Below, piece by piece: positions 1-64,000 of a DNA stretch of 64,000 bases. The position numbers and the translations under genes were made by a program. Numbering within the stretch: position 1 is the first letter of the stretch; the number at the start of each line of letters is the position of its first letter. Source of the DNA: an uncultured Chloroflexia bacterium. Lineage in GTDB: Bacteria; Chloroflexota; Limnocylindria; Limnocylindrales; CSP1-4. Under the pieces are notes generated by a model that saw nothing but the letters and a program-made list of their open reading frames with translations, did no database searches and was not told where the DNA came from. The stretch is taken from NCBI GenBank assembly GCA_963813535.1, contig CAWEZH010000002.1:1920001-1984000 (forward strand), written 5' to 3'.

Positions 1-146
1 TCGAAGCGGTAGCGGGCCAACAGCACGGCCGAGACACCATCGTCCCCGCGGGCCATCGCCAGGGACGGGTCCTCGGCGAGCAGGCCCTGGACCCGCTCCG
101 TGTCACCGGCGGTCACGGCCGCGATCATGTCCGCCGGGCTGACCAT
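1..146 (-). CDS. Ankyrin-repeat-like protein, N-terminal part (runs off window start)
   Basis: Hand translation from ATG 146: MVSPADMIAAVTAGDTERVQGLLAEDPSLAMARGDDGVSAVLLARYRF, an ankyrin-like helix-loop-helix. TAGGCT -10 element 6 nt upstream. Confidence 0.65.
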   Translation of the reverse strand, partial: MVSPADMIAAVTAGDTERVQGLLAEDPSLAMARGDDGVSAVLLARYRF

Positions 147-214
147 GCGCGGAGCCTACCGCAGCGGCCACGGACCGCGGGTACGATGGCGGGCGAGAGG
201 GAGGTTCAGCCAGG

Positions 215-982
215 ATGCGACTCGCGGACAAGGTCACGATCATCACCGGCGGGGGCGGCGGGATGGGCCGCGTCGCGGCGCGGATGTTCGCGGAGCAGGG
301 AGCCCGGGTCGTCGTCGCGGAGTACGGCGAAGACGCCGGGCGCGAGACCGTCGACCAGATCACGAGCGCGGGAGGCGACGCGACCTTCGTGCGAGCCGAC
401 GTGTCGAACGAGACCGACGCGAAGGCGATGGTCGACCATGCGCTGTCGACCTTCGGGCGGCTCGATGTCCTCTACAACAATGCCGGGGTCATGCCCGAGG
501 CCGACCATTCGGTGACCGACACGGCGGTCGATGTCTGGGACCAGGTCATGGCCGTCAACGTCCGCGGCGTGTTCCTCGGTTGCAAGTACGCCGTCCCTGC
601 CATGGAGGCGGCCGGCGGCGGATCGATCATCAATATCGCCAGCTTCGTCGCGCTCGTCGGCTGCTCGGTCCCACAGGACGCGTACACCGCCTCGAAGGGC
701 GCCGTCCTGAGTCTGACCCGCAGCCTGGCCGTCCAGTTCGGGCCGAAGGGCATCCGGACGAACGCGATCTGTCCGGGACCGGTCGAGACGCCGCTCTTGA
801 TGGACTGGCTCGTCAAGGATGAGGAGGCCAAGCGCATCCGCCTGGCCCGCAACCCGTCGGGCCGCTTCGGCAAGCCCGAGGAGATCGTCAACATGGCCGT
901 CTACCTCGCCTCGGACGAGTCGCGCTGGACGAATGGCGCGTCGCTCGTCGTGGACGGTGGGATCACGGTCAACTACTTCTGA
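215..982 (+). CDS. Short-chain dehydrogenase/reductase (SDR)
   Basis: TGGGGGMG Rossmann motif, NNAG, YTASK catalytic motif; GAGGGAGG RBS upstream. Confidence 0.93.
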   Translation: MRLADKVTIITGGGGGMGRVAARMFAEQGARVVVAEYGEDAGRETVDQITSAGGDATFVRADVSNETDAKAMVDHALSTFGRLDVLYNNAGVMPEADHSVTDTAVDVWDQVMAVNVRGVFLGCKYAVPAMEAAGGGSIINIASFVALVGCSVPQDAYTASKGAVLSLTRSLAVQFGPKGIRTNAICPGPVETPLLMDWLVKDEEAKRIRLARNPSGRFGKPEEIVNMAVYLASDESRWTNGASLVVDGGITVNYF

Positions 983-992
983 GGGACGGGCG

Positions 993-1844
993 ATGACTGA
1001 CGAACCGACCCCATCACAGCCCGCGTCGGGGCCGCTGGCCATCGGCGTCGACGTCGGCGGGAGCGGCATCAAGGCCGCCGTGGTCGACACTGGCACGGGC
1101 GAGTTGCGCTCCGAGCGACTGCGGGTCCCGACACCGAACCCGTCGACACCGGACAAGGTCGCCGCATCCATCGGCCGCCTCGTCCGCCGCCTGGCTGAGA
1201 CCGCCGATCTGCCGACGGACGCGCCGATCGGCGTCGGCCTGCCGGGCGTGGCCATCGACGGTCGCCTCATGACGGCCGCCAACATCGACCCTGCCTGGGT
1301 CGACTACCCGATCGCCGAGAAGCTGTCCAGGGCGCTCAAGCGGCGGGTCGAGATCGTCAACGATGCCGACGCGGCCGGCATCGCCGAGATGCGTCACGGC
1401 GTGGGTGCGGGCAGGCCCGGTACGGTCATCTTCCTGACCCTGGGAACCGGCGTGGGATCGGGCGTCTTCGTCGACGGGCACCTCGTCCCCAACACGGAGT
1501 TCGGCCAGATGGAGATCCGCGGCCGGCCGGCGGAACGTCGCTCGGCCTCGGCGGCGCGGCAACGGCGCGGCCTGTCGTGGAAAGCGTGGGCGCAGGACCT
1601 CGACGAGCACCTGCAGCGGATCGAGGACCTGATGTGGCCCAACCTGTTCATCCTCGGCGGTGGGGTCAGCAAGAACGCCGACAAGTTCGTGCCGAAGCTC
1701 ACGCTTCGCACACCGGTCGTTCCGGCGCAACTCCGCAACGATGCCGGGATCGTCGGATCGGCGATCGTCGCGGTCGAGGGGCTGTGGGATGCGAAGTCGA
1801 CCTGGGACGACCTGCCAGAAGACTCGGCGGCGGCGTCGGCCTAG
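993..1844 (+). CDS. ppgK: ROK-family polyphosphate glucokinase-like protein
   Basis: GVDVGGSGIK, NDADAAG, TLGTGVGS, NTEFGQ, GGGVSK and LRNDAGIVG motifs. Start moved to ATG 993 (MTDEP) after the SDR stop. Confidence 0.8.
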   Translation: MTDEPTPSQPASGPLAIGVDVGGSGIKAAVVDTGTGELRSERLRVPTPNPSTPDKVAASIGRLVRRLAETADLPTDAPIGVGLPGVAIDGRLMTAANIDPAWVDYPIAEKLSRALKRRVEIVNDADAAGIAEMRHGVGAGRPGTVIFLTLGTGVGSGVFVDGHLVPNTEFGQMEIRGRPAERRSASAARQRRGLSWKAWAQDLDEHLQRIEDLMWPNLFILGGGVSKNADKFVPKLTLRTPVVPAQLRNDAGIVGSAIVAVEGLWDAKSTWDDLPEDSAAASA

Positions 1845-1910
1845 GGAGGTCCGGGCGTATCATCGGGGCCCATTCCCGCCCCTCCGGCAGCGCACCCTGA
1901 GGTCCCGCTC

Positions 1911-3401
1911 ATGACGACCGAATCCACGGCTCCGGCCGCACGCACCGAGGCGCCCACCGCGACGCGGATGATGATCGGTGGCGAGTCCGTCGAGGCGGCC
2001 GACGGTCAGACCTTCGACCTCGTCGATCCCGCCACGGGCACGACGATCGCCACCGCGCCGCTCGGCGGGCGCGCCGACGTCGACCGCGCGGTCGAGGCTG
2101 CCCAGACCGCCTTCGAGGAGCGCAAGGGCTGGGCGAACTGGGCCGCCGGCAAGCGTGGCCGGTCCCTTGCCAAGCTGGCCGACCTGCTCAAGAAGAACAG
2201 CGAGGAGCTGGCCTGGCTCGAGAGCCGCAACGGTGGCAAGCCGATCACCTCGGCGCGGGGCGAGATCATCGGGGCGAGCCTGGTCTTCGACTACTACGCG
2301 GGCGCGGCGAACAAGGTCTATGGCCAGACGATCCCGGTCTCGAAGCCGGGCATCGACATGACCCTCCGCGAGCCGATCGGCGTCGTGGGCCTGATCGTGC
2401 CGTGGAACTTCCCGCTGTTGATGGCCGCCTGGAAGGTCGCGCCGGCGCTGGCGGCCGGCAACACCGCGATCCTCAAGCCCGCGTCGTACACCCCGCTGAC
2501 GGCGATCCGCCTGGGCGAACTTGCACTCGAGGCGGGCATCCCGGCCGGCGTGCTCAACGTGGTGACCGGACCGGGCGGCACGGTGGGCGCGTCGATCGCC
2601 GGCCATCCAGACATCGGCAAGGTGGCATTCACGGGCGAAACGACGACGGGCCAGGAGATCATGCGACTGGCATCGGGCAACGTGAAGAAGATCTCGCTCG
2701 AGCTCGGCGGCAAGAGCCCCAATATCGTCTTCGCCGATGCGGACCTCGAGCGGTTCGCCAAGGAATCGCCCTACAGCGTCTTCGACAACTGCGGCCAGGA
2801 CTGCTGCGCTCGAAGCCGGATCCTGGTCGAGCGGTCGGTGCATGAGCGAGTCGTCGAGCTGTTCGCCGACGCCACACGCAACGTGAAGGTCGGCGACCCG
2901 GCCGACGACGCGACCGAGGTCGGGCCGCTGGTCAGCGCCAAGCAGCGCGACCGCGTGAAGGACTACATCGAGATCGGGCTGGGCGAGGGCGCGACGCTCG
3001 TCGTCGGCGGCGCGGCGCCCGACGATCCGACCCTGGCCGGCGGGGCGTATCTCCTACCGACGGTGTTCGACGGCGTAAGCAACGACATGCGCATCGCCCG
3101 CGAGGAGATCTTCGGTCCTGTCGTGTCGGTCATCCCGTTCGAGACCGAGGACGAGGCGCTCAGGCTGGCCAACGCGACGCCGTACGGCCTGTCCGGATCG
3201 ATCTGGAGCCGCGACATCGGCAAGGCGATGCGGGCCGCGAAGGCGCTGCAGTCGGGGGTCATCAGCATCAACTCGAACAGCTCGGTCCATACCGAGGCCC
3301 CGTTCGGCGGCTACAAGATGTCGGGCATCGGACGCGAGCTGGGGATGGCCGCCCTTGACCTCTACACGGAGACGAAGAACGTCTTCATCGACATCAGCTG
3401 A
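1911..3401 (+). CDS. Aldehyde dehydrogenase
   Basis: [18 protein letters not shown], catalytic Cys in GQDCCARSR, EEIFGP, PFGGYKMSG. Confidence 0.95.
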   Translation: MTTESTAPAARTEAPTATRMMIGGESVEAADGQTFDLVDPATGTTIATAPLGGRADVDRAVEAAQTAFEERKGWANWAAGKRGRSLAKLADLLKKNSEELAWLESRNGGKPITSARGEIIGASLVFDYYAGAANKVYGQTIPVSKPGIDMTLREPIGVVGLIVPWNFPLLMAAWKVAPALAAGNTAILKPASYTPLTAIRLGELALEAGIPAGVLNVVTGPGGTVGASIAGHPDIGKVAFTGETTTGQEIMRLASGNVKKISLELGGKSPNIVFADADLERFAKESPYSVFDNCGQDCCARSRILVERSVHERVVELFADATRNVKVGDPADDATEVGPLVSAKQRDRVKDYIEIGLGEGATLVVGGAAPDDPTLAGGAYLLPTVFDGVSNDMRIAREEIFGPVVSVIPFETEDEALRLANATPYGLSGSIWSRDIGKAMRAAKALQSGVISINSNSSVHTEAPFGGYKMSGIGRELGMAALDLYTETKNVFIDIS

Positions 3402-3526
3402 GTCTGGGCCTCCCGATCGAGCGCGGCAGATCGCCGCTCAGGCGCGCTCAGCGCAAGGCGGCGACGAGGACGCGAACGAGCGCACGTTCAGTGCGTGAGC
3501 GAGCGGCCGCAGGAGCCAACGCGGCG

Positions 3527-4189
3527 ATGAGCCGCATCAGCGAGCGAGATGCAAGCGAGCATCGGGGGGACCGGACTCCAACCTCGTTCCACGGTCGGCT
3601 GGACCCGTCCGGGCGGGGTCGACGCGGGCGCGGCGCGATCGCCCTCGTCGGCTGGGTCGTGGGTCTCGGGGCGGTGATCGCCCTCGCCACACAGGGCGGT
3701 GCAACTCCGGAGCGGGCGGCTCCGTCCGCTGCGGCGGTCGTGACCTCGTCGTCGAGCGCTCCGGTGGGGCGGCGTCAGCTCGCGCTCGATCAGCCGGCGA
3801 GACGCGGCGATGTCGTGACGACCCGCGAGCTGATCGTGCGTGGCCGGGTCGCCCGAGCTGCCGGCGAGGTCCGGATCATGCTCGAATCGAGGGGCGGCAA
3901 GCCCGTCGCGACGGCTGCCATCGATCCCATCGGGTACGGACACGGCGACTGGATCCCGTTCGAGAGCCGGTTCCGGCTGGAGATGCCCCGACCTGCGGGC
4001 GACATGACCCTGTTCATCGTCGCCGTCGACGGCGCCGGCATCCCCATCGACGCGGTCCGTCGCCGCTTCACGATCGGGGCGATCATCGACATCTCCGCCG
4101 TCTCCGGCGGCCGACGCTCACGCTCCAACGGCGAGGACGGGCTCATGGGCGGGATCCCGTTCGGGACGAACGTGCTGCCCGGCACCTGA
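3527..4189 (+). CDS. Hypothetical single-pass membrane protein with possible Ig-like extracellular domain
   Basis: AGGAG upstream of ATG 3527; hydrophobic segment AIALVGWVVGLGAVIALA, Ser/Ala linker, beta-rich C-terminus. Confidence 0.55.
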   Translation: MSRISERDASEHRGDRTPTSFHGRLDPSGRGRRGRGAIALVGWVVGLGAVIALATQGGATPERAAPSAAAVVTSSSSAPVGRRQLALDQPARRGDVVTTRELIVRGRVARAAGEVRIMLESRGGKPVATAAIDPIGYGHGDWIPFESRFRLEMPRPAGDMTLFIVAVDGAGIPIDAVRRRFTIGAIIDISAVSGGRRSRSNGEDGLMGGIPFGTNVLPGT

Positions 4190-4192
4190 CGG

Positions 4193-4807
4193 TCAGGAGC
4201 CGAGGTCGCCCTCGGGCCACGTGAGGTCGGGTCGCCGTCGCTCGATCCAGTCGCGGAGCATCCACATCGTCGTCCGGAACGCCAACCCGGACCAGGGGAT
4301 GTCCTCGGGCGCGAACGTCGCGATCTCGAGCGCCTCGGGCGTCGGCATCGCGGTCCCGCCGACTACCCGGGACTCGAACGCGATCGTCACGACGGCCGCC
4401 TCGAGGCGCGTGTACAGGCCGATGATCTCGCCCGGTTCGATGATCAGCCCGGTCTCCTCGAGCGTCTCGCGGATGGCGGCCTGGTGGACGGTCTCGTCGA
4501 CCTCGAGGAAGCCGCCGGGCTGGGCCCATGCCCCGCGGCCGGGTTCGATGCCGCGCCGGAGGAGGACCAGCTCGCCGTCCTCGGTGACCGGCAGCGTGGT
4601 CACCACGAGCCGCGGGTTGACGTAGGCGATGTGGCCGCACGAAGGACACGACAGGCGGTCGCGATCCTCACCCTCGATCGAGCCGAAACGGAGAGCCGAG
4701 CCGCAGCTCGAGCAGAAGTTGAGCGTCCGCGCGATCCAGTCCGGGACGCCTCGCCCTGGGGCGAGATCGGTCGAGCGCCCGTCAGGCCCGAGGTCGAACG
4801 CGTCCAC
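4193..4807 (-). CDS. Nudix hydrolase with N-terminal zinc ribbon
   Basis: FCSSCG...CPSCG zinc ribbon; Nudix box GGFLEVDETVHQAAIRETLEETGL. Start GTG 4807 just after the upstream stop. Confidence 0.9.
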   Translation of the reverse strand: MDAFDLGPDGRSTDLAPGRGVPDWIARTLNFCSSCGSALRFGSIEGEDRDRLSCPSCGHIAYVNPRLVVTTLPVTEDGELVLLRRGIEPGRGAWAQPGGFLEVDETVHQAAIRETLEETGLIIEPGEIIGLYTRLEAAVVTIAFESRVVGGTAMPTPEALEIATFAPEDIPWSGLAFRTTMWMLRDWIERRRPDLTWPEGDLGS

Positions 4808-4809
4808 GC

Positions 4810-5235
4810 CTAGGCGAGCAGCACGACGACGGCCGCGCCGATCAGCAGCATCAACCCGATCAGGCTGACCGCGACCCACGCCAGTCGGAACCAGCCCTTG
4901 CCGCGATCCACCGGCATCCACGCCCAGGCCGAACGCCAGATGCGGACGATCGCGTCGGCCGTGGTGATCACGAGGAGCGGGGCGGCGATGATGACGCACA
5001 GCTTGACCAACGGATCGCCGAGGCTGGCGCCGAGATTGAGCGCGGTGATGGCGACGGCGCCGCAGATCAGGACCGGCACAGACAGGTTGATGTAGTGCTT
5101 CTGCAGCGGCGTCGGGGCCACCTCCGGTACGGACCGCGGGGGCAGACCCACGAGGCTCGGAGGCAGGGTGGACGGCTGGACTGGTTGGCGATCGAGCACC
5201 GGCATGCCCGGCTCCCAGCGTTCGTCGTCTGTCAC
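4810..5235 (-). CDS. Hypothetical membrane protein (about 3 TM)
   Basis: Pro-rich N-terminus then three hydrophobic segments. GTG 5235 is preceded by TACACT + 6 nt. Confidence 0.7.
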   Translation of the reverse strand: MTDDERWEPGMPVLDRQPVQPSTLPPSLVGLPPRSVPEVAPTPLQKHYINLSVPVLICGAVAITALNLGASLGDPLVKLCVIIAAPLLVITTADAIVRIWRSAWAWMPVDRGKGWFRLAWVAVSLIGLMLLIGAAVVVLLA

Positions 5236-5266
5236 GGTTCGAGTGTAGTCGGGGTCGCGGTCTCCC

Positions 5267-5704
5267 TTAGAGGATCCGCTCGTCGCGGGCGTCCGATGCG
5301 TCGACGATCGTCGTGCAGGTCGGACAGAAGTAGCGAGCCTCGAGTGGCGTCCCGCAGACGCCATGCCGCAGCGGCTCGACGTCGTTCGAGCGGCGGGCAC
5401 CCCAGTCCGCGAGCAGGCGCAACGCCGATGCGAGGGCGCGACCGTCGGCGGTGAGCTCGTATGCGTACCGCGTCGGACGCTCCTGGTAAGGGCTTGACCT
5501 GAGGATGCCTGCCCGCTCGAGTCGGCGCAGGCGGTCGGTGAGGATGTTCGGCGCGATCCCTGGCAGTGCCTCGCCGAGGTCACCGAACCGGCGAGACCCG
5601 TCGAGCAGCGCTTCGACCAGCAGGAGGCTCCATCTGTCACCGACCCGGTCGAGGGCGGCCTCGAGCGGCAGCGGGCGACGATCGGTGGACGTGGTGTCGG
5701 TCAT
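5267..5704 (-). CDS. HxlR-family winged-helix transcriptional regulator
   Basis: ALDRVGDRWSLLLV, RRFGDL, LTDRLRRLE, YELTADG; C-terminal HxxC...CxxC. Confidence 0.9.
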   Translation of the reverse strand: MTDTTSTDRRPLPLEAALDRVGDRWSLLLVEALLDGSRRFGDLGEALPGIAPNILTDRLRRLERAGILRSSPYQERPTRYAYELTADGRALASALRLLADWGARRSNDVEPLRHGVCGTPLEARYFCPTCTTIVDASDARDERIL

Positions 5705-5746
5705 GGTCGGTCGATGGTAGCCGGTGGGAGGACTTGTCAGACGGAC

Positions 5747-5780
5747 GTGTCGGTAGTAACTTGCAAGTCACTAGCGACAC
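5747..5780. promoter_or_regulatory. 34-bp palindromic operator candidate between hxlR and htrA
   Basis: GTGTCGgTAGTaACTTGCAAGTcACTAgCGACAC: inverted repeat with 2 mismatched pairs and an AT-rich core, in a divergent intergenic region. Confidence 0.65.
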
Positions 5781-5810
5781 CCCTCTCTCACCCGGCAAGG
5801 AGCACATCAT

Positions 5811-6716
5811 ATGGGCAGCATCGAAGAGCTCGGCACGTCGATCGCCGCGGTCGCCGACCGCGTCGGACCGTCGATCGTGGGGGTCGGTCGGGACGGCCGC
5901 GGGTCCGGCGTCGTCGTCGCCGACGGCCAGGTCCTGACCAACGCGCACAACCTTCGTGGTCGTGAGGTCACCGTCACGTTCAGCGACGGGCGCTCGACCC
6001 GTGGTGAGGTCCGCGGCGTCGACCCGGATGGCGACCTTGCAGTCATCGCGGTCGACACGGCCGGATCCACGGCCATCGCCTGGGGTTCCGGGGATGGGGC
6101 GTCGATCGGCGACCCTGTGTTCGGCGCGGCGGCGACCTACGGCGGCGGCACACGCGTCACGGTCGGCTTCGTGTCGTCGGTCGCGCGTTCGTTCCGCGGA
6201 CCGGGTGGCCGGCGCATCTCCGGAAGTATCGAGCACACCGCTCCGCTGGCACCGGGCTCGTCTGGCGGGGCGCTGGTCGACGCCGAGGGCAAGCTGGTCG
6301 GTCTCAACACGAACCGGATCGGCGAGGGGTTCTACCTGGCCTTGCCGGCCGAAGCAGGTCTGCAGGCCCGCATCGAGGCGCTGGGCAAGGGCGAATCGGT
6401 CGAGCGGCCGCGGCTCGGTGTCGCGATCGCGCCGAACCACGTCGCGCGCCGCCTGCGCCGTTCGGTGGGGCTGCCGGAGCGTGACGGGATCCTGGTCCGG
6501 GGCGTCGAGGACGGCAGTGCCGCCGCCTCGGCGGGTGTCGAGGTCGGCGACCTGATCGTTTCGGCCGGCGGCCGGCCGATCGCCGACGCGGATGATCTGC
6601 AGGACGCGCTCGGGAGCCTTGATCTGCCGTACGACCTGGTCGTCGTGCGGGGCGCGGACGAGATGACCCTGAAGGTCACCGCTGCCAAGCAGGAGCGCAC
6701 ACCGGGCGACGCATGA
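5811..6716 (+). CDS. HtrA/S1C trypsin-like serine protease with PDZ domain, no signal peptide
   Basis: TNAH, DLAV and PGSSGG catalytic triad; C-terminal PDZ (RLGV...GDLIV); AAGGAG RBS. Confidence 0.9.
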   Translation: MGSIEELGTSIAAVADRVGPSIVGVGRDGRGSGVVVADGQVLTNAHNLRGREVTVTFSDGRSTRGEVRGVDPDGDLAVIAVDTAGSTAIAWGSGDGASIGDPVFGAAATYGGGTRVTVGFVSSVARSFRGPGGRRISGSIEHTAPLAPGSSGGALVDAEGKLVGLNTNRIGEGFYLALPAEAGLQARIEALGKGESVERPRLGVAIAPNHVARRLRRSVGLPERDGILVRGVEDGSAAASAGVEVGDLIVSAGGRPIADADDLQDALGSLDLPYDLVVVRGADEMTLKVTAAKQERTPGDA

Positions 6717-6777
6717 CCGGGGCGACCTGTCACCAGGAAGGGCTGAGCACTCGCCCCTGAACCGCTAGCATCCGCGC

Positions 6778-7461
6778 GTGGATCGGATCCTCGCCTGGTA
6801 CCGGCTGGGCTCGTCGCTCGGAGCGGTCATCGCCCTCGTCGCCGCGAACCTCATCCCGCTGCTCGGCGTGCTGTTCCTCGACTGGAGTGTCTGGAACATC
6901 CTGGTCATCTACTGGCTGGAGAACGGCATCGTCGGGTTCATCAACGTCCTGAAGATGATGGCCGCGACCGGCGAGGACGCCGGGCCAGGACCGGCGATCA
7001 CCGTCAACGGTCAGCCGGCGACCGCGATGTCGAAGCCGGCGCTCGTCCCGTTCTTCGTCGTCCACTACGGGATCTTCTGGTTCGTGCATGGCATCTTCGT
7101 GCTCACGCTACCGGTGTTCCTGATGTTCGGTTCGGGAACGACGAGCATGGATCTCGACCCGGGGGCGGTGCTCGTCGCGGCGATCGCGCTTGCGATCAGT
7201 CACGGGCTGTCGTTCCTGTGGAACTTCCTGCACGGCGGCGAGTACCGGCGCGTGACGGCGGCCGGCCTGATGTTCGCGCCCTATCGGCGGCTGATCGCCC
7301 TGCACCTGACGATCATCTTCGGCGCCCTGGCGGTGATGCTCACCGGCGCACCCACGGCCGTCGTCGCGATCCTGGTCGCGGTCAAGACGCTGCTCGACCT
7401 CGGCTTGCACCTCGCGGAGCACCGAGGCGTCGGTCAGCCGAGCATCGCCCTCACGAACTGA
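6778..7461 (+). CDS. Polytopic membrane protein (DUF6498-like)
   Basis: [40 protein letters not shown]; multiple TM segments. Confidence 0.75.
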
Positions 7462-7963
7462 GATCGTCTCCCGCGTTCGACGGGTCGTCCATCACCGACG
7501 CGGTCATACGCGAGCGCCACTCGGCGAGGCGCGCCGCGAGCCCCTCGTCGGCGAGGGCCAGGATCGACGCGGCCAGAAGCCCTGCGTTGACGGCGTTCCC
7601 GATCGCCACGGTCGCGACCGGGATCCCGCGGGGCATCTGGACGATCGACAGCAATGAGTCCATCCCACCCAGGTGCTGGGTGGGGATCGGCACACCGATG
7701 ACCGGCAGCGTCGTCTTGGCCGCGAGCATGCCGGGCAGGTGCGCCGCCCCACCAGCCCCGGCGATGATCACCCGGATCCCGCGACCGGCGGCCTCCTCGG
7801 CATAGCGGAAGAGATGGTCCGGTGTCCGGTGCGCGGAGACGACCCGGAGCTCCGCCGGCACGCCGAGCGCGCGAAGGGTCTCGACCGCCTCCTCGAGCAC
7901 GGGAAAATCCGATCGGCTCCCACCGACCACACCGACCACGGGGCTCGGCGCGTCGGCGCTCAC
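7451..7963 (-). CDS. purE: N5-carboxyaminoimidazole ribonucleotide mutase
   Basis: [37 protein letters not shown]. Confidence 0.97.
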
Positions 7964-9687
7964 GGCGGCCCATCTCGTTGCTCGTCGGTGTCGCCGTCCT
8001 CCCAGCGGAGGAGCTCGATCGCGGCGCGGGCGCGAGCCAGCGCCTCCTCGCTCGATGGTCCGATGACGGTCACGTGACCCATCTTGCGGCGCTCGAAGAC
8101 CTGCCGCTTGTCGTACAGGTGCAGGTGCACGGCCGGGTCCGCCATGGCGCGTGCCAGCCCGAGCGGTTCGAGGCGAGCCGGGCGGGCCGGACCCGTGCCG
8201 AGGAGGTTGACCATCGCGGTCGGGGCGAGCGCCTCGGTCGAGCCGAGGTCGAGGCCGCAGACCGCCCGGACGTGCTGTTCGAACTGCGACGTCACGGCAC
8301 CTTCGATCGTCCAGTGCCCGCTGTTGTGGACGCGCGGCGCGAGCTCGTTGGCCACGAGCCGCTGGTCGGGCATCAGGAAGAGCTCGACGGTGAGCATCCC
8401 GGTCACGCCCATCATCACCGCTAGCCGCTCCCCGATCGAAGCGGCACGTTCGGCGACCTCCGGATCGACCGCGGCGGGCGCCACGCTCTCGACGAGGATG
8501 CCTGCGTCATGCCGGTTGCAGGCGAGCGGGTAGGTCGCGATGCTACCGACCGAGCTGCGCGCGACGACGATCGACAGTTCAGCCTGGAACGCGAGCTCGG
8601 CCTCTGCCAGCAACACCTCCCCGGCGGGACGCCCCAGCCGGTCGAGGGCATCGTCGAGCTCGCGGTGGTCACCGACCCGCACCTGGCCCCGACCGTCGTA
8701 GCCGCCGGTCGCCACCTTGATCCGCATCGGCAGCCCGATCGCATCGGCGGCGGCGTGCAGGTCCTCGGTCGTCCGGATCTCGCGCCAGGGAGCCACGGCG
8801 ACCCCGGCCGTCTCGAGGAACCGACGCTCCGCGATCCGGTCCTGGGTCACGTGCAGCGGCAACCGGCCGGGACGGACAGATCGCACCGCGTCGACCGCGT
8901 CGACGACCTCGGTCGCGATGTGTTCGAGCTCATACGTCACGACGTCGCTCCACCCGGCCAGGCGGAGCGCCCCACCGACATCGTCATAGCCGGAAACGAC
9001 GACCCGATCGGCGATGCTGACCGCCGGACTGTCAGGATCCGGATCGAGGACGGCGACCCTGTAGCCCATCGTCCGGGCCGCCATGCCGATCATCCGCCCG
9101 AGCTGGCCACCGCCGAGGATGCCGATCGTGGCCGGCGGCACGACGGGCGGACGCTCGACGCCGATGCGGCGATGGACCTCGGAGATCCACGCCTGCTTGC
9201 GGTACGTGTACTGGTGCGGCTCGATCGGGCCGTCGGACACGATGCCGGTCTTGAGCTCCGCGTAGCCCTCGACGAGGGTGGGATCGGCAAGCAGCGCGTC
9301 GCGGAACGCCACGTCGCGTTGGAGCTCCTCGGTGTCGGGCAGGACGTGGCAATGGATGCGGAACGTCGTGCCGCCACGGACGAGGGAGCCCACCAGCATC
9401 GGCCGGCTCGGTGGCCATGGATCGGGACCTGGCTGCGGTCCGAACCCCAGCTCCCGGAGCATCGCCGCGACAGCCGGGACGTCCTCGGGAGTGGTCGCGA
9501 TCGCGAGATCCACGATGCCCTTGCCGGGCAATCCGGGGACGGCCGTGCTGCCGATGTGCTCGACCACCAGGTCCGGACGGCGCTCGCCGATGAGCTCGGT
9601 GACGGCGCCCGCGACCTCGATCGTCCGAGGATCCCACGGCTCGACCGTCGCGGGCAGTCGGACGTACGGCCCGATCGGCGGGTTCAC
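7960..9687 (-). CDS. purK: N5-CAIR synthetase PurK fused to an N-terminal GrpB/UPF0157 nucleotidyltransferase-fold domain
   Basis: N-terminal [18 protein letters not shown]...FRDAL...YAELK...K (GrpB), then [36 protein letters not shown] (PurK). Start GTG 9687 with TACACT + 6 nt. Confidence 0.9.
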
Positions 9688-9711
9688 CGGGGGAGTGTAG
9701 ACTGCGCCCCC
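9688..9711. promoter_or_regulatory. Overlapping divergent -10 elements (leaderless promoters)
   Basis: TACACT on - strand (9699-9694) 6 nt before GTG 9687; TAGACT on + strand (9698-9703) 8 nt before ATG 9712. Confidence 0.6.
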
Positions 9712-10344
9712 ATGCGACACGTCATCGGCCGACACGCCCTCGAGGTGGACGTCGGATAAGTCACCGAACTGATCGCCCGGGCCGACCGGGTGATCGTGGA
9801 TCTCGGCACGGGCGACGGCCGTGCCGTGATCGCTCGCGCGACAGGGGACTCTCGCGCGCTGGTCATCGGCATCGACGCCGCGGCGGCATCGATGGCCGAG
9901 TCGTCGCGCCGTGCCGACCGGCGCGGACCGCACAACGCCCTCTTCCTGGCGGCCCGCGCAGCTGCGCTCGACGCGACACCGCTCGCGGGCCAGGCCGACG
10001 TCGTGACCGTCACGTTCCCCTGGGGCTCGCTGCTCCGCGGCGTGCTCGGTCGTGACGAGGCGTCGCTCCGTGGCATCGCGTCGATCGTCCGACCCGGCGG
10101 TCGCGTCGAGGTGCTGGCGTCGGTCGTGCCGGCCGATCGGGTGGACGGCATCGACTGCCTCGACACATCGATCCGTCCGGCGCTGACGGACGCTTGGCTG
10201 GCCGCCGGACTCCGGCTCATCGATCTGCGGCCTGCCACGTCTACCGAGGTCGCGGCGACGGGCTCGACCTGGGCGCGGCGGCTCGGCGCCGGGCGGCCCG
10301 TGTGGCGGCTGACAGGTGTCCGCTCGGCTAGCATCGAGCCATGA
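9712..10344 (+). CDS. KamB/NpmA-like 16S rRNA (adenine1408-N1)-methyltransferase with in-frame TAA at codon 16 (readthrough, truncated or pseudogene)
   Basis: MRHVIGRHALEVDVG*VTELIARADRVIVDLGTGDG...GIDA...FPWGSLLRGVLG...AAGL...STWARRL matches the recalled KamB/NpmA layout. The ORF track starts it at GTG 9790. Confidence 0.8.
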
Positions 10345-11417
10345 GCGGACACGCTGCCACCACGCCGCTGATCCTCGATGTCGACACGGGCATCGACGAC
10401 AGCCTCGCGCTGCTCTACGCGGTCGCGTCCCCGGAGGCCGAGATCGTCGCGGTGACGTGCGTGTCCGGCAACGTCGAGGCGCGGCAGGTCGCGACGAATA
10501 CCCTCGCCGTGCTCGAGCTGGCCGGTCGCACCGACATCGACGTGGCCGTCGGGCGCGAGATCCCTCTCGTACGGGCGCTCGAGACGACGCCCGAGACGCA
10601 CGGCCCGGCGGGCATCGGCTACGGGGAGCTGCCAACACCGCGGCGCCCGGTCGGCGACCGTCACGGCGTCGACGTGATCGTCGATGCCGCTCGCGCTCGG
10701 CCCGGTGAGATCACCCTGGTCACCCTCGGCCCGCTGACCAACCTCGCGGTCGCACTGGAGCGCGAACCCGCCCTGCCGCGCCTGCTGCGACGGCACGTGC
10801 TGATGGGCGGCGCGTTCGGTGCTCCCGGCAATACGACCCCGACCACCGAGTGGAACGTCCATTGCGATCCGGAAGCGGCGCGGATCGCCTTCCGGGCCTG
10901 GGGCGAGGCCATCGCCGCGGACCCGTCGGTGCCACGACCGCTCGCTCTCGGCCTCGACGTCACCGAGCAGGCGCGGATCGGGCCCGAGCACGTGGTCGCC
11001 CTCGCCCGCCGCGCCGGCAGCACGCCCGACGATTCGCTGGGCACGCCCGCCGACGACCCGCTCGCGCCGGCTCGCTCGGTCGCGTCGAACGCGATCATCC
11101 GGTTCGTCGCCGACGCCCTGCGCTTCTACTTCGAGTTCCATGAACGCTATGACGGCTTCTACGGGGCGTTCATCCACGACCCGCTGGCGGTCGCCGCGGC
11201 CCTCGACCCGCGGCTCGTCACCACCGAGGCGCTCTACGTCGACGTGGAGACGAGCGGCGAGCTGACGACCGGCATGACCGTCGCCGACCGTCGGCGGCTC
11301 ACCGGGAAGCCACCGAATCTCGACGTGGCAGCGACTGCCGACGTCGAAACGTTCCTCGATCGCATGATCGAGCGGGTGGGCAGCCTTGCCGCCGATCGGG
11401 CCGGCGTCCCGACGTAG
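10341..11417 (+). CDS. Inosine/uridine-preferring nucleoside hydrolase
   Basis: DVDTGIDD, HGPAGIG, LGPLTNLA, EWNVHCDPEAA, HDPLAV. TAGCAT + 6 nt before the ATG. Confidence 0.93.
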   Translation: MSGHAATTPLILDVDTGIDDSLALLYAVASPEAEIVAVTCVSGNVEARQVATNTLAVLELAGRTDIDVAVGREIPLVRALETTPETHGPAGIGYGELPTPRRPVGDRHGVDVIVDAARARPGEITLVTLGPLTNLAVALEREPALPRLLRRHVLMGGAFGAPGNTTPTTEWNVHCDPEAARIAFRAWGEAIAADPSVPRPLALGLDVTEQARIGPEHVVALARRAGSTPDDSLGTPADDPLAPARSVASNAIIRFVADALRFYFEFHERYDGFYGAFIHDPLAVAAALDPRLVTTEALYVDVETSGELTTGMTVADRRRLTGKPPNLDVAATADVETFLDRMIERVGSLAADRAGVPT

Positions 11418-11451
11418 CCGGACCGCGCGGGCGGCGGCTCGCCATCTCGAC

Positions 11452-11850
11452 CTAGCGCCCCCGGCCGACGACCAGCAGCAGGAACGAGGTCTCGATCACG
11501 TCGATGCCGGCGATGACTGCGGCGATGATCAGCGGCAACGGGTTGGCCAACGCCCAGCCGACACCGGCAGCGAACGCCGCCACGGCGAGGAACGCCAGCC
11601 TGACGGCGCGGATGAGACCCGGGACGTCGGTCTGGCCGGATGCCTCCATGCGCGACACCGAGCGCATGAGCAGCATCACCCCGACGGCCACGGCGACCCC
11701 GACCAGGAACGCGCGCACCAGCGGCGGCGGGCTGACGATCGCGTCGAGCCATCCGGCGTTCCAGCCGGCCACCGTGGCGAGGACGACCGCGAGGAGCCCG
11801 AGCGCGATAGCGATCGACGCGCCGAGCCGTGGCCGAGACGCCTGCGTCAT
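11452..11850 (-). CDS. Hypothetical membrane protein (about 4 TM)
   Basis: ATG 11850 overlaps the mec stop; four hydrophobic segments. Confidence 0.7.
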   Translation of the reverse strand: MTQASRPRLGASIAIALGLLAVVLATVAGWNAGWLDAIVSPPPLVRAFLVGVAVAVGVMLLMRSVSRMEASGQTDVPGLIRAVRLAFLAVAAFAAGVGWALANPLPLIIAAVIAGIDVIETSFLLLVVGRGR

Positions 11851-12311
11851 CCCTCGACGACGTCGAGGACCACCTCGTGGACCGACTCGTCGACGATCCG
11901 CCACGCCCTGACGCTCGGCGTACCGGAGGCCGGATCGGCCTCGTCATCCGACAGCGAGACCAGCACGTACAGCGCGTCCGGATAGAACGCCAGGCCCACA
12001 TCCGTCGGTGAGGGCACCGCGGGCGAGTGCGTGTGCGAATGGACGATGCCCCAGAACACCTCGTCGGCATCATCGGTGGCGACGGTCAGCCGGAACAGGT
12101 CGTCCGGATGGATCTCGTAGCGGTACGGGGAGCCGGCAGCGTTGCGGGTCGGCTCGAACCGGAGCGCTCGGCCGCCGGCTGCCGCCGGACCGTCGCCCAC
12201 GATGAGCCCGCACGCTTCGTTCGGGGCGCCCGCGCGTGCGTGGTCGATGAGTGACTGGACCATCGTCGCCGGGATCGCGGCTGCCGCCGGACCGGGATGG
12301 ACCGGGATCAC
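11847..12311 (-). CDS. mec: JAB/MPN+ (Mov34) metalloprotease, CysO-cysteine peptidase type
   Basis: PNEACGL and VHSHTHSPAVPSPTD JAMM motif; GTGA overlap with the cysM stop. Confidence 0.88.
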   Translation of the reverse strand: MIPVHPGPAAAAIPATMVQSLIDHARAGAPNEACGLIVGDGPAAAGGRALRFEPTRNAAGSPYRYEIHPDDLFRLTVATDDADEVFWGIVHSHTHSPAVPSPTDVGLAFYPDALYVLVSLSDDEADPASGTPSVRAWRIVDESVHEVVLDVVEG

Positions 12312-13321
12312 CACCAGTTGACGCCGCCCTCGAGTGCCTCCTGCATCTCGTCGAAGGAGGTCGTGAACGTGCCGGCCGACAGGTACTTCCACCCGCCGTC
12401 CGGAAGGAGGGCGACGATGGTCCCCGCCCGCATGCGGGCCGCCTCGCGTGCAGCCGCGACCAGCACGGCTCCGCACGACGGACCGCCGAAGATGCCCTCG
12501 CGGAAGACCAGCTCGCGAAGGGCGGTCAGGGCGTCGAGGTTCGAGACGAGGTACTTCGCATCGAGCGCCTCGGGCTCGAGGATCTCGGGGATGAACCCCT
12601 CGTCGAGGGAGCGGAGACCCTGCACCTGCTCACCGGGCAGAGGCTCGGCGGCCACGATGCGGACGCCCGGCTTGTGCTCGCGCAGGAAGCGCGACACGCC
12701 CATCAACGTGCCGGCAGTCCCAAGGCCGGCGACGAAGACGTCGATCTCCGGGCAGTCGGCCAGGATCTCCGGACCGGTCGTCTCGTAATGCGCCTGCGGG
12801 TTCGCGGGATTGCCGTACTGGTACGGCATGACGAAGCGGTCGTCCTTCCCGACGAGGTGCTTGGCGAGCGCGATCGCGCCGTTCGAACCGAGCGCGCCCG
12901 GCGAATCGATGACCTCGGCGCCGAACAGGGCCGCCATCTGCCGACGTTCGTTCGTCACGTTGTCGGGCATGACGAGGGCGACTCGATAGCCCTTGCGGCG
13001 ACCGATCATCGCGAGCGCGATGCCGGTGTTGCCGGACGTCGGCTCGAGGATGATCGAGTCGTCGCGGAGCAGCCCGCGCTCCTCGAGGTCCTCGATGAGG
13101 TACTTCGCGACACGGTCCTTGACCGACCCGGTCGGGTTGAGCATCTCGAGCTTGGCGAAGATGCGCACTGACGGGTTCGGACTCATCCGCGGGATCTCGA
13201 CCAGCGGCGTATGCCCGATCGCGTCGAGGATGTCCGCGTAGCGGCCGCCGTGGGGCGCCAGGTCTTCGTGAGCGTGGTGATGGTCGTGGGCGGCCTCGTC
13301 GATCCGCCACGGGACGGCCAC
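12308..13321 (-). CDS. cysM: PLP-dependent cysteine synthase, CysO-thiocarboxylate-dependent type
   Basis: KLEMLNPTGSVKDR, PTSGNTG, GLGTAGT, DGGWKYLS, C-terminal Trp; lies between cysO and mec. Confidence 0.9.
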   Translation of the reverse strand: MAVPWRIDEAAHDHHHAHEDLAPHGGRYADILDAIGHTPLVEIPRMSPNPSVRIFAKLEMLNPTGSVKDRVAKYLIEDLEERGLLRDDSIILEPTSGNTGIALAMIGRRKGYRVALVMPDNVTNERRQMAALFGAEVIDSPGALGSNGAIALAKHLVGKDDRFVMPYQYGNPANPQAHYETTGPEILADCPEIDVFVAGLGTAGTLMGVSRFLREHKPGVRIVAAEPLPGEQVQGLRSLDEGFIPEILEPEALDAKYLVSNLDALTALRELVFREGIFGGPSCGAVLVAAAREAARMRAGTIVALLPDGGWKYLSAGTFTTSFDEMQEALEGGVNWW

Positions 13322-13322
13322 G

Positions 13323-13595
13323 TCAGCCGCCGGCCATCGCCGGCAGGAGCCGGACCTCGTCGCTCCCGGCCACCGGGGTATCGAGACCGGCGAGGTAGCG
13401 TACGTCCTGCCCGTTCACGTAGACGTTGACGAACCGGTTGAGGTCACCATCGTCCGTCAGCAGCTGACCGCCGAGCGACGGATGCCGCTCGATCAGGCCG
13501 TTCACGACCGTGCGGATGGAGTCGCCCTCGATCACCACCGACTTCGCGCCACCAACGGTCGCGCGAAGGACGGACGGGATGTAGACGGTGCTCAC
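13323..13595 (-). CDS. cysO: Ubiquitin-like sulfur carrier (MoaD/ThiS/CysO)
   Basis: RFVNVYVNGQDVRYL and C-terminal AMAGG di-glycine. Confidence 0.9.
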   Translation of the reverse strand: MSTVYIPSVLRATVGGAKSVVIEGDSIRTVVNGLIERHPSLGGQLLTDDGDLNRFVNVYVNGQDVRYLAGLDTPVAGSDEVRLLPAMAGG

Positions 13596-14818
13596 GCGCG
13601 CGCCTCGGGCGAGACCGAACCGGCCAAGCCGGTGGTCGTCATGAGGAACGGCGCGTCACCACCGACATTCGCGACGGACGACGGGCGCCCGGCCTTGCGA
13701 GCCTCGACCGCGGCGTCCGAGCACACCGGGCACTGCGGGTCGCGCCGGAGCTGCAACTCGGTGAACTCGGTCTCGAGCGCGTCGAACAGCACGAGCCTAC
13801 CGGCGAGCGTGTTGCCGATACCGAGCAACACCTTGAGCGCCTCGTTGGTCTGGAGGAGACCGAGGATGCCGGGAACGACCCCAAGCACGCCCGCGACCGA
13901 GCAGCCCGGGGCGAGCTCGGGCGGTGGCGGGGTCGGGTACAGGCAGCGATAGCACGGCCCCTCGTAGGGGATGAACGTCGTGAGCTGGCCCTCGAAGCGG
14001 AAGACGCTCGCGTGCATGACCGGGATGCCGGCAGCGACCGCGGCATCGTTGAGGACATAGCGCGTCTCGAACGTGTCGGTGCCGTCGAGGATGACGTCGT
14101 AGCCCTCGATGAGCCGCTGCACGTTGTCGGCCGTCAGCATCTCCTCGTGCTCGACGACCTTCACGTCCGGGTTGAGGGCATTGATCGCGATCCGTGCCGA
14201 CTCGACCTTGCGTTCGCCGATCCGGTCGGTGGTGTGGATGATCTGGCGCTGGAGGTTGCTGAGGTCGACGACGTCGAAGTCGACCAGGCCGATCGTGCCG
14301 ACACCGGCCGCGGCCAGATACAGGGCGGCCGGGCTGCCCAGGCCGCCGGCGCCGATGAGCAGCGCCTTCGACTCGAGCAGCTTCTGCTGCCCAGCCGATC
14401 CGACCTCGGGGATCAGGAGATGGCGGCTATAGCGCTGCTTCTGCTCCGGGCCCAGGACGACGGGCGTCTCGAAGTCGAAGCCCGCGCCCTTCCAGCCCTG
14501 GAAGCCACCGGACATGCTCGCAACATCGGTGTAGCCCATGTCGGCCAGGGTCTGGGCGGCGAAGAGTGAGCGGATGCCACCCGCGCAGTACAGGATGACC
14601 GGGGCGTCGTGGTCCGGCGCGGCGGCCTCGATCTGCTGCTCGATGTAACTCTTCGAGACGTGCTGGGCGCCAGGGATGTAGCCCTGATCCCACTCGGACG
14701 CCTCGCGCACGTCGACGATCGTCGCGGCGCCGGCCGGCAGGGATTCGACCTCCTGGGGCGTGACCTCGCGGATCTGGCTGCGGGCCTCCCGAAGGAGGTC
14801 GGCGTAGGACTTCGGCAT
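13592..14818 (-). CDS. moeB: Rhodanese-MoeB (E1-like) sulfur-carrier adenylyltransferase/sulfurtransferase
   Basis: N-terminal rhodanese (DVRE, YCAGGIRS); RYSRH, GAGGLGS, SNLQRQ, PCYRC, CPVC. Start ATG 14818 (MPKSY). Confidence 0.92.
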   Translation of the reverse strand: MPKSYADLLREARSQIREVTPQEVESLPAGAATIVDVREASEWDQGYIPGAQHVSKSYIEQQIEAAAPDHDAPVILYCAGGIRSLFAAQTLADMGYTDVASMSGGFQGWKGAGFDFETPVVLGPEQKQRYSRHLLIPEVGSAGQQKLLESKALLIGAGGLGSPAALYLAAAGVGTIGLVDFDVVDLSNLQRQIIHTTDRIGERKVESARIAINALNPDVKVVEHEEMLTADNVQRLIEGYDVILDGTDTFETRYVLNDAAVAAGIPVMHASVFRFEGQLTTFIPYEGPCYRCLYPTPPPPELAPGCSVAGVLGVVPGILGLLQTNEALKVLLGIGNTLAGRLVLFDALETEFTELQLRRDPQCPVCSDAAVEARKAGRPSSVANVGGDAPFLMTTTGLAGSVSPEARA

Positions 14819-14948
14819 GGGGCTGATGGTGACTCCGGTGTTCGACGGGCTGGCTCGCGCATGGCGGCCAGGGCGGTGGTGGGGCTGGGGTCGCGACGCG
14901 CGCCGGCTCAGGCCGGCCGGCGACACCTGCAGCGGCGCTCGATCCCGT

Positions 14949-15356
14949 TCACGCCTGGCTCCCCTGGGCCGTCGCGCTCTCGCGAGCGACACCGAGGTCG
15001 CCAAGGACATGCTGGAGGCTCTCGTGGCTGAGCATCGCGCACTTGAGGCGCGCGGGGCTGATGTCGATGCCGAGCAGCTCGAGCAGGTCGTCTGCGCCGA
15101 TCGCCGCCACGTCCTTGAGCGGCTTGCCCTTGATCTCGTCGGTCAGGAGGCTCGCGCTCGCCTGGCTGATGGCGCAGCCACGGCCGGTGAACCCGACGCG
15201 ATCGACGACGCCGTCCTTGACACCGACCATGAGCGTGATCCGATCGCCGCACAGCGGGTTCGAACCCTCATAGCTGGCATCGGCATCCTCGACCACCCCG
15301 AAGTTGTGGGGCTGGCGATAGTGCTCGAGGATGTAGTCGCGGTACAGGTCGTCCAT
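14949..15356 (-). CDS. sufU: SufU/NifU-type Fe-S scaffold or sulfur-transfer protein
   Basis: LYRDYILEHY, NPLCGD, GCAISQAS, RLKCA. Start ATG 15356. Confidence 0.92.
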   Translation of the reverse strand: MDDLYRDYILEHYRQPHNFGVVEDADASYEGSNPLCGDRITLMVGVKDGVVDRVGFTGRGCAISQASASLLTDEIKGKPLKDVAAIGADDLLELLGIDISPARLKCAMLSHESLQHVLGDLGVARESATAQGSQA

Positions 15357-15564
15357 CGAACATCGAGTGTAGCGCGGAACGGCAATCCCGACCACTGGGG
15401 TCGGGATTATCTGGATCTGCTGGTTCGAACGCTTGGCGATGCCTCGGGTCGGGCGCACGTGCGTCGCGGGGCCTCGGTGCCTGCCTGCAACGGACCGTTG
15501 TGCCGCCCTCGCTGGTACGAGCGGACAGGCGCCCACGGGTGGGTCCGTGGCTATCGTCTTGGGG

Positions 15565-16848
15565 GTGGCCACGAACGTCGCAGACGCCCTAGGCGTCGCC
15601 CTCGGCGGACTCGCGCAGAAGCGCGGGCTGATCCCGCGCGTCCCGGACGGCGATCGGTTGCTGGCCGATGCCGCCGTCTGGCTGAACGGCGAGTACGCCG
15701 ACGCCGTCCGCTCCACCCACCAGCGGACGCTGCCTGGCGGCGAGATCGCGCTGGCGGTCGACCTCCATCCCGCCGCGTCCCCGCTCCTCCTGACCGCGGA
15801 CGACGAGGGGCGTGTCACGGTCGCGGCCGAGACCGGCGCCGCGGGTCCCGGCTATCACCGCTTCGTCGGTCGAGTCCTCGAGCGACTCAGCGGGGAGCTC
15901 GCCATCCAGTGGACCGATGGCGACGGCGCGACGGCGTTCGTCGACCGCCAGGGAGCGGAGCAGCTCTACCTCGGCTGGCTGGGTCCGCAGCTTGCCGCGT
16001 CGCTGGCGCGAGCGCGGCGCGGCGAGCGGGGCATCCCGCTCGGGATGCCGGGCGGGACGCGCGTCACGACAGAGGCGGCGATGGCGACCGTGATGGGTCC
16101 GCGCGACGAGGCCTGGCTCGAGGCGGCCATCGCCGATCCGCGGGTCGCCCTGGGCATGACGCCGTGGTGGGCCGACGCGACCGATGGTCAGTATCTCCTC
16201 AACAGGGCACTCGTGCTGATGTGGCTGCAGGTCCGCTGGCGGACGCCGGCGATGGAGGGCGAGGCCGACCTGTTCGACGAAGTCCATCGACTGCTGTCGC
16301 GCGCCTATCCGTTCGATCCCGGCCTCGAGTACCCGTGGCACGCATGGACCGAGTTGACGGGGCTGCGCGGCATCGACGACCCGATGGCCCGCCAGGCCGC
16401 TGAGCGCGCGAGCGCGGTCTCCCCGGAGGACCCGCCGGTGGGCTATCGCCGCGACTCGGTGGTCATCAGCCACGAGGGCTGGGCGCTCGAGGTCCCGGGG
16501 GCGTTCGCCGAGCGCCGTTCGCCCGAGGAATGGTGGGGTGGCGGCACGGGCCGGAGCATCACGCTGGCCGCGACGGCGACGGGCGACGCCGACGGGACGC
16601 CGATGGGTGCCCACGATTTCATCGACCAGTTCGCGGTCGACCTCGGGCCGGATGCGATCGCGCATCGCTCGGGCGAGGTGCTGGGCCGGGCGAGGCTCGT
16701 GACCGACGCCTCCTCCGGCGTCGAGGTCGGGATCCTCGAGGGCTACTCGGCGGTGAGCGGCTCGGGCGCTGCGATCAAGATCGAGTTCGATGACCCGGCC
16801 GACTGGCAGTGGGCCCTCGACATGTGGCGGTCGCTCGCCCCGGGTTGA
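15565..16848 (+). CDS. Hypothetical protein (about 427 aa), no recognised domain
   Basis: Long ORF with normal codon bias and globular composition. GTG 15565 is preceded by TATCGT + 7 nt; the ORF track start at 15433 is less likely. Confidence 0.7.
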   Translation: MATNVADALGVALGGLAQKRGLIPRVPDGDRLLADAAVWLNGEYADAVRSTHQRTLPGGEIALAVDLHPAASPLLLTADDEGRVTVAAETGAAGPGYHRFVGRVLERLSGELAIQWTDGDGATAFVDRQGAEQLYLGWLGPQLAASLARARRGERGIPLGMPGGTRVTTEAAMATVMGPRDEAWLEAAIADPRVALGMTPWWADATDGQYLLNRALVLMWLQVRWRTPAMEGEADLFDEVHRLLSRAYPFDPGLEYPWHAWTELTGLRGIDDPMARQAAERASAVSPEDPPVGYRRDSVVISHEGWALEVPGAFAERRSPEEWWGGGTGRSITLAATATGDADGTPMGAHDFIDQFAVDLGPDAIAHRSGEVLGRARLVTDASSGVEVGILEGYSAVSGSGAAIKIEFDDPADWQWALDMWRSLAPG

Positions 16849-16903
16849 CCGTGTGGGTAGGCCGCCGGTGCCCTCCCCTCGCGGGCACCGGCCGCCCGCG
16901 GGA

Positions 16904-17074
16904 TCAGACCGAGTTGCTCACGGTCGTAATGATGTGGCTGACCTGGCTCCCGAGGAAGATGAGGGCCACGATGGCGATGATCGCGATCAGCGCGAGGATG
17001 AGGGCGTATTCGGCCAGTCCCTGACCGGCATCGCCGTTGGCGATCCGCAGCCGCGCGTTCCGGAACCGTTCCAT
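16904..17074 (-). CDS. flp: Flp family type IVb pilin
   Basis: GQGLAEYALILALIAIIAIVAL Flp motif; AGGAG RBS before ATG 17074. Confidence 0.92.
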   Translation of the reverse strand: MERFRNARLRIANGDAGQGLAEYALILALIAIIAIVALIFLGSQVSHIITTVSNSV

Positions 17075-17214
17075 GACAATCTCCTGCTGGGTGCCTCGTC
17101 GCCGAGGCCGCACCCGGTTTTCGACCGGGCGCCGGCAGCATCACGTCGCTCGGGCGGTGCCCGAAATCGGGGTTCTGACGGGGTACGCGTTGCGGGTCGT
17201 CCCGCAATGTCTGA

Positions 17215-18522
17215 TCAGACCGCCGGCCAGTCGAAGGTCACGATCGTGCCGATGCCGCCGTCACGGCGACCGGAACGAACCGATGCCCCGCACAGCTTCG
17301 CCTCGGTGACCATGTCGGCCAGACCCCGCCCGCCGTCCCTCAGGGCCACACCCTCGGTATCGACCGGGAGACCCGGTCCGTCGTCCTCGATGCACAGGCG
17401 GAGGTGGTCTGCGCCCGCGGCGACCACGAGCCTGACCGTCGCGTCCGGGGCGTGGCGCATCACGTTGTCAAGTGCCAGCGTGGCGACTCGCAGCGCGGCC
17501 CGGTCGACGTCGGTCGGGGGCGGCCCGGGGCGTGGTGCCGGACCGTCGGCGACATCGATGGTCACGCGGACGCCCGATCGGTCCTCGACCCGCTCGGCCA
17601 GCGACTCGAGCGCCGGAACCAACCCGCCGATCTCGAGACCGATCGCGTCGCGCGTCTCGATCATCGCTTCGATCTGCTGGAAGGCCTCTCGGAGCGAGCG
17701 GGCCAGGCGATCCACCGAGCCGACACGTTCTGCCTCACGAATCGCGCGCCGCAGGTCCGGCACGACGACCGCGTGCAGGTCACGGGCGATCCGCGCGCGT
17801 TCCGTCATCGCCGCTCGCCGCTCACGTGCCCGACTCGGGGTGAGCTCCTCGCCGAAGGCTCGGAGCCAGTCGATGACGTAACGGATCGCGCCGCTGGCGC
17901 CCGCAGATCGGCCGCGTTCCGTCGCAAGGCGTCGTGTCGCGCGACCAGCTGCGGGTCGAAGGTCGCTCGCCAGCCCAAGGACCACCAGGCCGACCGTGAT
18001 CAGGAGGAACGCTCGCGTCACGAGGCGCAGGTCACCGAGGGGCGAGACGCCGCCGACCGTGGCGGTCTCCGGGTCCGGGCTCGCGATCGCCCACAATCCG
18101 ATCGCGAACACGGCAGCCACGGCGCCCACCCCCAGCACCGCCAGACCGGGCGGCGGCCGTCGCGCGGGATCCGACGCATATCCGGCTGCCGCAGCGACGG
18201 CACCCGAGGCGGCCAGGACGAGCGCGATGGCGATCCAGCGCCACGTGTCGGCAGGGATCAGAGGGCGCTGTTCGCGGGCGAACGTCGCGAGGTCGATGGT
18301 CATCGTGGACAGCGCCAGGATCAACGCGAGCCACGCTGCCGTGGGATGGCGCCGGACGGTGAGACCGAAGACGCACAGCGCTGCGGCCGCGATGAGGAGC
18401 GGCAGCATGGCTTCCGGGGACGTGCTCGACCTGCCTCCGACCGAGATCCGAAGGACGCCCAATGCGACGACAAGCCCCAGCGCCCAGATACCGAGCAACG
18501 CGCCAAGCCACGGCCGGCTCAT
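17215..18522 (-). CDS. Membrane sensor histidine kinase (HisKA_3/NarX-like)
   Basis: About 7 TM segments; ERARIARDLH, ALDNVMRHA, IEDDGPG, GRGL. Confidence 0.88.
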   Translation of the reverse strand: MSRPWLGALLGIWALGLVVALGVLRISVGGRSSTSPEAMLPLLIAAAALCVFGLTVRRHPTAAWLALILALSTMTIDLATFAREQRPLIPADTWRWIAIALVLAASGAVAAAAGYASDPARRPPPGLAVLGVGAVAAVFAIGLWAIASPDPETATVGGVSPLGDLRLVTRAFLLITVGLVVLGLASDLRPAAGRATRRLATERGRSAGASGAIRYVIDWLRAFGEELTPSRARERRAAMTERARIARDLHAVVVPDLRRAIREAERVGSVDRLARSLREAFQQIEAMIETRDAIGLEIGGLVPALESLAERVEDRSGVRVTIDVADGPAPRPGPPPTDVDRAALRVATLALDNVMRHAPDATVRLVVAAGADHLRLCIEDDGPGLPVDTEGVALRDGGRGLADMVTEAKLCGASVRSGRRDGGIGTIVTFDWPAV

Positions 18523-19181
18523 CGGTGCTGCCGTCGATCCGCCGCCCAGCCTTCCTCGATGGCGAGCACCGCCAGTTCGGTCCGGGACAGCAACCCGTAG
18601 CGATCGAAGAGGCGGCGCAGATGGCTTTCCACGGTCTTCTCCGAAAGACCGAGGGCGGAGGCGATCTCGGCGTTGGTGGCGCCCTCGACGATCAGGCCGA
18701 TGACTTGCAGTTCGCGATCAGATGGCCGCCGACGTGCGTCGCGCGAGCCGTGGAGTGCCGCCGCCGAGTAGGCCGTGCCGCCGCCGGCGAGCGTGCGGAT
18801 CGCGGCGACGATCTCGTCGAGGTCGGCTGATTTGTCGAGGTAGCCGGACGCACCGTCGTCGAGCGCGGCGCGGATCAGAGAGGGGTAGCCGTATCCGGAC
18901 AGGAACAGGACCGCCGGGACCGCATCGCTCCGCTCGGCACGCGGGTCGTTGATCGCGCGAAGGACGTGCAGGCCCTCGGCGCCTCCCGCCAGGTTCATGT
19001 CGCACACGAGAACATCGACCATGGACGCGAGCCCGATGGCCTCATCGACGGTTCGTGCCGTTCCGATCAGGTCGAGGTCCGCGCTATCGCCGACGGCTGA
19101 CGCGATCGACGCGAGGACTGTCGGATGGTCGTCGACCACCCCGACCCGTACGAGGCGGCGGGAGGTGCGGTCGTCCCTGAT
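18519..19181 (-). CDS. NarL/FixJ-family response regulator (start uncertain: GTG 19139 or ATC 19181)
   Basis: RVGVVDDHP, DVLVCD, GYLDK; LuxR HTH TNAEIASALGLSEKTVESH. Confidence 0.88.
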   Translation of the reverse strand: MRDDRTSRRLVRVGVVDDHPTVLASIASAVGDSADLDLIGTARTVDEAIGLASMVDVLVCDMNLAGGAEGLHVLRAINDPRAERSDAVPAVLFLSGYGYPSLIRAALDDGASGYLDKSADLDEIVAAIRTLAGGGTAYSAAALHGSRDARRRPSDRELQVIGLIVEGATNAEIASALGLSEKTVESHLRRLFDRYGLLSRTELAVLAIEEGWAADRRQHR

Positions 19182-19291
19182 GTCAGCCCCCTCTCCGATG
19201 ACGGCAGCCTAGCGCCACCAGAGTGCCGGGGATCCTCCCGCGCTCACATCCGGTGGAATCCCGCAACGGCAGGATCAACCGAGGGCGAGGG

Positions 19292-20551
19292 CTACCGGTC
19301 GAAGAGGCGCGAGACCTCCTGCAGACCGGTCGCGAGACGGTCGATGTCGTCGGTCGTCGTATAGACGCTGAAGCTCGCGCGGGCGGTGGCCGCAAGATCG
19401 AGACGCTCGTGGAGGGGCATCGTGCAGTGGTGCCCGGCACGGACGGCGATGCCGTACCGATCGAGCACCTGCGCCACATCGTGCGGATGGATGCCCGGCA
19501 GGTTGAACGGGACGACACCGCCCCGACGGTCCGGGTCGAGTGGCCCATAGAGCTCGATCTGCGGCACCTGGCGTGGCAGCACATCGAGGGCGTACGTCAC
19601 GAGCGACCGCTCGTGCTCGCGGACGGCATCCATACCCAGGCCCATCAGGTAGTCCGCCGCGACCCCGAGCCCGATGGCATCGGCCACGGCCGGCGTCCCC
19701 GCCTCGAACTTCCAGGGCACCTCGTTGAACTCGCTGCGCCGGAGGTGGACCTCCCGGATCATCTCGCCACCGGCGAGGAACGGGGGCATCGACTCGAGCA
19801 GCTCCCGTCGCGCCCACAGCGCGCCCGAGCCCATCGGCGCCAGCATCTTGTGGCCGCTGAAGGCGTAGAAGTCGCAGCCGATCTCCTGGACGTCGACGGG
19901 CACGTGCGGCACGGCCTGGGCACCGTCGACGAGGACCAGCGCCCCCGCCGCATGGGCCATCTCGGTCATCTCGCGGACCGGGTTGATGGTGCCCAGCGTG
20001 TTCGAGACGTGCGTGAACGCGACCAGCTTCGGCTTGAGACGGAGCAGCACCTCGAAGACATCGAGGCGCAGCTCGCCGTCATCGGTGATGGGGATGAACT
20101 CGAGGTCGCCGTCCTGTTCCTGCACGAGGAGCTGCCACGGGACGAGGTTGGCGTGATGCTCCATCTCGGTCAGGACGATCGCATCGCCGCGCGAGATGTT
20201 GCGCCGGCCCCACGAGTACGAGACGAGGTTGATCGCCTCGGTCGCGTTGCGGGTGAAGACGATCTCGTGGCTGTCGGGGGCGTTGATGAACCGAGCGACC
20301 GTGGCTCGCGCCGCCTCGTACGCCGCCGTCGCGCGCTCGCCGATCGTGTAGATCCCGCGATGGACGTTGGCGTTGTACTCGCGGTAGTAGTCGGCGACCG
20401 CGTCGATCACGACCGCCGGCTTCTGGCTGCTCGACGCGGAGTCGAGGTAGGTCAGGGGATGGCCGTTGATGATCTGCGACAGGATCGGGAAGTCGCGGCG
20501 CAGCGCGACCGGGTCGAGGGTGGGCCTGGGAGTGGACGCCTCGACGGCCAA
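19292..20551 (-). CDS. sufS: Cysteine desulfurase, SufS type
   Basis: YLDSASSSQKP, NVHRG, FSGHKM, FEAGTP, RAGHHCTMP. Confidence 0.96.
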   Translation of the reverse strand: MAVEASTPRPTLDPVALRRDFPILSQIINGHPLTYLDSASSSQKPAVVIDAVADYYREYNANVHRGIYTIGERATAAYEAARATVARFINAPDSHEIVFTRNATEAINLVSYSWGRRNISRGDAIVLTEMEHHANLVPWQLLVQEQDGDLEFIPITDDGELRLDVFEVLLRLKPKLVAFTHVSNTLGTINPVREMTEMAHAAGALVLVDGAQAVPHVPVDVQEIGCDFYAFSGHKMLAPMGSGALWARRELLESMPPFLAGGEMIREVHLRRSEFNEVPWKFEAGTPAVADAIGLGVAADYLMGLGMDAVREHERSLVTYALDVLPRQVPQIELYGPLDPDRRGGVVPFNLPGIHPHDVAQVLDRYGIAVRAGHHCTMPLHERLDLAATARASFSVYTTTDDIDRLATGLQEVSRLFDR

Positions 20552-20565
20552 TGTCGTGCGCCCGG

Positions 20566-21477
20566 CTAGCGGGCGGCCTCCACCGGCTCGCGGTCGAGGT
20601 CGAGGTCCGGACCCTTGGGCACGAGGAGCGCCTCGTCCGGGAGCTCAGGCTCGAGACCAGCGGCACGCAGGATCGGGCCGTAGCCCTCGTCCTCGAGCCG
20701 GAGCGCCAGCTCGCGGCCACCGCTCTTGACGATGCGGCCCTGGGCGAGCACGTGGACGACGTCCGGCTTGATGTGGTTCAGCAACCGCTGGTAGTGCGTG
20801 ATCAGCAGCACGCCGAGGTTCGGGTTGAGCATCGCGTTGACGCCCTCGGCGACGATCCGCAACGCGTCGATGTCGAGGCCGGAGTCGGTCTCGTCGAGGA
20901 TCGCCATCTCGGGTTCGATGACCGCCATCTGCAGCATCTCGAGTCGCTTCTTCTCGCCGCCGGAGAAGCCCTCGTTGACGTAGCGGCTGGCGAAGCCCTC
21001 GTCCATCCGGAGAAGGGCCATCTTCTCGCGCATCTTGGTGCGGAAGTCGCGCATCGACACGCCGCCCTTGACCGGATCGGTCGGGTCGATGTCGGCGTCC
21101 TTGTCGATGCCCTGCAGCTTGGCGTTCAGCGCGCTCCGGATGAAGGATGCGACGCTCAGGCCGGGGACGGCCGTCGGGTACTGGAATGCGAGGAACATGC
21201 CGAGGCGGGCGCGCTTGTCCGGCGACAGCTTGAGGATGTCGCGGCCCTTCCAGAGGACTTCGCCTGCGGTGACGACGTAGGCCGGGTGGCCCATCAGCGC
21301 ATACGCGAGCGTCGTCTTGCCCGAGCCGTTGGGGCCCATGATCGCGTGGACTTCGCCCTTCCCGACCGTCAGGTCGATCCCCTGGAGGATCTCCTGGTCG
21401 GGATGGCCGAGCGGCGCGACACGCAGGCCGCGGATGACGAGTTGCTGGTCGGAGGCGGCGGTCGACTGGTCGGTCAC
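20566..21477 (-). CDS. sufC: Fe-S cluster assembly ATPase
   Basis: GPNGSGKT, FLAFQYP, NEGFSGGEKKR, LDETDSGLDIDAL, ITHYQRLL. Confidence 0.96.
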   Translation of the reverse strand: MTDQSTAASDQQLVIRGLRVAPLGHPDQEILQGIDLTVGKGEVHAIMGPNGSGKTTLAYALMGHPAYVVTAGEVLWKGRDILKLSPDKRARLGMFLAFQYPTAVPGLSVASFIRSALNAKLQGIDKDADIDPTDPVKGGVSMRDFRTKMREKMALLRMDEGFASRYVNEGFSGGEKKRLEMLQMAVIEPEMAILDETDSGLDIDALRIVAEGVNAMLNPNLGVLLITHYQRLLNHIKPDVVHVLAQGRIVKSGGRELALRLEDEGYGPILRAAGLEPELPDEALLVPKGPDLDLDREPVEAAR

Positions 21478-21932
21478 GGGGTGATCAGGGCTCCTTGGGG
21501 GTCGTCGACGGAGGCGACGCGCGGTGGGGCGAGGTCGGCGAGGGTCATCGAATCGAGCGTCGAGGTGATCGCATCGCGCACACGCACCCAGAGGATGTTG
21601 ACCGTGCAGCGCGACGAACGGTCGCAGGTCGTGGCGTGTTCCGGGTCGTCGGTCGCGCAGAACATCGGGGCGATCGGACCTTCCAGGGCGCGGAGGACCT
21701 CGCTCATCGGGATCAGGCCCGGCGCCCGCGTCAGCTCGTAGCCGCCATGGGCGCCGCGAGTGCTGACGACGAGTCCCGCCTCGCGCAGGTTGACGACGAG
21801 CTGCTCGAGGTACGCGCGCGGCAGGTCCTCCTCTGCCGCGATCCCGGCCAGGCTGGCCGGCCCGGTGCCGTAGTGGCGGGCGAGCTGCACCATCAACCGC
21901 ACGCCGTACTCGCCCTTCGTCGAAAAGGACAC
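21474..21932 (-). CDS. Rrf2-family (IscR-like) regulator with three C-terminal Cys
   Basis: STKGEYGVR, YLEQL, STRGAHGGY, C-x10-C-x5-C. Confidence 0.92.
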   Translation of the reverse strand: MSFSTKGEYGVRLMVQLARHYGTGPASLAGIAAEEDLPRAYLEQLVVNLREAGLVVSTRGAHGGYELTRAPGLIPMSEVLRALEGPIAPMFCATDDPEHATTCDRSSRCTVNILWVRVRDAITSTLDSMTLADLAPPRVASVDDPQGALITP

Positions 21933-22009
21933 GGCGCCTGAGCCGTGGTAGGCCGGGCGCTGGGCGGGCTGAGGCTGGGAGCCGGTCGTGGCAGTCAGGG
22001 CGGAAGGAC

Positions 22010-22042
22010 CTCGATATCCGAGTGATTTCGTCGGATATCGAG
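22010..22042. promoter_or_regulatory. Rrf2/IscR-like operator; perfect 12-bp inverted repeat, possibly also the 3' hairpin of the metH-yitJ mRNA
   Basis: CTCGATATCCGA-N9-TCGGATATCGAG. The core ATATCCGACGAAATCACTCGGATAT resembles recalled IscR type-1 sites. Confidence 0.7.
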
Positions 22043-22043
22043 T

Positions 22044-23996
22044 CTAGGCCCGCAGGGCCGGGGCGTCAACGCGAGCGGCGGGCATGGCACGAAGCCGGCG
22101 GACGAGCTCGGCGGCCTGCTCGTAGCGCCCGAACGACGGCATGACGTAGGTGCCGGCCACCCGGTCGCCGACGACCGCCAGCAACTCCTCGGTGATGCGC
22201 AGCCCGACCTCCGCGCCGCGCTCACCGGCCTCCCGCAGCGCGTCACGCGTCGCGTCCGGGATCGTGATGCCGGGCACCTCGTGGTGGAGGAACTCGGCGT
22301 GGCGGGACGACTGGAGCGGCAGCACTCCGAGCAGCACCGGGATGGGGAAACCGGCCGGACCGAAGCGGCGACACGCCTCGCGGAACATGGCCTCGACCTG
22401 CGCCTCCGAGTAGAGCGGCTGGGTCATGATCAGGTGCGCACCCGCGGCGATCTTGCGGTCCAGGCGATCCCACTCCGTGGCCGCGTCGGCGGCCGTCGGG
22501 TCGAGGGCACAGGCGATCGTGAACGAGGCCGGCTGGCCGATCGGCGAGCCGGCCGCATCCTCGCCACGGTTGAGGCGGGCCAGGATCTCGACCAGCCCGA
22601 TCGAATCGACGTCCCACACGCCGGTCGCCCCGGGCAGGTCACCGATCCGCGGCGGGTCCCCGGTGAGCGCCAGGATGTCGCGCACACCGAGCGCGTGGGC
22701 GCCGAGCAGCTCCGACTCGAGCGCCATCAGGTTCCGGTCGCGGGTCGTGACGTGGACGACGCATTCGACGTCGAGGTCGTGCTGGATCCCGAACGCGACG
22801 GCCAGCGCCCCCATACGCACCCGCGCCATCGCCGAATCGCTGACATTGACGATGTCGACGCCGGCGTCCTGCAGCATGCGCGCCGCCTCGATCGTTCGCT
22901 CGATGCGCACGGAGCGCGGCGGATCGATCTCGACCGAGATCACGTATCGGCCGTCGGCGAGGGCCCGGGCCAGCCGCGACGGCGGTGCGGTCGTGTCCGC
23001 CGATGCGGCGACCTCGGCGCGGATCGTCGTGGAGGCGGCCCCTGCGTACGCAGGGGCGGGCGCCGGAGCGACCTCGTTCGGGGCGGTCCCGGCCCGCGCG
23101 TCGATCGCCACGCGCATCGCCGCGATGTGTTCCGGCGTCGTCCCGCAGCAGCCGCCGACGATGGCCGCACCCGCGTCGAGCATGTCGCCGACCATCCGAC
23201 CGAGATAGTCGGGGCCGGCGGCGTAGACGAACTGTCCCTCGATCCGTTGCGGCAGGCCTGCGTTCGGGAGGATCGCGTGGGGGATCGCACCGCCGTCATG
23301 GGCCATGGCCGCGAGCGCCTCGAGGCAGCCGACCGGCCCCGCGCCGCAGTTGACGCCGATGACGTCGACATCGATCCGACCGGCCAGCGCCGCTGCCGCA
23401 GCGCCGGGACTCGTCCCATCGGGCAGCGCGGCCTCCTCGCCGAAGGTCAGCAGCGCCACGACCGGCAGGTCGGCGGCAGCCGCGCGGGCCTCCTCGACCG
23501 CGACCGCGAGGTGGTCGATGAGACCGAATGTCTCGAACCAGAACACATCGACACCGCCCTCGAGCAGCCCCTCGATGGTCTCACGGAACGCGGCGCGGAC
23601 AGCGTCCTCGGAGAGCTGCACGATCTCGCGTGTCGGTGGACCGAGCGGCCCGATCGAGCCTGCCACCAGCACGTCGCGGCCGGCCACATCACGGGCCTCG
23701 CGGGCGAGCTGGGCACCACGGCGGGCCAGCCTGGCGGCACGCTCGGCGAGCCCGTGCGGCGCGAGGCGGACGCGGTTCGCTCCGAACGTCGCCGTCTCGA
23801 TGATGTCCGAGCCGACGTCGAGGTACTCGCGATGGATCGCGCCGATGAGGTCCGGCCGGGTCGCGACCAGGTCGTCAAGCACGGCGCGCTGCGGGATGCC
23901 TCGGCTGAACAGCAGCGTGCCCATGGCGCCGTCGGCGAGGAGCGGTCCGCTCGCCAGCCGCTCGCGGAAGCGGGTGCGCGCGTCGCCGACCGTCAT
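22044..23996 (-). CDS. yitJ: Bifunctional homocysteine S-methyltransferase / methylenetetrahydrofolate reductase (YitJ-like)
   Basis: [28 protein letters not shown], then VEIDPP, TTRDRN, LTGDPP, MTQP. ATG 23996 overlaps the metH stop. Confidence 0.9.
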
Positions 23997-26900
23997 GCCC
24001 GCTCCCGCAGGTTCGGCGCGAGCCACCGTTCCGCCTCGGCGAGGGGGATCCCTTTGCGAGCGGCGTAATCCTCGAGCTGGTCCCGGTCGATCCGGCCGAC
24101 GCCGAAGTAGTGGCTCGCCGGGTTCCACAGGTAGTAGCCGGACACCGACGCCCCGGGCAGCATCGCGCACGACTCCGTCAACTCGATGCCGGCGCGTGCC
24201 GTCGCATCGAGGAGCTCGAACAGCGTCTGCTTCTCGGTGTGATCGGGGCAGGCCGGATAGCCGGGCGCGGGACGGATGCCCTGGTAGCGCTCAGCGATCA
24301 GCTCGCTGTTGGACAGGGCCTCATCCGGCGCATAGCCCCAGAGCTCGCGCCGGACGCGCTCGTGGAGGCGCTCGGCGAACGCCTCGGCCAGGCGGTCGGC
24401 CAGTGCCTTCGCGAGGATCGCCGAGTAGTCGTCATGCGCTGTGGTGAACTCGGCGACCAGCCCGTCCGGACCGTCCAGACCGTGGCCTGCCGTGACCGCG
24501 AACGCGCCGACGTGATCGACGAGCCCGCTGCCGATCGGAGCGACGAAATCGGCCAGCGCGACGTTCGGTCGAGCGTCGGTCTTGGCCATCTGCTGACGGA
24601 GCGTCCGGAACGTGGCCAGCCGGTCGTGGCGCTCCTCATCACGCCACACGGCGATGTCGTCGACCTCGGCGTTGGCCGGCCAGAACCCGACGACGCCGCT
24701 CGCACGGATCTGCGTCTCGGAGACGATGCGATCCAGCAGACGCCGCGCGTCGTCGTACAGGTCGCGCGCCGCCGCGCCGACCTTGGGGTCGTCGAGGATC
24801 GCGGGGTACGCACCGCGCAGCTCCCAGGTCGCGAAGAAGGGCGTCCAGTCGATCCGCTCGACGAGCTCGGCGAGTGGGTAGTCGTCGAACGTCCGGACGC
24901 CGAGGAACGCAGGGCGCGGTGGCGTGACCGTCGACCAGTCGATCGGCACCCGGTTCGCCCGGGCCTCGCCGATCGTCAGGTAGCGCTCCTTCGCCTGGCG
25001 GCCGGCACGATCGAGGCGGATGGCCTCGTACTCGTCGTGGACGCCAGTGGCGTAGGCGGGCCGCCGGTTGCTGTCTACGAGCGCGCCCGCGACGCCGACC
25101 GCCCGTGACGCATCGAGCACGTGGACGACCGGCCCCGAGTACGCGGGCGCGATCTTCACGGCCGTGTGCATGCGCGAGGTGGTCGCCCCGCCGATGAGCA
25201 GCGGGGTCGTCATGCCGAGCCGCTCCATCTCGGACGCGACGTGGACCATCTCGTCGAGTGACGGCGTGATCAGCCCCGACAGTCCGATCAGGTCCGCGTC
25301 ATGCTCGGCGGCGGTCTCCAGGATCCGTGCGGCCGGCACCATCACGCCTAGGTCGATGACCTCGTAGTCGTTGCACCCCAGGACGACCCCGACGATGTTC
25401 TTGCCGATGTCATGAACGTCGCCCTTGACGGTGGCAGTCACGATCGTGCCGGCCTTGCGGACGCCGGTGCCCTCACGCTCTTCCTCGAGATACGGCACGA
25501 GGTGAGCAACGGCCTTCTTCATGACCCGGGCGCTCTTGACGACCTGGGGCAGGAACATCCGCCCGGAGCCGAACAAGTCGCCGACGACGTTCATCCCGTC
25601 CATCAGCGGGCCTTCGATGACCTCGAGGGGACGGCTTGCCGCCAGGCGAGCCTCCTCGGTGTCCTCGACGATCCAGGTGTCGATACCCTCGACCAATGCG
25701 TGGGTGAGTCGCTCCCCGACGGGGCGCTCGCGCCACGCGAGGTCCTCCGCCGGCCGGTCCATTCCGGCACTGCCTTCGTACTGCCTCGCGATCTCCAGCA
25801 GGCGCTCTGTGGCGTCGGCGCGGCGGTTGAGCACGACGTCCTCGACGCGCTCTCGAAGGTCCGGCTCGATATCGTCATACACCGGCAGCACACCGGCATT
25901 CACGATGGCCATGTCCAGCCCGGCCCCCTTGGCGTGGTACAGGAAGACCGAATGGATCGCCTCGCGCACGCGATCGTTGCCGCGGAACGCGAAGGACACG
26001 TTCGACACGCCGCCTGACGTGCGCGTGCCGGGTAGTTCGGCCTTCAGCCGCTGTACGGCCTCGATGAACGACACGGCATAGGCGTTGTGCTCCTCGATGC
26101 CGGTCGCGATGGCGAAGATGTTGGCGTCGAGGATGATGTCCTCCGGGGCAAAGCCGACGACCTCGGTCAGGAGCTTGTGCGCACGCTTGAGGACGCCCAC
26201 CCTGCGCTCGACCGAGTCTGCCTGGCCCTGCTCATCGAACGCCATGACGACCACCGCTGCGCCATAGCGCTTGCACAGGCGCGCCTGGCGCAGGAACTCG
26301 GCCTCGCCCTCCTTGAGCGAGATGGAGTTCACGACGCCCTTGCCCTGGAGCTGCTGCAGCCCGGCTTCGATGACCGACCACTTCGAGCTGTCGACCATGA
26401 CCGGCACCGTCGCGATGTCGGGCTCGGCGGCAACGCGGCGCAGGAACCGGGTCATCGCCGCGACGCCATCGAGCATCGCCTCGTCCATGTTCACGTCGAT
26501 GAGCTGGGCGCCGTTGGCGACCTGCTCGCGGGCGATGTCGATCGCCTCGTCCTCGCCGCCTTCAGCCATGAGCCTCGCGAACTTGCGCGAGCCGGTCACG
26601 TTGGTCCGCTCGCCGACGTTGACGAACGTGTCGCCGGGCGGTGGGATGACGACGGGCTCGAGGCCGGAGAGGCGGGTCTTCGCCGGCGGTCGGACGATCG
26701 GGCGCGGGGCGGCACCGGCGACGGCGGCTGCGATCGCCTCGATGTGCTCCGGCGTCGTCCCGCAACAGCCGCCGGCGATGTTCAGCAGGCCGTGGCTGGC
26801 CCACTCGCCCAGCGCGTCGGCCATCGCCTCCGGCGTCTCGTCGTAGCCTCCGAGTTCATTCGGCAGGCCGGCGTTCGGATAGGCCGACACCGGTCGGTCG

Positions 26901-27772
26901 GCGACGCGTGCGAGCACGTCGAGGTGCTCGCGCAGCTGCTTGGGCCCGAGCGCGCAGTTGAGTCCGACGACCAGCGGGTCGGCGTGGCGGATGCTATGCC
27001 AGAACGCCTCGACCGTCTGTCCGGACAGCGTCCGTCCGGACGCGTCGACGATCGTCCCGGACACGATGACCGGCAGCCGCTCGCCGAGCTCGTCGAACAA
27101 CGTCTCGACGGCGAAGATCGCAGCCTTCGCGTTGAGCGTGTCGAAGATCGTCTCGATCAGCAGGATGTCGGCGCCACCTTCGACCAGACCGGCCGCCGCG
27201 TCGTGGTAGGCGTCCTGCAGCTCGGCCCAGCTGATCGCCCGGGCCGCCGGATCGCCCACGTCCGGGCTGATGGACGCGGTCCGGTTCGTGGGGCCGAGGG
27301 CACCCGCGACGAACCGAGGCCGACCAGGGTCGCGTGCTTCGGCCACGTCGGCGGCGGCGCGCGCCAGTCGGGCGGCGGTGACGTTGAGGTCGCGGACGAC
27401 CGCGTCGTCGAGCCCGTAGTCGGCCTGGGCGATCCGCGTGGAGGTGAAGGTGTTGGTCGAGACGATGTCCGCGCCGGCGTCCAGATAGGCCGCGTGTACG
27501 GCCCGGACCGCGTCGGGCTGCGTCAGCGTCAGGAGATCGTTGTTACCACGCAGGTCGCGGGGATGCTCGCGGAAGCGGTCACCCCGGTAGCCTCCCTCAT
27601 CGAACCCGTACGCCTGCAGCATCGTGCCCATCGCGCCATCGAGGACAAGGATGCGTTCCGCGAGCATGCCGGAGAGCCGGGCGCGTCGGCTCGTGCGCGC
27701 GAACGGCGCGGCGGCGTCCGCCTCGGACGTGCGCGACTCGCCAAGTGGCGGCGATAGGGTGCGGTTCGACAC
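23993..27772 (-). CDS. metH: Cobalamin-dependent methionine synthase
   Basis: [53 protein letters not shown]; all four modules present. Confidence 0.98.
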
Positions 27773-27863
27773 TGGCAGCTCCGGGCCTCGCGGCGCAGCG
27801 GCAGGACACGGCCCGTGGACCCGGACGACCTGGTCGCTTCGAGGGAGCTCCGAAGGGAGTGTC

Positions 27864-27967
27864 CCTTATCTCGCAGGAGGACCTGCCCGGATTTGGCACC
27901 TTGCCGACGTCGCGTCGGTAGGTTGTCGTGGCATCGACGGGCCGGTCCCTCCGCCACTCTGGATAAG
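27864..27967 (-). ncRNA. SAM-I (S-box) riboswitch
   Basis: Minus strand CTTATCCAGAGTGGCGGAGGGACCGGCCCGTCGATGCCACGACAACC...GGTGCCAAATCC...GAGATAAG, about 90 nt upstream of metH. Confidence 0.93.
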
Positions 27968-28052
27968 CACTTCTTCGGTTGTGAACCGATGATGCCCGTC
28001 CCGCGTGCGCTCCGCAAGGGGGAGGAACGTCAGCCAGCGGCGAACCTTTCCT

Positions 28053-28259
28053 TTAGGCCCGGCGAGCCGCCCGCCACCGAACCGCGAGGTCGCGCACGAC
28101 CGTGATGTCGTGCGTCGCGGAGGCGTTGCTACTGCCAGTGCGCAACTTGGAGCCCGGCTTGAGCATCGCCCGCAGGTCGCGATCCACCGCGGCCTTCGAG
28201 CGGCCAGCCGGCGTCCCGCCCTTTGCGGCGCGGATTGCCTGGAGCTGTTCGCGATCCAT
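28053..28259 (-). CDS. Small basic hypothetical protein (68 aa)
   Basis: Fills the gap 9 nt downstream of the upstream stop on the same strand; no motif recognised. Confidence 0.45.
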   Translation of the reverse strand: MDREQLQAIRAAKGGTPAGRSKAAVDRDLRAMLKPGSKLRTGSSNASATHDITVVRDLAVRWRAARRA

Positions 28260-28268
28260 GACGCCGGC

Positions 28269-29009
28269 CTAGTTGACGACGAACCAGGCGACGTACGTCG
28301 CCGAGGTCACCGTCGTGTTGAGGTAGATCGTGAACGACCCGGTCGTCGGGACGACTGCCCGGACGTAGCGCCCGGAACGGTTCGAATGCAGGACCGCGAA
28401 GATGCGGCTGTTGCCCGACACGCCGGCCAGGTTGATCTTCAGGCTCGACTTGCCGGTGCCGATCGTGTTCTTACCGGAACGGCTGAACATGACCTTGCCG
28501 TCCACGCGAAGTGCTACGTCGGTGGCAGAGTCGCCGACGGCGTACACGCCGATGCCACCAGGATCGCCGATGCCGACGACGCCGGCACCACCGAGGCCGA
28601 GCACCCCGTAACTGCCGGTACCGACGACTCCCGAGTCCGGGCTGTCGCCCCAGACACCCGAGCCGAGGACATCCACGGGGTCCGCCTCGGACCAGCCGTA
28701 CACGCCGGTGAATGGTGTGTCCTCTGCGGCGAGCGTCTCATCGCCGGCCGAGCCGATCACCCCGGCAGCGTCGGCGCCGGTGTTGTGCCCGCGGAATGCG
28801 GCCTGTGCATCGTTGACGGGGTCCGCCGACGTGATGACAAGGCTTGTCTCGTTCGCTCCCGTGAACTCGTTGCCGACCGTCACGGTGTCGCCGTCGGCGG
28901 CGGCTGCGGTCAGGGGCAGGGCGGCCGAGGCGGCCATCGCGGCAGCGCCACCGGCGGCGGCGGCGAGCAAGGCACGGCGGGAGCGGGGCGCGGTCGGGTC
29001 GGACGCCAT
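28269..29009 (-). CDS. Putative Tat-exported Gly-rich protein
   Basis: SRRALL twin-arginine signal and AAA cleavage region; repeated GVxG motifs; AAGGAGGGG RBS. Confidence 0.75.
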   Translation of the reverse strand: MASDPTAPRSRRALLAAAAGGAAAMAASAALPLTAAAADGDTVTVGNEFTGANETSLVITSADPVNDAQAAFRGHNTGADAAGVIGSAGDETLAAEDTPFTGVYGWSEADPVDVLGSGVWGDSPDSGVVGTGSYGVLGLGGAGVVGIGDPGGIGVYAVGDSATDVALRVDGKVMFSRSGKNTIGTGKSSLKINLAGVSGNSRIFAVLHSNRSGRYVRAVVPTTGSFTIYLNTTVTSATYVAWFVVN

Positions 29010-29123
29010 CAGGGTCCCCTCCTTGATGATGGCGAGGATCGGGCCCCCGCCTGCAGCGGCATTCTGCCATGCAGGGATGCGCCCGAACGTTACAGATCGC
29101 GCCGACGGCGGGATCGGATGGTC

Positions 29124-29561
29124 CTAGCCCAGGCCCGCCAGGTGCTCGTTGTCGTGGTCGACCGCGTTGCGCAGCACGCCGGCAACGTCGAGCGGGCCGA
29201 AGGTGGCGTGCTGACCCGATCTGGCCCAGCCCGCCTCTTCGAGAGCGTCAACCATGGCCAGCGTCGCGCCACGGAGTGAACTGAACCGTCGCAACACGCC
29301 GTCCAGGTCAAGGTCCGGCTCGCCCGACCAGGGACCGGGCTCGGTCCATGTCCAGCGCGGTGCATCGATCGTGGCGAGGTCGCGCAGTCGCGCCTGGTGG
29401 ACGTCGGTCTCGACCGCGACGAGGTGACGGACCACCTGCTCGGTCGTCCACTCGCCGGGCGGGTAAGGACGGGAGATCGCGCCTCGAACCGCCGCGGCCA
29501 CACGATCCGGGAAGTCGGCGAGCGATGCGAGCAGGTCGTCACGCGTCGGCGGTTCGCTCAT
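29124..29561 (-). CDS. DinB/DUF664-family protein
   Basis: GEWTTEQVVRHL...DHDNEHL His triad. Confidence 0.85.
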   Translation of the reverse strand: MSEPPTRDDLLASLADFPDRVAAAVRGAISRPYPPGEWTTEQVVRHLVAVETDVHQARLRDLATIDAPRWTWTEPGPWSGEPDLDLDGVLRRFSSLRGATLAMVDALEEAGWARSGQHATFGPLDVAGVLRNAVDHDNEHLAGLG

Positions 29562-30427
29562 CGCGACTCCAAGGTCTCCAGCTTGGCCTGGCGCCAGCGC
29601 TCGGTGACCTCGACCGCGTTGAACAGGTACAGGTGGAAGCTCGTGATGTCCGCCGCCGGGTCGGCGACCGTCGGGGCGATCCCCTCGAGCAGGGCATCCG
29701 GCCGGTAGAAGCCGCCGGAGCGGACGAGTCGCGCGACGAAGCGCACATTCTTCGCGAGGAATCGGTGCGTGTCAGCTACCCCGATCCGCGCCGCAAGCGC
29801 GAGCAGCTTCTGCGGTTCGGCGACACCGGGCACGCCGACGTGGACGGGCAACATCAGCCCCTCAGCGCGGCGCGCGGCGAGCCAGGTCGAGATGGCCGCC
29901 GGATCGAAGCAGAGCTGAGTCGTCATGTACTGCGCGAACTCGGCCTTGGCCCGGAGCGCGTCCAGCAACGGGCCGTCGGCGATGAACGAATGCCCCTGCG
30001 GGTACGCCGGGACGCCGACATGGCGGAACGGGTGGCCGATCTCGGCCAGCTCACGGAGCAGCGACAACCCGTCGACATATGCCCCGGGTTCCTTCTCGTC
30101 GCCACCGACCACGAACGCCCGATCGATGCCGGCGTCTTCGAGTGCTGCGACGAGCGACGTCAGGTGCGCACGGTCACGGACCATCCGTGCCGACAGGTGC
30201 GGGACGACCGTGAAGCCCGCCAGACGGAGCTGCGCCGCTAGTTCCACCGTGGCCTCGAGCCCTTTGGTCGGGGAGGCGGTCACCGACACCGTCGCTCCGG
30301 GTGGCAGGTACTCGGCCTGGTCCATGGCGTTCTTGAGCGGGATGAGCTCGAACGTCGGGGCGCGCAGCCGCGACCACAGGGCCTCGCGGGCGCTCGCTGA
30401 CAGGCGAGCATGGCGGCGGAACAGCAC
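29558..30427 (-). CDS. metF: 5,10-methylenetetrahydrofolate reductase
   Basis: PHLSARM, FVVGGD, AYPQGH, TTQLCFD, FHLYLFN. Confidence 0.85.
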   Translation of the reverse strand: MLFRRHARLSASAREALWSRLRAPTFELIPLKNAMDQAEYLPPGATVSVTASPTKGLEATVELAAQLRLAGFTVVPHLSARMVRDRAHLTSLVAALEDAGIDRAFVVGGDEKEPGAYVDGLSLLRELAEIGHPFRHVGVPAYPQGHSFIADGPLLDALRAKAEFAQYMTTQLCFDPAAISTWLAARRAEGLMLPVHVGVPGVAEPQKLLALAARIGVADTHRFLAKNVRFVARLVRSGGFYRPDALLEGIAPTVADPAADITSFHLYLFNAVEVTERWRQAKLETLESR

Positions 30428-30430
30428 AGC

Positions 30431-31972
30431 TCAGACCTCGGAGTCGGGCATCGACGCCTTGCGCCGGATCATGAACTCGAGCAGCTCCTCGTCGAGCGCC
30501 TGGTCGAGCGGCGGAGCCTCGTACTCCGCGAGCATCCGCTTCCAGATCGCGTTGGCGCGCTGCGCGGCGTCGAGCCCGCCATCCTCGCTCCACTGCTCGA
30601 ACGAGTTGTTGTCGGCCACCTCGGAGCGGTAGAACGCGGTCTCGAAATTGGCGAGCGTGTGGGCCGTGCCGAGGAAATGCTGCCCCGGCGGGTTCGCCCG
30701 GATCGCGTCGAGAGCCTGGCCGTTCTCGGACATGTCGACGCCCTTCACGAAGACGGCCATCATCCCGCACTGGTCGGCGTCGAGGATGAACTTCTCGTAC
30801 CCGACGGTCAGCCCGCCCTCGAGCCAGCCGGCGGCATGGAGCACGAAGTTCACGCCGCCGAGCACGGTCGGCTGGAGCGTGGCCGCACTCTCGTAGGCGG
30901 CCTGCGCGTCGGGGATCTTGGAGGCGCACAGCGAACCGCCGGAGCGGAACGGCACGCCGAGCCGCCGAGCGAGCGAGGCCATCGTGTAGAGCACCAGTGC
31001 CGGTTCCGGCGTCCCGAACGTCGGCGCTCCCGATTGCATCGACATCGAGCTCGCGAAGCTGCCGAGGACGACCGGCGCGCCGGGCCGCACCAGCTGCACG
31101 AAGGTCATGCCGGCGAGCGCCTCGGCGAGGGTCTGGGCGGCGACGCCCGCGGCGGTCACCGGCGCCATCGCCCCGGCCAGGATGAACGGCGTCAGCAGGG
31201 TCGCCTGGTTGGCCTCGGCGTAGGCTCGCGCCGCGCCGAGCATCGTCGCGTCCCAGACCAGCGGCGAGTTGGCGTTGATCAGCGACAGGACGACCGCGTG
31301 GTCGTCGAGGTAGTCGGCGCCGAACAGGATCCGCGCCATGTCGACGGTGTCGCGCGCCCGCTCGGGCGCCGTGACGGAGCCCATGAACGGCTTGTCCGAG
31401 AAGCGCATGTGCGAATAGACCATGTCGAGGTGGCGCTTGTTGACCGGGACGTCGACCGGCTCGCAGACCGTCCCGCCGCTGTGATGGAGATGCGGCGAGA
31501 GATAGGTCAGCTTCACGAGGTTCCGGAAGTCCTCGATCGTGCCGTAGCGGCGGCCGCGGTCGAGGTCGCGCACGAACGGTGAGCCGTAGTTCGGCGCGAA
31601 GACCGTGTGCGCTCCACCGATCTCGACGCTGTTCGCCTCGTTGCGGGCGTACTGGGTGAACTGGCGTGGGGCGGTCGCCTGGACGATCGTGCGGCACATG
31701 CCACGCGGGAAGCGAACGAGCTCGCCGTCCACATCCGCGCCAGCATCGTGCAGCAACCGGACGGCCTCTGGATCGCCGCGGAACACGACGCCGACCTCCT
31801 CGAGGATGGTGTCGGCGTTGTGCTCGATGAGCGACAGGCCCTCCTCGTCGAGCACCTCGAAGGGCGCCAGCGTCCGCGTCAGGAACGGCGTCCGTTCGAG
31901 CTGCGCGTGGAGACGTGCCGCCCGCCGAGCGTCGCGGCCGCCACTGCGGCGCGTCGGCACCGGATCGCTCAT
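30431..31972 (-). CDS. Non-pyrrolysine trimethylamine-methyltransferase family protein (MttB/MtgB; probable glycine betaine:corrinoid methyltransferase)
   Basis: ILEEVG, SGGTVCEPVD, INANSPL, GAMAPVT, GAPTFGTPE, LHAAGWLEGGL; no internal amber codon. Confidence 0.9.
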   Translation of the reverse strand: MSDPVPTRRSGGRDARRAARLHAQLERTPFLTRTLAPFEVLDEEGLSLIEHNADTILEEVGVVFRGDPEAVRLLHDAGADVDGELVRFPRGMCRTIVQATAPRQFTQYARNEANSVEIGGAHTVFAPNYGSPFVRDLDRGRRYGTIEDFRNLVKLTYLSPHLHHSGGTVCEPVDVPVNKRHLDMVYSHMRFSDKPFMGSVTAPERARDTVDMARILFGADYLDDHAVVLSLINANSPLVWDATMLGAARAYAEANQATLLTPFILAGAMAPVTAAGVAAQTLAEALAGMTFVQLVRPGAPVVLGSFASSMSMQSGAPTFGTPEPALVLYTMASLARRLGVPFRSGGSLCASKIPDAQAAYESAATLQPTVLGGVNFVLHAAGWLEGGLTVGYEKFILDADQCGMMAVFVKGVDMSENGQALDAIRANPPGQHFLGTAHTLANFETAFYRSEVADNNSFEQWSEDGGLDAAQRANAIWKRMLAEYEAPPLDQALDEELLEFMIRRKASMPDSEV

Positions 31973-34038
31973 CGCTCGTCACCGGGCACGGCCCGGAGGG
32001 CGGGTCGGCGTCGTCGCCGATCGCGCGGTCCGTCCAGGGTGCGCTCCGTCGACGGGCCGCGAGCCGGCAGGTCGACGACCCGTTCGAGATTCGGGTTGGG
32101 GGCCGTGCGGTGCGGGATCGCCATGGCTTCGACGAAGTGCTCCTGGAACCGGGGCTCGACCGCCGTCTCGATCTTCTCGACCCGCCGCACGACCGACTCG
32201 ATCTCGCGCCTGGCCTCGCCGGACAACAGGGCGATCAGCGCGCCCGTTCCGGCGGCGTTACCGGCAGCTCGCACACGACCGAGGTCGCAATCGGGCACGA
32301 GGCCCAGCACCATCGCGTGGAGCGGGTCGATCTGGCTGCCGAACGCCCCGGCCAGCCGGACCTCGTCGACCGTGTCGCTTCCGAGCTGATCCATCAGCAG
32401 GCGGGCACCGGCGTACAGGGCGGCCTTGGCGAGCTGGATCGCCCGGACATCGTTCTGGGTGATGACGATGCGTGGACCGCCTTCGGCGGCATCGTGCAGG
32501 ACGTAGCTGAACGTCCGTCCGTCGGCGACGATCCGCGGTGTCCGGGCGGCGACCGCGCCGTCGATCACGCCGTCGGCGGTGATCACGCCCGCCAGGAAGA
32601 GCTCGGCGATCACTTCGATGATGCCGGATCCGCAGATGCCGGTGATGCCGGCGCCGGCAGTCTCAAGCGCATCGCCGAAGGCGGGCTCGTCGGACCAGGC
32701 ATCGACACCGATCACCCGGAAGCGGGGCTCGAGCGTCGACCGGTCGACACGCACGCGTTCGATCGCACCCGGGGCCGCGCGCTGACCCGAGCTGATCTGG
32801 GCGCCCTCGAACGCCGGGCCGGTCGGGCTGCTCGCGGCCAGCAGCCGGTCCCGGTTGCCGAGCACGATCTCGGCGTTCGTGCCGACGTCGACGATCAGCG
32901 TGATGGCTTCGGCTTCGTGCGGCTCTTCCGCGAGGATCACGCCGGCCGTGTCCGCGCCGACGTGACCGGCGATGCACGGCAGGACGTAGACGCGGGCGCC
33001 GGGATGCGCGTAGACGCCGAGCTCGGCGGCGGTCGTGGTGACCGCCGTATCGGTGGCGAGCGCGAACGGCGCGGAACCGAGTGGCGTCGGATCGATACCC
33101 AACAGCAGGTGATGCATGATCGGGTTCCCGACGATCGCCAGCTCGAGGATGTCGAGCCGCTTGGTGTCGCTCTTGTTGGCCAGCGCAGCAAGCAATCCAT
33201 CGAGCGCCTTGCGCACGGCCGTCGTCAGTTCGACGTCGCCACCGTCGTGCATCATCACGTACGAGACCCGGCTCATCAGGTCCTCGCCGAACCGGATCTG
33301 CGGGTTCATCACCCCGGCGCTGGCGAGGATCTCGCCGCTCAGGAGGTTCACGAGGTGGCCGGCGATCGTCGTCGACCCCACATCGATCGCGACCCCGAGC
33401 GCGCGGTCATGGAAGCCCGGCCAGACGGCGATCACGTCGCGGCCACCGTGGACGGCCACCGTCACGCGGTAGGAGCCGGCCGTCAGTGTCGACTGCAACG
33501 CGCGGATGACCGACAGGTCGGCGCGAAGATCGTCGAGGCCCCACTCGCGGCGAAGCGCCTCGAAGAGGCGCCCGAGGTCGCCGGTCGGCGTGGCGAGATC
33601 GGGCTCGGTGACATCGACGGTGTGGAGCCGCACGACCGGGTCCATCTCGAATGCCCGTGCGGCGAGGTCCTTGCGGATGATCTGCCGATGGACCTGGCTT
33701 TCCGGTGGGACGTCGATCAGCGCGTCGCCGAGCACTGCGGCCGTGCACGACAACCGCCGGTCCTCGGCCAGGCCCTGCTCCTCGCGGTAGGCCGTCTCGA
33801 GCTGGCCGGGCTCCGCGATGTGGTCCGGCGCGGACGTGATCCCGTGCTTCGCGAATGAGCCGAAGACCGGCGTGACGGTGCATCGACCACAGACCCCACG
33901 GCTGCCGCAGACGGCATCGATGTCGACACCCAGCGAGCGAGCGGCGTCGAGGATCGTGGTCCCGGACGGCACGCGACCGCGTCGTCCGGAGGGCGTGAAG
34001 ATGACCTGCGGGTCCGCCACGGTCACGGTCGGGGCCAC
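31969..34038 (-). CDS. Reductive activator of corrinoid proteins (RACo/RamA-like; 2Fe-2S + ASKHA)
   Basis: CGSRGVCGRC...RLSC ferredoxin; DVGSTT, GEDLMSR, DVGTNAE, TGICGSG, LAGAFG. Start GTG 34038 or 34020. Confidence 0.9.
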   Translation of the reverse strand: MAPTVTVADPQVIFTPSGRRGRVPSGTTILDAARSLGVDIDAVCGSRGVCGRCTVTPVFGSFAKHGITSAPDHIAEPGQLETAYREEQGLAEDRRLSCTAAVLGDALIDVPPESQVHRQIIRKDLAARAFEMDPVVRLHTVDVTEPDLATPTGDLGRLFEALRREWGLDDLRADLSVIRALQSTLTAGSYRVTVAVHGGRDVIAVWPGFHDRALGVAIDVGSTTIAGHLVNLLSGEILASAGVMNPQIRFGEDLMSRVSYVMMHDGGDVELTTAVRKALDGLLAALANKSDTKRLDILELAIVGNPIMHHLLLGIDPTPLGSAPFALATDTAVTTTAAELGVYAHPGARVYVLPCIAGHVGADTAGVILAEEPHEAEAITLIVDVGTNAEIVLGNRDRLLAASSPTGPAFEGAQISSGQRAAPGAIERVRVDRSTLEPRFRVIGVDAWSDEPAFGDALETAGAGITGICGSGIIEVIAELFLAGVITADGVIDGAVAARTPRIVADGRTFSYVLHDAAEGGPRIVITQNDVRAIQLAKAALYAGARLLMDQLGSDTVDEVRLAGAFGSQIDPLHAMVLGLVPDCDLGRVRAAGNAAGTGALIALLSGEARREIESVVRRVEKIETAVEPRFQEHFVEAMAIPHRTAPNPNLERVVDLPARGPSTERTLDGPRDRRRRRPALRAVPGDER

Positions 34039-34144
34039 GGGCCCGCGGTCAGCTACTGGCCGGGACGTCGAGCCCCGGGACGTCCACACCCGGCACGTCG
34101 GCTGAGCGTTCCGGCGCGGCGCCGTTCGACGCTGGACCACGGCG

Positions 34145-35026
34145 TCAATTCACGCGGCGGCGGCCGGCCTCGCCCTCGGCCGGCTCCACCCGGAACTGGC
34201 GGATCCAGCGGGCGGCGTCGCGATCGTTGCCCATCAGGACATCGCTCGCCATGACCGCCGTGCGCACACCCTCCGAGATCGGGTTGGTGATGGCCGAGGT
34301 CAGTCCCGAGGCGATCGCCATGTTGAGGAACGCGCCGTTGATGCCCTCGCGGTTCGGCAGGCCGAAGCTGACGTTCGACGCCCCGCAGGTGGAATTCACC
34401 CTCAGCTCGTCGCGCAGGCGCCCGAGGATCCGGAACACCTGGCGGCCGGCACCGGCCAGCGCACCGATCGGCATGAGCAGCGGGTCAACCACGATGTCCT
34501 CGCGCGGGATGCCATGATCGGCGGCCCGCTCGACGATGCGCTTGGCGACGGCGAAGCGGACGTCGGGATCCATGCTGATGCCGGTCTCGTCGTTGCTGAT
34601 GGCGACGACCGCGCAGCCGTACTTCTTGACGAGCGGCAGCACCCGCTCGAGCCGCTCCTCTTCGCCCGTCACGCTATTGAGCAGCGGCTTGCCCTGGTAC
34701 ACGGCCAGGCCGGCCTCGAGCGCCTCGACGATCGACGAGTCGATCGATAACGGGAGGTCCGTGAGCGATTGGACGAGCTGGATGGTCTTGGCGAGGATCG
34801 CCGGCTCGTCTGCCAGGGGGATGCCCGCATTGACGTCGAGCATCTGCGCGCCGGCCTCGACCTGGGCGATCGTGTCGCGCTCGACGCGCGAGAAATCCCC
34901 GGCCGCCATCTCCTCCGCGAGCAGCTTGCGACCAGTCGGGTTGATGCGCTCGCCGATGACCACGAAGGGCCGGTCATCGCCGAAAACGACCTCCCGGGTC
35001 GCGGAGCTGACGATGGTCCGCGTCAT
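34145..35026 (-). CDS. Methyltetrahydrofolate:corrinoid methyltransferase (stand-alone pterin-binding domain)
   Basis: IGERINPTGRK, LDVNAG, SIDSS, LNSVTGE, GASNVSFGLPNR. Confidence 0.9.
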   Translation of the reverse strand: MTRTIVSSATREVVFGDDRPFVVIGERINPTGRKLLAEEMAAGDFSRVERDTIAQVEAGAQMLDVNAGIPLADEPAILAKTIQLVQSLTDLPLSIDSSIVEALEAGLAVYQGKPLLNSVTGEEERLERVLPLVKKYGCAVVAISNDETGISMDPDVRFAVAKRIVERAADHGIPREDIVVDPLLMPIGALAGAGRQVFRILGRLRDELRVNSTCGASNVSFGLPNREGINGAFLNMAIASGLTSAITNPISEGVRTAVMASDVLMGNDRDAARWIRQFRVEPAEGEAGRRRVN

Positions 35027-35370
35027 GCGCCGGCCTTGCCCTGCGTCTCATCGTGCGCGGGCGGCAACGTCTCGGCGCCGTCGACGCCACCGGACTGGAT
35101 CAGCATCGCGAGGCGGTGCTTGTCGTAGTCGGCCTCGAGACGCTCGGCCTCGGCGGCGACCTCCTCGTCGATGTCGTCGCCGCAACGGCGTTGCGTCCGT
35201 CGCCACTCCTCGATGTAGTCGTTGTATGCGCGTTTGCCGGCTCGGCTGGCGGCCTTGTCGATGGCGACCTGGAAGCGCGGGTGCAGGACGATCTTGCTCT
35301 GCTTGCGGCCCTCGCGGGCGGTGACCTGCGCCGGGATGTCGCGCCACCAGATGACGGTCATCGTGCCCAT
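35023..35370 (-). CDS. Small conserved protein of the so-called virulence factor family (PF13769-like)
   Basis: WWRDIPAQV...RFQVAIDKAA...YIEEWR signature; embedded in the corrinoid operon. Confidence 0.8.
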   Translation of the reverse strand: MGTMTVIWWRDIPAQVTAREGRKQSKIVLHPRFQVAIDKAASRAGKRAYNDYIEEWRRTQRRCGDDIDEEVAAEAERLEADYDKHRLAMLIQSGGVDGAETLPPAHDETQGKAGA

Positions 35371-35373
35371 CGA

Positions 35374-36030
35374 TCAGCGACCCCCGAGCTCGATGAGCGG
35401 GACGACTGCCGGAGCGGGTCGCCCGGCCGCGACCGCAGCGATCGTGGTCCCGAGCTGGCCATAGCCGGTCGATCGCTGCTCGTAGCGGAGGCCGAGGCGC
35501 CGGGCGGCGCGTCGCGCGATCACTGCCAGCGCGGGGTCATCGGTCTGGGCGAGGTACACGAGCCGCTGATAGTTGCCGAAGTACTGGTGGCGCAGCTCGG
35601 GGTGCCGGTCGAGACCGAGACCCTTGATGACCAGCCGGTCGAAGTTGCGGGCGAGGAAATCGGTCAGGAAGAAGGTCCCCGGCTCGTCTTCGACCATCCG
35701 CGCGAATTCGGGGCTCGTCGCATAGAACTCGTAGCAATGCGCGCCTGCAAGGCGCTCGACGCCCTCCTCGGCGATGACGGGGTCGAGGAGGCCGCCGGTG
35801 CCGCAATCGGCATAGGCGACGAAGACGCGGTCGTAGCCGGCCCGCCGCCGGCGGATCCGTTCGCGGACGGCACCAGGGATCCCGCCCGGCCGGTTGTGGA
35901 GGGTCGCCGGCAGGCAGGTGATGTCGACGTTCGGCAGATCCTTCGTCAGCGCCACGAGCTCACGGGCGAGGGCCCCGCAGCCGACGACCAGGACCCGGGG
36001 CTCGCCCTTGTCAGGCCGGGACGCTGGCAC
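35374..36030 (-). CDS. DUF1638-family protein
   Basis: VGCGALARE, CLPATLHNRP, YADCGTGG, AHCYEFY, FFLTDFL. Start uncertain (36030 or 36105). Confidence 0.85.
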   Translation of the reverse strand: MPASRPDKGEPRVLVVGCGALARELVALTKDLPNVDITCLPATLHNRPGGIPGAVRERIRRRRAGYDRVFVAYADCGTGGLLDPVIAEEGVERLAGAHCYEFYATSPEFARMVEDEPGTFFLTDFLARNFDRLVIKGLGLDRHPELRHQYFGNYQRLVYLAQTDDPALAVIARRAARRLGLRYEQRSTGYGQLGTTIAAVAAGRPAPAVVPLIELGGR

Positions 36031-36718
36031 GCGCTCGTCGCTCGTCGATGAGCCGGCGGGCCGTCTCAGCGGCGACGCCGGCGTCCCGGCAGTAGGCGTC
36101 GGCACCGACCGCCATCCCGAACTCCTCGTTCAGCGGCGCTCCGCCGACCAGCACGATGTAGTCGTCCCGGATCTCGCGATCCTTGAGCGTCTGGATGACG
36201 ACCTTCATGTACGGCATCGTCGTCGTGAGGAGGGCCGACATCCCGAGGATGTCCGGCTTGTGCTCGGTGAGGGCGTTGATGAACTTGTCGGCATCGGTGT
36301 TGATGCCGAGATCGACCACCTCGAAGCCGGCACCCTCGAGCATCATCCCGACAAGGTTCTTGCCGATGTCGTGGATGTCGCCCTTGACCGTCCCGATGAC
36401 GACCTTGCCGACCGGCTCCGCGCCGGTCTCGGCGAGCAGTGGGCGAAGGATGGCCATGCCAGCCTTCATCGCGTTCGCCGCGAGGAGGACCTCGGGGACG
36501 AAGAGGATCCCGTCGCGGAAGTCGATGCCGACGATCTTCATGCCGGCGACCAGCGCGTCGTCGAGCACCTTCGTCGCGGAGAACCCGCGTTCGAGCAGGA
36601 TGTTGGTCCCCTCGACGATCTCGTCCTTCATGCCGTCGTAGAGGTCGTTGTGCATCTGCTCGACAAGCTCGTCGTCGGACAGGCTCTTGAGGTCGATGTC
36701 CTGATAGTCGTCGGTCAT
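36011..36718 (-). CDS. Stand-alone corrinoid (B12-binding) protein
   Basis: LFVPEVLLAANAM cap domain; GDIHDIGKN, SALLTTT, VGGA. ATG 36718. Confidence 0.93.
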   Translation of the reverse strand: MTDDYQDIDLKSLSDDELVEQMHNDLYDGMKDEIVEGTNILLERGFSATKVLDDALVAGMKIVGIDFRDGILFVPEVLLAANAMKAGMAILRPLLAETGAEPVGKVVIGTVKGDIHDIGKNLVGMMLEGAGFEVVDLGINTDADKFINALTEHKPDILGMSALLTTTMPYMKVVIQTLKDREIRDDYIVLVGGAPLNEEFGMAVGADAYCRDAGVAAETARRLIDERRARASVPA

Positions 36719-36765
36719 CTGTGTAGCGCTCCGGTCCCGAAGGCGGGGATGGGATCGGCGGGAGG

Positions 36766-36801
36766 GGTTCCACATCGTGGAACCGTGCCGTATGATGGAA
36801 C
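36766..36801. promoter_or_regulatory. Tandem IclR-type operators overlapping a TATGAT -10 element
   Basis: Perfect GGTTCCAC-atc-GTGGAACC (36766-36784) followed by degenerate GTGCCGTATGATGGAAC (36785-36801), between the divergent genes. Confidence 0.7.
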
Positions 36802-36825
36802 CCGCGACCACGAATGTAGCCGGAA

Positions 36826-37587
36826 GTGGAGCCAGTGTCCAGCGTCCAATCCATCAGACGGGCTTTCGCCGTGCTCGACGCCCTCGACGAAGGGCCGCTC
36901 GGCGTGACCGACGTCGCCGATCGAGCTGCCCTGCCGAAGTCCACGGCGGCTCGCCTCCTGGCCACGCTCGTCGGCGAGGGCGCGGTCGAGCAGGTCCCGG
37001 GCGAGACCTCGTACCGGCTCGGCCCGCGGTTGGTGACGCTGGCCGGCGGGTTCAGCCTCGTTCGCTCGCTCGCGGCGGTGGGCCGCCCGGTGCTCGCGGA
37101 TCTCGCGGCCGCGTCAGGCGAGGCGGCTGGGCTGGGGGTCCCTGACGGCGACCTCATCCACTACATCGACCAGGTCGACACGCCCAACCCCGTCGTCGTC
37201 CGTGACTGGACCGGCGCGCGAGCACCCTTGCACGCCGTCTCCTCCGGGCAGGTCCTGCTCGCGTTCCGCACGCCGGCCGGCATCGAGCGCTATCTCGCCC
37301 AGGCGTCGCTCGAGCGGTTCACCCCACGCACGTTGTCGGACCCCGAGACCGTCCGCGAACGTCTGCGGGACGTGCGTCGGCGTGGCTTCGCGTGGGCGAT
37401 CGAGGAGTTCGACGCCGGGATCGCGTCGGTCGCGGCGCCGATCGCGGACGCATCGGGTGAGGTCATCGCCGCGGTCCATATCCACGGGCCGTCGTACCAA
37501 TTCCCGCCGGCGGAGCGCGAGGCTGAGCTCTCGCAGCTGGTCGTGACGGGGGCCGCGCGCATCGCGGCGGGTTTGCGCGAAGGCTAG
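36826..37587 (+). CDS. IclR-family transcriptional regulator
   Basis: QSIRRAFAVL, LPKSTAARLL, YRLG, PLHAVSSGQVLLA, SVAAPI. Confidence 0.93.
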   Translation: MEPVSSVQSIRRAFAVLDALDEGPLGVTDVADRAALPKSTAARLLATLVGEGAVEQVPGETSYRLGPRLVTLAGGFSLVRSLAAVGRPVLADLAAASGEAAGLGVPDGDLIHYIDQVDTPNPVVVRDWTGARAPLHAVSSGQVLLAFRTPAGIERYLAQASLERFTPRTLSDPETVRERLRDVRRRGFAWAIEEFDAGIASVAAPIADASGEVIAAVHIHGPSYQFPPAEREAELSQLVVTGAARIAAGLREG

Positions 37588-37597
37588 CGGGGGCGGT

Positions 37598-37918
37598 TCA
37601 CTCGGTCGTCGCCGGACCCACCGGTTCGAGATCGATGGTCCGGACCTGGCGCGTCTTGCCGGCCTCGGTCCGCACCACCGCCGACGGGATCACCCCGTTC
37701 GACATGCGCTCGATGACGGCGACCTCCCCGGCATATAGGCCGTTGCCGGCGATGCGCACCCGCCCTCCGACGGCAAGGCCCGTGCGGCCCTTGCCCGCGC
37801 TCGTGTCGATGATGGCGACGGTGGGGCGAACGTAGGGCACGTCGTCCGGCAGCCCGGTGGGCGGCGGGGGTCGATTGGCGGTCTTGGCAGGCGGGTAATT
37901 GACTTTCCGTTTGGGCAC
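37598..37918 (-). CDS. Hypothetical protein with KOW/SH3-like C-terminal domain
   Basis: AGGAGG RBS; GGRVRIAGNGLYAGEVAVI resembles a KOW motif. Confidence 0.65.
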   Translation of the reverse strand: MPKRKVNYPPAKTANRPPPPTGLPDDVPYVRPTVAIIDTSAGKGRTGLAVGGRVRIAGNGLYAGEVAVIERMSNGVIPSAVVRTEAGKTRQVRTIDLEPVGPATTE

Positions 37919-37945
37919 TAGTCCTCCTGTTAGTCCGTTCTTCCT

Positions 37946-38317
37946 CTACTCCGGTTCGTCCGACTTGATGGCGCGCTTGGCCTTCGATGCCTTGGCCTCG
38001 ACGTCCGCCGCGAGCTCCGCAGCTTCCGCCTGGACGTCGTCGAGGGAGCCGGCGACGGCATCGGTCCCGTTGCCGCCGGTGATGTTGGACCGGACTTCGT
38101 CCACCTGGGCCGTCACATTCGTTTTGACGTCTTCGACCTGGGTTGCCACCTTGGTGCGGACGTCCTTAGTGCGCACGTCGATCTCGTCGCCGAGCTCTCC
38201 GAGCTTGCGGTCGACCCGGTACTTGTCCCGGAACTCCGAGCCGGCTCGAGACATGTACCAGGCAGCGGCTCCGGCCGCCACCACGATGCCGGCGATCATG
38301 CCACTGATGAAGCCCAT
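37946..38317 (-). CDS. YtxH-like protein (N-terminal TM + coiled coil)
   Basis: GFISGMIAGIVVAAGAAAWY, then a charged helical region; GAGGGAGG RBS. Confidence 0.7.
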   Translation of the reverse strand: MGFISGMIAGIVVAAGAAAWYMSRAGSEFRDKYRVDRKLGELGDEIDVRTKDVRTKVATQVEDVKTNVTAQVDEVRSNITGGNGTDAVAGSLDDVQAEAAELAADVEAKASKAKRAIKSDEPE

Positions 38318-38418
38318 CGGGTCACCTCCCTCTCACCGCGGGTCGGCCAGTTCGGATGGACACATACGACCGCGTCGGACCGAGTGTACTGCCGTCGGGT
38401 CATGTGCCCGTCAGGTGG

Positions 38419-39420
38419 TCAACCGGTGTCTTTCAGGCGGCGCACCTCCGCTGTGATCGCGGGCACGACGGCGTGGACGTCACCGATGACGGCGTAGCTG
38501 GCGCGCTTGAAGATCGGTGCATCTGGATCGGTGTTGATGACGAGGATCCGCTTGGCGGCTTTCGCGCCGACGATGTGCTGGATCGCCCCGCTGATCCCGC
38601 AGGCGATGTACAGGTCCGGTGCGATGCGGGTACCGGTCTGCCCGATCTGCTGGGCATGGGGCCGCCAGCCGAGACTGGTGGCCACGCGCGACACGCCGAC
38701 GGCAGCCCCGAGCAGCGACGCCAGCTCATCGAGCATGGCGAACGCCTCGCCGCTCCCGAGCCCTCGACCCCCGCCGACGACGACCTTGGCATCCGCCAGC
38801 GACACCCGGTCGGCCGCGGTGGCGTCCCGACCGACGACCCGCGCTCGAAGATCCGCATCCGTGAGCGCCGGCGCGACTCGGATGACGGTCGGAGCAGGCG
38901 CCCCGGCGCTCGCGGCACGGGCCGGAACGACATGCGGGGCGACCGTCAGGAGGCGCGGCCGTCCGTCGAGGAACGCGTCCTCGAGCAGGCTGCCAGCCCA
39001 GCGCTGACGGGTGATCCGCCATGGATCGCCAGGCTCCGCGCTGACCACGTTGGCCGCCATCGGCTGGCCGGTCCGTGCCGCGACATGGGCCAGGACCTCG
39101 GTGGCGCGATCGCTCCCGGGCGCCACGACGGCGTCATATGACCCATCGACGACGATGCCGGCGACGGCAGCGGCCCAGGCTGCCGGGGCGAACGCGGCCA
39201 AACGGTCATCGGCGACCAGGTGGACCGACGCGACCCCGTATCCGCCCAACCCGGCGGCCGCGGTCTCGGCCTCGGAGGCCGCCTCCCCACCAGCGACCAC
39301 GACCGCGTCGACGTCGCAACCGAGCTGCTCCGCGAGCCCACCGGCAAACCCGAGCGCCTCCGCGCTCAGCCGGTCCGGAGCGTTTCCGGCGGTCTCGACC
39401 AGGACGAGGATCCCGCTCAC
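38419..39420 (-). CDS. etfA: Electron transfer flavoprotein alpha subunit
   Basis: VGGGRG, GVSRVA, QIGQTG, GISGAIQH, INTDPDAPIF. Confidence 0.95.
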   Translation of the reverse strand: MSGILVLVETAGNAPDRLSAEALGFAGGLAEQLGCDVDAVVVAGGEAASEAETAAAGLGGYGVASVHLVADDRLAAFAPAAWAAAVAGIVVDGSYDAVVAPGSDRATEVLAHVAARTGQPMAANVVSAEPGDPWRITRQRWAGSLLEDAFLDGRPRLLTVAPHVVPARAASAGAPAPTVIRVAPALTDADLRARVVGRDATAADRVSLADAKVVVGGGRGLGSGEAFAMLDELASLLGAAVGVSRVATSLGWRPHAQQIGQTGTRIAPDLYIACGISGAIQHIVGAKAAKRILVINTDPDAPIFKRASYAVIGDVHAVVPAITAEVRRLKDTG

Positions 39421-40181
39421 AGGATGCCGATCTCGCGCAGGATCTCGACGACGCGTGGCGCCGCCTCCGGACCGTGGCCGAGGACCTCGACGTGGGCCTC
39501 CTGTTCGACCGGCAGCTTGAGCTGCTCGAGGGTCGGGCCGCCGGCGGCACGAGCGGGTTCGATCCGCTCGATCTCCTTCTTCTTGGCTCGGAGCCGGCCG
39601 GGGACCGACGGATAGCGCGGCAGGTTGATCCCCTCTCGGACGCCGACCACCGCCGGCAGCGGCAGCTCGTAGACGTCGAAGCCTTCGGGCACCTGTCGCC
39701 GGGCGGTCGCCACGCCATCACGCACCTCGAGCGCCTTGATGCCGGTGACCATCGGCCGGTCGAGTGCGACGGCGAGGCGGATCCCGACCTGGAAGCCACC
39801 CGAGTCGGCGGACTCGTTGCCGACGAGGATCAGGTCGAACGGGCCGTCGGCCGCTTCCAGGTGGCGGACCGCATCGGTCAGCGCGGTCGAGGTCGCCATC
39901 GGGTCCCAATCGGCCCCGTCGGTCTCGAGCAGGACGGCGCGGTCGATGCCGATGGCCAGCGCGTCGCGCAGCTGGTCGGCCGCCTCTGCTGGGCCGAGCG
40001 TCAGCACGACCGACTCGCCGCCGTTCGCCTCGATCAGGCGCACGGCCTCCTCGACCGCGCACTCCTCGTGGGGGCTGACGACGAACCCGAGGAACCGGGT
40101 GTCGATCGAACGCCCGTCGTCGGCGAGCACGATGCGTCCGCCGGTCGCCGGGACGCGCTTCACGAGCGCCAGGATGCGCAT
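39417..40181 (-). CDS. etfB: Electron transfer flavoprotein beta subunit
   Basis: MRILALVKRVP, AVEEAVRL, GNESADS, INLPRYPS. ATG 40181. Confidence 0.93.
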   Translation of the reverse strand: MRILALVKRVPATGGRIVLADDGRSIDTRFLGFVVSPHEECAVEEAVRLIEANGGESVVLTLGPAEAADQLRDALAIGIDRAVLLETDGADWDPMATSTALTDAVRHLEAADGPFDLILVGNESADSGGFQVGIRLAVALDRPMVTGIKALEVRDGVATARRQVPEGFDVYELPLPAVVGVREGINLPRYPSVPGRLRAKKKEIERIEPARAAGGPTLEQLKLPVEQEAHVEVLGHGPEAAPRVVEILREIGIL

Positions 40182-40189
40182 CGACCGGG

Positions 40190-42715
40190 TCAGCTCCGGA
40201 TCCGCTCGTTGTCGGGGTCGAACAGCGGGGTGGCGCCGGCGATCGCCACCGTGACCGGGTAGCGCTCGCCGAAGTACTCGACCTGCAGCTTGGTCCCCTC
40301 GACGGCCTGCTCGGGCGGCAGGTACGACATGAGCAGGTGCTTGCCGACCGACGGACCGGACCCGGCGCTCGTGACGTACGACCGGCGGCCCTTGGCGTCG
40401 ACGAGCGGGCTGCCGTCCTCGGCGAGGATCGGCTCGCGGCCGAGCATGTACCGCTGCACGCCGCTCTTCGAGGTGTTGTCGTCGACAGTCAACGTGCACA
40501 GGATCGCGGCCGGCTCCGCGTCCCGCTGCCGCAGGTAGGCCTCGCGCCCGACGAAGTCGGCATCCTTGACCGTCGGGCGCGCCATCCCGGCTTCGACCAG
40601 GTCGAAATCGAGCTCGAGCTCGGCGCCATGCGCGCGGTAGCCCTTCTCCAGTCGCGATGTCACCGCGTACGTGCCGATCCCGACAGGGACGAGGCCGTGG
40701 GGTTGCCCCGCTCGCCAGAGGGCGTCCCAGACGCGCAGGCCCTGCTCGATGGGCACGTAGATCTCCCACCCGAGCTCGCCGACGTAGCTGATCCGCGACG
40801 CGAGGGTCCGGACGCCATCGACCTCGACGGTCTTCGACGTCAGGAACGGGAAGCCCTTGTGGCTGATGTCGGCGCTGCCGTCGGACGCCGCGCCGAGGAC
40901 GTCTCGGGCGCCCGGCCCCCACAGGCCGAAGGTCGTGAACGCGTTCGTCACGTCGTGCAACTGCGCCGAGCCGTCGGCGGGCATCGCGTCCCGGAAGATC
41001 TTCTTGTCGCGCATGCCCATGCCACCGCCGGTCACGACGCGGAACTGGTCATGGGCCAACCGCATGATCGTGAGGTCGGCCAGGATCCCACCGGCGCTGT
41101 TCAGCAACGGCGTGTAGACGGTCCGACCGGGCGCGACGTCGACCTTGTTGACCGCCAGGCGTTCCAGGGCGGCCAGTGCGCCGGGTCCGGTCACGTCGAA
41201 GATCGCGAATGCCGACAGGTCGACGAGGCCGGCCCGATCGCGCATCGCCAGATGCTCGGCGTTGATGATCGGCGACCACCAGCGTGATTCCCACTCGGCC
41301 TTGCGAGGCATGACGCGGTCCCCGTACTCGCCGAGGAGCGACTCGTTCGTGCCGTACCAATAGGGTCGCTCCCAGCCCGCCGCCTCGAAGAACTCGGCGC
41401 CCAGCTCGACATGTCGGTCGTAGGCCGGCGACAGCCGGATCGGCCGGTTCGAGCCCCACTGCTCCATCGGGTGGACGATGCCGTAGGTCTTGTTGAATCC
41501 CTCGCTGGCGCGCGCGTCGATGTGCTGCGCGGCCTTGTGGTGGTCGTAGAAGCGGGCGATGTCCGATCCGTGCGGGTCGATCTCGGGCTCGCCGGTGGTC
41601 ATCCACTCGGCGAGCGCCTTGGCGATGCCCGGCGCCTCCTTGATCCAGATCGCCGCCGCCGACCACAGTCCCTTCACCTCCGGGGTCTCGCCGATGATGG
41701 GGTTGCCGTCCGGGGTGAGCGACAGGAGTCCGTTGATCGCCAGCTTCACGCCGACGGATTCGTCACCGACGATCTCGGGGAAGAGCTCGAGGGCGTCCTC
41801 GAGCTGCGGGTCGAAGTCCTCCTGTGTGAACGGGAGCATCGTCGGCGACAGTGCGGAGGCCTCGATCGACGGGATGTCGTCGGCGTCCATCAGGATGGCC
41901 CGGTGGGCGTACGAGCCGACCTCGAAGCCGGTCCCGTGCTGTCGCTCGTACATGTTGGTGTCCATGTCCCGGACGATCGGGAAGCCGACTTCCTTGGTCG
42001 TGTGCTCGAACTGCGGCACCGGACCGATGTCGATCATCTGGTGCACCGCCGGGGTCAGCGGGATCGACGCCCCGGCCATCCGCGCGATGCGCGGGCTCCA
42101 CACGCCACACGCAACGACGACGGTGTCGGCGGCGACGTCGCCCTGGTCCGTGCGCACGCCGCGCACGTGCCCGTCGACGACGTCGATGCCGGTGACCTCG
42201 ACCCCGGCCGCGACCGTCAGGGCGCCCATGTCCTGCGCCTTCTGGCGCATGAGCGTGCCGGCCTGGAGCGAGTCCACGATGCCGACACCCGGGGTGTAGA
42301 ACCCGCCCAGGATCACCGAGTCCTCGATGAACGGGACCATCTCCTTGACCTCGGTCGGCGTGAGCAGCCGGGAACCCTCGATCCCCCACGAGGTCGAGGA
42401 CGCCATGCGGCGCTTGAGCTCCTCCATCCGTTCCGTCGTGCGCGCGACCTCGATCCCGCCCGTCTCGTCGTACACGCCGAGCTCTCGGTACTGGTTGGCG
42501 CTGTCGACCGTGAAGGCCGTCATCTCCTTCGAGTGGTCGACGAGGAAGATGAAGTTCGAGGCATGACCGGTCGACCCACCGGGGCTCGGGAGGGGCCCCT
42601 TGTCCAGCAGCACGATGTTCCGCCAGCCCTGCTCAGCCAGGTGGTACGCCATGCTGTTGCCGACGATGCCGGCGCCGATGACGACGACGTCCGCTCGCGC
42701 CGGGAGCGCGCCCAT
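40190..42715 (-). CDS. FAD/THF-dependent sarcosine or dimethylglycine dehydrogenase (DAO + GcvT domains)
   Basis: IGAGIVG, GSTGHA, GWERP, RISYVGELGWEIY, RLEKGY. ATG 42715 with GGAGGAGG RBS; co-transcribed with etfBA. Confidence 0.9.
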   Translation of the reverse strand: MGALPARADVVVIGAGIVGNSMAYHLAEQGWRNIVLLDKGPLPSPGGSTGHASNFIFLVDHSKEMTAFTVDSANQYRELGVYDETGGIEVARTTERMEELKRRMASSTSWGIEGSRLLTPTEVKEMVPFIEDSVILGGFYTPGVGIVDSLQAGTLMRQKAQDMGALTVAAGVEVTGIDVVDGHVRGVRTDQGDVAADTVVVACGVWSPRIARMAGASIPLTPAVHQMIDIGPVPQFEHTTKEVGFPIVRDMDTNMYERQHGTGFEVGSYAHRAILMDADDIPSIEASALSPTMLPFTQEDFDPQLEDALELFPEIVGDESVGVKLAINGLLSLTPDGNPIIGETPEVKGLWSAAAIWIKEAPGIAKALAEWMTTGEPEIDPHGSDIARFYDHHKAAQHIDARASEGFNKTYGIVHPMEQWGSNRPIRLSPAYDRHVELGAEFFEAAGWERPYWYGTNESLLGEYGDRVMPRKAEWESRWWSPIINAEHLAMRDRAGLVDLSAFAIFDVTGPGALAALERLAVNKVDVAPGRTVYTPLLNSAGGILADLTIMRLAHDQFRVVTGGGMGMRDKKIFRDAMPADGSAQLHDVTNAFTTFGLWGPGARDVLGAASDGSADISHKGFPFLTSKTVEVDGVRTLASRISYVGELGWEIYVPIEQGLRVWDALWRAGQPHGLVPVGIGTYAVTSRLEKGYRAHGAELELDFDLVEAGMARPTVKDADFVGREAYLRQRDAEPAAILCTLTVDDNTSKSGVQRYMLGREPILAEDGSPLVDAKGRRSYVTSAGSGPSVGKHLLMSYLPPEQAVEGTKLQVEYFGERYPVTVAIAGATPLFDPDNERIRS

Positions 42716-42800
42716 GCAGACCCTCCTCCTCCGCCGCGTCGATGGGGCGGCGTGCGGGAGAGGATACCCGGACACCGGACCCGGAGCGCGCTACCGCGCC

Positions 42801-42829
42801 TTGACCGCCGCCCGAGCCGGTCCCATCCT
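42801..42829 (+). promoter_or_regulatory. Candidate sigma70 promoter for the betB-proVWX operon
   Basis: TTGACC-N17-CATCCT, 33 nt upstream of GTG 42863. Confidence 0.35.
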
Positions 42830-42862
42830 CGGCCGTCCGAGCCAGAGTCGAGCGAGGGGACC

Positions 42863-44332
42863 GTGGCGAGCCTGTTCATCGATGGTGTGTGGGTCGCTTC
42901 AGGCGACGGGACGTGCAGTCCGGTCATCAACCCGAGCGACGGCTCGATCCTGACCGAGGTCGATGTCGCCACGGATGAGCAGGTACAGGCGGCGATCGCG
43001 GCGGCGCGTCGAGCGTTCGACGCGACCGACTGGCCACGGACGCCGGCCGGCGAGCGTGCCGCGCTCCTGGACCGCGTCGCGGGTCTGCTCGAGCGTGACC
43101 TCGAGGACCTGGCGCGCGAGGAGACCATCAACACGGGCAAGGCCATGCGCGAGAGCCGCGCCGACATCGCCGAGGTCGTGAGCGTCTTCCGCTACTACGC
43201 GGACATCGCCGACGACGAGCCGGGTCGAATCGTCGACGCGGGCGTCCCCACTGCCATCAGCCGCATCGCCTACGAGCCGGTCGGTGTGTGCGGGCTCATC
43301 GGACCGTGGAACTACCCGCTCCTCCAGTTGTCCTGGAAGATCGCGCCGGCCCTGGCCGCCGGCTGCACGGCCGTGATGAAGCCTGCTCACCTGACGCCGC
43401 TGACCGCGATCCACCTGACGCGGCTGCTCGACGAGGCCGGCGTGCCGCCGGGCGTGGTCAATCTCGTCCTGGGGCCGGGCGAGCGCGTCGGCCAGGCCCT
43501 CGCCGACTCGCCCGACATCGACCTCATCTCGCTCACCGGCGGCATCGAGGCCGGTCGGTCGCTGATGCGTGGCGCGGCGGTCAACGTGAAGCGGGTCGCG
43601 CTCGAGCTCGGCGGGAAGAGCCCCAACATCGTCTTCGCCGACGCCGACTTCGAGACGGCGGTCGACAACGCCCTTACCGCGGCGTTCGTCCATTCGGGCC
43701 AGGTCTGCTCTGCCGGCTGTCGGGCCATCGTCGAGGCGTCCATCCACGACCGGTTCGTGGCCGCTGTGGCCGCGCGGGCCGATCGGATCCGGGTCGGGCA
43801 CGGGTTGGATGAGCGGACCGAGACAGGGGCGCTCATCTCGGCCGAGCACCGGGCCAGGGTCGAGGCGTACGTCACGGGTGCCGTCGACGATGGGGCCCGC
43901 ATCGTGGCCGGCGGCCGGCGTCCGGCCGAGCCCGAGCTCCAGGCGGGCTTCTTCTACCGACCGACGGTCGTCGCCGATGTCACTCGCGAGATGCGGATCG
44001 TGCGCGAGGAGGTCTTCGGCCCGGTGCTCACCGTCGAGCAATTCTCGACCGAGGACGAGGCGATCGAGCTCGCGAACGACACCGAGTACGGCCTGGCCGG
44101 GGCGGTCTGGACGGCCGATGCCGCGCGCGCCCAGCGCGTCGCCGCCCGGCTTCGGGCCGGCACCGTCTGGATCAACGACTACAACATGTACGTGCCGCAG
44201 GCGGAGTGGGGCGGCTTCAAGCGCTCCGGGATCGGCCGGGAACTTGGCCCGAGCGGGCTGGACGAGTACCGTGAGGCGAAGCACATCTGGCTGAACACGG
44301 CGCCTGGTCCCACTGGCTGGTTCGGAGGGTGA
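42863..44332 (+). CDS. betB: Betaine aldehyde dehydrogenase-like ALDH
   Basis: [40 protein letters not shown]; context with the betaine transporter. Start GTG 42863. Confidence 0.82.
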
Positions 44333-44336
44333 CGAC

Positions 44337-45443
44337 GTGACCGCGACCACGGATCCGGTGACCCGCGTACCCGTGAGCGAGCACTCCCCGTCGGAGCCGA
44401 CGCTGGCCGTCAGGAACCTGTGGAAGATCTTCGGGGAGGCTGAGCACAAGGTCATCGGCACGCCGGACGCTGCCCTCACTCGGGACGAGCTGCGACGGAA
44501 GACCGGCGCCACGATCGGCCTGCGCGACGTGTCGTTCGACGTCCGGCCCGGCGAGGTCTGCGTGGTGATGGGGCTGTCGGGCAGCGGCAAGTCGACGCTC
44601 GTGCGCTGCATGACGCGACTCATCGAGCCGACAGCCGGCGAGGTCCTGCTCGATGGCGAGGACATCCTCGCGGCCAGCCAGGAGAAGCTGCGCGAGCTTC
44701 GTCGACGGCGCTTCAGCATGGTCTTCCAGCACTTCGGCCTGCTGCCCCACCGGAAGGTGATCGAGAACGTCGCCTTCGGCCTCGAGATCCGCGGTGAGAC
44801 GAAGGCCGCTCGAGAGGAGCGCGCGCGGGCGATCATCGACCTCGTCGGGCTCCAGGGCCACGCCGACAGCTACCCGGATCAGCTCTCCGGAGGGATGCAA
44901 CAGCGGGTGGGCCTCGCCCGCGCCCTGGCCGTCGATCCCGAGGTGATGTTCCTCGACGAGCCGTTCAGCGCGCTCGATCCGCTGATCCGCCGGGACATGC
45001 AGAACGAGGTCCTGCGCCTCCACCACGAGGTCGGCAAGACCATGGTGTTCATCACGCACGACCTGGCCGAGGCGCTGAAGCTCGGCGATCACATCGTGAT
45101 CATGCGCGACGGCGCGGTCGTCCAGATCGGCCGACCGGAAGAGGTCGTAGGCGCCCCCGCCGACGACTACGTCGCCGATTTCGTGAGCGACGTGCCCAAG
45201 AGCCACGTACTGACGCTGCGCTGGATCATGCGGCCGGTCGAGCCCGGCGACCCGACGGACGGTCCCGAATTCGCGGCCTCCGCCGTCATCAACACCTGTC
45301 TCGAGACCGCGGCGTCCACCGATCGGCCGATCCGTGTCGTCGAGGACGGCCGGCTCGTCGGCATGGTCGACCGGGCTCGCATCCTTGCCGCCGTCGCCGA
45401 CACGGTCGGAGGGCGGCTGATCGACACGATGGCCGGCCGATGA
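44337..45443 (+). CDS. proV: Glycine betaine/choline ABC transporter ATPase
   Basis: [39 protein letters not shown]. Confidence 0.92.
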
Positions 45444-47377
45444 CGGCAGTCTCGGTCCCGGCCATCCGCCGACGCGAGGCGGCCATCCCGAAGTGGGCGT
45501 GGTTCCTCGCGATCATGGCCGTCGCGGCCATCCTCTATGTCCTGTTCGCGGGCACGGCTGTCCAGCCGCATGACAACCAGCACCCGCTGTTCCTCGCCCT
45601 CAACAGCGTGCGCGACTGGATCCGGGACAACCGCGACAACCCGGTCTACTTCGTCCTCTTCGTGATCCCGCGAACGGTCGTTGACATCCTGCTGGAATCG
45701 CTGACCGGGGCGTTGCACGCCATCGGCTGGCCGGCCCTCATCGCGGTCGCCGGCCTCCTCGGCTACGTCGCCGATGGGCTCCGCCGTGCAGTCCTGACCG
45801 CCCTCGGGTTCGCTGTGCTCGGCTTGCTCGGCCTGTGGACGTCGAGCGTCGACACCCTCGGGGCGATCATCGCCGCGGTGTCCCTGGCGATCCTGTTCGG
45901 CGTCCCGCTCGGCATCCTCGTCGCCCAGAACGCCCGGGCCAGACGGATCCTGACGCCGATCCTGGACGTGATGCAGATCATGCCGACGTTCGCCTACCTG
46001 GGGCCGTTCGTGTTGCTGTACGGGATCGGACCGGCGGCTGCGGCCATCGTCACGCTCATCTACGCGATGCCGGCGGCGATCCGCATCACGGCCCTGGGCA
46101 TCCGCGGCGTGCCGGTCAATACGGTCGAGGCCGGACGATCGCTGGGGGCGACGGGTCGCCAGTTGCTGACCGGGGTCAAGCTGCCGATGGCTCGCAAGGA
46201 GCTGGCCCTCGCGCTCAACCAGACGTTGATGCTGTCGCTCTCGATGATCGTGATCACGGCGCTCATCAACGCACCGGGTCTCGGGCAGGACACGCTCACC
46301 GCGCTGATCCGCAACGACGCAGGTGCGATGTTCGATGCCGGCGTGGCCATCGTCATCCTGGCGATCGCCCTCGATCGGCTCACCGAAGGGTTCAGCCTCC
46401 GCCTCGACCCCCACCGGCGGGCGACGGCCGGGATCACCTCCACCGATCGGCGCTGGCTACGGATCGGGCTCATCGCGTGCGCGGGCCTCGCGCTGATCGG
46501 CCTGGTGGTCCCGTTCGCCCAGGATTTCCCGGACGCCATCACGATCTCGTTCCGGGAGCCCGTGAACGCATTCGTCGATTGGCTCCGCAGCGATGTCGCC
46601 TGGCTGACAAGCGGGATCAAGGACATCGTCACCTACGGGCTCTTGAACCCGATCCAGGAGGTTCTGACACAGGCGCCGTTCTGGCTGGTGATCGGCGTCG
46701 TGGTCGCCCTGACCGTGCTGATCAGCGGCATGCGCGCGGCGATGGTGGCGGGCCTCGCACTCGCCGCGATCTTCGCGATGGGTCTCTGGCAGCACTCGAT
46801 GGAGACCTTGATGCAGGTGCTCGTCGCGACCGGCTTCACGTTCGCGATCGGCCTGGCACTGGGCATCGCGTCCGCGCGCAGCGATCGCATCGCCGGGATC
46901 CTTCGTCCGATCCTCGATACCCTCCAGACGATCCCCGCGTTCGTGTACCTGCTCCCGGCGCTGATCCTGTTCGAAGCGACGCGGATGACCGCCATCTTCG
47001 CGGCGGTCATCTTCGCCCTCCCGCCGGTCATCCGGCTCGTCGACATCGGGATCCGGTCGGTACCGGCCACGATCATCGAGTCCGCCACGTCATCAGGAGC
47101 GGACAGTCGCCAGATGCTGACGGGGGTACAGCTGCCGATCGCGCGACCGGCCATCATCCTCGCCGCCAACCAGGCGGTGATCATCGTCCTTTCGATGATC
47201 GTGGTCGGCGGTCTCGTCGGTGGCGGTGCGCTCGGCTACGACGTGGTGGCCGGCTTCTCGCAGGGGGACAAGTTCGGGCTCGGGCTGGCCGCGGGGTTTG
47301 CCCTGGTCCTGCTTGGCGTCATGCTGGACCGGATGACCCAGGGAGCCGCGGGACGAGTCTCACCGCTACAACGGTGA
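45440..47377 (+). CDS. proW: Glycine betaine/choline ABC transporter permease (two fused ProW domains)
   Basis: [15 protein letters not shown] and [15 protein letters not shown]; two EAA-like loops. Confidence 0.9.
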
Positions 47378-47471
47378 CGGCGCGAGCCCGGGGGTTTCCT
47401 CGACGGCGTCTGTCGCGGATAATCGCCGGACCGACCCGGTCGCCGGGTCGTCAGAGGAGGATCCAGACCTG

Positions 47472-48410
47472 ATGGGTGTGACCAGGCGCGCTCGCGCGCT
47501 CATCGCAGCGACCGGCACTGCGCTCGTCGTCGCTGCGTGCAGTGGTGGAGGCGGAACCAGCGAGGTCGTCGACATCGCCGTCAATCCGTGGGTGGGCTAC
47601 GAGGCCAACGCGGGCGTCGTCGGCAACCTGCTGGAGAAGCAGCTCGGCTTCAAGGTCGAGTACAAGGACCTGGCCGAACAGGTGAGCTGGGAGGGCTTCG
47701 AGTCCGGCGAGGTGGACGCCATCGTCGAGAACTGGGGCCACGCGGACCTGATCAAGACCTACGTGACCGACAAGGCCGTGGCGGTCGCCGCGGGGAGCAC
47801 CGGGGTCGATGGCATCATCGGCTGGTTCGTTCCGCCCTGGATGGCGACGCAGTACCCCGACATCACCGACTACACGAAGCTCAACGGCTACGCCGAGATG
47901 TTCAAGACGTCCGAATCCGGTGACAAGGGTCAGTTCCTGGCCGGGGACCCGTCGTTCGTGACCAACGACCAGGGCATCATCAACGGTCTCGATCTGAACT
48001 TCGAGGTCGTGTACGCCGGCAGCGAGGCCGCCCTCATCGAGGCGTTCCGCAAGGCCGAGCAGGACAAGACACCGCTGCTCGGGTACTTCTACTCGCCGCA
48101 GTGGTTCCTCAACGAGGTGCCGCTCGTCAAGATCAACCTCCCGGAGTGGACAGAAGGGTGCGACGCGAACCCGGAGAACATCACCTGCGACTACGCGCCG
48201 TACACCCCGCTCGACAAGTACATCAGCAAGAACCTCGAGACGAAGGCACCGAAGGCCGCCCAGTTCATCAAGAACTTCCAGTGGACGGCCGAAGACCAGA
48301 ACACTGTCGCCAACTACATCACCAACGAGAACATGGACCGCGCCGCGGCCGCTGAGAAGTGGGTCGCCGAGAACGAGGCGGTCTGGAAGCCCTGGATCCC
48401 GGCCTCCTGA
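47472..48410 (+). CDS. proX: Glycine betaine/choline-binding lipoprotein (ProX/OpuAC)
   Basis: Lipobox VAAC; NPWVGYEA, ENW, GWFVP, YFYSPQW. Confidence 0.88.
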   Translation: MGVTRRARALIAATGTALVVAACSGGGGTSEVVDIAVNPWVGYEANAGVVGNLLEKQLGFKVEYKDLAEQVSWEGFESGEVDAIVENWGHADLIKTYVTDKAVAVAAGSTGVDGIIGWFVPPWMATQYPDITDYTKLNGYAEMFKTSESGDKGQFLAGDPSFVTNDQGIINGLDLNFEVVYAGSEAALIEAFRKAEQDKTPLLGYFYSPQWFLNEVPLVKINLPEWTEGCDANPENITCDYAPYTPLDKYISKNLETKAPKAAQFIKNFQWTAEDQNTVANYITNENMDRAAAAEKWVAENEAVWKPWIPAS

Positions 48411-50950
<2,540 letters not shown>

Positions 50951-51158
50951 CCACCGCGCGAGGCGATATCTTCGCGGACATCCGGCGTTAACAAACCCAT
51001 CACATGGTCTTGACGCCCGACGACCTGAGAGGTGCAATGCACCGACACCGGAGCGAGGCGTGGGAGATCGGCCCATCCGGGATGACTTGGGAATGAGGAG
51101 GTCCCGGGTCGGGGTTCAGGGCGACCACCGTCATCCACAGGATCCTGGAGGAGACACG

Positions 51159-52394
51159 TTGACCACGAAACGGTATCTGACCCGCTGGGCGGGCCTGTTC
51201 GCCGCATCGGCGATCATCTTCGGAGCGTGCTCGAGTCCGGCCGCGTCGACCGCGCCGTCGGCTGCGTCCACGGCACCGTCCGTAGCGCCATCGGAGAGCG
51301 CCGGGGCGTCGCCATCGGCGTCCGCCGCCGCAGGCGGCTTCGAGCAGTTCGTACCCGACCCGGCGCTGCTCGCGGCCGCAAAGGCTGAGGGCACGCTCTC
51401 GACGATCGCGTTGCCCCACGATTGGTGCAACTACGGCCCGCGAGACGGCTGGACGGGGTCGAACGTCATCGACACCTTCAAGGAGCGAACGGGGCTCGAG
51501 GTCAATGAGCTCGATCCGCTCGCCGGCTCAGGCGACGAGGTCGAGGCGATCAAAGCCAACAAAGACAACCCCGGACCGCAGGCCCCGGACGTCATCGACG
51601 TCGGCCTATCCTTCGGTCCATCGGCCAAGGAAGAGAGCCTGCTGCAGGCGTACAAGGTGGCCACGTGGGACACCATCCCAGAGGACGCCAAGGATGCCGA
51701 GGGCTTCTGGGTGGGCGACTACTACGGCGTCCTGTCGTTCGAGGTCAACACGGCCGTCGTCCCGAACGTTCCGCAGGACTGGGCCGACCTGCTGAAGCCC
51801 GAATACAAGGGCCAGATCGCCCTCGCCGGCGATCCGCGGACCTCCAACCAGGCGATCCAGACGGTCTATGCTGCGGCGCTCGCCAACGGCGGGTCGCTCG
51901 ACAACGCACAGCCCGGCCTCGACTTCTTCAAGCAACTCAACGACGCCGGCAACCTCCTGCCCGGCATCTCCTCGGCGGCGACGGTCGCATCGGGCGACAC
52001 GCCGATCACGATCCGCTGGACCTACAACGCCCTCGCCGGCCGCGATGCGACGGCGGCAAGTGGTGGCCCGGCGATCGAGGTCGTCGTTCCCGCGAGCGGT
52101 CGCTTCGCCGGCGTGTACGTCCAGGGCATCAGCGCATTCGCGCCGCACCCGAACGCGGCCAAGTTGTGGCAGGAGTTCCTATACAGCGACGAAGGCCAGA
52201 ACAACTGGCTCGCGGGCTATTGCCATCCCATCCGCTACGAGAACCTCGTCACGGAGAACAAGGTGCCGCAGGAGCAGCTCGACAAGCTGCCGGATGTCGA
52301 GGGCGCGGTCTTCCCGACCCTCGATCAGCTGAATGCGGCCACCGCGCTCATCACCGAGAAGTGGGACAGCACGGTGGGGCTGAACGTCCAGTAG
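51159..52394 (+). CDS. ABC transporter substrate-binding lipoprotein (PotD/AfuA/PhnS class)
   Basis: GGAGGAG RBS and TTG start; lipobox FGAC; Ser/Ala/Pro linker; APHPNAAKLWQEFLYSDEGQ. Confidence 0.88.
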   Translation: MTTKRYLTRWAGLFAASAIIFGACSSPAASTAPSAASTAPSVAPSESAGASPSASAAAGGFEQFVPDPALLAAAKAEGTLSTIALPHDWCNYGPRDGWTGSNVIDTFKERTGLEVNELDPLAGSGDEVEAIKANKDNPGPQAPDVIDVGLSFGPSAKEESLLQAYKVATWDTIPEDAKDAEGFWVGDYYGVLSFEVNTAVVPNVPQDWADLLKPEYKGQIALAGDPRTSNQAIQTVYAAALANGGSLDNAQPGLDFFKQLNDAGNLLPGISSAATVASGDTPITIRWTYNALAGRDATAASGGPAIEVVVPASGRFAGVYVQGISAFAPHPNAAKLWQEFLYSDEGQNNWLAGYCHPIRYENLVTENKVPQEQLDKLPDVEGAVFPTLDQLNAATALITEKWDSTVGLNVQ

Positions 52395-52422
52395 CCGACT
52401 GACGCGCTCGGCGGACCACACC

Positions 52423-53325
52423 GTGGACACCGCGACGTCGATCGGGGAACGGGGCGCGCCGCTGGCGCGCCCCGTTCGTCCGCGCCCGGACTGGTCATGG
52501 CTGGGCGTGGTCCCCTTCCTGCTGTTCAGCACGGCATTCATGTTCCTCCCGGCGGCGTATCTCGTCGTCGGCAGTTTCCGGAACAACGCCGGCGAGACAA
52601 CGCTCCAGAACTTTCGGGACCTGTCCACCGGGATCATCCCGGGTGCCTTCCTGACGACGATCGAGGTCAGCCTGGTGACGGCAGTCCTCGGTGGACTGCT
52701 CGGTCTGCTGTTGGCGTACGCACTCATCCTCGGCGGTCTGCCCAAGGCCTTCCGCACCGCGCTGCTGACCTTCTGCGGCGTCGCCTCGAACTTCGCGGGC
52801 GTACCGCTCGCGCTCGCGTTCACGTTCACGCTCGGTCAGCTCGGCTTCGTGACGGTCCTGCTGCGCAACGCGGGAATCGACCCGTACGTCAACGGGTTCC
52901 GCCTGACGAGCAAGCTGGGTGTCGAGCTCGTCTACCTGTACTTCCAGCTGCCCCTCATGGTCCTGATCATCGCGCCAGCCATCGACGGCCTGCGGCGTGA
53001 GTGGCGCGAGGCCGCAGAGAGCATGGGGGCGAGCGCGCGCCAGTACTGGCGCCACGTGGGCCTGCCCATCCTGACGCCTTCGATCCTCGGCACGATGGTC
53101 CTGCTGTTCGGCAACGCGTTCGGCGCGCAGGCGACGGCCTTCCAGCTGACCGGCGGGACTCTCAACCTCGTGCCGATCGTCATCGGCGCTCAGATCCGCG
53201 GCGACGTCCTCCATAACCCGGGTCTGGGCTACGCCATGGCGATGGGGATGGTCGTGATCATGGCCCTGTCGATCGGCCTGTACACGATCCTCCAGCGGCG
53301 CGCCGAGCGGTGGCTGCGGCTATGA
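52423..53325 (+). CDS. ABC transporter permease
   Basis: TM segments; EWREAAESMGA EAA loop. Confidence 0.9.
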   Translation: MDTATSIGERGAPLARPVRPRPDWSWLGVVPFLLFSTAFMFLPAAYLVVGSFRNNAGETTLQNFRDLSTGIIPGAFLTTIEVSLVTAVLGGLLGLLLAYALILGGLPKAFRTALLTFCGVASNFAGVPLALAFTFTLGQLGFVTVLLRNAGIDPYVNGFRLTSKLGVELVYLYFQLPLMVLIIAPAIDGLRREWREAAESMGASARQYWRHVGLPILTPSILGTMVLLFGNAFGAQATAFQLTGGTLNLVPIVIGAQIRGDVLHNPGLGYAMAMGMVVIMALSIGLYTILQRRAERWLRL

Positions 53326-54209
53326 CCACGGACGCGCCTCCGATGGCGACCGAAACCGGCCTGAACGCGAACACGGCACGAGCGACCGCGATAGCGGCCG
53401 CGGCACGACGCGAGCGGCGCCGTCCCGGGAATCCGCTCTCCTGGCTGATCCTGATCCTGGCGTTGATGTATTTCCTCGTGCCGCTCATCGGGACGTTCAT
53501 CCATTCGATCCGGACCCGCCCGGATATCTTCCTCGCCTATCGCCAGGTGTTCGCCGACCCGAAGTTCTTCGGCGGCCTCGCCTACTCCTTCACGGTCGGC
53601 GTGATCACGATCATGCTCAGCCTGTTGCTCATCGTGCCGACCGCCTACTGGGTCCGGCTGAAGGTCCCGCGGCTGCGACCCGTCGTCGAGTTCGTGACGC
53701 TCATGCCGTTCGTGATCCCGCCGGTCGTGCTGGTGTTCGGGCTGATCCGCGTCTACAGCAGCCGCCCGCTCGTCCTGACTGCGACCGATCTCGGCAGTGA
53801 CATCGTGCTTGTCTGCGCGTATGTGATCTTGTCGTTCCCGTACATGTACCGGGCGGTCGACACGGGCCTCGCGGCGATCGACGTCCGCACGCTCACGGAG
53901 GCTGCCCAGAGCATGGGCTCAAGCTGGGCGCGGATCATGTGGCAGGTCATCTTCCCGAACCTGCGCACCGCACTGCTGTCCGGGGCGTTCCTCACCCTCG
54001 CCATCGTCATCGGCGAGTACACGATCGCAAGCTTCCTGGCCCGCACCGCCGCATTCGGGCCCTACCTCTCGCTCCTCGGCCGCAGCCAGCCGTACCAGCC
54101 CGCGGCGGTGTCGCTCATCAGCTTCGGGCTGACCTGGGTCGCGATGCTCCTCATCGCCCTCGTCGGCCGCGGCGCGCGCCAGCGCGTCCAGGTGGCGGGC
54201 GCCCGCTAG
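53322..54209 (+). CDS. ABC transporter permease
   Basis: TM segments; LTEAAQSMGS; ATGA overlap at 53322. Confidence 0.9.
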   Translation: MTTDAPPMATETGLNANTARATAIAAAARRERRRPGNPLSWLILILALMYFLVPLIGTFIHSIRTRPDIFLAYRQVFADPKFFGGLAYSFTVGVITIMLSLLLIVPTAYWVRLKVPRLRPVVEFVTLMPFVIPPVVLVFGLIRVYSSRPLVLTATDLGSDIVLVCAYVILSFPYMYRAVDTGLAAIDVRTLTEAAQSMGSSWARIMWQVIFPNLRTALLSGAFLTLAIVIGEYTIASFLARTAAFGPYLSLLGRSQPYQPAAVSLISFGLTWVAMLLIALVGRGARQRVQVAGAR

Positions 54210-54221
54210 GATGGCCGACGC

Positions 54222-55337
54222 GTGACGTTCCTCGAGCTCACCAATGTCCAGAAGCTGTTCGGCGACGTCGTCGCCGTCGAGGACTTCAACCTGAGCGCAC
54301 AACGGGGCGAATTCGTCTCGTTCCTCGGGCCAAGCGGCTGCGGCAAGACCACGACGCTGCGCATGATCGCGGGCTTCGAGCGACCGACCGGTGGGACGAT
54401 CGTCGTCGACGGCACGGACATCACGGACCGACCGCCGAACCGACGGAATGTCGGCATGGTGTTCCAGTCGTATGCGCTGTTCCCGAACATGACGGTCGCG
54501 GACAACATCGGGTTCGGGCTGAAGGTCCGTCACCGACCCAAGGCGGAGATCGACCGGCGGGTGGATGAGCTCCTCGAGCTCATCCACCTCACTGATCGTG
54601 GCGCTCGATATCCGTACCAGCTGTCGGGCGGGCAGCAGCAGCGCATCGCCCTCGCTCGGGCCCTGGCCATCGAGCCGCAGGTGCTGCTCCTGGACGAGCC
54701 GCTGTCGGCGCTCGACGCGAAGATCCGTATCAGCCTGCGCCTCGAGATCCGAGCCATCCAGCGCAAGCTCGGGATCACGACGGTCTACGTCACGCACGAC
54801 CAGGAGGAGGCGCTCTCGCTGTCGGACCGGGTGGTCGTCATGAGCGAGGGGCGGATCGAGCAGATCGGCACGCCGACCGAGATCTACAACTTCCCGGCGA
54901 CGCCGTTCGTCGCGTCGTTCGTCGGGACGCTCAACCTGCTCACCGCCCATGTCGTCGACGGGCCGGCCGGCCGGTTGAACCTCGCGAACCAGGAGATTCG
55001 CGTCGCCGGACAGGCTCAAGCTGAGAACGGCTCGGTGGTGACGGTCGCCATCCGGCCGGAGGGCATCGAGCTTGGCGAACAGGGCGGCGAGAACCGGCTG
55101 ACCGGCACCGTCGAGGAAGTGAGCTTCCTGGGGTCCATCGTCAGGACCCGCATCCGGCTGCCCGATGACACCTCGATGCTCTCGCTCGATACGTTCAACG
55201 ACCCCAACGTCGCGGCACCCGCCATCGACGCCGAGGTCACGGTCTCATTCCCGCCGGAAGCCTGCCTGGTGATCGCCCGCGAGGCCGCGCCGGAACCGTC
55301 GCCTGACGCGCTGGCCGCCGCGGAGGCGTTGCTGTAG
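54222..55337 (+). CDS. ABC transporter ATPase (PotA-like, TOBE domain)
   Basis: GPSGCGKT, LSGGQQQR, LLDEP, VTHDQEEA. Confidence 0.94.
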   Translation: MTFLELTNVQKLFGDVVAVEDFNLSAQRGEFVSFLGPSGCGKTTTLRMIAGFERPTGGTIVVDGTDITDRPPNRRNVGMVFQSYALFPNMTVADNIGFGLKVRHRPKAEIDRRVDELLELIHLTDRGARYPYQLSGGQQQRIALARALAIEPQVLLLDEPLSALDAKIRISLRLEIRAIQRKLGITTVYVTHDQEEALSLSDRVVVMSEGRIEQIGTPTEIYNFPATPFVASFVGTLNLLTAHVVDGPAGRLNLANQEIRVAGQAQAENGSVVTVAIRPEGIELGEQGGENRLTGTVEEVSFLGSIVRTRIRLPDDTSMLSLDTFNDPNVAAPAIDAEVTVSFPPEACLVIAREAAPEPSPDALAAAEALL

Positions 55338-55360
55338 CCGCGAGCGGCGGGCCGGTCGAC

Positions 55361-56062
55361 CTGATCGGCATCGAGGCCGTCATCTTCGACAAGGACGGCA
55401 CGCTGATCGACTTCGACGCGATGTGGGGCGGCTGGGCGATGGGGCTTGGCCAACGCCTGGACGCCGTCATCCGGCGGCCCGTGTCTCCCGACGTCTTCGC
55501 GACGATCGGCTTCGACCCATCGAGTGGACGTGTCTCCCCCGGCGGGCCGCTGGCGACGGCGACGATGGCGGGCATCGAGGAGACCGTGGCCCGCGTCCTT
55601 CGCCGATGGTGCCCCAGCATCGCCGCCGCTCGACGAGCGACGGCGGAGGCCTGGTCGGTGCCGGACCCGGCCACGCTGGCGGTCCCACTGGCCGATCTCG
55701 CCACCCTCTTCGGGCGGCTGCGCTCCGAAGGGCGTCGGATCGCCGTCGTGACCACCGACGACCGCGCACCGACCGATGCCACACTCCGCGCCCTGGGCGT
55801 CAGGTCGGACGTCGAGGCGATGGTCTGCGGCGACGATGGGTTCGCCGTGAAACCGGCACCCGACGCGGTGATCGCGGTCTGTCACGCGTTCCGGACCGAA
55901 CCGGACCGCGTGGCCGTGATCGGTGACACGCCAAGCGACGTGGCGATGGCCCGGGCTGCCGGCGCGGGCCTGGTGGTGGGGGTGCGCAGCGGCGTGGGAT
56001 CGGAAGCCGATCTCGCCGCAGCGGATGTGGTCATCGATTCGGTGGCCTCGCTGCTGGCCTGA
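55361..56062 (+). CDS. HAD-superfamily phosphatase (start uncertain)
   Basis: Motif I VIFDKDGTL lies upstream of the first ATG (55421); VVTT, KPAPD, IGDTPSD. Confidence 0.82.
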   Translation: MIGIEAVIFDKDGTLIDFDAMWGGWAMGLGQRLDAVIRRPVSPDVFATIGFDPSSGRVSPGGPLATATMAGIEETVARVLRRWCPSIAAARRATAEAWSVPDPATLAVPLADLATLFGRLRSEGRRIAVVTTDDRAPTDATLRALGVRSDVEAMVCGDDGFAVKPAPDAVIAVCHAFRTEPDRVAVIGDTPSDVAMARAAGAGLVVGVRSGVGSEADLAAADVVIDSVASLLA

Positions 56063-56179
56063 CCATCCCGTACGAGTGGGCTATCGCCCGTGATCATGCC
56101 GGACCGTACCGTCGGGTGAGCCGTCCGAGCTGCGGACGGTCGGGCCCTGCCCGCCACCAGGAGGTCGTGCGCGAACCGT

Positions 56180-59100
56180 ATGCCCACCGAGCCCCGGCAC
56201 CCCGCCGATCGACGCCGCGTGGCACCCCGCCGTACTTCGGCCGGCGAGCATCCGGCGACCGCCGATCCCACGCGGGCCGATGCGCTCGGCCGGATCGCCG
56301 CCAAGGTCAGTGGCCGGCGTGCCCTGACCGGGCTCTTCGACGACATCATCGACGAAGCCTTCGCGCTGTTCGGCGTCGATCGTGCCGGCCTGTGGACGTA
56401 CGACGCGACCGCCGAGCGCCCGCTGTCGCTCGCGGCGCAGCGCGGCCTCCCGCAGATCATCATCGATACGATCGTGTCGTTGCGAGGCGACGTCAGGACG
56501 GCGGGGATGGATGCCCTTCGGACCCGCCGGGTCCGCGTCCTCGATCGACAGATGCGGTCCACGACCGCATCACTTCGTGAGGTGTACCGATCGATCGGTG
56601 TCGGGTCGGTGTGCTTCGTGCCGCTCGTGTACGGCGATGACGTGCTCGGCCTGCTCGCGCTGTACCACCGCGAGACGTACGGCTGGACGCCCTCGGAGCG
56701 CGCGCTTGCCCGGGCGTTCGGCGATCACATGGCGACGGCGATCGGCACGGCTCGGCTCGCGGACTCTCGCCGTGGGCTCGCGGATCGGCTCTCGTCGATC
56801 GCGGAGTTGGCCGGTCGGCTGAGCGGCCTCCACGACCAGGCATCGATCGCCGCCGCCATCGTCGAGGAGGCCAAGCGGCTCATCGAGCACGACACGATCC
56901 GCGTGTACCGGGTCGATCGGACGACAGGGATGTGCGAGCCCATCGCGTTCGAGGGCACGTTCCTCGGTACGACCGAGCCCGACATGGAGACCCTGCGCAT
57001 GCCCATCGGCCAGGGCCTGACGGGCTGGGTCGCCCAGCACGGTCGACCGCTGCGGCTCGACGAGGCGACCGCCGACCCGCGCGTCGTGGTCGTCGGCGAC
57101 CGGCGTCCCGAGTCGATGCTCATCGTCCCGATGGTCCAGGAAGAGATCGTCCGCGGCGTGATCGTCGTGTCCGCGATGGGGACGGGCCGTTTCGACGGCG
57201 ACGACGAGGTGACGCTGACCATCTTCGCCGCCGCCGCGGTCCAGGCCCTGATCAATGCCGAGAACGTGCAGCGATTGCGGCGCCAGCAGGACGAGCTGGA
57301 GCTCCAGCTCGAAGGCCAGCGCCGCCTCCTCGATGTCAACGAGCGACTGCTGTCCACGCTGGAGCCGGCGGGTGTCCTGGAGCTGATCGCCGACTCGTTG
57401 CGGGCCATCGTCCCGTACGACTCGCTGAGCATCTACCGCGCCGACCGCGAGGCCGGCGTCCGGCGGGCCGTCATCGCCCGCGACAGGTTCGCCGACGAGA
57501 TCATGGCCGACGCGAGTCCGATCGGGCTCGGGATCACGGGCTGGGCCATCGAGCACGGTGAGGCCGTGCTCTCCAACGAGGCGCACACCGATCCGCGGTC
57601 GATCCAGGTCCCCGGCACGCCGTTCGAACCCGAGTCGATCATGGTGGTGCCCCTGTTCGTCAACGGCGAGACGATCGGCACGCTCAACGTCGGGCGCATC
57701 GGCGGGGTCGAGGCACACTTCACGCCGAACGAGTTCGAGCTCACGAAGCTCTTCGCGGGACAGGCATCGATCGCGATGCAGAACGCCCAGACGCATCGCG
57801 AGGTCCGGGTCCGCGCCGAGCAGGACGCCCTGACCGGTCTGCGCAATCACGGCGCGTTCCAACGGGAGCTTGGCGCGGCTGTGGAGGGCGGACGGCCGTT
57901 CGCCGTCCTGATGCTCGACCTCGACGCCTTCAAGCGCTTCAACGACGCCAACGGCCATCCCGCGGGCGACGGGCTGCTGGTCGAGATCGCCGCGGGGATG
58001 ACGCGCGCCACCCGCGAGACTGACCGGCTCTATCGGTACGGCGGCGATGAGTTCGCCGCGCTCCTGCCTGGCGCGGATCGGGTCGTCGCCCACGAGGTCG
58101 CAGAGCGCATCCGGCGTGCCGTCCGGGAGCGGACCGCCGCCAAGGCCGGACTCGACGGTCTTGCCGTATCGATCAGCGCCGGCGTCGCGTGCTACCCGGA
58201 GGACGGCCGCACGAAGGACGAACTCGTGGCTGTCGCCGACCGGGCGCTCTATCTCGTGAAGTCGCCCGACAGTCGTCAGCCCGATGCCGGCCTGGCCGAC
58301 CCGTATCTCCGCGCGCTCGACGAGACCGCCCTCGCGCTGCTCGACCGGACCGACCACGACAGCCTCCTCGGGACCATCCTTGCCCGTGCATCGGCGCTGC
58401 TCGGGACGCCGCACGCCTGGATCGACCTCCTCGAGGCTGACGGCAGCAGGCTCGAGCTGCGCGTCGGCACGGGTCTCTTCGCCGACCTCCAAGGCTCGTG
58501 CATGAGCGCGAGCGAGGGCCTCGCGGGTGCGATCAGCGAGACCGGCCAGGCCATCACGGTCGATGACTACGATCAGTGGGCGGGCCGCCCCGCCAACCCG
58601 CAGGTCGGTCTGGGTGCCACGATCGCGGCACCACTCAAGTCGGCCGGCCGCGTGGTCGGGGTGCTCGGGCTCGCCGCCGGCGGCGCACCGCGGCACTGGA
58701 CCGAGCGGGACAAGGAGGCGCTGACGAGCTTCGCCCGACTGGCGTCGATCGCGCTCGAGAACGCCCGCCTCGTCGATGTCGCGCAGCGCGGCGCCCTCTA
58801 CGACCATACGACCGGTCTGCCGAATCGCGAGCTGCTCACCGACCGGATCGCGCACGCGCTGGCGGGTCATCTCGTCGATGGCGACAGCTCCATCGCGGTC
58901 ATCCTCCTCGACCTCGATCGCTTCAAGGTCGTCAACGAGACGCTCGGCCATATGGCCGGGGACCGGTTGCTGATGGCGGTCGGGCAGCGTCTCGTCCACA
59001 GCCTGCGGCCCACAGACACCGTCGCTCGCTTCGGCGGTGACGAGTTCGCCCTCGTCCTCGACCCGGTGACGGACGCTGCGGAGGCGCACGACATCGCAAG

Positions 59101-60148
59101 CCGTATCTCGCAGGAGCTCGGTGAACCATTCCCGCTCAATGGTCGTGACTGGTTCCTCACCGCGTCGATCGGCATCGCGCTCGCCGGGCCGGGTCGCGGC
59201 ACACCCGACGAGCTGTTGCGTGAGGCCGAGATCGCGATGGTCCGGGCGAAGGGCGACGCCTCCCACCGCCACTTCCTGTTCGAGCCGTCGATGAGCGATC
59301 AGACGCTCGAGCGACTCGACCTCGAGAACGATCTTCGACGGGCGCTCGCGCGCGACGAGCTCCTCATCCAGTACCAGCCGATCGTGACCCTGGCGACCGG
59401 CGAGATCGTCGGCTTCGAGGCGTTGGTCCGGTGGCAGCACCCGACCCGTGGTCTCGTGCCGCCGCTGGCCTTCATCCCGATGGCCGAGGAGACGGGGCTG
59501 ATCGTGCCGCTCGGTCGGTGGGTGCTGGACGCCGCCTGCCGGCAGGCGGCGGTATGGAACGCGCCCGAGTCGCGCCGGGGTGCGTCACGCCTGTTCGTGT
59601 CGGTCAACCTGTCCGCGCGCCAGTTCACCCAGAACGACCTCATCGACGACGTGGGCTCGACGCTGGCGCGGACGGGCCTCGAGGCGGAAGCACTCGAGCT
59701 GGAGATCACCGAGAGCGTCCTGATGGATCAGTCGGAGGCCGGTATCCGCGCGCTCCGAGATATCCGCGGTCTCGGCGTCCGCCTCGTCCTCGACGACTTC
59801 GGCACGGGCTACTCCTCGCTGTCGTACCTGAAGCACCTGCCGCTCGACACGATCAAGATCGATCGCACGTTCGTGGCCGGTATCGAGGAACCGGCCGACC
59901 GATCGATCGTCGAGGCCGTCATCTCGCTCGCACATGGGCTCGGGATCGGTGTCGTGGCCGAGGGCATCGAGAGCGAGTCGCAGGCCGACAGACTGCGCGA
60001 GATGGGTTGTGACCTCGGCCAGGGCTACCTGTTCAGCCGGCCGGTATCGGCCGAGCGCACCTTCGAGCTCCTGCGTGACCGATCCCGGGCGGCGCGGTCG
60101 ATGCGCGCGAAGTCAGGCCGTTCGCGGACGCTCCGCCGGGTCGTCTAG
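56180..60148 (+). CDS. c-di-GMP cyclase/phosphodiesterase: GAF-GAF-GAF-GGDEF-GAF-GGDEF-EAL
   Basis: DALTGL...RYGGDEF; DHTTGL...RFGGDEF; FEALVRW, DDFGTGYSS, VAEG, QGYL; four GAF-like segments. Confidence 0.92.
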   Translation: MPTEPRHPADRRRVAPRRTSAGEHPATADPTRADALGRIAAKVSGRRALTGLFDDIIDEAFALFGVDRAGLWTYDATAERPLSLAAQRGLPQIIIDTIVSLRGDVRTAGMDALRTRRVRVLDRQMRSTTASLREVYRSIGVGSVCFVPLVYGDDVLGLLALYHRETYGWTPSERALARAFGDHMATAIGTARLADSRRGLADRLSSIAELAGRLSGLHDQASIAAAIVEEAKRLIEHDTIRVYRVDRTTGMCEPIAFEGTFLGTTEPDMETLRMPIGQGLTGWVAQHGRPLRLDEATADPRVVVVGDRRPESMLIVPMVQEEIVRGVIVVSAMGTGRFDGDDEVTLTIFAAAAVQALINAENVQRLRRQQDELELQLEGQRRLLDVNERLLSTLEPAGVLELIADSLRAIVPYDSLSIYRADREAGVRRAVIARDRFADEIMADASPIGLGITGWAIEHGEAVLSNEAHTDPRSIQVPGTPFEPESIMVVPLFVNGETIGTLNVGRIGGVEAHFTPNEFELTKLFAGQASIAMQNAQTHREVRVRAEQDALTGLRNHGAFQRELGAAVEGGRPFAVLMLDLDAFKRFNDANGHPAGDGLLVEIAAGMTRATRETDRLYRYGGDEFAALLPGADRVVAHEVAERIRRAVRERTAAKAGLDGLAVSISAGVACYPEDGRTKDELVAVADRALYLVKSPDSRQPDAGLADPYLRALDETALALLDRTDHDSLLGTILARASALLGTPHAWIDLLEADGSRLELRVGTGLFADLQGSCMSASEGLAGAISETGQAITVDDYDQWAGRPANPQVGLGATIAAPLKSAGRVVGVLGLAAGGAPRHWTERDKEALTSFARLASIALENARLVDVAQRGALYDHTTGLPNRELLTDRIAHALAGHLVDGDSSIAVILLDLDRFKVVNETLGHMAGDRLLMAVGQRLVHSLRPTDTVARFGGDEFALVLDPVTDAAEAHDIASRISQELGEPFPLNGRDWFLTASIGIALAGPGRGTPDELLREAEIAMVRAKGDASHRHFLFEPSMSDQTLERLDLENDLRRALARDELLIQYQPIVTLATGEIVGFEALVRWQHPTRGLVPPLAFIPMAEETGLIVPLGRWVLDAACRQAAVWNAPESRRGASRLFVSVNLSARQFTQNDLIDDVGSTLARTGLEAEALELEITESVLMDQSEAGIRALRDIRGLGVRLVLDDFGTGYSSLSYLKHLPLDTIKIDRTFVAGIEEPADRSIVEAVISLAHGLGIGVVAEGIESESQADRLREMGCDLGQGYLFSRPVSAERTFELLRDRSRAARSMRAKSGRSRTLRRVV

Positions 60149-60158
60149 GGCAGGGTCG

Positions 60159-60899
60159 CTAGTCGCGTGCGCCGAACAGGCGCAGCATGAACAGGAACAG
60201 GTTCACGAAATCGAGGTAGAGGTTCAGCGCGCCCATGACGGCCGCCTTCTCCGTCGACCCGGTGTAGACGACGAGATCCCCGTTCTGGATCCGCTGCACG
60301 TCCCACGCGGTGAGGCCGGTGAAGAGCACGACCCCGACGATCGAGATCACGAACGACGCCGCGTCGCTCCGAAGGAACAGGTTGATCACGATCGCGACGA
60401 GCAGGCCGAACAGCGCCATGTACAGGAGGCTGCCGATCCGAGCGAGCGAGCGCTTCGTGACATGGCCGTAGATCGCCGCGCCGGCGAACATCGCTGAGGC
60501 GGAGACGAAGGCCGACACGACCGAGGCCCCGGTGTATGCCGTGACGATCAGGCCGATCACCAATCCCAGCGAGGCGGCGTAGACGAAGAACACACCGAGC
60601 GCCAAAGTCGCGCTCATCCGGCGGATCCCGAAGCCGATCGCCATCACCAGGGCGAACTGGGCGATGATCAGGATGAAGAGGTTGCTCTCGGCGAACTGCA
60701 GCAGCCGCTCGTTGCCTTGCACGACGAAGGCAACCAGGGCCGTCACGGCCAGGCCGACGAACATCCACAGGAATGCCTGGGACAGGATCGCCTGCTGTGT
60801 TCGGGCGTCGATGCGGACCGGCGCTTCGCCGGTCGTCGCGACCGGGCTCGTCGCCGCGGACGGTGCGACGTAGGGATTGGTGGGTCGCGGATCGCTCAC
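60159..60899 (-). CDS. Bax inhibitor-1/YccA family membrane protein
   Basis: 7 TM segments; TAWDVQRI, ALNLYLDFVNLF. Confidence 0.92.
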   Translation of the reverse strand: MSDPRPTNPYVAPSAATSPVATTGEAPVRIDARTQQAILSQAFLWMFVGLAVTALVAFVVQGNERLLQFAESNLFILIIAQFALVMAIGFGIRRMSATLALGVFFVYAASLGLVIGLIVTAYTGASVVSAFVSASAMFAGAAIYGHVTKRSLARIGSLLYMALFGLLVAIVINLFLRSDAASFVISIVGVVLFTGLTAWDVQRIQNGDLVVYTGSTEKAAVMGALNLYLDFVNLFLFMLRLFGARD

Positions 60900-60935
60900 G
60901 ATGCGTTGCTCCTCAACTACCGACGGTCGTCGGGC

Positions 60936-61310
60936 TCACCACATCAAGCCGGCGTCGCGCGGATCCCAGCGCTCGGCCAGCAACGTGACCTTGACCTCGT
61001 GTTCCACGACCGACTCGACCTGCTCCTTGACCTGGGCGATCATCGAGCCGGCGTAGGGGCAGAACGGCGTGGTCAGGATCATCTTGATCTCGGTCGAGTC
61101 GGGGCCGAGCAGGATCTGCTTGATGAGCGCCAGCTCCACGACATTCATGCCGATCTCGGGGTCGACGACGGCGCGCAGCGCGTCGAGGATCGCGAGCTCG
61201 GTCGCTCGCCGCTCGGGATCGAACGCCGGCGCGTCCGATGCGGGCGCATCGGCGGTCGCCGCCGCGGCGGTCGTCTCGGCGGTCGGTTCAGTGGTTCGTG
61301 TGTCGGTCAT
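60936..61310 (-). CDS. DUF59/SufT-like metal-sulfur cluster assembly factor
   Basis: LRAVVDPEIGMNVVEL, LTTPFCP. Confidence 0.88.
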   Translation of the reverse strand: MTDTRTTEPTAETTAAAATADAPASDAPAFDPERRATELAILDALRAVVDPEIGMNVVELALIKQILLGPDSTEIKMILTTPFCPYAGSMIAQVKEQVESVVEHEVKVTLLAERWDPRDAGLMW

Positions 61311-61397
61311 GCGGGATGCGTTCTCCGGAAGGGTGCTTCGAACAGCGTAGCACCGTGTGCGAGAACGCCCTCGTGTGTGGCCAGTCCTGCGGCGGTG

Positions 61398-61715
61398 TCA
61401 GCCGGCCTTGATGACGATGCCCGGCAACCGGTACTGCGAGGGCAGGATGGCGGCCTCGGCCTCGCTGTAGCCGGGCCCGGCCAGTGAGCCATCGGGCTCG
61501 AAGAACTCGGCATATCGGTCGCGATGGGTGCTCGCGTACGTGAATGCCGCGGCGATGCCCACGGTCCGAAGCTCGGGATGGTCGGTCAGGATGCGCGCCA
61601 GATCGTAGCCATTCGCTCGCAGCTCGAGCAGCTGGCGGACGGTGAGCCGCGAGCCGTAACAGAACGGCTCGCCGTTCATCACGAGTGGGTCCTGCTGGAC
61701 CCACTTGACCGTCAC
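61398..61715 (-). CDS. DUF433-domain protein
   Basis: DPLVMNGEPFCYGSRLTV...ILTDHPEL...IAAAFTYA. Confidence 0.8.
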   Translation of the reverse strand: MTVKWVQQDPLVMNGEPFCYGSRLTVRQLLELRANGYDLARILTDHPELRTVGIAAAFTYASTHRDRYAEFFEPDGSLAGPGYSEAEAAILPSQYRLPGIVIKAG

Positions 61716-61717
61716 GG

Positions 61718-62134
61718 TCAGCCGCCCTTGTAGATGAATTGCAGGAAGGCGTTGCGCTTGCGGGCGTCTCCGGCCAGGCGTCGATGCCAGCGGTACTGCG
61801 CGATCGCTGCGTCCACCGCTGTTTCGCCGTCGACGAGGGCCTGACCGTCGATGACCGACGGAAGCGCGGCGCGAAGTCCCTCACTGAGGTTGATCAGGTC
61901 ATCGAGCGGGACCCGCTTGCGGCGGTAGACCGGGGCGGTCCAGTCGGCGTACTCGCGCGCCGGCGCCGGATCGCCGGCCCCGACGGATACGGCCACGCGC
62001 TCCGCGAGCAACGTGGCATCGAGCAGGCGCTGGCGCAGACCGATCTCGTCATTGCGTGTCCTGAGCGTCGGGTCGCGCTCGATCGCGCTCTCCAGCGCGC
62101 GTGCCGCGAGCATCTCGGCCGCCGTCCTGGACAT
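61718..62134 (-). CDS. Hypothetical all-helical protein, possibly globin/phycobiliprotein-like fold
   Basis: Helical amphipathic pattern (DATLLAERVA...EYADW...RRVPLDDL); fold assignment is tentative. Confidence 0.6.
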   Translation of the reverse strand: MSRTAAEMLAARALESAIERDPTLRTRNDEIGLRQRLLDATLLAERVAVSVGAGDPAPAREYADWTAPVYRRKRVPLDDLINLSEGLRAALPSVIDGQALVDGETAVDAAIAQYRWHRRLAGDARKRNAFLQFIYKGG

Positions 62135-62269
62135 GACGAGCCGCGGCCGGCGAACCGGCGGTGAGATCGCGGGGTGGTCGTCCCAGACTGGGGTGGCTCA
62201 CGCCCGGAGTCTAGCGAACGGCGCCGGGGGTCGTCATCGTGCGTGCGGACACGCGGATACGATGGCGCG

Positions 62270-62764
62270 GTGGATGGACAGGGCGACCCCGAGGGCCCGG
62301 GCGAACGCCGGCTCGAGCGGCCGCCGTCGGACCGCTATCGGATGACCGACCAGCCCGCCGTGCCGCCCGTGGGCGGCGAGCCCGGCGCGGCCGAACAAGG
62401 ATCGCCAACGCGCGCCTTCGTGACAGCGATCGCGGCGGCAGCCGGCGGTGGCCTCGTGATCACAGTGGCGGGTGGTCTCCTGACGATGACCGCCGGGCTC
62501 CTCGTCATCGCCGCACTGCTGGGCTGGGTGGTCGGCGCGCTGGTCGGGCTCGATGGGGGCGCGTCGTCGGATCGGCAGCGGCGCCGCGTGCTCGCGGCCG
62601 CACTGGCCATCGGCGGCGTCGCACTCGGTCAGGTCGGACTGTGGCTCGTCGCCCGCCAGGAGGGCGGCACCCTCGACCCCGTTGCATACCTCGCAGAGGT
62701 CTTTGGTGCCCTCGTGCCCCTCGAGGTCGCGCTGGCGGCGGGCTTCGCGTGGTGGCGGGCGTGA
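62270..62764 (+). CDS. Hypothetical membrane protein
   Basis: TACGAT + 6 nt before GTG 62270; four hydrophobic segments; GTGA overlap with the GNAT gene. Confidence 0.7.
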   Translation: MDGQGDPEGPGERRLERPPSDRYRMTDQPAVPPVGGEPGAAEQGSPTRAFVTAIAAAAGGGLVITVAGGLLTMTAGLLVIAALLGWVVGALVGLDGGASSDRQRRRVLAAALAIGGVALGQVGLWLVARQEGGTLDPVAYLAEVFGALVPLEVALAAGFAWWRA

Positions 62765-63258
62765 GCGAGCCCGTGGATCTGGCGTTCCGCAGACCCAGCG
62801 AGGCCGACCATGCGACGGTCGTCGGGCTGGTCGACGAGTGGTGGGACGGCCGCAGGATGCGGTCCTTGCTGCCGAGACTGTGGTTCCAGCACTTCGCCGG
62901 GACCTCGTGGATCGCGGAGGACGAAGCGGGCAAGCTGGCCGGGTTCGTCGTGGCGTTCATCAGCCAGGACGACCCGACCACGGGATACGTCCATATGATC
63001 GCCGCCGACCCCAATCACCGCCGGGCCGGTATCGGGCGAGCCCTGTACGACCGCGTCTTCGAGGATCTCGCATCGCGCGGCGTCCACCGGGTCAAGGCCA
63101 TCACCTGGCCGGGGAATCGCCAGAGCGTGGCCTTCCACCGCTCGATCGGGTTCCGCGTCGACGACGGACCCGGCACGCAGAACCTGTACGGCACGCCGGC
63201 CTACGCCGACTACGACGGCGATGGCGACGATCGGGTCGTCTTCACGCGCGATCTCTGA
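62761..63258 (+). CDS. GNAT-family N-acetyltransferase
   Basis: DEWW, LPRLWFQHF, HRRAGIGRALY, NRQSVAFHRSIGF. Confidence 0.9.
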   Translation: MSEPVDLAFRRPSEADHATVVGLVDEWWDGRRMRSLLPRLWFQHFAGTSWIAEDEAGKLAGFVVAFISQDDPTTGYVHMIAADPNHRRAGIGRALYDRVFEDLASRGVHRVKAITWPGNRQSVAFHRSIGFRVDDGPGTQNLYGTPAYADYDGDGDDRVVFTRDL

Positions 63259-63373
63259 CCGGTCGCGGCAAGGCGGAGCGCGGTAGGGCCGAGCGCGGGA
63301 ACCCGCTGGCGCGGAGCGGTGTAGAAGGGCGAGAAGGGTCCCACTGTCCGACCTGCCTCGGAAGGAGTCACCG

Positions 63374-64000
63374 ATGATCCGCAGGATCGCCGCCGTCGTC
63401 ACCGCGACCGCCATGCTGCTCATCCTCGCCGTGCCGGTGATGGCCGGCGGCTGGGCGGAGATCGTGGCCGACGGCCAGACCACCACCCCACGAGAGGGCG
63501 ATCCGGTCGAGATCGGCTTCCGCGTCCTCCAGCATGGCGAGACGCCGGCGCCGTGGGAGGGAGCGACCGTCCATCTCACGAATACCGGTACCGGCGAGAC
63601 GTTCGATGTCATCGCCAAGAACGACCGCCCGGACGGTCACTTCGTGGCCACGACGACCGTCAAGGAGGCCGGCTTCTGGAGCTGGCAGGTCACGCTTGCC
63701 AACCTCGAGAGCGATCACCTACCGGTCCGCATGACCGTTCTCACCGCATCGGGTGCGACGCCGCCGGTCGACCCGTCCTCGATCCTTGCCGCGGTCGACC
63801 GGGCCAAGAGCGACGTGACGACCAGCCTCGGCGAGCGGATCGGCACCGAAGTCCGGCGCCTCGAGGTCCAGGACGACTACTACCGCACGCGGATCGACAA
63901 CCTCGCGGCCCAGACCAGGGACCTGACCGCCCAGCGCGAAGCGCTGGAGGCTCGCGTCCAGGCGCTCGAGGGTGTCGGGGGGCTGCCCTTGCTGGCCGTC
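63374..64000 (+). CDS. Secreted/membrane-anchored protein with YtkA/FixH-like Ig domain and coiled coil (runs off window end)
   Basis: AAGGAG RBS; signal peptide MIRRIAAVV...VMA; GFRVLQHG, GHFVAT, GFWSWQV; open to 64000. Confidence 0.72.
   Translation, partial: MIRRIAAVVTATAMLLILAVPVMAGGWAEIVADGQTTTPREGDPVEIGFRVLQHGETPAPWEGATVHLTNTGTGETFDVIAKNDRPDGHFVATTTVKEAGFWSWQVTLANLESDHLPVRMTVLTASGATPPVDPSSILAAVDRAKSDVTTSLGERIGTEVRRLEVQDDYYRTRIDNLAAQTRDLTAQREALEARVQALEGVGGLPLLAV

Follow-up and report, generated by a model that had tools for sequence, protein, structure and literature searches.

The window (the whole 64-kb stretch of DNA analysed here) contains a gene that raises the question of how a methyltransferase can be produced from a reading frame that carries a stop codon at its sixteenth position. 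The first-pass annotation described this locus as an ATG followed by 15 codons, a TAA and a methyltransferase in the same frame, and our check of the sequence agrees with this description (Table 1): the frame resumes after the TAA as VTELIARADRVIVDLGTGDG... and runs on to the terminal TGA.

Table 1. Features of the interrupted methyltransferase gene and its surroundings (positions in the window)
Feature	Position	Strand	Remarks
Whole recoded gene	9712..10344	+	210 codons including the internal TAA; terminal TGA 10342-10344
Codons 1-15, MRHVIGRHALEVDVG	9712..9756	+	homologous to the KamB/NpmA N-terminal beta-hairpin
GAC GTC GGA (Asp-Val-Gly)	9748..9756	+	immediately 5' of the stop
In-frame TAA, codon 16	9757..9759	+	
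Codons 17-26, VTELIARADR	9760..9789	+	counterpart of the N-terminal helix in the Kam fold; span from the stop to the first possible restart codon
Hairpin, 11 pairs, 5-nt loop	9770..9796	+	begins 10 nt 3' of the stop
GTG, codon 27	9790..9792	+	in the 3' arm of the hairpin; annotated/possible restart codon
Second GTG	9796-9798	+	3' of GTG 9790
Motif I, D-L-G-T-G-D-G	9799..9819	+	SAM-binding loop
-10-like hexamer TAGACT	9698..9703	+	8 nt 5' of ATG 9712
Inosine-uridine nucleoside hydrolase gene	10341..11417	+	ATG overlaps the methyltransferase stop (ATGA)
GrpB-PurK fused ORF	7960..9687	-	divergent; GTG start 9687 is 24 nt from ATG 9712

The read-through product matches the Pfam family NpmA (PF24675) over residues 3-195 (profile positions 2-203 of 214; E 1.9e-42; 145.4 bits, above the cut-off of 60 bits) and, as had been proposed from the sequence, aligns without gaps from residue 1 with KamB, for which a structure is available (3mq2). 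In this alignment the stop is located opposite a Glu, the residue that most of the stop-free relatives also have at position 16. The AlphaFold2 model of the read-through protein (pLDDT 95.1, pTM 0.92) contains predicted strands at residues 2-5 and 8-11 (pLDDT 96-98), a loop at residues 12-17 that holds the stop, a helix at residues 18-23 and strand beta-1 from residue 26. In the Foldseek search, ranks 1-19 are all m1A1408 enzymes, with KamB in the lead (TM 0.88, rmsd 2.0) and NpmA among them (TM 0.90). Residues D30, G32, G34, D35, G36, W104, W187 and R190 are invariant in an alignment of 38 sequences (A3), and W104, W187 and R190 align with the Trp and Arg positions of the KamB loop beta6-beta7. 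The accessible part of PMC2995053 describes Trp and Arg residues of this loop as critical in KamB and judges the N-terminal beta-hairpin not critical, the R8A variant being equivalent to the wild type.

The best NCBIfam model is that of WarA (NF051863; E 7.4e-50), which is matched with 169.3 bits against an equivalog cut-off of 305 bits, so that by the NCBI rule the window protein is not WarA but a relative within its clade. A protein search with residues 1-40 returned five candidates, none of which scored. For WarA of Nocardia wallacei, A1408 methylation and aminoglycoside resistance are reported in the available portions of PMC13493296 and PMC11836654. These sequence comparisons indicate that the gene encodes a complete 16S rRNA m1A1408 methyltransferase of the NpmA/KamB/WarA type that belongs to the WarA clade. 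The gapless alignment with KamB and the AlphaFold2 model, along with the pattern of residues 17-26 described below, further indicate that the two sides of the stop belong to a single protein.

Recurrence of the stop at codon 16

The first-pass annotation named a GAA/CAA>TAA lesion or a base-call error as the alternative to a functional stop and asked whether homologues have a sense codon at this position. The opposite was found: a stop is present exactly at codon 16 in 106 of the 109 unique loci from the same bacterial class (TAA in 79, TAG in 26 and TGA in one) and in 17 of the 18 Nocardia species found to have the gene (WarA group) among the 267 searched. Within the genus, 20 of 37 genomes gave a strong match that is interrupted in frame by a single TAA or TAG. 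In the FastTree phylogeny of 148 sequences, the stop-bearing sequences form one clade as opposed to 17 stop-free outgroup genes; the Nocardia genes of the WarA group are placed inside this same clade, and the three sense-codon members (L034, L051 and L075) are nested inside it as well. The recurrence of the codon-16 stop is far beyond chance, and the stop is under selection.

At the level of base calls, contigs from three independent soil/permafrost runs, which belong to three studies (X1, X2 and X20, the last of which is a run guessed to be RNA whose contigs come from a relative only) show no difference at 9757-9759. The visible decay of a few relatives (L015, L022/L030, L142, L140/L141 and L107) is compatible with a lesion or a pseudogene. 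Against this explanation, the ORF 3' of the stop is intact in 105 of the 106 loci (180 to >214 codons) and the catalytic residues are invariant. Because the stop recurs in homologues and the independent contigs show TAA, we reject the lesion and base-call alternative, and the probability that the stop reflects a lesion, a pseudogene or a sequencing error can be considered negligible. The literature searched yielded no report of an in-frame stop in this gene clade, and such a stop is nowhere mentioned in the accessible portions of the texts on WarA.

Genome-wide, TAA is the rarest terminator (2.8%, compared with 68% for TGA and 29% for TAG, among 1,703 frames), and yet it dominates codon 16; an earlier genome scan for in-frame stops was unreliable given that antisense frames also pass the GC3 filter. 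A suppressor tRNA or a reassigned stop codon is out: the 51 tRNAs of genome G000 include none with the anticodon tta or cta, and neither RF1 nor RF2 is missing.

Start signals, coding constraint and RNA structure

A TAnnnT hexamer ends 6-9 nt 5' of the start codon in 116 of 121 loci (compared with 0.1% at random CDS positions), and a Shine-Dalgarno core precedes the start codon in only 8 of 121. A strict scan for E. coli-type sigma-70 promoters and terminators yielded 0 sites. The spacing between the hexamer and the ATG implies that the mRNA of the gene is leaderless and would start at or beside the A of the ATG.

In the Asp-Val-Gly codons immediately upstream of the stop, all six bases of GACGTC are invariant in 106 of 106 class loci; this position varies in Nocardia (GACATC, GATATC or GACGTT), and the Gly codon that follows is variable (GGA, GGC, GGG, GGT or AGC). 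The earlier suggestion that the sequence ahead of the stop is protein-coding is borne out by the evolution of codons 1-15, which vary most at their third position and have a pN/pS of 0.59 (enzyme core, 0.55), these all-pairs ratios being descriptive only given the saturation of pS (0.43-0.59). For codons 17-26, pN/pS is about 1.08 and the entropies of the three codon positions are 1.31, 1.13 and 1.23, with no third-position excess, which counts against readthrough; protein-level constraint on this segment is therefore weak or else masked by RNA constraint. Residues 17-26 match the position-specific pattern of the stop-free homologues; of 2,000 column permutations, 1,997 gave a poorer fit. Furthermore, none of the 106 loci has an in-frame stop in codons 17-30, compared with 77 loci that have one in frame +1 and 9 in frame +2; when these codons were shuffled (500 shuffles), in-frame stops appeared in a mean of 24 loci and a minimum of 13. 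Motif I follows the stop at a distance of 16 codons in 104 loci and of 15 in two, with no frame-breaking indel.

Two other ideas on this region were discarded. Ribosome hopping from the Gly codon is out by inspection, since this codon varies and there is no matching downstream landing codon; pairing of GACGUC with 16S rRNA near positions 1404-1407, or mimicry of helix 44, was dropped for implausible geometry.

The hairpin that the first-pass annotation placed 3' of the stop exists, with two G-U pairs among its 11 pairs. Its predicted free energy is -20.6 kcal/mol, a value matched by only 0.19% of 21,323 32-nt windows across the 64 kb; the wider 131-nt region around it is unexceptional (z -1.84). 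Across the family, the native sequence of codons 17-32 folds with a dG of -20.7, compared with -16.9 for synonymous recodings (mean z -1.14); z is below -1 in 58% of 122 loci, and the mean z of three control regions is near 0. In the register originally proposed, 67.7% of the cells pair (119 sequences), a share that falls to 35-39% if the partner is displaced by 1-2 columns, and the compensatory changes in this helix exceed those in all 500 shuffles. These two results support the covariation of the hairpin, but RNAalifold runs on individual families recovered no common structure: the consensus helices did not exceed 4-6 pairs, as the register differs from clade to clade, and the best-hairpin scan is noisy in sequence with 70% GC. 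Taken together, these sequence data suggest that RNA structure just 3' of the stop is selected. Only a single hairpin was seen at the locus, and its start lies 10 nt beyond the stop, so that a ribosome terminating at codon 16 would come up against the hairpin without opening it. A small hairpin with the stop in its loop (GUCGG-loop-CCGAC or CUGAC) occurs in family f4 and is absent in the genus of the window and in the TAG-type loci, and is thus no general feature.

Proposed readthrough and competing explanations

The codon-16 stop persists in more than 100 soil bacteria as well as in Nocardia, so that production of the enzyme probably requires ribosomes to read through it; we regard the occurrence of such readthrough as somewhat probable. 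Under the mechanism that we propose, most ribosomes would terminate at codon 16 and release a 15-residue peptide; the enzyme would come only from the others, which pair a near-cognate tRNA with the stop, most likely inserting Gln, Glu, Lys or Tyr, and then continue elongation in frame. The Asp-Val-Gly codons and the RNA structure located about 10 nt 3' of the stop would be parts of the readthrough signal. Because the enzyme modifies the decoding centre, the stop would make enzyme synthesis depend on decoding fidelity. Aminoglycosides are known to promote nonsense suppression and to hinder the action of release factors. Unmethylated ribosomes that carry an aminoglycoside would terminate poorly and misread, and would thus make more enzyme, and methylated ribosomes would shut its synthesis down. 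Programmed readthrough that couples enzyme synthesis to decoding fidelity, and plausibly to aminoglycoside-bound ribosomes, is the explanation that we favor, although it falls short of being probable. The most extensive version of this proposal, namely a protein-free aminoglycoside sensor that was fashioned from a nonsense codon, originated once, spread among Chloroflexota, Actinomycetota and other phyla, and works in clinically relevant Nocardia, can be offered only as a tentative and rather unlikely scenario. Drug in the decoding centre would there cause ribosomes to fail at a deliberately tight UAA and to misread it, and the enzyme so made would methylate A1408, drive out the drug and thereby restore termination, which would silence the gene again. 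In that scenario, the sensor would be hidden because every annotation begins the protein 3' of the stop, as do all public annotations of the clade seen here and the NCBIfam WarA model, which begins at residue 27.

The interpretation as a readthrough switch, already put forward in the first-pass annotation, is thus supported in part, with respect to the conserved stop, the coding leader, the pairing of the hairpin and the lack of a universal restart codon, but not with respect to a common RNAalifold hairpin. In the available part of PMC12406665, KamB is reported to have raised translational accuracy in E. coli, which supports the logic of the proposal. According to the accessible portion of PMC10959953, amikacin increased stop readthrough only about 2-fold in E. 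coli reporters, which counts against a drug switch, and UAA is the tightest stop in the bacteria studied and the least responsive one in fidelity mutants. The intrinsic resistance of N. wallacei through WarA is described as high in the available texts of PMC13493296 and PMC11836654; such resistance would be unexpected from rare readthrough, so that induction or efficient recoding would be needed.

The principal alternative is that codons 1-15 are a leaderless leader peptide whose translation or termination controls a shortened enzyme started at GTG 9790 or 9796, via re-initiation or opening of the hairpin, much as in erm-type attenuation. As described from the outset, the hairpin takes up GTG 9790 in its 3' arm, and no Shine-Dalgarno sequence precedes this codon. 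The position is somewhat enriched in GTG (56 of the 102 Val codons at codon 27, or 55%, against a background of 37%), which favors a restart there and counts against readthrough, and GTG is found at stop+11 in 46 and at stop+13 in 28 of the 106 loci. The leader peptide would also account for the pN/pS of about 1 in the spacer and is in line with the reportedly dispensable KamB hairpin, with the database proteins and the WarA model that all begin after the stop, and with the leaderless short-ORF attenuators of mycobacteria, as far as the accessible parts of 10.1101/834739 and PMC4633059 describe them. However, such a start is not universal: ATG, GTG and TTG are all absent in frame between the stop and motif I in 35 of 106 class loci and in 6 of 17 Nocardia loci, one of them from the record named N. 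amikacinitolerans (41 of 123 loci combined), and the structure 3' of the stop is present also in loci that lack a restart codon. A Shine-Dalgarno core precedes codon 27 in only 2 of 120 loci. The supposedly untranslated spacer has no in-frame stop in any of the 106 loci, compared with about 24 expected, and no frame-breaking indel; judging from the model, a product initiated at codon 27 would be without the N-terminal helix and have its first residue within beta-1. Finally, this explanation does not account for the homology of the leader to the N-terminus of KamB or for the frame that they share. We consider it unlikely, although it is the strongest competitor to readthrough with a role for the drug.

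The same anatomical evidence would fit constitutive readthrough, in which the stop acts as a throttle on a costly enzyme, keeping its expression very low and constant, or as a homeostat governed by the methylation state alone, with no role for the drug. The small effect of aminoglycosides on readthrough in E. coli (PMC10959953, accessible portion) is in line with this option, as are the fitness costs of such enzymes and the accuracy effect of KamB that are documented in the available part of PMC12406665. Three loci with intact ORFs have two stops, at codons 16 and 18, with at least one TGA in each pair, as if leakiness were tuned. Nevertheless, expression could be throttled more simply by a weak promoter or start codon, a conditional function is suggested by the persistence of the stop and its flanking signals in two phyla, and the Nocardia carriers are described as highly resistant in the available portions of PMC13493296 and PMC11836654; overall, constitutive readthrough appears improbable. 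A StopGo-like recoding at Asp-Val-Gly-stop, whereby the 15-mer would be released and elongation would continue from codon 17 to yield an enzyme that starts at residue 17, appears still far less probable. It could make sense of the invariant Asp-Val-Gly 5' of the stop, of the open frame directly after it and of the predicted location of the stop in a loop between two structural elements, and it needs no restart codon, but once its peptide has been released, the ribosome lacks an acyl donor with which to continue. To our knowledge, no StopGo-like mechanism exists in bacteria.

If confirmed, readthrough of codon 16 would be a rare bacterial example of programmed and conserved UAA/UAG readthrough and, should the coupling to the drug hold true, the gene would be, in the literature searched, the first resistance gene switched by the signature effect of the drug itself, that is, miscoding and poor termination. 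How the costly genes for A1408 and G1405 methyltransferases stay silent until needed becomes directly testable. In practical terms, gene callers, NCBIfam and catalogues of resistance genes appear to list an N-terminally truncated product for this clade, and pipelines that screen for internal stops would probably classify these genes as pseudogenes. The Nocardia species of the amikacin-resistant group carry exactly the stop-bearing form, and inducible expression could make susceptibility tests depend on the time of exposure.

Comparison with known systems

The closest known counterpart is WarA, which, according to Hershko et al. 2024, is reportedly the m1A1408 methyltransferase of N. wallacei. 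The Nocardia genes of the WarA group resemble the window gene in the leaderless start, the leader with the pattern M-R-I-V-x-G-K-K...D-[VI]-G and the TAA at codon 16; WarA, however, is modelled and annotated as a protein of about 190 residues that begins after the stop. KamB and NpmA share with the window protein the Pfam family, the fold (TM 0.88-0.90), motif I and the critical Trp and Arg residues, and differ in that codon 16 is a sense codon (Glu in KamB) and not a stop. Homologues from the same phylum that have no stop differ further from the window gene: their starts are led by a Shine-Dalgarno sequence, and the Asp-Val-Gly motif is missing.

The erm genes for 23S rRNA methyltransferases are regulated by leader-peptide attenuation, where the drug stalls the ribosome in a separate leader ORF and the enzyme has its own Shine-Dalgarno sequence and start codon. 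In the proposed reading, the window gene would be similar to erm in that a drug-affected ribosome switches an rRNA methyltransferase through a short 5' ORF and a hairpin, with no regulator protein. The difference is that here the leader and the enzyme form one frame split by a stop, and many relatives lack a second start.

Stop readthrough stimulated by 3' RNA structure is known from the retroviral gag-pol pseudoknot, the A1 protein of phage Q-beta and the bacterial SECIS element. The present gene shares with these systems the coding sequence on both sides of an in-frame stop and a structure that begins about 8-11 nt downstream. In contrast to the known bacterial cases, in which the codon read is UGA, the stop here is UAA or UAG, with no dedicated tRNA or factor seen. 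A further difference is that the register of the helix is not conserved between clades. In prfB, which senses RF2, a +1 frameshift takes ribosomes past an early in-frame UGA; the window gene is similar in that an early stop in a gene of the translation apparatus would make synthesis depend on how the stop is read, with the difference that the frame remains unchanged. The mycobacterial attenuators described in the accessible part of 10.1101/834739 likewise consist of a short ORF that opens a leaderless mRNA, and they come from the Actinomycetota. The short ORFs in that accessible part are unrelated to the downstream proteins, which have their own starts, whereas here the short ORF is the N-terminus of the enzyme.

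Conservation and spread of the codon-16 stop

As claimed in the first-pass annotation, the predicted m1A1408 16S rRNA methyltransferase gene starts with an ATG from which MRHVIGRHALEVDVG is encoded, runs into an in-frame TAA and stays open in the same frame up to a TGA (see the table). The alternative of a base-call error is contradicted by contigs of three independent soil or permafrost runs, which show no difference at the TAA; the base call is sound and the observation stands. The read-through product (210 residues, with X at the stop) matches the Pfam family NpmA (PF24675) over residues 3-195 (145 bits; cut-off 60). Its best-scoring NCBIfam model is WarA, at 169 bits, which falls short of the equivalog cut-off (305). 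When compared with solved structures, it aligns to KamB (3mq2) from residue 1 without gaps, as the annotation had proposed, with Glu opposite the stop. The NCBIfam WarA model starts at residue 27 of the window protein, that is, at GTG 9790. Both this curated model (NF051863) and every protein of the stop-bearing clade that we saw (P0002-P0121) begin 3' of the internal stop; the predicted proteins have assorted GTG, ATG or TTG start guesses and lengths of 180-222 aa.

In a search of 61 related genomes, 20 of the 37 same-genus genomes (including G000, the genome of the window) yielded a strong match interrupted by a single internal TAA or TAG. When 401 genomes of the class Limnocylindria (phylum Chloroflexota) were searched with Pfam, the family was detected in 122, across 31 of 65 genera, and almost all of the near-full-length matches are listed with one TAA or TAG. 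We collected 120 loci (30 from the first search, 30 from the class-wide search and 60 fetched further), leaving out matches from six unpublished genomes and most partial matches; removal of 6 weak paralogues (L023-L028), 2 duplicates (L030, L035) and 3 degraded or unalignable loci (L015, L022, L103) left 109. The annotation had proposed to look for a stop near codon 16 in relatives, and it recurs at exactly codon 16 in 106 of these loci: 79 TAA, 26 TAG and a single TGA (L053 from the unpublished genome G141, excluded from later alignments). In the other three, position 16 is a sense codon (Gly, Arg, Trp). The ORF downstream of the stop is intact in 105 of the 106 loci (180 to more than 214 codons), and motif I, the SAM-binding loop, lies 16 codons from the stop in 104 loci and 15 codons from it in two. 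The near-exclusive use of TAA or TAG contrasts with the TGA-dominated terminators of G000 (TGA 68%, TAG 29%, TAA 2.8%; 1,703 frames of sense-strand composition), among which TAA is rare, as had been noted for the window. The codon-16 stop is a selected feature.

In three further loci (L168, L187, L235), codons 16 and 18 are both in-frame stops (TGA GTC TAG, TAG GGC TGA and TGA TTC TGA, with at least one TGA per pair), and the ORF and catalytic motif are intact; in L142, with TAG TTC TGA at codons 16-18, the ORF is truncated. The gene is sometimes lost, given the decayed copies whose leader has fallen out of frame or whose post-stop ORF is truncated (L015 in G007, L022/L030 in G024, L140/L141 in G712 and G733, and L107).

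Elsewhere in the phylum, the genes of 22 of the 25 gene-bearing genomes are without the internal stop and have Shine-Dalgarno-led starts. When named genome records were scanned, the stop-bearing architecture was found again in cultured Nocardia (N. amikacinitolerans, N. transvalensis, N. pseudobrasiliensis, N. xishanensis and further strains), as well as in MAGs that are labelled Actinomycetota, Thermoleophilaceae, Dehalococcoidia and others; among 267 Nocardia species genomes, 18 have the gene, 17 of them with TAA at codon 16. In a FastTree tree of 148 sequences, considered for topology alone, the stop-bearing genes group in a single clade, separate from 17 stop-free outgroup genes, and both the three sense-codon members and the Nocardia genes are nested within it. 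The sequence data point to a single origin, long retention, inter-phylum transfer and rare reversion. Contigs labelled Saccharimonadales, Anaerolineaceae, Dormibacterota and Binatia (L160, L163, L177, L211, L218) carry a promoter and leader almost identical to those of Limnocylindria-type loci, a pattern suggestive of noise in binning or labelling, or of a recent transfer.

Putative promoter, leader and neighboring genes

In 116 of 121 loci, a TAnnnT hexamer ends 6-9 nt 5' of the start codon, compared with a background of 0.1%, and a Shine-Dalgarno core precedes the start codon in 8 of the 121; because the hexamer is kept and the core is mostly absent, we infer that the mRNA of the clade is leaderless. 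The leader (codons 1-15) has the consensus M-R-x-V-x-G-[RK]-R-x-x-[ED]-V-D-V-G. Its codon-position entropy is 0.67/0.54/1.12, the third position being the most variable, and its pN/pS is 0.59, compared with 0.55 for the enzyme core. The third-position variability together with the core-like pN/pS indicates that the leader is translated. At codons 13-14 (GAC GTC), no base varies in the 106 class loci; these codons are variable in Nocardia.

The divergent GrpB-PurK frame is either a gene fusion or the result of a stop lost between two genes. Two -10-like hexamers overlap back to back within 9685-9714, with the divergent start codons 24 nt apart, and both genes look leaderless. On the other side, the ATGA overlap with the inosine-uridine nucleoside hydrolase gene suggests translational coupling, so that the hydrolase might likewise depend on ribosomes getting past codon 16.

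Features of the methyltransferase locus and its flanks
Feature	Position	Strand	Remarks
GrpB-PurK open frame	7963-9687	-	GrpB domain (residues 24-173) and complete PurK (preATP-grasp, ATP-grasp, PurK_C)
TACACT, -10-like	9699 to 9694	-	6 nt before GTG 9687 of GrpB-PurK
TAGACT, -10-like	9698-9703	+	8 nt before ATG 9712
Methyltransferase ATG	9712		codon 1
Internal TAA	9757-9759		codon 16
Hairpin	9770-9796
Candidate restart GTG	9790		codon 27
Methyltransferase TGA	10342-10344
ATGA overlap	10341-10344		nucleoside hydrolase ATG on methyltransferase TGA

RNA structure downstream of the stop

The hairpin proposed in the annotation folds at -20.6 kcal/mol, a stability reached by 0.19% of 21,323 32-nt windows from the 64-kb window. 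Codons 17-32 are more structured than the protein demands (mean z -1.14 versus synonymous recodings, with 58% of 122 loci below -1), and in three control regions taken from these genes the mean z is near 0. In a gapless alignment of 119 sequences, the proposed helix pairs in 67.7% of cells, compared with 35-39% for a partner shifted by 1-2 columns and 56-59% for a shift of 3; cells changed on both sides number 156 versus 77 in shuffles, a count reached by 0 of 500. RNAalifold detected no family-wide consensus helix; the helix register differs from clade to clade. The structure is also present in loci that lack a restart codon, and therefore hiding a start codon cannot be its only role.

Proposed readthrough and possible re-initiation

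No suppressor tRNA was found in G000 and both release factors are present, so that the stop is an ordinary one in this genome. Among the tRNAs of G000 are tRNA-SeC(tca), an unusual tRNA-Ile (anticodon tat) and two predictions of unusual length (Arg-acg, 84 nt; Glu-ctc, 88 nt).

The most economical reading is readthrough, with one gene in one frame. The main rival, which we consider less probable, invokes a leaderless leader peptide followed by re-initiation, a kind of control reported in Actinomycetota (10.1101/834739, PMC4633059). Re-initiation fails for the third of the loci that have no restart codon: no in-frame ATG, GTG or TTG lies between the stop and motif I in 35 of the 106 loci of the class and in 6 of the 17 from Nocardia. 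A Shine-Dalgarno core is found 5' of codon 27 in 2 of 120 loci. Re-initiation also leaves the open frame unexplained: codons 17-30 contain no further in-frame stop in any of the 106 loci, compared with stops in frame +1 in 77 loci and in frame +2 in 9. Over 500 nucleotide shuffles, the number of loci with such a stop averages 24 and never falls below 13, a comparison that does not amount to a probability because the sequences are related.

The fit of residues 17-26 to a position-specific matrix derived from the 17 stop-free outgroup proteins exceeds that of 1,997 out of 2,000 column permutations. An AlphaFold2 model of the read-through product (38-row alignment, pLDDT 95.1) has a KamB-type hairpin (2-5, 8-11), a loop containing the stop (12-17), a helix (18-23) and beta-1 from residue 26, with m1A1408 enzymes as its best fold matches throughout; according to this model, a product started at codon 27 would begin inside beta-1. 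Three observations count against in-frame translation: codons 17-26 show no third-position excess and have a pN/pS of about 1.08; GTG at codon 27 is somewhat enriched (55% vs 37%); and the N-terminal hairpin of KamB was judged not critical, R8A being equal to wild type (PMC2995053). The N-terminal helix, however, is reported to pack on the sheet (PMC3061052).

If readthrough occurs, the enzyme would be produced only upon decoding of the codon-16 stop, and because it modifies the decoding centre, its synthesis would depend on decoding fidelity. The drug-sensing loop of the first-pass annotation, to which we give tentative credence, would be a natural extension of such fidelity-dependent synthesis. 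It has indirect support in that the tightest stop is preferred, as would suit an off-by-default switch. The literature searched on WarA, on in-frame stops in 16S methyltransferase genes and on readthrough or leader control of aminoglycoside resistance yielded no description of the codon-16 stop; the original WarA paper, outside that search, may bear on it. The modest aminoglycoside-induced readthrough in E. coli (PMC10959953) and the intrinsic high resistance described for N. wallacei via WarA (PMC13493296, PMC11836654) speak against the drug-sensing loop, and the reported increase of translational accuracy by KamB (PMC12406665) lends it further indirect support.
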